Positions 1 through 64,000 of a stretch of DNA of 64,000 nucleotides are shown here, piece after piece. The first letter of the stretch is position 1; each line of letters starts with the position of its first letter. The notes beneath the pieces are model-generated. The model had not been told where the DNA came from. It saw only the letters and a program-made list of their open reading frames with translations, and made no database searches. The position numbers and the translations under genes were made by a program. The stretch spans positions 16,554,001 through 16,618,000 of the forward strand of contig OZ360234.1 of NCBI GenBank assembly GCA_977017645.1. The letters run 5' to 3'. This DNA comes from Torpedo marmorata. Taxonomy: Eukaryota.

Positions 1-475
1 GGCAGAACCCTTCATCATGAGTCAGGTTCTTTTGAGTTAATGCTGCTGCTTCTTCCATGGGTGCTGCTCGATCAGAGTTTCTCCAGCAGATTTTCCTTTT
101 CACTTGAGATTCCAGCATTGGCATTGCCTCTGGTGTTCCCATTGCTTATCACAGCATCGGTGAGCATTGAACCTGAGCCCTTTGCTTTTTTCAGTAGCTA
201 AGCTTTTCTCTGAACTTGTGGGAGAATTAGCCCGTTTATAATATGCGAGGTAAAACTTTCCTGGTGTCTGGTTATGAAAATGTAGGTATTCAACACTGCA
301 GTAATTTTTGAAGGTGTTGTTTGTGATTGCCCATTTGTAATTAGACCAAATTATATCAGAATTGGGTTACAGCAATAATTGTATTTTTTTAAAAACTATC
401 TGCAGTTCCACACTCTTGTAATACTCCATGTAGCGTGGATAAAGACTTGATAGAACTTTATGGAATGTCAAGGAA

Positions 476-697
476 CTGAAAAATCATTTAATAGAAAACT
501 GGCCCTTCTGGCGCACAAGCCCGTGCCGCCCAAATACACCAATTAACCTACAAACCCCATACATTTTTGAAGGGTGGGAGGAAGCTGGAGCACCCGGAGG
601 AAACCCATGCAGACAAAGGGAGAATGCACAAACTCCTTACAGACAGCGCCGGATTCTAATTCGGGTTGCTGGCGCTGTAATAGCATCGTGCTAACGA
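476..697 (-). mobile_element. tRNA-derived V-SINE (HE1-like)
   Basis: V-core GGGTTTCCTCCGGGTGCTCC on the minus strand and a LINE-like tail. Confidence 0.75.
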
Positions 698-3169
698 TTT
701 TGTCAACCCTTTCATGTAGTGTCTACAGAAGAAGATATCTTAGTGTTTCCTTTCCACTCTTCCTATCTTCAATTGTGCATGTGATTTTTCTTTTTGTTGG
801 TTTTTCATGGAATCTTCATGCCAATTTCAAGTTCCAAATTATACATTAAATCTGGATATTTTAGCTTCTAGTCGTCACACTTTCTTCAATATTTCCTGCT
901 TTAACACACCATTGTCCACTGCACATTCTAGCAACATTTTCAAATTGGTGAAAATATTTATAATAAAGGAATTCTAAAGATTATCAAGGAAGGAGTGAGG
1001 TGTTATACCTCATGTTGCCGATTCTTCAAGTCAAGGGACTTGGACCATTTGGAACGTTGTTCTTGCAGATGTCTGTTTCTATTGAGCAAAGGCAATATGG
1101 GCAGAAAATTTACCTTATTTTCAACCACAGATTATTTCAACACCAGATTGTTGAAGATCCACCTTTTACAAATAAGGAAAGGATCTTGAGGAAAGAACCA
1201 TTCTTCATTGATGCTCCCTGAGCATGTTTTTAGATCTCCCTCCAACTGAGAAAAAGTACCTTTGAGTCAAACTAAATGAGTGCTGCTGCAGTTTGTTTGG
1301 CAACAGTTTACCAGCTCCTTATTTGGAAACAGCATCTCAAAACCAGTTGCTCCAGGGACATCCTAGAAGACATCAATAAATCCAAGCTGTGCTGACAGAT
1401 TTGCAACCCTGACTTGGGCCATTTAATACTGGTCAGATTTCTAAGGCACTCTCCTTGATGTTGGCAGGTGCTAGGTCATTCTCGTCCAAAGAATCTGTGA
1501 CCTGTGAACCATCTTGGCTCTTCACCATTCGTATGAGCCTGCACTGAGGAGGTCTCCTCTAGAGCCATGGAGCTCCTGTTTTGGTGTGCTTTGCTTCAGC
1601 TGACACTAGTGAAGAGGTAATGGCATCAGATCATTGGGTGTACACCAGGATCCTAATCCCAGTGCAGGTATCTCTGGATGCCTTCAATGCAAAAGTCACT
1701 TCCATTTGAAGCCTCAGCATCCCTGGATCCCAGCTACACAAAGGGAATCCTGTAAATGAAGAAGTAAGGTATATTGCTCCCTTTCAAGGAAAGTATTCCT
1801 TATTATTCCAGTAAAGGAATACTCCATATACTGTATGCTCATAGTCCTATTTCTGGGTTAAAAGGTTTGTTGAATTTTGTGTTGATGGTTTTACATGGCT
1901 CTTGTGTCCCATTTTATAAAAACTATTAGCTTTGGTACTGAGGCTTGCATGACAAAATAGCACAAGTTTAATTCCAAGTGATGAGTTAAATGAAATATCA
2001 GACTAGATCTTCATGTTACTGAATTAATTTATAAATTGGCTGGTTTCTTTGCCTTTTTAGCTTCCTGTGACCCCTGCCTGAACATAAATGTTTAAATGTA
2101 AAATGGGATTAAAATTAGTCTTTGCTGTATTCAGTGACAACTAAATCCCATGCACTGATCAGTCATGTATAAAGAATACTATGTTAGCGGTTTGGAGGCT
2201 TGCTATGAACATTCTTAAATTAAGGTGACTTATTGGGGGTATTTGTATCATAGACCAGGAGGAGGCTCTTTGGGATTCTAAAAATTGTTTATCAGAATTG
2301 TTTACCATTCCCATGATCAGTGGAAGTGATTTGTTGCAATAATATTCTCTCACACGGTGTGGTATAGATTCCTGTCTTGAGTTTTGTGCTGGAGTCAGCT
2401 TGCTGTTGAATACTGTTTTGATCTGATATTCGGGGAGTGAGAAGTGAAGAATTGAGCTGAGCGGGCTGAAATATTGGGAAATAGGGAGAGCGGAACACGG
2501 CAAATGATCCTGGAGAGAAGTAGTAAAATAGCAACAGCTGAAAGAAATGTCTTAAATTTTAAGAAGCTCTTGTTAAAAATATCATTTGTTCTATCATTGT
2601 GATTTGGAGTTAAATATAGCTAAATGACAAAAATCCATGTTTTTTCACTGTTTTTCCCATTTACCCTGTCTTTTTTTCTTGTCTATAGCTTCTTAAATTG
2701 AATAATTTAAAATATGAATCAGAACTTTAAATCATATTACACTCATTGGAGCAGCAATAATTTGTTTCTGCTCTCATTGGAGAGCAGAAGCAAATTATTG
2801 CTGCTCTGAGCACACAAAAAGAGTTAAGAGCATACAAAATACGAGAAACCTCATTCCAGCAGTGACCACTTTGGATATATTAAATAATTTTTCATGGTTC
2901 AGATGTTGCTTCATTCTTGGTTGATAACCTCCATATTCCAATGCAATTGTGAAATATCTTTGTGTTTTACCAGCATAAATCAAAATCACAATCAGAAATT
3001 ATTGTTAGAAATTTCCTGATAATTGTTTGCGGGTCTCTTTGTTTTTGAGTATTACTTTCCTAAAAATTAATGTCTGGAATTTTTAGCAAAGAACATAAAT
3101 ATAAAAAACGTTATGTTTAAACTGGAAATAGGAAGTTTAAAAATTAAATGAGTGCTGAAAACATTAATG

Positions 3170-3254
3170 GTGAAGTAACAACAGTGGAGTGATTAACCGT
3201 GAAGTAACAACAGTGGAGTGATTAACCGTGAAGTAACAACAGTGGAGTGATTAA
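3170..3254 (+). repeat. 29-bp tandem repeat, about 3 copies
   Basis: Unit GTGAAGTAACAACAGTGGAGTGATTAACC. Confidence 0.9.
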
Positions 3255-4959
3255 TCAGTTAATGTTTCAGACTTTCACCAGACAAAAGAACAAATTTTGG
3301 CATACTTCAGAATTGCAGTTGTTTATTTATTTAAATGTTATTCGTTGTCTCCTAATAACTGATGTTGAATTAACTTTTTGCATGTAATCTCTGATGACAT
3401 AGAATTTCTGCTGATGTTAGTAGTTCTGTGTGAATTTGTTCATTTTCTCTTCCCTGTCAAGGTATTAGTTCCCGAAAGGGATACAGGGCCACAGACATCA
3501 ATTGTCTTCTGATACTTTACTTATTCTTCATGTATGAGTGTGGGCAGAGGTATTTGGGAGGTTGTTTGTGGAGAAAATTGCTTCTTGATGCAGTCATCTT
3601 TTTTGAAGTTTTTTTTCATATGAGGAAACAAATTCTCATGTGATCACTGCAGTACTGAGAACTCAATTTTGTTTTTATTTTAACTCCTCTAAGGTGCCCA
3701 GGCCAATTAGAGTACACATTTTTTTCCCTCGAATTATGTAATAAGTTGCAGATTTGTAGGAATGTTTGGTGGGGTATATGCATTGAAATTTTCAAATCTT
3801 GTTTTATGATGAAAGCAGCTATCCAATTTAATGTATTGAAGGCATGTTTCTAGGATGAAGCAATCATGTTTTTGTTGAGTGTGTACATATATGTTTATAT
3901 ATTTGCATCTTTTGAGGGTGGCAGTGAGAGGAGCATTCCTTATAAATGGAGCCATTTGTTATGTGTTTATTAGTATGATTGTTAAAAGTAACTTGATTTT
4001 GAACCATTAAACAGAATTGTCTACATAATTAAACAGACTTTGTGATCAGCCATTGAAATTTGAATTGGAAGTTTTCTAGATGAAGACACTTTTTTTATAT
4101 ATTGTATATTTGAATGTGTTGTCATTACTAAGATAATGAAGAAATATCTTTTTACTAGCTCACCACTTATGCAGAATATAATTAGGCTAGGTAGACAAAG
4201 CCCCAAATTAGCCTTATGCCTTTTATGACTGATTTTACTAGGTACAGCAAAATGAATGCTATAATTGACCTTGAACTTTTGATATTGGTTGTACATCAGT
4301 TTTGGTGTCGTTGTGCACTCTGGGCCGTATATGAAAGCATGCACATATAGCCACTGGGGAAGTATCAAACTTCACTGACATGACTTTGCAATTGTAATTT
4401 ATGAGCACTTGTGTTATGGGTTAGCATGGGAAAACAAAAGCTGGGACTGCTTGGAGGAGTCTGCTAATATTAATGGAAAGGCACTGTTACAGCAGTCTTA
4501 TCTTCATCCGAGGAAGTGAGAAAATCAAGTTGTAATTAACAGGCTGTATGCTACTTTCACTATAAAATAATGCCGTTATTCTGTATTTAAGTTTCTCTAT
4601 TGGATGGTGACAAAAAATGTGGAAGGCACACGTGTGAGATGAACTATGAAGCCATAGTTCTCATCTTTTTGGCTACATGCAGCCTCATTGGGTGTTGCTA
4701 TGTTACAGATTTAGTTTGGCAGTTATATACTGTCAGTTGGTTTGCTTACCTAAAATATTCAGCGCAGAAGTGAAAGATAAAATATTGTATTACTGTCAGA
4801 TAATAGAAGTGACTTTATGAATATGTAGGAAGTGAATTATATTTCCTGGGCTGTACATACACATTGAGCACTCCAATGGTTAAAAGGTTTTGCATTGAAG
4901 AATAATGAGTTTGCTGGATCAGTTGATAATCTTGTAATTTCAACTGTTATTCAATTTGA

Positions 4960-33898
<28,939 letters not shown>

Positions 33899-36039
33899 AA
33901 TTACAGATGAAGACAAACTTCAAGCACTTCAAATCTTGGGTGGTCAATAGCTTAGTGCTATGATGTTGATCCCAGTAAATGAGTTTTTAGTTGGTATTGC
34001 CTAGAAATATATGGAAAATGGCATTACTGAAATAACTGGGAGAGAACTTCTCTGAAGGAACATGTGCCCATCCAGAGAGTACTTTGTGAATCTCTGCTAA
34101 TGCTATTGGACTTCGACATGTTTGAGGTAGCAGTGGTCTCCAAAAGCAAGTACGACCCCTCCCCATCTTTCAGACTAACTTTTGTTAATTGTGAAGAACG
34201 GATGCAATGCTGAGCTGCACCTCATCAGTTTTATCTTCTTGATTAGTCAAGTCATTGTTGAATCATTTTGAGTTGTGTCCATGTTTTTTCTTTTGGAGGG
34301 AGAGCTTGTTTTATTTTTCTCTTTTTCTAGTAAATGAGCATGTCTTCAAAAGTACTTGATATCATTAGGCATCCCACTGATGTCATTCACACTTGAAACT
34401 CTGCATTGAGAGAAGCTATTTGTTCACTATTTCTGGAAGTTTTATTTTAACATTGATTTTGTTATTGCAATGAAATAATTGGCATCAATCCTTAGTTGTG
34501 AACATTATCTTCACGTTTTATTTCGCAATTGGATTTTGTTCAGTTTTTGCCAGCATTTTGACAACTAAAGGAGGTGCCAAAAGTGGAATGTGGGTAATAA
34601 ACTATTGTCTGTAATGCAGTGATGTCTGTTTTGTATTTTGACCCTGCTGGAAAATTCCAAACTATTTGCTATTTTTATTTATCATTTATCACAACAGTAA
34701 TAGTTTAACCACTGAGAATGCAGCAACATTTGGAGATTTATGGCTGGACATTATCAGGGTGTCGACTCCAGAAATACATTTTTTCCAACCTTTACTCAGC
34801 TTGGGTTGTGGAAAAGTTTGCTTGTTTCCTGAATTATTAAACCTTTTTACTTTGGAGGGGAAAGGGGAGACGAACCTGATAAAATGTTAAAACTGCTCAG
34901 TTCTTTGGTGAATGAAAATTAAACATCAGATGCACAAGAAGAAGCCTTTGTAATTACAAGCAAGCAACAGAGGTGCACAAAGACTACTGTGGCTTTTCCA
35001 AATGAAATTGTTAAATATGTACATATGTGTCCCTTACTGAAAGTCAATGAGGTCCATATTAAAGGTTTCTGTGTTGAATAAATATTGAATAAATAGTACT
35101 GTGTAATAAGTCTATTAATTTCCCTTTCTCTTCCCAATCTACTAACATCTTTGGGAGCATTCAGCTGTAAATATAAAATCTTTAGATCAATGGTAATATT
35201 TGCTGGGAAAAGTGAAAATTAGCCAGCATTTCCATTACAGGATACTGAATGTTGCAACTTCTGCTGGAAAGACTATTTTATTAGTTGCAACAAAGGGTAG
35301 ATTTGGATGTGATACTTTTCATGGAACCGGAAGATTGCCAGCACCTGCGACATTGTTTCTTTTCTGGATTTAAAGTTGACAGATGAGGAGGATGGTAGTT
35401 TGGAAAAAACTTTAAACTCTTAATACTTGATGAACCTGCCTCATTCCAGCTGCAATTTTCAGACTAATTTCTGTCAACTACTTCCATTGAATATATTCAC
35501 TTTGTGAACTAGAATGCGTATTGTTTTTGGATTGCTAAAATTTTGAAGAACAAATGTTGTTACATCATGCAATATCAACACTAAATTGCTTTTTAAATAA
35601 TTTGCTTACCATTACCATGATATATTTTTTAAATGTACAGTTGAATTACCAAAGCAGCAAACTGGTTCTTGAGGAACAAACTTCAATTTTACATTGAAGA
35701 TTGGGGATCCTTGGAAGTCGCCTGAAAACTCTTGTATTACGTAGATATTGCAGAGGAAACAATTTAGTCTGGCAGTAATTACCCATTTGATTCAGTTCTG
35801 AATGCTTTTAAATATCAAGACTTAACAGTACTACTGCTAATCAATCAATATTACGTGGTTGCTTTACAATGTTGCATTAAATGAGCAGCCATTCAACAAT
35901 TTCTATTGCTCAAATGTTTCAGTCTTTTGTTCATTTGTCACCTTAAGACAAATGCACTGACCATCTTAACTTGGATGAAAATGGGCCCATTCCCTTACCA
36001 GTTGGCAACCTCTGTCTATCTTTAGAGGTAAATAGTGAA

Positions 36040-36860
36040 AACAGTTGCTAAAAATTGCACCAGTATCTTGATCGGCTGGGCAGAGGAATGATTGTTGGAA
36101 TTTAATACAGAGAAATATGAGGTGTTGCATTTTGGAGGTCCAACATGGTGAATGGTAGGGATCTGCGGAGTGTTGTTGAGCAGAGGGATCTAGGAGTACA
36201 ATTACACAGTACCTTCAAAGCAGAGTTGCAGATAGATAGGGTGGTCAAAAAAGGTTTTCAGCATGTTGGCCTTCTTGAGAGAATTGAGTAAAGTGGGGAG
36301 GTCATGTTGCAGTTGTATAAGACATTGGTAAAGCCCCATTTGGAAAGTTGTGTTCACCGTGCTACAGGAAAGCCATCAAGCTGGCGAGGGTACAGAGAAG
36401 ATTTATGAGGATATTGCTAGGACTTGGGGGCCTGAACTATAGGGAGAGATTGAGCAGGCTAGGGATGTGTTCTTTGGAGTGCAGGAGGATGATGGGTGAT
36501 TTCATAGAGGGACATAAAATCATGAGGGGAATAGATAGGGTGAACGCAGTCCTTGCCCAGAGTAGGGGAATCAATAACCAGAGGACTTGAGTCAAAGTTG
36601 AGGGAGTGGAGGAAAGATATTTAACAGAAACCCGAGGGGTAACTTTTTTAACACAGGGTGGTGAGTGTATGGAACGTGCTGTCGGAGGAGGTGGTTGAGG
36701 CAAGTACTATTGCAATATTTAAGAAAAGTTTGGAAGGAAGCCTGAATAGGATAGGCCTAGAAGGGTGTGGGCAAAACACAGGCAGGCGGGACATTTTGGT
36801 CAGTGTGGGCAAGTTGGGCCAAATAGCCTATTTCCTTGCTCTATGATGCTATGACTCCAT
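36040..36860 (+). mobile_element. Degenerate CR1 3' fragment
   Basis: RVQRRFMR and LECRRMMGDFIE remnants; ctatgatgctatgac tail. Confidence 0.75.
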
Positions 36861-38729
36861 ATAGATGCTGTTTGCTAAGAATATGTAGTCATGCACTCAT
36901 CCTTCAGTAGATTGTTGTGCAGGTTTTTTTTTACTGTAAATAAGGCAGGTGACTTCTGTAATTGTCTTAATTGCTTCTGTTTTTAGTTTCAGAGTCGATG
37001 TCCAAAAAGACATATAGCAAATATCTACTTCTTGGCTGAACTGATTTTTTTAAACTGTTGAATTCAAATAATTTATCTACTAATGCTTTCAAAAATTGAA
37101 CTTTGAAGTTTACTGTTCTAGAGTAAGAGGCTCTTATTTGAGCTGATTGTGTTACCTGAAGTCTTTAAAACTGGGCAACTGAACTTATCCTAGCTATTTC
37201 CTTTTCTTGTCCCTTCATATTACCAGAACAGCAAGCTGGAAATATAGATTGATAGGTAAAATGGCCCTGGTGCAAATATTGTCATGAAGTGAAAGTTCAC
37301 TATTATTGAAAATCTGATTCCATGGTTTGCACGTCATTAGTTACCAGGAGAACACCTACATGATATGGAGCTTGAGTGGCTTTGCAGGTGAGAGAACAAA
37401 CTATTGAAGAGGTGATGATTCTATTGCAACAAACACAATTACAGTGAATAGTATTTCTTTTCTGAGAGGTTTTTCACCTTCTTAAAGACAAAGAAGATTT
37501 TGATTAAATGGAATCCTTTCATTTTTTTCCTATGATGCAATCATGATTGTGACATTCTTTTCAGTTGGTAGCTAATTTAATCCATGCTTAAAACCAGGAA
37601 CAATAGTAATCTTAAATTGCACGAGACAATGGTTTCCTGATTCACATTAAAAGTAATCAAGGTTCTGCACAGATGACCTGATGAAAATCATAATTTGTCT
37701 TCTGTGACTTTGCAAATGTCCTGTATTATTTCATCTTTGTTAGATTTGTGTTCATTATCCTCCAAGAAATCTGAAATATTAGTCACAAGAATTGCCCTTC
37801 AATGGCTTTAGTATCCAAATAAAAATAAATACATTTACAGCAACATTGCTCTCTTATTTTCACTTTGGTATCCACAATCTCCCAATTTGCTTTTTGTTTC
37901 TCCAATACCAAGGAGCCCGTGGTGAATTGCTGCTTCAAATGCAGTGATTGAATCGTTGGATATGGAGACAGGTGTTTGATGGATTATGCTTCGGGATGTT
38001 GAGAGGGATCAGAAGAGCAGATCAGGGAGATGTGAAATGAGGTGGTCCCTGCTAGGAGGAAGGATGATATTTTTTTGAATATTTTATTTATTTTTTAAAG
38101 CCAAACATAATATCAATAACAAACAATACATCAAATATAATATTCATATTAAACAAGAGGAAGGATGGTCTGACTGGTGATGAAATCATGGTGGAGCTGG
38201 CAGAAATTGTGATTGAGCACAAAGGCCTTGTCCAGAAGGCAGTTATTGGGAAATCTTTGTTCTGCCCTGGGGATGTGCAGGAACTAGAGAAAATGCGGTT
38301 GAGAGCTCGTGTCTCCATGAATTGTGCATTGGATATTTGCAAGTAGAAAAGAAAATTGGGAGATCACTTTTGGAGCATCTGTGCTCAGCCTGCAAGGATG
38401 ATCCTGAGATTCTTGTTGCATAGTACTTCAATTATCAATCACACTTGTATTGCAACCTGCCTGTCTGCGGCCCTTTCCACTGACCGTGTGCAACATCAAC
38501 AAGAACATCTGGACACCTTCCAACCTTCTGGAATGAACACTACAGGAAAGCTTCCACCCCTTTGCTCTAATTCTCAGGAAGTCCTGATCAAAAACATTGA
38601 CAAGTTTCTCTTTCCAGAGCTTGCCTGGCTGAGTTCTTTGAACAGTTTTGTTTCAGATTCCCAAAATCTCCAGTTTTACTTGTTTTATAATTGATCTTGT
38701 AAGAGGAAAGGAGACAGGGCTAGATGAAG

Positions 38730-38870
38730 GGGGCTAACAGAAACTGGAGAAATCGATGTTAATGGCAGCCGGTTGGATGGTGCCCAGACAGAATATGAGG
38801 TGGTGTTCCCCTAATTTGACGGAGGTCTCAGTCTGGTAGTGCATGAGCCCATGGACCGACATGTCGGCAT
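38730..38870 (-). mobile_element. Penelope-like GIY-YIG C-terminal remnant
   Basis: EHHLIFCLGTIQPAAINIDF resembles the end of Penelope-like ORFs. Confidence 0.55.
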
Positions 38871-38908
38871 CAATGAAGGGCAGCATACCATAAGCCTTAA
38901 TTACCCTA

Positions 38909-40215
38909 TCAGAATCCGAATTTATTGTCATAAGTCATGAAATTTGGTGCTTTGTGGCAGCATCATAGTGCAAACATTCATATTATAACCATCTTATGAC
39001 ATTACTATAAAAATATATAAATAATAGTGCACGAAAAGTAAGGCAGTGTCTTTCGTTCATTGATTATTCAGGAATCTGATGGCAGCGGGGAAGAAGCTGT
39101 CCTTGTGCCGTTGAGTGCTCGTCTTTAGGCTCCTGTACCTTTTTCCCGATGGTAGCAGAGAAGGCCTGGGTGGTGGGGGTCTTTGAGGACAGAGGCTACT
39201 TTTTTAAGACACCACCTCGTGAAGATGTCCTCGATGGAGTGAAGTCTGGTGCCTGTGATGTCACAGGCCGAGTTAACAACCCTCTGGAGTTTATTCTTGT
39301 CCTGAGAGTTGGCGTCTCCATATCAGGTAGTGATGCAACCAGCCAGAATGATCTCCACGGTACACCTGTAGAAGTTTACGAGAGTCTTCGGTGACATACC
39401 GAATCTCCTCAGACACCTCACAAAGTATAGCCGCTGGCAAGCCTTCTTTGTGATTGCATCAACGTAGAGGCTCCAGGACAGATCCTCGGAGATGTTGACA
39501 CCCAGGAATTTGAAGTTCTTGACCCTCTCCACTGCTGAGCCCTCGATGAGGACTGGGTCGTGTTCCCCTGACTTCAAGATTCAATTTCAATTTATTGTCA
39601 TAGTAATAAGACAGTGTCATATTCCATGAAATTTCTTTTTGCCTGCTGCAAGGCAGACAGATTCGCCACCGGCAGAAATTGCCTAAGCGCCTCTAACATT
39701 TCTTACAGTCAGAGAAAGGGAAGCAAAAGAGAGTCCCCCCAGTCACCGAGTGTCCATAGATTCGCCTCCAGTGCTTCCGCAGCCTCCGCAGCCACACAGA
39801 GTCCAGTCCAAACGATCGGCATCCCGAGCTCCAGATCTGAACCTCCAACTCGGTCAGGTCGCCCTCGCATCCCGTTTCCGATACCTGGTACTCCTCTAGC
39901 CAGTTCGAGCCAGCCTCCAGCAGTCCGCAGCCCGGCGTGAGTCCCCCGACAGCAGTCTCCAGCAGCCCACAGCCTCCGCGGGTTCCTCACCTCAAGCCGT
40001 ATGTATGAATTGCTGTTTTCGAGGTGATCCAGAGCTGAGTGGAGAGCCAGCGATATTGCATCTGCTGTGGAGCGATTGTGACGATAGGTGAATTGCAATG
40101 GGTCCAGTTCTTTGCTTAGGTACGTGTTAATTCTGGCCATGACCAACCTCTCAAAGCATTTCATCACAGTGGAAGTTAGTGCTACTGGGCGGTAGTCGTT
40201 GAGGCAGTTCACACT
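38909..40215 (-). mobile_element. Second Rex1-like fragment, interrupted by a non-coding retroposon (39576-39994)
   Basis: Highly similar to 6881-7563 and 7988-8190. Confidence 0.85.
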
Positions 40216-40540
40216 ACTCCTGCGTGGTAAAGTATTTCTGCACTTTGCACCAACATCTCCCTTGCATTTATCTCAACTTGCCGTGAATGTGTTCTAGGTT
40301 ATTATCAGGCGTCGTTGTCCTCCCCTTGGAACTGATTGCGAACTGCACACTCCAGTGGATTCTTTATCTTTGTTTGTAAAGCTGAAACCATATCTCAGCA
40401 GTTCGGGATTGAATTATCCTTCACGTAGAAGCCAAAAAGGTTCACACATTTTCAAATTCAAATTGCTTAAAATTATTTTAATGTTTACCAGGGTTACAGC
40501 GTTAATAACAAGGACGGGAAGCATTGACAAAAAACATCAC

Positions 40541-40800
40541 TGATAGGCCTTATCAATGATTACTCAAAGACTGTGAGAGCGAGTGAATCATAGGCTTTTA
40601 TTATCAAAGAATGGAGCTGTGCTTCTCACTCGATCAGATCCGGACTGAAGGGGGTGGGCCAAATACAGTGGCCTTTAACCAGGTGAGGAAGGGGAGGGAT
40701 TACCTGGACACCCAAGGGAGGGGAGGGAGTAGGTATCAGTCCGGCCTGCAATACCAGAGCACACCACAACACACCAATACAAATACAGTGGTTTACCACA
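40541..40800 (-). repeat. 3' LTR of Gypsy copy 1
   Basis: Direct repeat of 44850-45109. Confidence 0.95.
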
Positions 40801-40885
40801 TTCACCCCTCCTTTTTAAAAGAGTCCAGCGGGGTGACGTGACCACTTTACATACGGAAAAAACATATATACATATAGACCCCGCC

Positions 40886-42377
40886 TCACAGGTCGAGGCG
40901 ATCCGGCGGCCGAATGTTCCGCTGGGACCTGCGTAGTGGCGGGTCGGGTTGTGGTGCTGGGGGAATTGGTGATGGGGGAGGTGGTAGGTTCGTCTGTGCC
41001 TCCTGCCTGGCCTCTTGGCGTGCTTGCGTTGAGGGGGCGGGGTCTAGCACATCGGATGGGATGTTAGGAAGGGGTTGCGTCGGGTGGTTTAGCAGTCTGT
41101 GGTCTTGCCCGTCGGAATGCCGTTCTGGCGCCCCATCGGGCGCAAGGTCTCGTATGGAGACGGTGTCTTCTCGTCCATCCGGGAAGACCACATATGCATA
41201 CTGGGGGTTGGCGTGCGCCAACTGCACCCTCTGAACCGTTGGTTCATATTTGCTGCCCCGAAGGTGGTTCCGGAGCAGCACTGGTCCCGGGGACATCAGC
41301 CAGGCAGGTAGGGAGGTTCCGGTGGACGACTTCCTGGGGAAGGAAAGAAATCGTTCATGAGGGGTTGTGTTGGTGGAAGTGCACAAAAGGGACCGGATGG
41401 AGTGGAGGGCTTCGGGGAGAACGTCTTGCCAGCGAGAGACCGGCCAGCCCTTTGACGTAAGGGCTAGGAGCGCGGCCTTCCATACTGTGGCGTTCTCCCT
41501 TTCCACCTGTCCATTTCCTCGGGGGTTATATGCCGTAGTTCTGCTGGTGGCGATGCCTCGGTCCTGCAGGTACCGGCGCAGCTCCTCACTCATAAAAGCT
41601 GCTCCCCGGTCGCTATGTATGTAGTTTGGAAAACCAAACAGCGTGAATACCTGGTGGAGAGCCCTTATGGTTGAGGTAGCTGACGTGTCGGGGCAGGGGA
41701 TGGCAAAGGGGAACCGCGAGTACTCGTCGACAACGTTTAGGAAGTACACGTTGCGGTTCGTGGAGGGAAGGGGCCCCTTGAAGTCAATACTGAGACGTTC
41801 GAAGGGGCGCGTGGCTTTGATCAGCTGTGCCCTGTCCGGGCGGTAGAACTGAGGTTTGCACTCTGCGCAAACACGACAGTCTCTGGTCAAAGCCCTGACC
41901 TCTTCCAGGGAGTATGGCAGGTTCTGTGCCTTCACAAAGTGAAAGAGCCTGGTAACTCCTGGGTGACAGAGGAGGTCATGTAGGGCGTGTAATCGGTCGA
42001 CCTGCGCGCTGGCGCATGATCCCCGGGATAGAGCGTCTGAGGGCTCATTGAGCTTCCCGGGCCGATAGCGGATGTCGTAGTTATAGGTGGAGAGTTCTAT
42101 TCTCCACCTCATAATTTTATCATTTTTGATCTTACCCCGCTGCTGGTTGTTGAACATAAATGCTACCGAGCGTTGGTCGGTCAGCAGGGTAAAACGCTTG
42201 CCTGCGAGATAGTGCCTCCAGTGCCTGATTGCTTCCACAATGGCCTGGGCTTCTTTCTCCACAGCGGAGTGTCGAATTTCGGGGCCTTGGAGGGTGCGCG
42301 AGAAAAACGCCACCGGCCTTCCCGCCTGGTTGAGGGTAGCAGCCAGTGCGAAGTCCGACGCGTCACTCTCCACCTGG
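40886..42377 (-). CDS. Gypsy RNase H-integrase (continuation of pol after a 1-nt frameshift)
   Basis: SDAS and EKEA (RNase H), HHCC zinc finger, DDE triad (SIDFKG, HSDRG, QVEREN). Confidence 0.9.
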
Positions 42378-44823
42378 AAAGTGTCTCTTCATCCACCGCG
42401 TGCATTGTTGCTCGCGCAATGTCCCCCTTTATAAGGTCAAAGGCCTTACGTGCCTCCGAGTCAAGGGGGAATACGGTGGATTTCACCAGGGGTCGGGCCT
42501 TATCTGCATAATTCGGTACCCACTGTGCATAGTAGGAAAAGAAACCGAGGCATCGCTTGAGTGCTTTGGGAGTGGGGGGTAGTGGAAGTTCCAGTAGGGG
42601 GCGCATGCGATCGGGGTCTGGCCCAATCACCCCGTTCTCTACCACGTACCCCAAAATAGCGAGGCGCGTGGTACCGAACACACATTTATCTTTATTATAT
42701 GTTAGGTTAAGTGCTTTAGCCGCCTGCAGGAACTTCCGGAGATTGGCGTCGTGATCCTGGCGATCCAGCCCACAGATGGTGATATCGTCCAGGTACGGGA
42801 AGGTGGCTTGAAGTTTATATACCTCCACCATGTTATTCATTTCCCGCTGGAACACAGAAACACCATTAGTAACCCCGAACGGAACCCGCAGGAAGTGGAA
42901 CAGTTTCCCGTCAGCCTCAAACGCAGTGTACTGGCGGTCCTCCCGACGGATAGGGAGCTGATGGTACGCGGACTTTAGGTCGATTGTGGAAAAGACCTTA
43001 TATTGGGCGATCTGATTAACCATATCCGCAATCCTCGGTAGCGGATATGCGTCCAACAGGGTGAACCGGTTAATCGTTTGACTGTAGTCCACCACCATCC
43101 TACTCTTGGCCCCTTTTACTACGACCACCTGGGCCCTCCAGGGACTATTGCTCTTTTCAATAATCCCCTCTTGCAGCAACCTCTGTACCTCCGTCTTGAT
43201 AAACGCCCTGTCCTCGGGGCTGTAACGCCTGCTCTTGGTCGCAACAGGCTTACAGTCCGGGGTCAGGTTGGCGAATAACGACGGAGGCGAGATCTTAAAA
43301 GTGGAGAGACCACAGGTAGTCTGGGGCTCCTTATTAAGGAACTGGTGGTTGACTACAGTGATCGCCGGGTGCGGACCATCGTACCGCATAGTGACACTGC
43401 GCAAGTGGCTCTGAAAATCAAGCCCCAACAATACAGGTGCACATAAACGATCCATAATAAAGAGGGAAAAATGTTTGTACTTTGTCCCCTGAACCACAAT
43501 ATCAGCAACACAAGCCCCCCGGATGTCTGTTGTGTGTGACCCAGACGCCATGGCCACTCTCTGGCTTACCGGTATGGTAGTGAGGCCACAGCGCTGGACA
43601 GTGTCCGGGTGGATGAAGCTCTCCGTACTGCCCGTATCGAAGAGGCATGTGGTCTTGTGGCCCTCCACCAGAATGTCCATCATCGATCTTGTTAGCTGGT
43701 GCGGGACACTCTGGTCGAGGGTGACTGAGGCAAGCGTCGCTAAATAGTATTCTTCGTCTTCCTCCACCACCGACAAAGATGGCCGCTCCCGTTGCTCGCA
43801 CGTGTCGCTGCTGGAAGATGGCGGCGGCATTATGGCCGGAAGTACCGACGCGGGCGGCGCCGGAAGTGCCAGCATTAAAGATGGCCGCCCCCGCGGCTCG
43901 CATGAGGTCGACCCCGGAAGTTCCCGGCTGAAAGATGGCTGCCCCCGCAGCTCGCACGCGGCCGACTCCGGAAACAACCTCAGGTAAGCGGATGGCTGCC
44001 CCCTCAGCTCGCACGCGGCGCTGCTCAGGCCCGGGCGCGACTTGGAGCGGCAGGCCTTCACGTAGTGGCCTTTTCTGCCGCATCCGGAACAAGTCGCGTC
44101 GCGGGCCGGGCAGCGCTTCCGCGGGTGCTTCTCCAGCCCGCAGAAGTAGCACTTCTCGGGCTCGCGGCTGGCTGCAGCGGCGGTGAGGATCGCGGTAGCA
44201 GTCGGGTCGGCGCGGATGGCGACAGCGGCGGTCATTTCGTTAGCAGGGCTGGGGGATGGGGCTGACCACGTTGTGGCCTGAGAGTCGCGGGGTTGCATGG
44301 CGTCGGAGTTCTTTTGTGCGTTCTCCAGCGTGCAGACCATCGCAACGGCCCCTTTAAAGTCCAGGTCGGCGTGCTCTAGCAGTCTCTGGCGCACATATAC
44401 CGACCTGAGTCCCATGATGAAGGCATCTCGCTCCACCACTCGCAGGTGTTCCTCCGCAGTCTGGGCTTTACAGTCGCACGCCCGTGCTAGTGACTGTATC
44501 ACCCTGACATATTCAACGGTCGATTCCCCTGCTCGCTGCGCTCGGGTGTAGAGTCTGTATCGTGCATAGACCGCGTTGACCGGCGACAGGTAGATTCCTC
44601 TCAGGGCCTCCATAGCCCTCGTGTACTCCGTACAGTCTCTTATGGTAACGTACACACGGGAGCTTACCCTGGAGATGAGGACCTTCAGTCGCTGCTCTTC
44701 GGTTACTGCTTCGATGGTTTCCATAAACGATTCAAGACATCGCAACCAGTGTTCAAAGACGTTACCGGCATCAGGAGCTAGGTGATCGAGGTCGAGGATA
44801 GCTGGCCGTAGTGCTCCTTCCAT
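42378..44823 (-). CDS. Gypsy Gag-protease-reverse transcriptase (starts MEGALRP; frame breaks near 42380)
   Basis: CCHC knuckles CYFCGLEKHPRKRC and CSGCGRKGHYVKAC, protease LFDTGS, RT motifs PFGV and YLDD. Confidence 0.9.
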
Positions 44824-44849
44824 CGGGAAAAAAACTTTGATAATAAAAT

Positions 44850-45109
44850 TGATAGGCCTTATCAATGATTACTCAAAGACTGTGAGAGCGAGTGAATCAT
44901 AGGCTTTTATTATCAAAGAATGGAGCTGTGCTTCTCACTCGATCAGATCCGGACTGAAGGGGGTGGGCCAAATACAGTGGCCTTTAACCAGGTGAGGAAG
45001 GGGAGGGATTACCTGGACACCCAAGGAAGGGGAGGGAGTAGGTATCAGTCCGGCCTGCAATACCAGAGCACACCACAACACACCAATACAAATACAGTGG
45101 TTTACCACA
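44850..45109 (-). repeat. 5' LTR of Gypsy copy 1
   Basis: Reads TGTGGTAAACC...CCTATCA on the minus strand and contains AATAAA. Confidence 0.95.
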
Positions 45110-45358
45110 ATCACATGCAGCCATAAATCAGCTGTAACTCGTGATCATGTTGACATCACCCACGCAGCATAAAACATGACATCAGCCAGTTTGCACACTG
45201 GTCATTTCTTCCAGTTTGCTGAAGGTTAAAAACTTATTATGAATCCCATTAAACACTTTTATTTAATCGTTCAGAAATGTATTTTAATGGTTATATTGGA
45301 GCATTGCTTATTCTAGCATTTCTGATTCCAGTTTGTTGCAAACACCTTACTGGAGGAG

Positions 45359-45700
45359 CACGTGATTGTGATTGCACGTGATTGCACGTGATTGTGATTG
45401 CACGTGATTGTGATTGCACGTGATTGTGATTGCACGTGATTGCTTCCATCGGGACACCTCAAGATGATTGGAAAATAGAAAAAGGTTCTTGTGTTTAATT
45501 GGTTCGCTAACCATGAATTGATTGGCTAAGAGTATACGCTAACAGTGCGTGAGACATCGGCAGTGTCTTATTGGTCAGAAAAGACGTCGCTCACAGAGGA
45601 GGTGGTACCTGATTGGCCACCCTGGCCCAGTCAGAGCCGCGCTGGAAGCTGATTTGCCCGAGGGTTGTCGGTGCGCTCACTGATCACGTGCGAGGCTTCG
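45359..45700 (+). promoter_or_regulatory. LAMP2 promoter: tandem E-box (CLEAR-like) array and reverse CCAAT boxes
   Basis: CACGTG at 45359, 45375, 45385, 45401, 45417, 45433 and 45685; ATTGG at 45467, 45498, 45521, 45570 and 45612; CpG-rich sequence just upstream of the ATG at 45758. Confidence 0.7.
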
Positions 45701-45757
45701 GACGAGGTGGGAGCGACGTGTGTTGTTGACGGTGCTCGGGCTCCTGTGTTCTCGGCC

Positions 45758-45806
45758 ATGCAGCGACGCGTCACGGGCCACATCGTGCTGCTGCTGCTCC
45801 TTGTCG
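45758..45806 (+). CDS. LAMP2: LAMP2 exon 1 (signal peptide [16 protein letters not shown])
   Basis: gccATG Kozak context in a CpG-rich island, hydrophobic run, G/gtgagg donor whose phase matches exon 2. Confidence 0.8.
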
Positions 45807-48800
45807 GTGAGGGAATGGTTGTTCGTCCGCTCGGCGTCCGTCGCTGTGTCCGGTGGCCCTGTGGAGGCGACAGCCCGGCAGAGCCCTCGCTCGGTTCCCG
45901 ACGTGTGGGCCCAGCAGTCACCCTCCAGTGTGGGCCCAGCAGTCACCCTCCAGTGTGGGCCCAGCAGTCACCCTCCAGTGTGGGCCCAGCAGTCACCCTC
46001 CAGTGTGGGCCCAGCAGTCACCCTCCAGTGTGCTTTCATTTACTCTCTGCTTGTAGTGGCTCCACGTCAGCCTGTGGCCGTCTTAAATTCTGATGTACAT
46101 TGCTTGAATAGGTGTTCGGCATGCACTAGAAGGGCCGAACGGGCGTGTTTCTGTACTGTAATTGTTATATGGTTATAAGAAGGGATCAGGCCTGAAACGT
46201 CGGTAATATATCAAGATTCAGGATTCGATTTATTGTCATGTAATAAAAACAGTACAATATTACGCAGAATTTGTTTTTGTCTGCCATAAGACAGACAGAA
46301 ATTGCCAGAAGTGCCTCTTACAGTCAGAAAGGGAAGCAAAAGAGAGTCCCCCCAGAGTCACTGAGTGTCCACGGATTCACCTCCAGGGCTCCCGCAGCCA
46401 CAAGACCATCGGCAACCCGAGTTCCAGATCCGAATCTCCAACGTGATCAGGAACCCTTCGGCACCCTCTCGTATCCCACTTCCAATATCTGGTACCCCTT
46501 TCAGCCGGTCTTGAGCTATTCTCCAACAGTCCGCAGCCTGGTGTGAATTCCTCGACCGCAGTCGCCCGCAGCCTGCGTGGGTTCCTCGGCTCGAGTCGCC
46601 AACAGCCCGCCCGCCTGTTTGTTCTTCAGCCTCAGAGCCTCTCACTGGTCCGCCGCCGTGGTCACTGTCCCGTGGGTCGTCTCCTCTGCTTCTCCTTCTC
46701 AAATGGGGGAGGTGGTCTCCCCGTTTTCTGGTGCCCTGCGCCAGTCCTCTGCTTCCCCGGAGTCTGCAACCCCTCGTGGCCGCTGCTGATCCTGAGCACA
46801 GACCCCTGCAGTTGCAATATTTTTAAATAAAACCACTGTCGGCTCCATTTACAGGCTGTTTAAAGCCTGTAAGGAGCTGACGGCAGTCGGACTGGGCGGT
46901 TGGGCCCCGCGGGAGCGCTGTGACAGCTTCCCGTGCTCCGCGGGTCCGCACTAGTGGCAGCGCTGCCGTTACAGCAGCTCCAGCAGCGCTGCCTTTTTCA
47001 GAACGCCATCATTGCCTCGTATGGGTGGTGTGAGACCGGCTGAGTTCCTCCAGCATTTCTGTGTGTTTTAGTCCTGATGTACAGTACAGATCTTGAGACC
47101 AGTAGTGGCTGGGCATTGATCCCGTTAATGGTTGGTATTACCAATACTTGCAGTTGTATATCTCAGTTTCAATGCTTCAGTGAATTGAGTGGTTATACTT
47201 TATTTTCCCAGTCTTTATGTAATTTCATGACTAATTCGTTGTACCTTGGAGAAAATATTGATACATACTGAGATAAGTAGCGAGCTCCAAATCTGGGCAA
47301 AATTGGGAAAACTGGACACATACAGAATTGTGAGTAAAACATGAAAGTCTGCAGACACCATGATTGAAGTAAAAACACAATGCTTTATCTTTGCTACATA
47401 AAGTACACTGTTTGACCTGCTGAGTTTCTTCAGCATTGTGTTTTTACATACAGAATTGTTTCTGCTTCGGAATTATGCACCCCTTTGTACGGCCTTTTCT
47501 TCTGCATTTGTTTTGTATGTGTGCAGTGACTTTTTAATCTCTCTATTGAAGGATAAATGAATTAAACTCTCAATTTCACCTCAGGCTGTCCTGATCTTTA
47601 AAATCCAACATGAACTGAAACACCACTATTTGACATGCATTTTCTAGTTTTGTTGGAAAAAGAGTGACTTAATAGTACAAGTTTGTCTGACCTCATTAGC
47701 AGTTTTCTGCAACATAGGGCAGAGTTATTGGCTGTTTGAAGTTTAAATTTTGCCAGTTGAGTTTTGTCATTAATTTTATCCATACCTTTCAAATGGTAAC
47801 TCAGTTGTGGGATTTGTACTATCTGCATCTAAACAGAAGGAAATGGTGGTAACGTTTTATGAAGGCAAGTATTTGATCAATGGTAGATTTTGGGAGACCT
47901 TGATTTCAATAGATTGATTTCTGATTAGCAAGGCCACTTTTATTTTTACAAAGCAGACATTAAGGCTGTGGTGGGTTTCTTTAGCTGGTAATGTGCAGGC
48001 AGTAATATTGTGCGGGCAGTAATGTGCAGGCAGTAATACTTGTTAGTGTTTGCTTCCTGCCAGAATTTTTGGTGATATCCGCTTTAATGGTTAAGATTTC
48101 TGTGACTCTGTGGGGGGAAAAAAAAATGTGCTTCACTTTTGAAAAGTAGTTTGTTCAATTCTGTTTTGATTCAGTCTTTTTTGGTTTAATGTGAGTATTA
48201 AATATGTTAATATTCATGGGTGCCTACTGCAGATGCAGTTTAATTTGTTTATTATTTAAATTTCTTTTCTGGCATAGCTACTTCATTTTTTCCACTTTTG
48301 TCTAGAATATTGCAGTGTGTATATTGGACTACAGTGTTTCATTGTTTTGGATTCAGCATTTCCTGGGTCATGTCACTTTTGGGCCTTTTGTGATTTTTTT
48401 TTTTTCCCCAGATTGCTTTGGTTTTAATCAGCTTTTAGTTTGCCATTGCACCATTGTCCAATCTTTAGTGTAGTGAGGTGCTTGGATATTGGAATAGTGA
48501 TACTTGAGCATTATCCTGGTATCTTTATTCTTTCACTTGACGTATAAAGTGTACTGTATTCTCGTATTGCTGCAAGTATCCCACCAATGGGATTCTTAAA
48601 CAAGATAAATGGAGTTAATTATTTAATATGGATACCTGTTGCATTTCAGGAATACATACTTGGTAAGATTTTTACTAATTTGGTCTGTAATTCTTACCAG
48701 GCTATCCTTTTTGTTCAGTTATGGGCATCTAAATCTCATCTCACAAATAGAATAAATAGTGTGTTAGTGCTTGATTTTTATTTTGCACTAATTATACTTG

Positions 48801-51800
48801 TTGGAACCACCAACATTCAATGGTCAACCTAGAGTCCCAGATTGGAGAGCAGAATGAACAGTGAAGAAGGTTGTGAGTTTGCAACATGATCTGGATGACT
48901 GAGGAAAGTGGGCCAAGGAATGGCAGATGGAATTTAACTTCAAGTGCAAGGTGTTGCATTTTGGTCCATGAAACCAGGGCAGGACATCTTCAGTGAATCT
49001 GTAGACTTCTCTTGGTGCTGGAGAGAGCGTTGTGGAACAGAGGTTTGGGGGTACAGGTAATGGTTCCACGAAGGTGGGGTACAGGTAATGGTTCCTCGAA
49101 GGTGAGTGAACAGGTAATGGTTCCACGAAGGTGGGGGTAATGGTTCCATGAAGGTGGGGGTACAGGTAATGGTTCCACGAAGGTGGGGGTAATGGTTCCA
49201 CGAAGTTGAGGGTACAGGTAATGGTTCCACGAAGGTGAGGGTATCAGGGCATTGAATACAGAAGCAGGGAATTTCATGAACAAAACATTAGTGAGATGTC
49301 ATTTGGAGTATTGTGGGCAATTCTGGTCACTCAGCTCCAGGAATGTTATCATTCACCTGAAAAATTCAGGAAAGATTCAGAGAATGTTCCTGGGATGGGA
49401 GGGCTTGAATACAAGGAGGCTGAAGGGGGACCTTTTTTATGGAGGTTTAAAACCAGAAGCAGCATAAATAAGGTAAATAGTCTTTCCCTTTCCCAGTGTA
49501 TGGGAGTCTAAGGGCGGCACAGTTGGCGTAGCGGTTCGCGCAACGCCTTTACAGCACCAGCGATCAGGACCGGGGTTCGAATTCCGCGCTGTCTGTCTGT
49601 TCTCCCCATGTCTGTGTGGGTTTCCTCTGGGTGCTCCAGTTTCCTCCCACCATTCGAAACATACCGGGGGTGTAGGTTAATTGGGTGTAAATTGGGCGGC
49701 ACGGACTCGTGGGCCGAAATGGCCTGTTACCGTGCTGTATGTCTAAATTTAAACCTCGAGGATGTTAAAGGTGAGGGAGGGAGGGGGGGGGAGGTGGTGG
49801 GAGATTTAAAGGGGAGCTTTCCACTCAGATGGTGGTGGGCACATGGATTGAAGTGGTAGAGGTGGGTACAGTTGTTAACATCTGCACCAGTTGATCTGTC
49901 AAAATGGAGGTCACAGTTTTGAATGTGAACTGCTTGATGTGGAATATGATGGCAAAATAGATTTGAATGTCACTTATCTTGATTAGTGTCTATACTGTAT
50001 ATCTGAGAACTTGCATTTTTTTTAAAGTCTGCAAATTATTTTGAGTTCATTTGAAGTGAAAGATGTGAAGTGACATTTGAGTTCTTGCTGCAGGCCAGGC
50101 AGTGTAGTGTGGACGAGAAGAACAACAGTACACGATAAAATACAAGATCATCCTCTCACTCTGCTTTGAAATATGAAGTCCCTGATGTATTTGCACAAGT
50201 TTGATTTTGTGTCAATGCCAATATGCCATGATTGTTACATTGGTTAAAAACGGATGTCTGCAAATAGCCCTTGAGTTTGTAACTTTGGAATGGAATCAAA
50301 AGGTGAATGAGGAATCATTAATTCTTTCACTTAGCAATCATTCTTAAAAATGTATTTAACTTGAATGGGTTAATCTTTAGATTTGCCATTGTCAATCCTC
50401 GAGTAAATTCATAAATTGAGCAATGGCGTGACACCTATTTTGCATGTAATTGCTTGACTAAACTTAAGTATCCAAACTTGACCATTGGTGATGTTTTTTG
50501 GATAGTTTTTTTTTCCCAAATGCAATCCTGCAAATGTTCTTGGCATCAAAAATACACAGGTACCTTGATGTGTTGATGGATTGTTCCATGGTAACCATGA
50601 ACATGAGTATTTTTTTATTTTCAGGTTTATCACTGGCTGAAGCAGTGGAGATTGAAGTCTATGACGAGAATAACAAAACTTGCATATATGCTACTTTGTC
50701 TGTCAACTTCACTGTCCTTTATGAAGGAAATGCAACAATGGTAGGTCATGTACTTTTCTTTTTGATTGCCACAGTAAGATTGGAGCATGAAGTTCAGTGT
50801 GTAATTTCAGCTGCTGTAGTTAATTTTTAATGCTTGCTTTGAGGATGAGCATTGGGAAGGGAGGTTTGGCTGGGAATTGGCTCCTATTTACAAGTCAGCA
50901 ATTTGCATGTTTAGCAGCAATAACATTCAGCTTTATTGTAATGGTATCGAGGTAAAATTCACTTGAGAATGTTGAATATGAAAATGTTTAATGAGGGAAA
51001 GTAATGCTTATTAACGTAGGGTGGGGTCAGCAATCACTGTTTGGTTAAGCTTGAATTCCTCCTCCTTCAAAATTAAATTTGCTTTATCATTTCAATTCTG
51101 CAAATTTAATCAGAGTTACTTTGAGTATTCCAGACCAAATGTGTTGTGTGTGTATTCCCAATTACATGTTGAAAGAAAGTGTAGTTTATTTGACCACAAC
51201 TGTATCTTGATAGTTAGATAATTGGTTGACATTCAACTTCAGGTATTTGTCTTCACATACTATTCTTAAAATGAAAGATTTGCTTGGTATCTTTGCCTTA
51301 TTCAGAACCACTGAGCACTTCATAATGGGTAGCAGTGAAAATTTAAAATTATAATTATCCATCTAGTCATTGCCAATCCCTCCACTTGTTGCAAGTTTAA
51401 ATGTATTAAATTCCAAACTTTTCTATGAATTTGCAGCTAATCTTTTTTAATCCTTGTGAAGGGGTTGAGTTTGTGCCTGCGTCTCCTTGAAGAGAATGCA
51501 GAATATTGGTTAATTGCGTGTCCCGCAGCACCATTGTGGTTATAACTAATTGTGCCATCAAAATGCCAGCCTAATTCTGATTTATCTGTTTATTCAGGAA
51601 AATGCAACCTTTCAACTGCCTAGTTCGTTGTCCTCAAATGGAAGTGTGTGCGGTAATAATAATTTGGCTCCCTTGTTAAAAATGGGCTTCGGACCTGGTC
51701 ATTCCATGAGCTTGAATTTTTCCCGTTCTGCTGGAATGTTTAGAGGAGATGTGTTATCTTTCACGTACAACACTAGCGATACAAAGCTGTTTCCTGGAGC

Positions 51801-54800
51801 AAAGAACACAAGTATGATTTTTATTTTTACCTTGTATCATGAGTTGATTTTTATTTTTACCTTGTATCATGAGTTGAACCGTGTCCAGCAATAAGTACTC
51901 TTGGCCAGTTGGCCAGGGAGCATATTTGGCAATCCCTGTTTGAACTAAGCAAGGTTTGACAGTCTGGAGTCGAAGGAATGATTTGAAAAATGGTGTTGAA
52001 TGTGTCAAATACTCCAGGCTTAGTGAAGGATCCATTGGGTTCTTGTGAGTCAGATTATCTGAAGTTGTATTCCTTGTGCTCTACCTTGGATAGAGTTGTT
52101 TTTTTCCATTAATGTTATCTCCGGTTCCTCTTTCAGTCCCAGAGATTCAGGCTATCAGGCCCCAGGAAGTTCTGGTTTTAGGATTTGGTTTAATTTACTG
52201 TGATTAGATACTTTTCATTTTTTGATTTGTTGTGAAGATGAATATTTCCTTAAGTATTTCCTTACTCCATTTTGACTTCTTCTGTCTCGGAGGCGCGTGC
52301 TTGTTTTTGTTTGACATTTTGAATTATTTGTTAATGCACTTTATTTCCTTTTGTCTCAACTTTGGCCATTTTTTTTCCTCAGTCTTCACATAGCATTGAA
52401 ATGGCCATATTCATCAAACCAAGCCCATGTTCCTTTAAGGCAGTGGTTTTCAAACTGCCCCCCTAAACTCACATTCCACCTTAAGCAATCCCTATGCCAT
52501 AAGTGCTCTGTGATTAGTAAGGGATTGCTTAAAGTGGTATGTGAGTGGAAAGAAAAAGGTTTGAAAACCACTGTTTTAATCGTACCTAATTGACTCGTTC
52601 TGTGCACGGTTTCATAACTCCAAAGGAAATGGGCCAATGACAATTTTTCTCAATCAAAATATTTCAGTAACAATTGGGTCTAGAGCAGTGGTTGCAATCC
52701 CTTACTAATCACAGAGCACTTATGACATAGGGATTGCTTAAGGTAGAATGTGAGTTTAGGGGGCAGTTTGAAAACCACTGCTTTAAGTTAATCTGAGAGC
52801 AATATTGGAAAAAGGCTGGGTCATCTTGGCCAACCAATAATTCCAATACAAATGACTGTCTGCAAGACATTTTGACCCTGCACTTTGAATTGTTTGCTAA
52901 ATTACATATCCCTTGGGGAATGAAGAGGATAAATTGAGTTTCGATGTTCTAATTTGAAGTCAACTATTGAGATTTCACAGTCAAGATTTGGCAAAACTTT
53001 TAATTGAAATTTATTACTTAATTTTAAAAGTGTGGCATTGTACCTGACATTATTCCCTTAACTGCTCCAATTAAATGGTATGTTTTGAAGTATATACTTA
53101 ACCCTTCATTTATTACATGAAGATCTGAATTGGCACATGACCTTCATCATTTGAGGCTGAATTGCACTGCAAGTAGTCTTTGGACTTTGGAAAATGATTG
53201 ACTGTTAGGAGTTGTTGTGATTAATGCAGGATAGATCTATTCATGCATTCCATGAATGTTATTCTGTGCATGGAATGTTTCTGCTGTACACTAATTATGT
53301 GTTTTTAATGCATTTCATTATCTCCATTTCAGTAGTATCTCTTCTATCACAGGTGTGAAGCAAGTAGTTGTGGATTCTCTAATGGAGACAGCACCACTTA
53401 ACACAATTTACACATGTAGAAGCGCTGAAGCTATTGCAGACCAAGCAGTAATAATGGTTTTTTATGATGTTGGCATTCAAGCTTTTGTGGAGAATGGAAC
53501 AATTAGCAAAAATGGTGAGAAATACTCTATTTAATTGTCATATTTTGTGTCACAATGCCAGATTTTCATTCTGAATTTAATGCTTGTAATGACTCGAATT
53601 TAAATTTGGACATACAGCATGGTCACAGGTCCTTCTGGCCCATGAGCCTGTGCCGCCCAAATTAACCTACAGCCCACATGTTTTGAATGTGCTGGGACAC
53701 CTGAATATTTGAGTTTGAGTATTTTATCACAAAATCTTGACTATTAGTTGCTCATTTTATCCTGTCTGACAATCCCATCCCCTCAGCTCAAAAACAAATC
53801 CATAGCTGCAGTTTGAAGTTTACTGGACATTTTCACAGAGAATAAAAGCTATTCTGTCAAAATCTTTTCTGCAAAAGGTATTTGGACAGTAAGGATCATA
53901 TGGCTACTTGTGGAGCATGGCGATCTAGCCAAATATCTGGTTTGGGTCCATGTTTCAGGAAATAAACATGTCTTGCTGGTCCAGGTTGGGCTGGATGTTC
54001 AATATTGATGCATGTCTTCAGTTGTTGATTGATGTTTGTTTTTGTCTTTTATCAAATGTGTCATCAATTGGTTATATCCGTGTATGTGGTTGGGTATAGA
54101 AAGAGATTACGTACTTGGATTGCGTTCATTTATCCTGAGGTCAAGTTTTACTTTTGAACCCATGTGTATCTTTAGATAGGTGATGTAGTGAACTAATGAC
54201 TTAAGTCCCTAGTTTAATTTAAGTAATGAAAAAAAAAAACCATTTAATTTTTCTTCTCAGAATCTATCTGTAAGGCAGACCTATCCACCACAATGGCACC
54301 TCTTACAACATGGACAACCTCAACTATGACCCCAACTAAACCACCTTCACCACTGCCTAGAGTGGGCAATTATACACTCAAAAATGGTAGTGAATTTTGT
54401 CTCCTTGCCAATATGGGATTACAGCTGAATCTTTCTTCTGCAGATGATAACCAGGTATTTTTTGTTTTACATTGTTTGTTGGTTTTGTGCATTACAGACA
54501 AGTAACCTCTTCCTCCTCTTCTGTCCTCCAACCCATTTCAGACACGAGTGATTAATATTGATTCCAATTCTACAGCAAGTGGATATTGTGAGGATCAAGA
54601 TGCAGCCCTTGTGCTAGAAGATGTAGATACAACTATTCTATTTCATTTCATTGTGGTAAGTGTTCAATTTTATTAAGGGGAAAACGGTTAAATGTTTTGT
54701 TCTCTACTGGGGCATGTTGATCAAACTTCTCTGAGGCAGGTTGGAGCTGTGTTCAGGAAGTAGCAAGATTTACCAGTGGTGCAAGAGCCAAAGTGTTTGG

Positions 54801-57800
54801 GAATCCATATTTAAATTTGATCATGATGTTAATGATTAGTTTATTGTATAATGTATCTGACAATGTACACATGCACTGAAATTACTTGCTATAGCGAAAC
54901 AGGCACTGTAAGGATATCTATAATAGTATACCTGATTGAATTAAAAAGAGCCAATGAATACAAGATAAATATTCGGTTCTCCTAATGAAAAAAAAAAATC
55001 TAGCTTTGGGAAGAAGATAGTTTCATTATATTAACAGTTAATTACCGTATTTGACGGCATATAAGACCCCCCTTTTTTCCCAAAAAATCACCTCAAAAAC
55101 CACCCTGGGTCTTATATGCGAAGGTGACATTTTGGTGCCGCCATTTTGGGCACCGAGTGGAGGCATCCATCTGATGGCGACAGGAAGAAAGCGCTAAAAC
55201 TACTCGCCCAGCTTCAAGAAGCCCGCAGAGGTGCTGTGGCTGTCCAGGAAGCGGGCCTACAGCTTCACGTACCACCTTCCCTCTGGTGGCCCGTGCTCCC
55301 CGGTAAGAAGGCTCGCTCTCTCCCTCCTTCCCGCCCGCGCGCTCTCTCCCACAGTGCTCTGAGGGGAGCGCTGGGCCTCGATGATCAGGCTTTGTTCGAC
55401 GTGCACGGCTCCCCGAACAGATTGACTGAGGCGCGGGGGCGGGTGGCAGTGAGCAAGCGGCCTGTCAAGCTCAGCTCAACAGGCTGCTCACTCACTGCCA
55501 CCCGCCCCCGTGCCTCATTCAATCTGTTCGGGGAGCCGTGCACGTCGAACAAAGGTTCAGTGTGGAGCCTGATCACCGGCGCTCCCCTCAAAGCAAGCGA
55601 TTGATCGTCTGTTCCCCGCGACGGCGGGCCTGGGCCTTGCCCGTTGTCCTGGCTCCCACCCTCGCGTGCCCACGGGTCCCGGCACACCTGTCAATCAATT
55701 AGCGCTTGGACGGTGGGGGGGGGGGGGGAGAAGCAGCCTGAGCCTCGGTGAGCGGCGGGCAGGAGGACGTGTTGCTGCTGTGAAGGTAAATACACGAAAA
55801 CAATTTTTTCCTGAAATCTCACTAAAAATGAGGGGGGTCCGATATGCCGTCAAATACGGTAACTATGGAGGCAGCTTGTTTTTTTAATTCATGGGTAGTA
55901 CTTTGCTGAACTAAATTAGGATAAACTAGATTGAAACAATCTTCTAGATCTATATGGTGGCTTGTTAATAATCCTATGATTATGATCTCCTGAGACTTGT
56001 CAGCATTTTTGCATACTTGTGTAATATTTTGTTGCAGGATCAAACAAAGTTCTTCTTGAAGGAGGTGGAAGCTAATGTAAGCCTGGTTGTGAATGGTTTA
56101 AGTAAGTATCGTCTATTGCAGTCATTGAAGGCAAGCTTGGCAAGTTGACCATCCAGAAAGATTTAGTCTCAATGGGAAGGGTGACTGAGATTGGCTTTAT
56201 CAGGCAAAATGTTATTGACCTAAAACATTCTTGTTTTTCATAACTGCTACCTGGTCTCAGGCATGCTCACTATTGTATTATGTTGGGTAAACTAGTTGTC
56301 TGGAAGTTGGGCAAAGGTTGTCTTTGTAGGTATTGCCTAAAACTGCTGGAAACAAATGTCACTGCTCAAATGCCCCATGGATGTGTTCAAATTTGGTTTT
56401 AAATAAAATTTCAATCCGAATTAGTTTTTGTTAATTTTCTGATTTGAATTAAGTGGGTTCACTTTTTCCTTTCCAGCAATCTCAGTTCACAGCAGCAACA
56501 GTAGCCTGAGGTATTGGCAGGCATCTGTTGGAAGTTCCTACATGTGCCACAAGGAACAGACGCTGAGGGTGACTGACCAATTGGTTATTCATGCATTTAA
56601 TGTGTGGGTCCAACCATTTGAGCTGAAGTCTGGAACCTTTGCCAGAGGTAAGTGGTTTTTTGTGAATGCTAACTGCAAATGCTACCTTTTTGCAATCTGT
56701 CACGATAACTAGATAGCAGTATCTTCTTGCTTCTGTTCAGTGTGAATGGTAAAACTAATTGCCTATATGGTCAAAATAGAACAAATGTAAAGTTTCAGTC
56801 TCTGCTCTTTGCCTTCCATTCCCATCTAGAAACATTTGTTTTCTTTTAATTTTAAATATTTTATTTTTCATTTTCAGAAATTTTCACAAAACATTAATAA
56901 ACAATCACAAAATATACACAAATTTCAAACGTATCAAGTACAGAATACATTACACCCCTTAACCCTCCCTTCCCCACCCAAAAAGAATAAAACCGAGACA
57001 AAAGAGAAAGAAAAAGAAAACTAAACATACCATCAGTGCTTACAACTTTTTTCCCAAGTATTTGGGGATGCCACACCCTTAAAATAATTATACATTACAG
57101 TATACCATACCTCAGGGGTTTGATTACAACTGAGCACCAATGTGCTCCAAGTATGGTTGCCACACTTTAACAAAGTTATCGTACTTATTTCTAAGACTAT
57201 ATGTAATTTTTTCCATGGGGATACAGCTGTACATTTCCATAGACCATCAAGTGATGAGAAGGGGGGAGTCGGACTTCCAAGTAACTGCAATGCATTTTTT
57301 TGCTACGGACAGAGCAACTTTTACAAATTGAATTTGGAATTTAGATAATCTGGTGCTTATATCCATGAGGTTTCCTAAAAGATACAACTCCGGGTCTAGT
57401 GGGAAGGCTACTCCTGTGATCCTAGTTAGTGATCTAGCAACATTTGTATTGAATTTTCTCGCATGCCATGCTTGCCAATTGTACTGAAGTGCTGATCCCT
57501 GTTACCGTAAACTTTTGAGTGACATGTCCAGCTAATGCAAGATTTAATGTTGAACTTGGCCTGAGAAAGTTTACAGCTGATATTGACATTCTTGGATTAA
57601 GGGCAAATTCTTCGAAGAAAATGCCATATTTTCCTATTTCCTTGTTGACATAATGTCAGCCATTGAGATTATGGTAGCTTGGAGCATTCCTGTCAGACCA
57701 TTCCCTCACATATTTCCATGGTTATTCTCGTGCCAACTAACTCCCATAATTGTCCTGCCTTGCACCCAGGGAAATTTATAGGAGCCAGTTAACCTACTTT

Positions 57801-58170
57801 CAGCAGTGTTGCCATAATAACATGGTAGCTGCTTAACTAATTGGGCTGAACGACGTCAATTGTCTGAACTACCAACACCAGTTTTAAGGTAAATTTAAAA
57901 ATCCCTGAACTTGCACCAATGGTAGTAATCATCATTCAGAAAAGAGAACTTTGTGTATGTAGCTGATTTGTTGTATAGTATCTAGTGATTTATATTTTTA
58001 AATGTTATATTTTATATGTTTAATTCACAGCTGAAGAGTGCTCTCTGGATGATGACAGCATTCTTATTCCTATTATAGTTGGCACAGCTCTGGCTGTCTT
58101 GATTATGATTGTTGTGATTGCTTATGTGATTGGTAGAAGAAAAAGCTACGCTGGATACCAAACACTCTAG
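45758..58170 (+). CDS. LAMP2: Lysosome-associated membrane glycoprotein 2, isoform B (9 exons, 407 aa)
   Basis: Exons join in frame (1224 nt). They encode a signal peptide, two Cys-containing, N-glycosylation-rich LAMP domains separated by a Thr/Pro hinge, a TM helix and the tail [11 protein letters not shown], which is the LAMP2B tail. Alternative terminal exons are a LAMP2 hallmark. Confidence 0.93.
45903..46032 (+). repeat. 25-bp tandem repeat, 5 copies, in LAMP2 intron 1
   Basis: Unit GTGTGGGCCCAGCAGTCACCCTCCA. Confidence 0.9.
46213..47007 (-). mobile_element. Non-coding retroposon family X, longest copy; other copies at about 17600-18135 (+), 39576-39994 (-) and 10439-10610 (-)
   Basis: Four mutually similar GC-rich copies; the three that retain the 3' end finish with AATAAA followed by GAATC-type repeats. 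Confidence 0.7.
48830..49500 (+). mobile_element. Degenerate CR1 fragment containing a minisatellite
   Basis: CKVLHFG and LVRCHLEYC remnants. Confidence 0.7.
49047..49243 (+). repeat. Minisatellite, about 7 variable units
   Basis: Core GG(TACAG)GTAATGGTTCCACGAAGGTG. Confidence 0.85.
49512..49752 (+). mobile_element. V-SINE (HE1-like)
   Basis: Box A TGGCGTAGCGG, box B GGTTCGAATTCC, V-core, tail GGCCTGTTACCGTGCTGTA. Confidence 0.8.
50625..50740 (+). CDS. LAMP2: LAMP2 exon 2 ([11 protein letters not shown]...TCIYA...NATM)
   Basis: tttcag acceptor, gtaggt donor, 116 nt. Confidence 0.9.
51598..51811 (+). CDS. LAMP2: LAMP2 exon 3 (ENATFQLP...GSVCG...[15 protein letters not shown])
   Basis: attcag acceptor, gtatga donor, 214 nt. 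Confidence 0.9.
51815..51874 (+). repeat. 30-bp tandem duplication just after the LAMP2 exon 3 donor
   Basis: TGATTTTTATTTTTACCTTGTATCATGAGT, two copies. Confidence 0.85.
52441..52780. mobile_element. hAT-type MITE
   Basis: TIRs CAGTGGTTTTCAAACTGCCCCC; 8-bp TSD CTTTAAGG/CTTTAAGT; related copy at 19268-19510. Confidence 0.8.
53353..53514 (+). CDS. LAMP2: LAMP2 exon 4 (PLNTIYTC...[13 protein letters not shown])
   Basis: tcacag acceptor, gtgaga donor, 162 nt. Confidence 0.9.
54261..54454 (+). CDS. LAMP2: LAMP2 exon 5 (hinge and [12 protein letters not shown])
   Basis: tctcag acceptor, gtattt donor, 194 nt. Confidence 0.9.
54542..54655 (+). CDS. LAMP2: LAMP2 exon 6 ([16 protein letters not shown]...FHFIV)
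   Basis: tttcag acceptor, gtaagt donor, 114 nt. Confidence 0.9.
55045..55859. mobile_element. Tc1/mariner-type non-autonomous DNA transposon with an internal palindrome
   Basis: TIRs CCGTATTTGACGGCATAT with TA on both sides; a partial copy lies at about 18854-18930. Confidence 0.8.
56038..56101 (+). CDS. LAMP2: LAMP2 exon 7 ([10 protein letters not shown]...NGL)
   Basis: ttgcag acceptor, gtaagt donor, 64 nt. Confidence 0.9.
56477..56647 (+). CDS. LAMP2: LAMP2 exon 8 ([21 protein letters not shown]...VQPF...FAR)
   Basis: ttccag acceptor, gtaagt donor, 171 nt. Confidence 0.92.
56845..57430 (-). mobile_element. L1-like LINE 3' fragment
   Basis: [10 protein letters not shown]...MEKITY...VWQPYL remnant with an A-rich 3' end on the minus strand. 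Confidence 0.65.
58031..58170 (+). CDS. LAMP2: LAMP2 terminal exon 9B ([17 protein letters not shown]...[12 protein letters not shown])
   Basis: tcacag acceptor, 140 nt to TAG; tail matches the vertebrate LAMP2B tail; AATAAA at 58878. Confidence 0.93.
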
Positions 58171-60390
58171 ATTTGGTTTTGATTTTTCAAATACTGTGTG
58201 ATCACATGATGGCTACCTTTGTAGGTGGAAGTCCTTGCCCCTTCAACTCTTTTAATTTGCACTAGGTCCTTGCCAAGCCTTGCTGGGGCTGATGAACTTG
58301 CACCTATACTGGTAATGGAGATGAAATGTTGAAAGTACATTGCTGGCGTTGAAGGATGTAAATTTGGTGCAGAATTATGGCATTACTCCAAGGAAATAAC
58401 TTTTTAGTCCATTCTATAAGCTTGCCTTGGTGGCTGCCTCTTAAAATTAACATTTATGAATGATTTAGTACTTGCCAGCAATGCCTCTGACATTTCAAAA
58501 AACTTAATGAATATTAAATCTAAAACTGAATGTTATACAATCAGTTCTAATATAGCTTGTTTGGATGTACTGTGGAAAATGTATAAATGTTAATAATGTT
58601 TGTGTATACAAGTTTAGAATTTAGAAAGGTTTATAGGGACAAGCTGTTGGGTGCCTTGAATTGTGGAGACCTTTTCCACATTTGTAATGTCTTCTAATAA
58701 GCATGTGCAAATATCTAATGTTAACCACTGATCTTTTTTCTAATTTGGAGTTTGTTCACTACACTCTAGACATTGTGAAATTTTGAACATTTTGGCTTTT
58801 ATCTTGGGATAATTAGCTTGGACAAATTGCGAGTTTTCCTGTAGTTAATTTTTATGTAAAATTTAACTTGCGTTTATAATAAAGAATCCTTCTGAAAGCT
58901 TGTCTAACTTTATTTGGGGAACGTGGAGGCTTTGTAAATTTTGCACTTGCATTAGAATGCAACATCTCTAGCCTGAGTATTTAAGCCATTATTAGAATGT
59001 ACTGTAATTTCATGTGCACTTTTTTCCACTTTTCATTGTATGCATGTGGTTTTTGCAAGCAGAGCTACCCATTAATAGACTTGCCACGTAACAGTGTCGA
59101 CCATATACCAGATTTTAGTTTAATTTCAAGATGGTCTTCTCTGGATTTGGTTTAATCTTTGGATTCCTTGTCTAATAACTATTAGTATTGTATTTTGTCA
59201 CATATTAAGTTCCAAATTTCTTTGTGATATCTTAATTCTTTGCCTTTGAGACTAGGTGTATGTTTGTGGCTTGTTGCAATGACATTACAAACTTTTTCCA
59301 GATCACTTTAAAACTTGTCAGAGCTGTTGATCTTGCAGCTCCATTTAAAAAGGAACAGTAAAAGCTAACATGACTTATAATCTAATTTAACATTTTCTGG
59401 AACTTCAGTTAATTTGGTTCAGTTGCTACAATTAAATTAAATATCAAGATTTAACCATTGCATCTGTTTTATCTGTTGGAAGTTTTAAAATGCTGTCAGT
59501 TTTGCTTGGGCTTCACTTAAATTCAGCTCAAACCTCTTGTCTTCAATTAAGTGTCAAATTTAGACATTGAAATCCTGGGATCCAGCCCTAGTATTGATTT
59601 AACAGAACTTGGTCAAAGGATTCAGTTGTTCCAGTTCACATTAAAATTAAACTTTGGATCTATGTTAATATCTGGTAAGTATTGTATTGGTAAGAACTAC
59701 AGGTATTATGGGTCCAAGTTCAAAGAACGAAGAGTACTTGTCCCTTTAGTAAGATGCAGGTGCAGACGAAGCATTGTAAAAGCTCCCAGTAGTGCCTTTT
59801 GGAAAGCAATTTACCAAATCTGACGTTGCAAGTGTGATGGAAAAAAAAATGTGTTTAAGCGAATGACTTTTGGATTGATTTCCCTTGTAGGCTTTTTGCA
59901 TGTATCTAAAGAATAAATTAATAGCATGCTAATCTGGCTTTTATTCTTGCAAGTTTTCTGTAGACTTGAATAGTTAGCGTTGTTCAGTGTATATTTTCCT
60001 CCCAGTTTCAACTTGGCTTTAATTATATATTTAAGTGCAGTCAGATTTGATGGATCTTTTTATTGGAGTTAACTTTCTGTATTTAGAAAGATCATGCATG
60101 GTGTATGAACCTATTGCAATTTTTGCAATAGTACCAATAGGACAGTGTTGTATTCCAAGGCACTATATTAGCAGCACAATTTTCAATTTCCCAGCATTGA
60201 CATCAATTGCTTTTTTTTTGAAAAAAACAAGAATAGGAATATGGAAAAGCATTTGCTATAATTATTGGGCATTCTAATTCTACTTTACCACAAAACACTT
60301 TGTTTTTAAATGTCTTATTTTTATTTAGGTTCTGTGGCTTTCCCTCTAGTTGGGTTGCTGATTTTCAATTTATTTAATTTCTTAATCTAG

Positions 60391-60530
60391 CTGAAGTCTG
60401 CAAAACAAATGAGAACTACATCGTGCCTATTGCAGTTGGAGCTGTGTTGGGAGCTCTTGTTTTCATAGTGATGGTGATCTACGCCATTTATTATAGGCAG
60501 AATCAAATGAATGGATATCAGCACTTTTAA
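60391..60530 (+). CDS. LAMP2: LAMP2 alternative terminal exon, 9A-like (EVCKTNENYIVPIAVGAVLGALVFIVMVIYAIYYRQNQMNGYQHF*)
   Basis: atctag acceptor with the same phase and 140-nt length as 9B; conserved Cys, VPIAVGA TM start and GYxxF end as in LAMP2A; AATAAA at 60884. Confidence 0.85.
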
Positions 60531-63009
60531 GCATGCGGTTTTTGGATTGCTGAGCAATGAAACTAGCTGTATGATCTCGTGCTAACTTCAATCATTTCTA
60601 TCATCAGATTAGACATGCTTTAAGTTTGTATTACTATCAAATTGTCATTGTGTTTGTTAACTTTAGAAACTTGCATGTAGCTTTAGATGGACAACTAATG
60701 AAATGAGAAATCTTCCATGAAGTCAATTTCATAATTAGCTAATTGAATTGTGGAAGTGATTGATTTTTGAAATTGTTTACCTATTTGTTTTCAGAAGAAT
60801 GCCAAACCAACCAAACTTGGAGTTGCCAGATAAAATGTCCTTGTTTTTGGTTGCATTAAACACATTTTGGGTTGTTTGGAGTGAATAAAATCCTAATCAA
60901 CTCTGGTATAGGCATCCCAAATTTCTTGTTTAAATATGCAGCACAAACCAATGAAAATGAAAGATTATTAGTGAGGATTGCTGGTCCACTGGACTGTTCT
61001 CATATCTACTGCTTGTCACTGCTCTTGCTCTATGCAGAATGCACTTTGACCATAAAGGCCATTGTAGTTGGTCTTTAATGTGCAGGAAAATGCTATTAAT
61101 GCATTGAGACTTGCAATAAGATTACAAAGCAGTCTCGACCCAAATCTTTAATTTCAATCTACCGGTACTTGGTTTTGTGTAATGACTGCCATTTTCATGG
61201 TGCCCTGCTGCACTTCAAGTTTTTGTATTAAGTCGACAGCATTGCATTTGTGTGCATCTGAAACAGTGTTTTCATGATGGAGCTCAGGTCTTGATGGCCG
61301 TTTCCAGAGTTGTCATTTAAAATTTGCAAGCTTTTAAAGATTTTGTGCTGTTTGTTGTCATTTGCAGCTTGGCCTCAAGTTAGAACATGTACCGGGTAAT
61401 TAACTTTTTGGCATTAATGTACAACTCGCTTGGGGCAGTTCATATCTCATGGCATCGTTTCATGATCACGTTCTCATACAGACATTTATGTTATGAAGTC
61501 AAATTTGGGTTTTTTTAAAAGCGCATTTTGGGTTCCAATCCTTCAACTAACAAATTTACTACTGAAATTGACTTATTGATTCAGACATAGCTTTTGAAGC
61601 TGCTTTGAACTCATAATTGTCATTGCTTTGTATAATTAGTAACAGTCTAGGTCTTCTACCCAATCAGTGCAACACATCCTTTATGAATGCTCTGTTCTAC
61701 TTTGTACAATTGTACCCAGTTGCTGGGGTGAGGAGACAATGTAATTGAGTTGTTAACTAACCTAACTAGCACAAAACAATTAATATATGATTTATTTAAC
61801 ACAATACCTTAATTCACTAGTAATTTTTCACCTTAATGCAGGTTCAAGATTAGGCCAAATCTGCCTTTTAATAGAAATGGGTTATCCAATGATGAATATT
61901 TAGTAACTATCTTGATGCAAAATTTGAAATGCTGAAACTGGCTTTTGTGTACAATTGGTACTGAGCAATAAATGGAAATCAACATGCTCCCATATCGTGT
62001 GTTTGATTTTTTAAATTTTTATTTTTTTGCATTAAGCTTGCACTCTGTAGTTCATCTAATTGCAAAGTTCAGACCTGCTATTATCAGCATTCTTCAAGGG
62101 AAAATGGTAAACCCTCCAAGGAACCACTAAAGGACTTTCTGCAGAATGTAGGTGGTGTGATGAGGGAACGTTCGAAGGGTTCAATGGGTGATAATCCTGG
62201 ACACGTGTTAGTACCGTACCGTTAACTTTATTTACAAGCGGAGGTGTGGTGGGTTGGGGGGGATCTGCAACAGGAGGCATGGACACATGGAAAGCAGTAA
62301 CGCACAAATGCACATCGGATGCAGGTTAATTACTTATGATTGCAACACAGCACACCAATTAGCAAAGAAATACAAATCTAGCTACAATATACATTTCTCT
62401 CCCGGGTATATGTCCCAAATGCTCCCACCCTTTACCAGCACACACCTTACAATTAGTCCTCCAGTGTTGCCCACAGCTTGCAACCTGGAGTGGAGTTTAG
62501 GATGGTTCCATGGGGGGAAAAAAGAGTGAACTAGCCCACGTGTTGGGTTTTTATCCTACAGCCGGCTCGGGGGCTGGCCCAGGTAGCCCATGTGACCTTA
62601 GGTGGAAGGGGAGACTGATTGGAAGGTGTGTTTACCTGTAGATAGGTGTGACCTTGATGGGCATGGTGAAATGACTTTCGACCTGCCTCCTGCCTGGGTG
62701 ATCAGATGGCCCTCCAGGTGCAAATGCATGGAAAATCCTATGTTCTGACCACCTCCTGTCTGACTTGTTGGATAATCCTGTGGTAATAAACAACATGATA
62801 AAATGGGTTCAATCTTCCCAATATTCAGAGGAAAGAAATTTATTTGTGCAGAGGTAGGGTGATTTTAATGGAGTGTTTAACAGACTCAGTGCTAGATTTG
62901 AGCTGCACTTATTCAGCAGGATTTGCAATTTGTGTATAACTTGAAGTTGATTTGTTCAGCAACAAATCTTTTGGGTTGATTGTCTTGCTTCATCTGTATG
63001 GGCATTACA

Positions 63010-63430
63010 ATCATAGTTTTACAGCACAGAAACAGGCCCTTTGGCCTAACGTGTCAGTACTAGCCATCAAGCTTTCTAAGCTACAGTATGTTAAGTACTC
63101 GTGTAAATGCTTAAATGTGAGATTTCATACCCAGACTCCTAAGGCAGTCATTCCAGGTTTCAGTCATCCTCTGGGTGGATATTTTTCCTCAAATCCCTTT
63201 TAAATCTTTAACCTTTAAACCTCTGTTCTCTAATTACAGACACATCTGCTAAGAGGAAAGTTTCCAGTATCTAGTATACCTCATAATTTTGTATATCTCA
63301 GTTAAGTCCTCCCTTCACCTTCTCTAAAGAAAGCAAGCCCAGCCTATACAGCCTCACTTCGATTTCAGGCAATATCATGCTAAGAACAATTGCATCTTTC
63401 CTGCAGGATTGTGATTGAATTACCCACAGT
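63010..63430 (-). mobile_element. Degenerate CR1 3' fragment
   Basis: acagcacagaaacaggccc tail and CR1 3' sequence. Confidence 0.6.
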
Positions 63431-63432
63431 AC

Positions 63433-64000
63433 TGTGGTAAACCACTGTGTTTGTATTTGTGGTGTATATAGGTATTACAGGCCGGACTGATTTCTACTCC
63501 CTCCCCTCCCTTGGGTGTCCAGGTAATCCCTCCCCTTTCCTCACCTGAATAAAGGCCACTGTATCTCGGCCACCCCTCCAGTCCGGATCTGATCGAGTAG
63601 GAAGCACGGCTTCATTCTTAGTTAATAAAAGCCTATGATTCACTCGCTCTCACAGTCTTCGAGTGGTTATTGATAGGCCTATCAATTTTATTAACTAAGT
63701 ACTTCTGATGGAAGGAGCACTACGGCCGGCTATCCTCGACCTCGATCACCTAGCCCCCGATGCTAGTAACGTCTTCGAACACTGGCTGCGATGTCTAGAA
63801 TCGTTCATGAGCACCATCGAAGCCGTAAGTGAAGAGCAACGATTGAAAGTCCTCATCTCCAGGGTGAGCTCTCGAGTGTACATAACGATAAGAGACTGCG
63901 AAACCTACTCGGGGGCTATGGATGCCCTGAAAGGAATCTACTTGTCGCCAGTCAACGCGGTCTACGCGCGATACCGACTCTACTCCCGAATTCAGCGAGC
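63433..64000 (+). mobile_element. Second, diverged copy of the same Gypsy family: 5' LTR (63433-63684) and gag start (ATG 63708), cut by the window end
   Basis: LTR TGTGGTAAACC...CCTATCA is homologous to copy 1; gag reads MEGALRPAILDLDHLAPDASNVFEHWLRC. Confidence 0.92.

Follow-up and report, generated by a model that had tools for sequence, protein, structure and literature searches.

The 64,000-nt stretch of Torpedo marmorata DNA analysed here (the window) holds two copies of a Gypsy retrotransposon in which the place of the tRNA primer-binding site is taken by a complement of the element's own LTR, and this raises the question of how such an element starts reverse transcription. Self-priming, where the retrotransposon's own RNA serves as the primer, is usually tied to the Tf1/sushi group, and to our knowledge it has been demonstrated only for Tf1 of fission yeast.

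Copy 1 is encoded on the minus strand, as are all its features below. It occupies positions 40541-45109 (4,569 bp, with TG...CA ends) and is flanked by the 5-bp target duplication GTGAT. Its LTRs, the 5′ one at 44850-45109 and the 3′ one at 40541-40800, are 260 nt long each and show a single difference between them. A polypurine tract (40801-40815) precedes the 3′ LTR, and the gag (CCHC)-protease-RT reading frame (42181-44823) opens with an ATG 11 nt past the primer-binding slot. A break interrupts the pol frame after RT and before RNase H, the latter being found together with integrase in a second frame (40886-42388). Copy 2, on the plus strand, starts with a 5′ LTR at 63433-63684 and runs beyond the window edge, the complete element measuring 4,568 bp with a 5-bp duplication, AGTAC. 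The TG...CA LTRs, the target duplication, the polypurine tract and the order protease-RT-RNase H-integrase are those of Ty3/gypsy elements, the closest named proteins come from rays, and the CCHC gag and integrase tail are, we presume, Mag-like. Neither the window integrase nor those of four full-length relatives gave a Pfam match to a chromodomain or to the Tf2-1 SH3 domain. In the host genome (6.2 Gb searched), the site of each window copy was identical in all 30 of the 30 loci fetched with that copy; each is the representative of a young subfamily, not a lone variant.

The 5′ LTR of copy 1 ends in ...GGCCTATCA at 44850, followed by one spacer A (44849) and then by the slot TTTTATTATCAAAG (44848-44835; spacer and slot together, 44835-44849), which is the exact 14-nt reverse complement of the segment CTTTGATAATAAAA within the same LTR (44918-44905). 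This segment, identified by covariation as the pairing partner of the slot, contains AATAAA, and its end reads AAA|GCC. The corresponding segment of copy 2 is CTTAGTTAATAAAA (63617-63630), and its spacer A (63685) and slot TTTTATTAACTAAG (63686-63699) cover 63685-63699. Two bases of the segment differ between the copies, the 9th and the 11th from its 3′ end, and both changes are mirrored in the slot. An initial annotation of this DNA had described the 14-nt complement, the two compensated changes and the lack of a tRNA site starting with TGG, and all of this, including every coordinate, was found to be exact: the slot starts TTTT in both copies and TGG follows neither LTR, so that the element is not classed as tRNA-primed. 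With 14 nt of complement beginning at CA+1, it falls instead under the rule for self-priming elements (a complement of at least 10 nt to the own LTR, directly after the 5′ LTR and without a tRNA site). The longest complement to the slot expected by chance was 9 nt, as judged from 20,000 shuffles of the 260-nt LTR with its letter pairs permuted. A genome search for the LTR followed by TGG gave 2,201 matches with mixed spacers, which are no test for a tRNA-primed subfamily; several of the matches listed sit about one element length from a 5′ junction, and are therefore likely 3′ or solo LTRs beside host DNA.

Directly 3′ of the paired segment, the GCCT at 44901-44904 can form an inner helix with the AGGC of U5 (44856-44859), of which they are the 5′ and 3′ strands, and the former marks the predicted cut region. 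For the Tf1 group, the title of a paper by Lin and Levin from 1998 is said to name a U5 helix beside the primer duplex. The LTR end is also a near-perfect palindrome, TGATAGGCCTATCA (44850-44864 and 63671-63684), which is an alternative to the inner GCCU/AGGC helix and whose four outermost pairs persist in 63-66 of 68 loci. The CTCCAT that borders the paired segment on its 5′ side (44918-44925) is pairable with the gag start ATGGA (44823-44818, minus strand) in the predicted fold of copy 1, and a similar pairing occurs in some subfamilies, not in all.

The relationship between slot and LTR extends over many genomic copies. A junction pattern, AATAAAA-N45-70-TATCAATTTTATT, found 23,474 matches in the genome against 5 for the reversed control; the pattern itself fixes pair positions 1-7, and only later positions vary freely. 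We examined 72 loci, made up of the two window copies, the first 30 matches listed and 40 picked by hand, with an eye to varied U5 sequences, from 70 others listed, all listed matches belonging to one contig. At positions 8-12 of these loci, with the mis-anchored locus L125 counted, 350 of the 360 pairs are Watson-Crick, 2 are G·U and 8 are mismatched, so LTR segment and slot covary in a larger set of copies than the pair from which the initial annotation had started. All four bases are seen at position 9, where 71 of 72 loci pair (the best of 1,000 shuffles gave 31). Pairing falls from position 13 on (58, 45 and 22 of 72), the complement ending sharply at 12-15 nt, and 21 distinct perfect 12-mers occur among 68 genomic loci. 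When the changes are placed on a gag tree (68 loci, after omission of L119, L125 and two loci whose start was not located), positions 8-12 account for 38 steps in the LTR and 37 in the slot, and for 40 joint steps against about 75 if both changed independently, counts that recombination between LTR and gag could inflate; the coupling fades at positions 14-16.

The kind of mismatch found in the slot is informative about how the pairing is kept. It is established for LTR elements that the slot is re-copied from the primer in every cycle (PMC7175516; this and the other sources cited by accession were available in part). As segment and slot are reverse complements of each other, decay after insertion should produce as many U·G as C·A mismatches; a purely structural stem, by contrast, should favour U·G. 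Genome-wide, position 9 shows 27 U·G and 24 C·A mismatches in the one context covered. In the inner helix, formed by the GCCU next to the segment and an AGGY in U5, a G·U is present at the first pair in 24 of 68 loci, a tolerance of wobble that the slot does not share, as would be expected if the slot is copied anew from the primer in each cycle. That G·U and C·A mismatches are about equally rare speaks for copying over selection alone, and the slot tracks the LTR segment as re-copying predicts.

The same arrangement is found in distant relatives. From 532 confirmed loci of a metagenome scan 80 were kept, 53 of them with a located gag start and enough upstream DNA. A perfect complement of 11-19 nt lies one base after CA in 37 of these 53, in 22 distinct sequences, the longest complement in 207 windows within gag being 7 nt. 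The remaining 16 did not reach the strict limit of 11 nt; single-base defects are visible in many of them, and some are deleted or mislocated. RCC comes right after the segment in 20 of the 22 distinct sequences. The poly(A) signal is less constant: AATAAA lies within the segment in 6 of 22 and either AATAAA or ATTAAA in 12, while in 2 one of these motifs is found in the loop only and in 8 in neither segment nor loop. AATAAA is not a conserved feature across the clade and masking of the poly(A) signal is not clade-wide, such masking being possible in the families of this host. In two relatives (L357, L373) the paired segment ends GAAGA or ACAAAT, and the 3′-most positions thus covary outside this host too.

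An RT tree of 68 rows places the window element and 22 metagenome loci in one clade of 53 rows (SH-aLRT 99, stem 1.29), apart from the rows with a Tf2-1 SH3 domain, in what is a quick tree with a midpoint root and without named references. Named proteins of this RT clade or its clusters belong to rays, Actinostola, Porites, Acropora, Montipora, Paramuricea and Trichinella, the matches in a protein atlas are retrotransposon gag clusters only, and the RT motifs matched nothing in the searched supplement files of PMC6238403 and PMC8556966. The feature is real and clade-wide, and most likely represents self-priming outside the Tf1/sushi group.

If the element primes itself, the ends of the primer become the next question. 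A TATA-like box, the predicted promoter, is present at 44981-44988 of copy 1 (GTTAAAGG; AATAAAGG in most subfamilies) and at 63548-63555 of copy 2. From this box to a YAGT motif there are 31-34 nt in 68 of 70 loci (32 in 51 of them), a spacing with the geometry of a core promoter, whereas YAGT and the 3′ end of the segment are separated by a variable 51 to 75 nt. This geometry sets the predicted transcription starts at 44955, the A of TCAGT in copy 1, and at 63580 on the plus strand in copy 2, well upstream of the paired segment. Judging from the spacing and from the read-through stops described below, position 44955 would also be the 5′ end of the primer RNA, with a predicted length of 51 nt in copy 1 (44905-44955) and of 51-75 nt across subfamilies. 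Of 68 leaders folded in silico, 66 form the primer helix with p>0.8. The 5′ extension of the primer folds no better than its shuffles (52 sequences), and the folding energy of the whole leader is unexceptional (z -1.6 and -1.9). A tRNA mimic or a strong stop hairpin in the 5′ part of the primer, considered as a candidate, was unsupported (mean z 0.0).

Aberrant genomic copies, in which the complement after the LTR is extended, offer a second view of both primer ends. In locus L119 the complement extends 52 nt to the predicted start and then joins gag. Three targeted patterns, which cover only the subfamilies that fit them, recovered 81, 45 and 63 extended copies (189 in total), and controls gave 0. 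Most of them, 143 of 189, reach the LTR start, past the predicted transcription start, on account of which we dropped the reading that all extended copies map the primer; the other 46 stop sooner. Among 40 unique early stops, 18 lie before the predicted start, 11 at -1 to +2 of it and 11 after it, which corresponds to 3.4, 17.8 and 0.6 stops per 1,000 nt at risk. Both the excess at the predicted start relative to the preceding rate (p 1e-5) and the drop after it (p 4e-6) refer to a -1 to +2 window set once the first cases, L119 included, had been seen. The RNA template begins at these start-site stops, from which its covalent identity with the primer does not follow. Acceptors of early stops are scattered over gag, RT and U3, and for 3 of the 11 start-site stops no acceptor was found; two others (L161, L235) land on CCGGAC-like motifs in gag/RT, which could attract junctions.

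Of the 84 clean unique junctions on the U5 side, 18 are located at 0 to +7 of AAAA|GCC, where 2.8 would be expected, and only 2 at the start site. These 18 are spread over 8 nt and count two palindrome artefacts among them (L177, L186), and a DNA hairpin has its loop/stem edge at the same place. Taken jointly, an RNA template starting at the predicted site and strong-stop-like DNA ends near AAAA|GCC are what a cut in cis would give. A long class of extended copies continues further, 29 of them into the polypurine tract and 23 of these more than 30 nt beyond the LTR start, and it can originate through DNA snap-back or template switching between inverted repeats.

Other rearrangements were seen along with these copies. 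LTR copies of several subfamilies carry an insert of about 6 or 26 nt directly after AATAAAA, derived from the U5 end and inverted, after which GCC resumes (L141, L143, L144, L153, L158, L168, L169, L173, L177, L180, L182, L186, L223, L227, L232, L242, L244 and L258), and the point of insertion is the predicted junction of primer and DNA. Some aberrant structures exist as identical multiples, either tandem or dispersed (L193-L195, L314, L317-L319 and L213/L301/L305/L311), which indicates duplication or re-mobilisation of rearranged derivatives. Within U3 there is also a short stretch that repeats the predicted start region in inverted orientation, both in copy 1 (CCGGACTGA / TCAGTCCGG; 45064-45052 and 44957-44949, minus strand) and in other subfamilies (L061-L130; CTGTCCCGG / CCGGGACAG). 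It could pair the two ends of the RNA or be a repeated factor site, and eight early stops at -11 to -6 of the predicted start may be linked to it.

Altogether, we are highly confident that the element self-primes in some form, a proposal of the initial annotation that gains from the covariation (21 12-mers in this host and 22 segments in relatives), the scarcity of wobble pairs and the junction clusters. That the primer is a long 5′ fragment of 51-75 nt, cut from the element's own RNA, we consider probable with a good deal less assurance. Under such a model, transcription would start about 32 nt after the TATA-like box, and leader bases of around 38-51 would pair with the slot, stacked on the inner GCCU/AGGC helix. 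The RNA would be then cut at AAAA|GCC or a few bases from it, probably by the RNase H of the element as in Tf1; cleavage 3′ of AATAAAA had been anticipated by the initial annotation, and a cut at or near that point agrees with the U5-side junction cluster. A cut anywhere within the duplex gives the same final DNA, so it may be heterogeneous. The capped 5′ fragment of 51-75 nt would stay bound through its last 12-15 nt and prime minus-strand DNA, whose transfer to the 3′ end would rely on the sequence that lies between GCC and the poly(A) site. Plus-strand synthesis would finally restore the slot from the 12-15 bases at the 3′ end of the primer, which would explain why the slot tracks the LTR without wobble intermediates. 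Occasionally, RT would read the whole primer to its 5′ end and then jump, leaving the aberrant copies. Against a long primer of this kind, the read-through to the LTR start in most extended copies demands an extra strand transfer or a DNA snap-back.

The most serious competitor is the 3′ end of the genomic RNA acting as primer, its copy of the segment pairing with the slot and being cut or trimmed after AAUAAAA, in a genome that circularises and keeps its 5′ end whole. The copies that run from the slot through U3 into the polypurine tract (the 29 above, 23 of them by more than 30 nt) are the direct outcome of read-through on such a primer, which accounts for the covariation too. However, it predicts a strong-stop DNA end at the start site, where 2 U5-side junctions lie against 18 at AAAA|GCC, it does not directly account for read-through that stops at the start site, and in the predicted folds the slot is taken up by the cis hairpin. 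We regard it as unlikely.

A plain Tf1-type scheme, in which the competent RNA starts at the paired segment itself and the primer has only 12-15 nt, would agree with the sharp end of the complement at that length. A pyrimidine-rich TT, Inr-like in the window copies (YCATT), is found just before the segment, and alternative start sites have been reported for Tf2 (PMC5341516, in part). Yet the TATA-like box holds its 31-34 nt to YAGT while YAGT and the segment end lie at a variable distance, the A of the CATT motif varies across subfamilies, and the read-through stops cluster at YAGT, all of which leaves this scheme improbable. The analogy with the first 11 nt of Tf1, suggested in the initial annotation, probably fails for this element, with a predicted start 51-75 nt upstream of the primer 3′ end and stops located there.

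Priming in trans, by short transcripts from 5′ or solo LTRs that end at the internal poly(A) signal and are trimmed by an exonuclease down to the duplex, would show the same 5′ end and the same covariation, in a genome where LTR copies are very abundant and AATAAA lies within the segment. But the many coexisting subfamilies should then leave slots matching foreign LTRs, and slots match their own; 8 of the 22 relatives have neither AATAAA nor ATTAAA in segment or loop, and the conserved RCC helix suggests a cut site in cis, so we see little chance for this explanation. Least probable of all is a hairpin that is only regulatory (through masking of the gag AUG or of the 5′ poly(A) signal) or maintained by DNA-level correction between inverted repeats, with a tRNA fragment or another host RNA as primer: AATAAA is inside the duplex in all host copies examined, themselves selected by that motif, and template switching between inverted repeats is able to make many aberrant copies, but there is no TGG, no single host RNA can match 21 plus 22 different perfect segments, position 9 shows no G·U excess although the adjoining helix tolerates it, the slot begins at CA+1 throughout and AATAAA is missing from the segments of 16 of 22 relatives.

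A long 5′ primer cut in cis, the reading that we prefer, can be compared with what has been described in other elements. Tf1/sushi, Tcn1 and plant TAR copia elements have been described as self-priming, their primer lying at the RNA 5′ end (available parts of PMC3601003, PMC6317226, PMC3286476, PMC6934838, PMC5445492, PMC6238403, PMC4600332, PMC7175516, PMC5006619, PMC5341516, PMC5443660 and PMC2864245). Tf1 RNA pairs through its first 11 bases and is cleaved by RNase H between bases 11 and 12 (PMC7175516, PMC4600332). The present element resembles Tf1 and Tf2 of Schizosaccharomyces pombe, Tj1 of S. japonicus and the Tf1/sushi group as a whole in having no tRNA site, in a slot complementary to LTR-derived RNA and in requiring a cut that frees the primer. 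Unlike in Tf1, the paired segment is found around 38-60 nt downstream of the predicted start, and the 5′ part of the predicted 51-75-nt primer is unpaired. It also departs from Tf1/sushi in having no chromodomain or Tf2-1 SH3 match, in its CCHC gag, in its separate, long-stemmed RT clade and in a duplex that ends at or near the poly(A) signal. In plants, self-primers have been predicted for Tcn1 (Ty3/gypsy) and TAR/Houba/Osr-1 (Ty1/copia) from an LTR complement of at least 10 nt located 0-5 nt after the LTR (PMC6317226), a rule that the present element follows although lineages and hosts differ; in the portion of that source available, primer ends of these plant elements were not mapped from aberrant copies. 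Mosquito Mag elements have similarly short LTRs, 5-bp duplications and a length of around 4.5-5 kb, but they carry tRNA-Ser/Leu/Arg sites (PMC3286476, in part). The words PBS and primer do not occur in the main text, as available, of the MolGy survey of mollusc Gypsy elements (PMC6238403). Across the literature searched, outside which lie Repbase Reports, the primary Levin and Butler papers and most subscription journals, and whose sources were accessible in part, we found no description of how this clade primes. Some Repbase entries reportedly call animal Gypsy families self-primed. What is likely to be new is the long 5′ primer, itself a likely one, together with its mapping from aberrant copies.

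The full picture would be that of a widespread non-chromoviral Gypsy clade of marine animals that came to self-priming independently, with a capped primer of 50-75 nt that is released at a conserved helix junction, AAA|RCC, next to the poly(A) signal, both primer ends being fossilised in thousands of genomic copies and the intermediate mappable from DNA alone; for this whole combination we would put the chances at about even. If true, this would be a second large self-priming lineage, here one of animals, with around 23,000 junction matches in one vertebrate genome and named protein relatives in rays, corals, an anemone and Trichinella, and tRNA-free priming would be a common strategy that arose or persisted more than once. 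A long primer poses the question of what halts plus-strand copying at 12-15 nt without a tRNA modification. Self-primed elements would also be beyond the reach of silencing by tRNA fragments aimed at primer sites. The approach through aberrant copies places both the start site and the cut at positions that are exact and testable.

The rest of the window contains further repeats. A 985-aa endonuclease-RT reading frame of a CR1/L2-type LINE lies at 23185-26142 on the minus strand, and LINE fragments are found at 7041-7820, 32256-32879 and 39709-40272, all of them named by eye from their motifs. Three minisatellite arrays neighbour copy 1, with units of 10/16 nt (45342-45457), 25 nt (45878-46057) and 23/29 nt (49027-49243), and an 82-nt near-perfect inverted repeat with a 1-nt spacer occupies positions 55390-55554.
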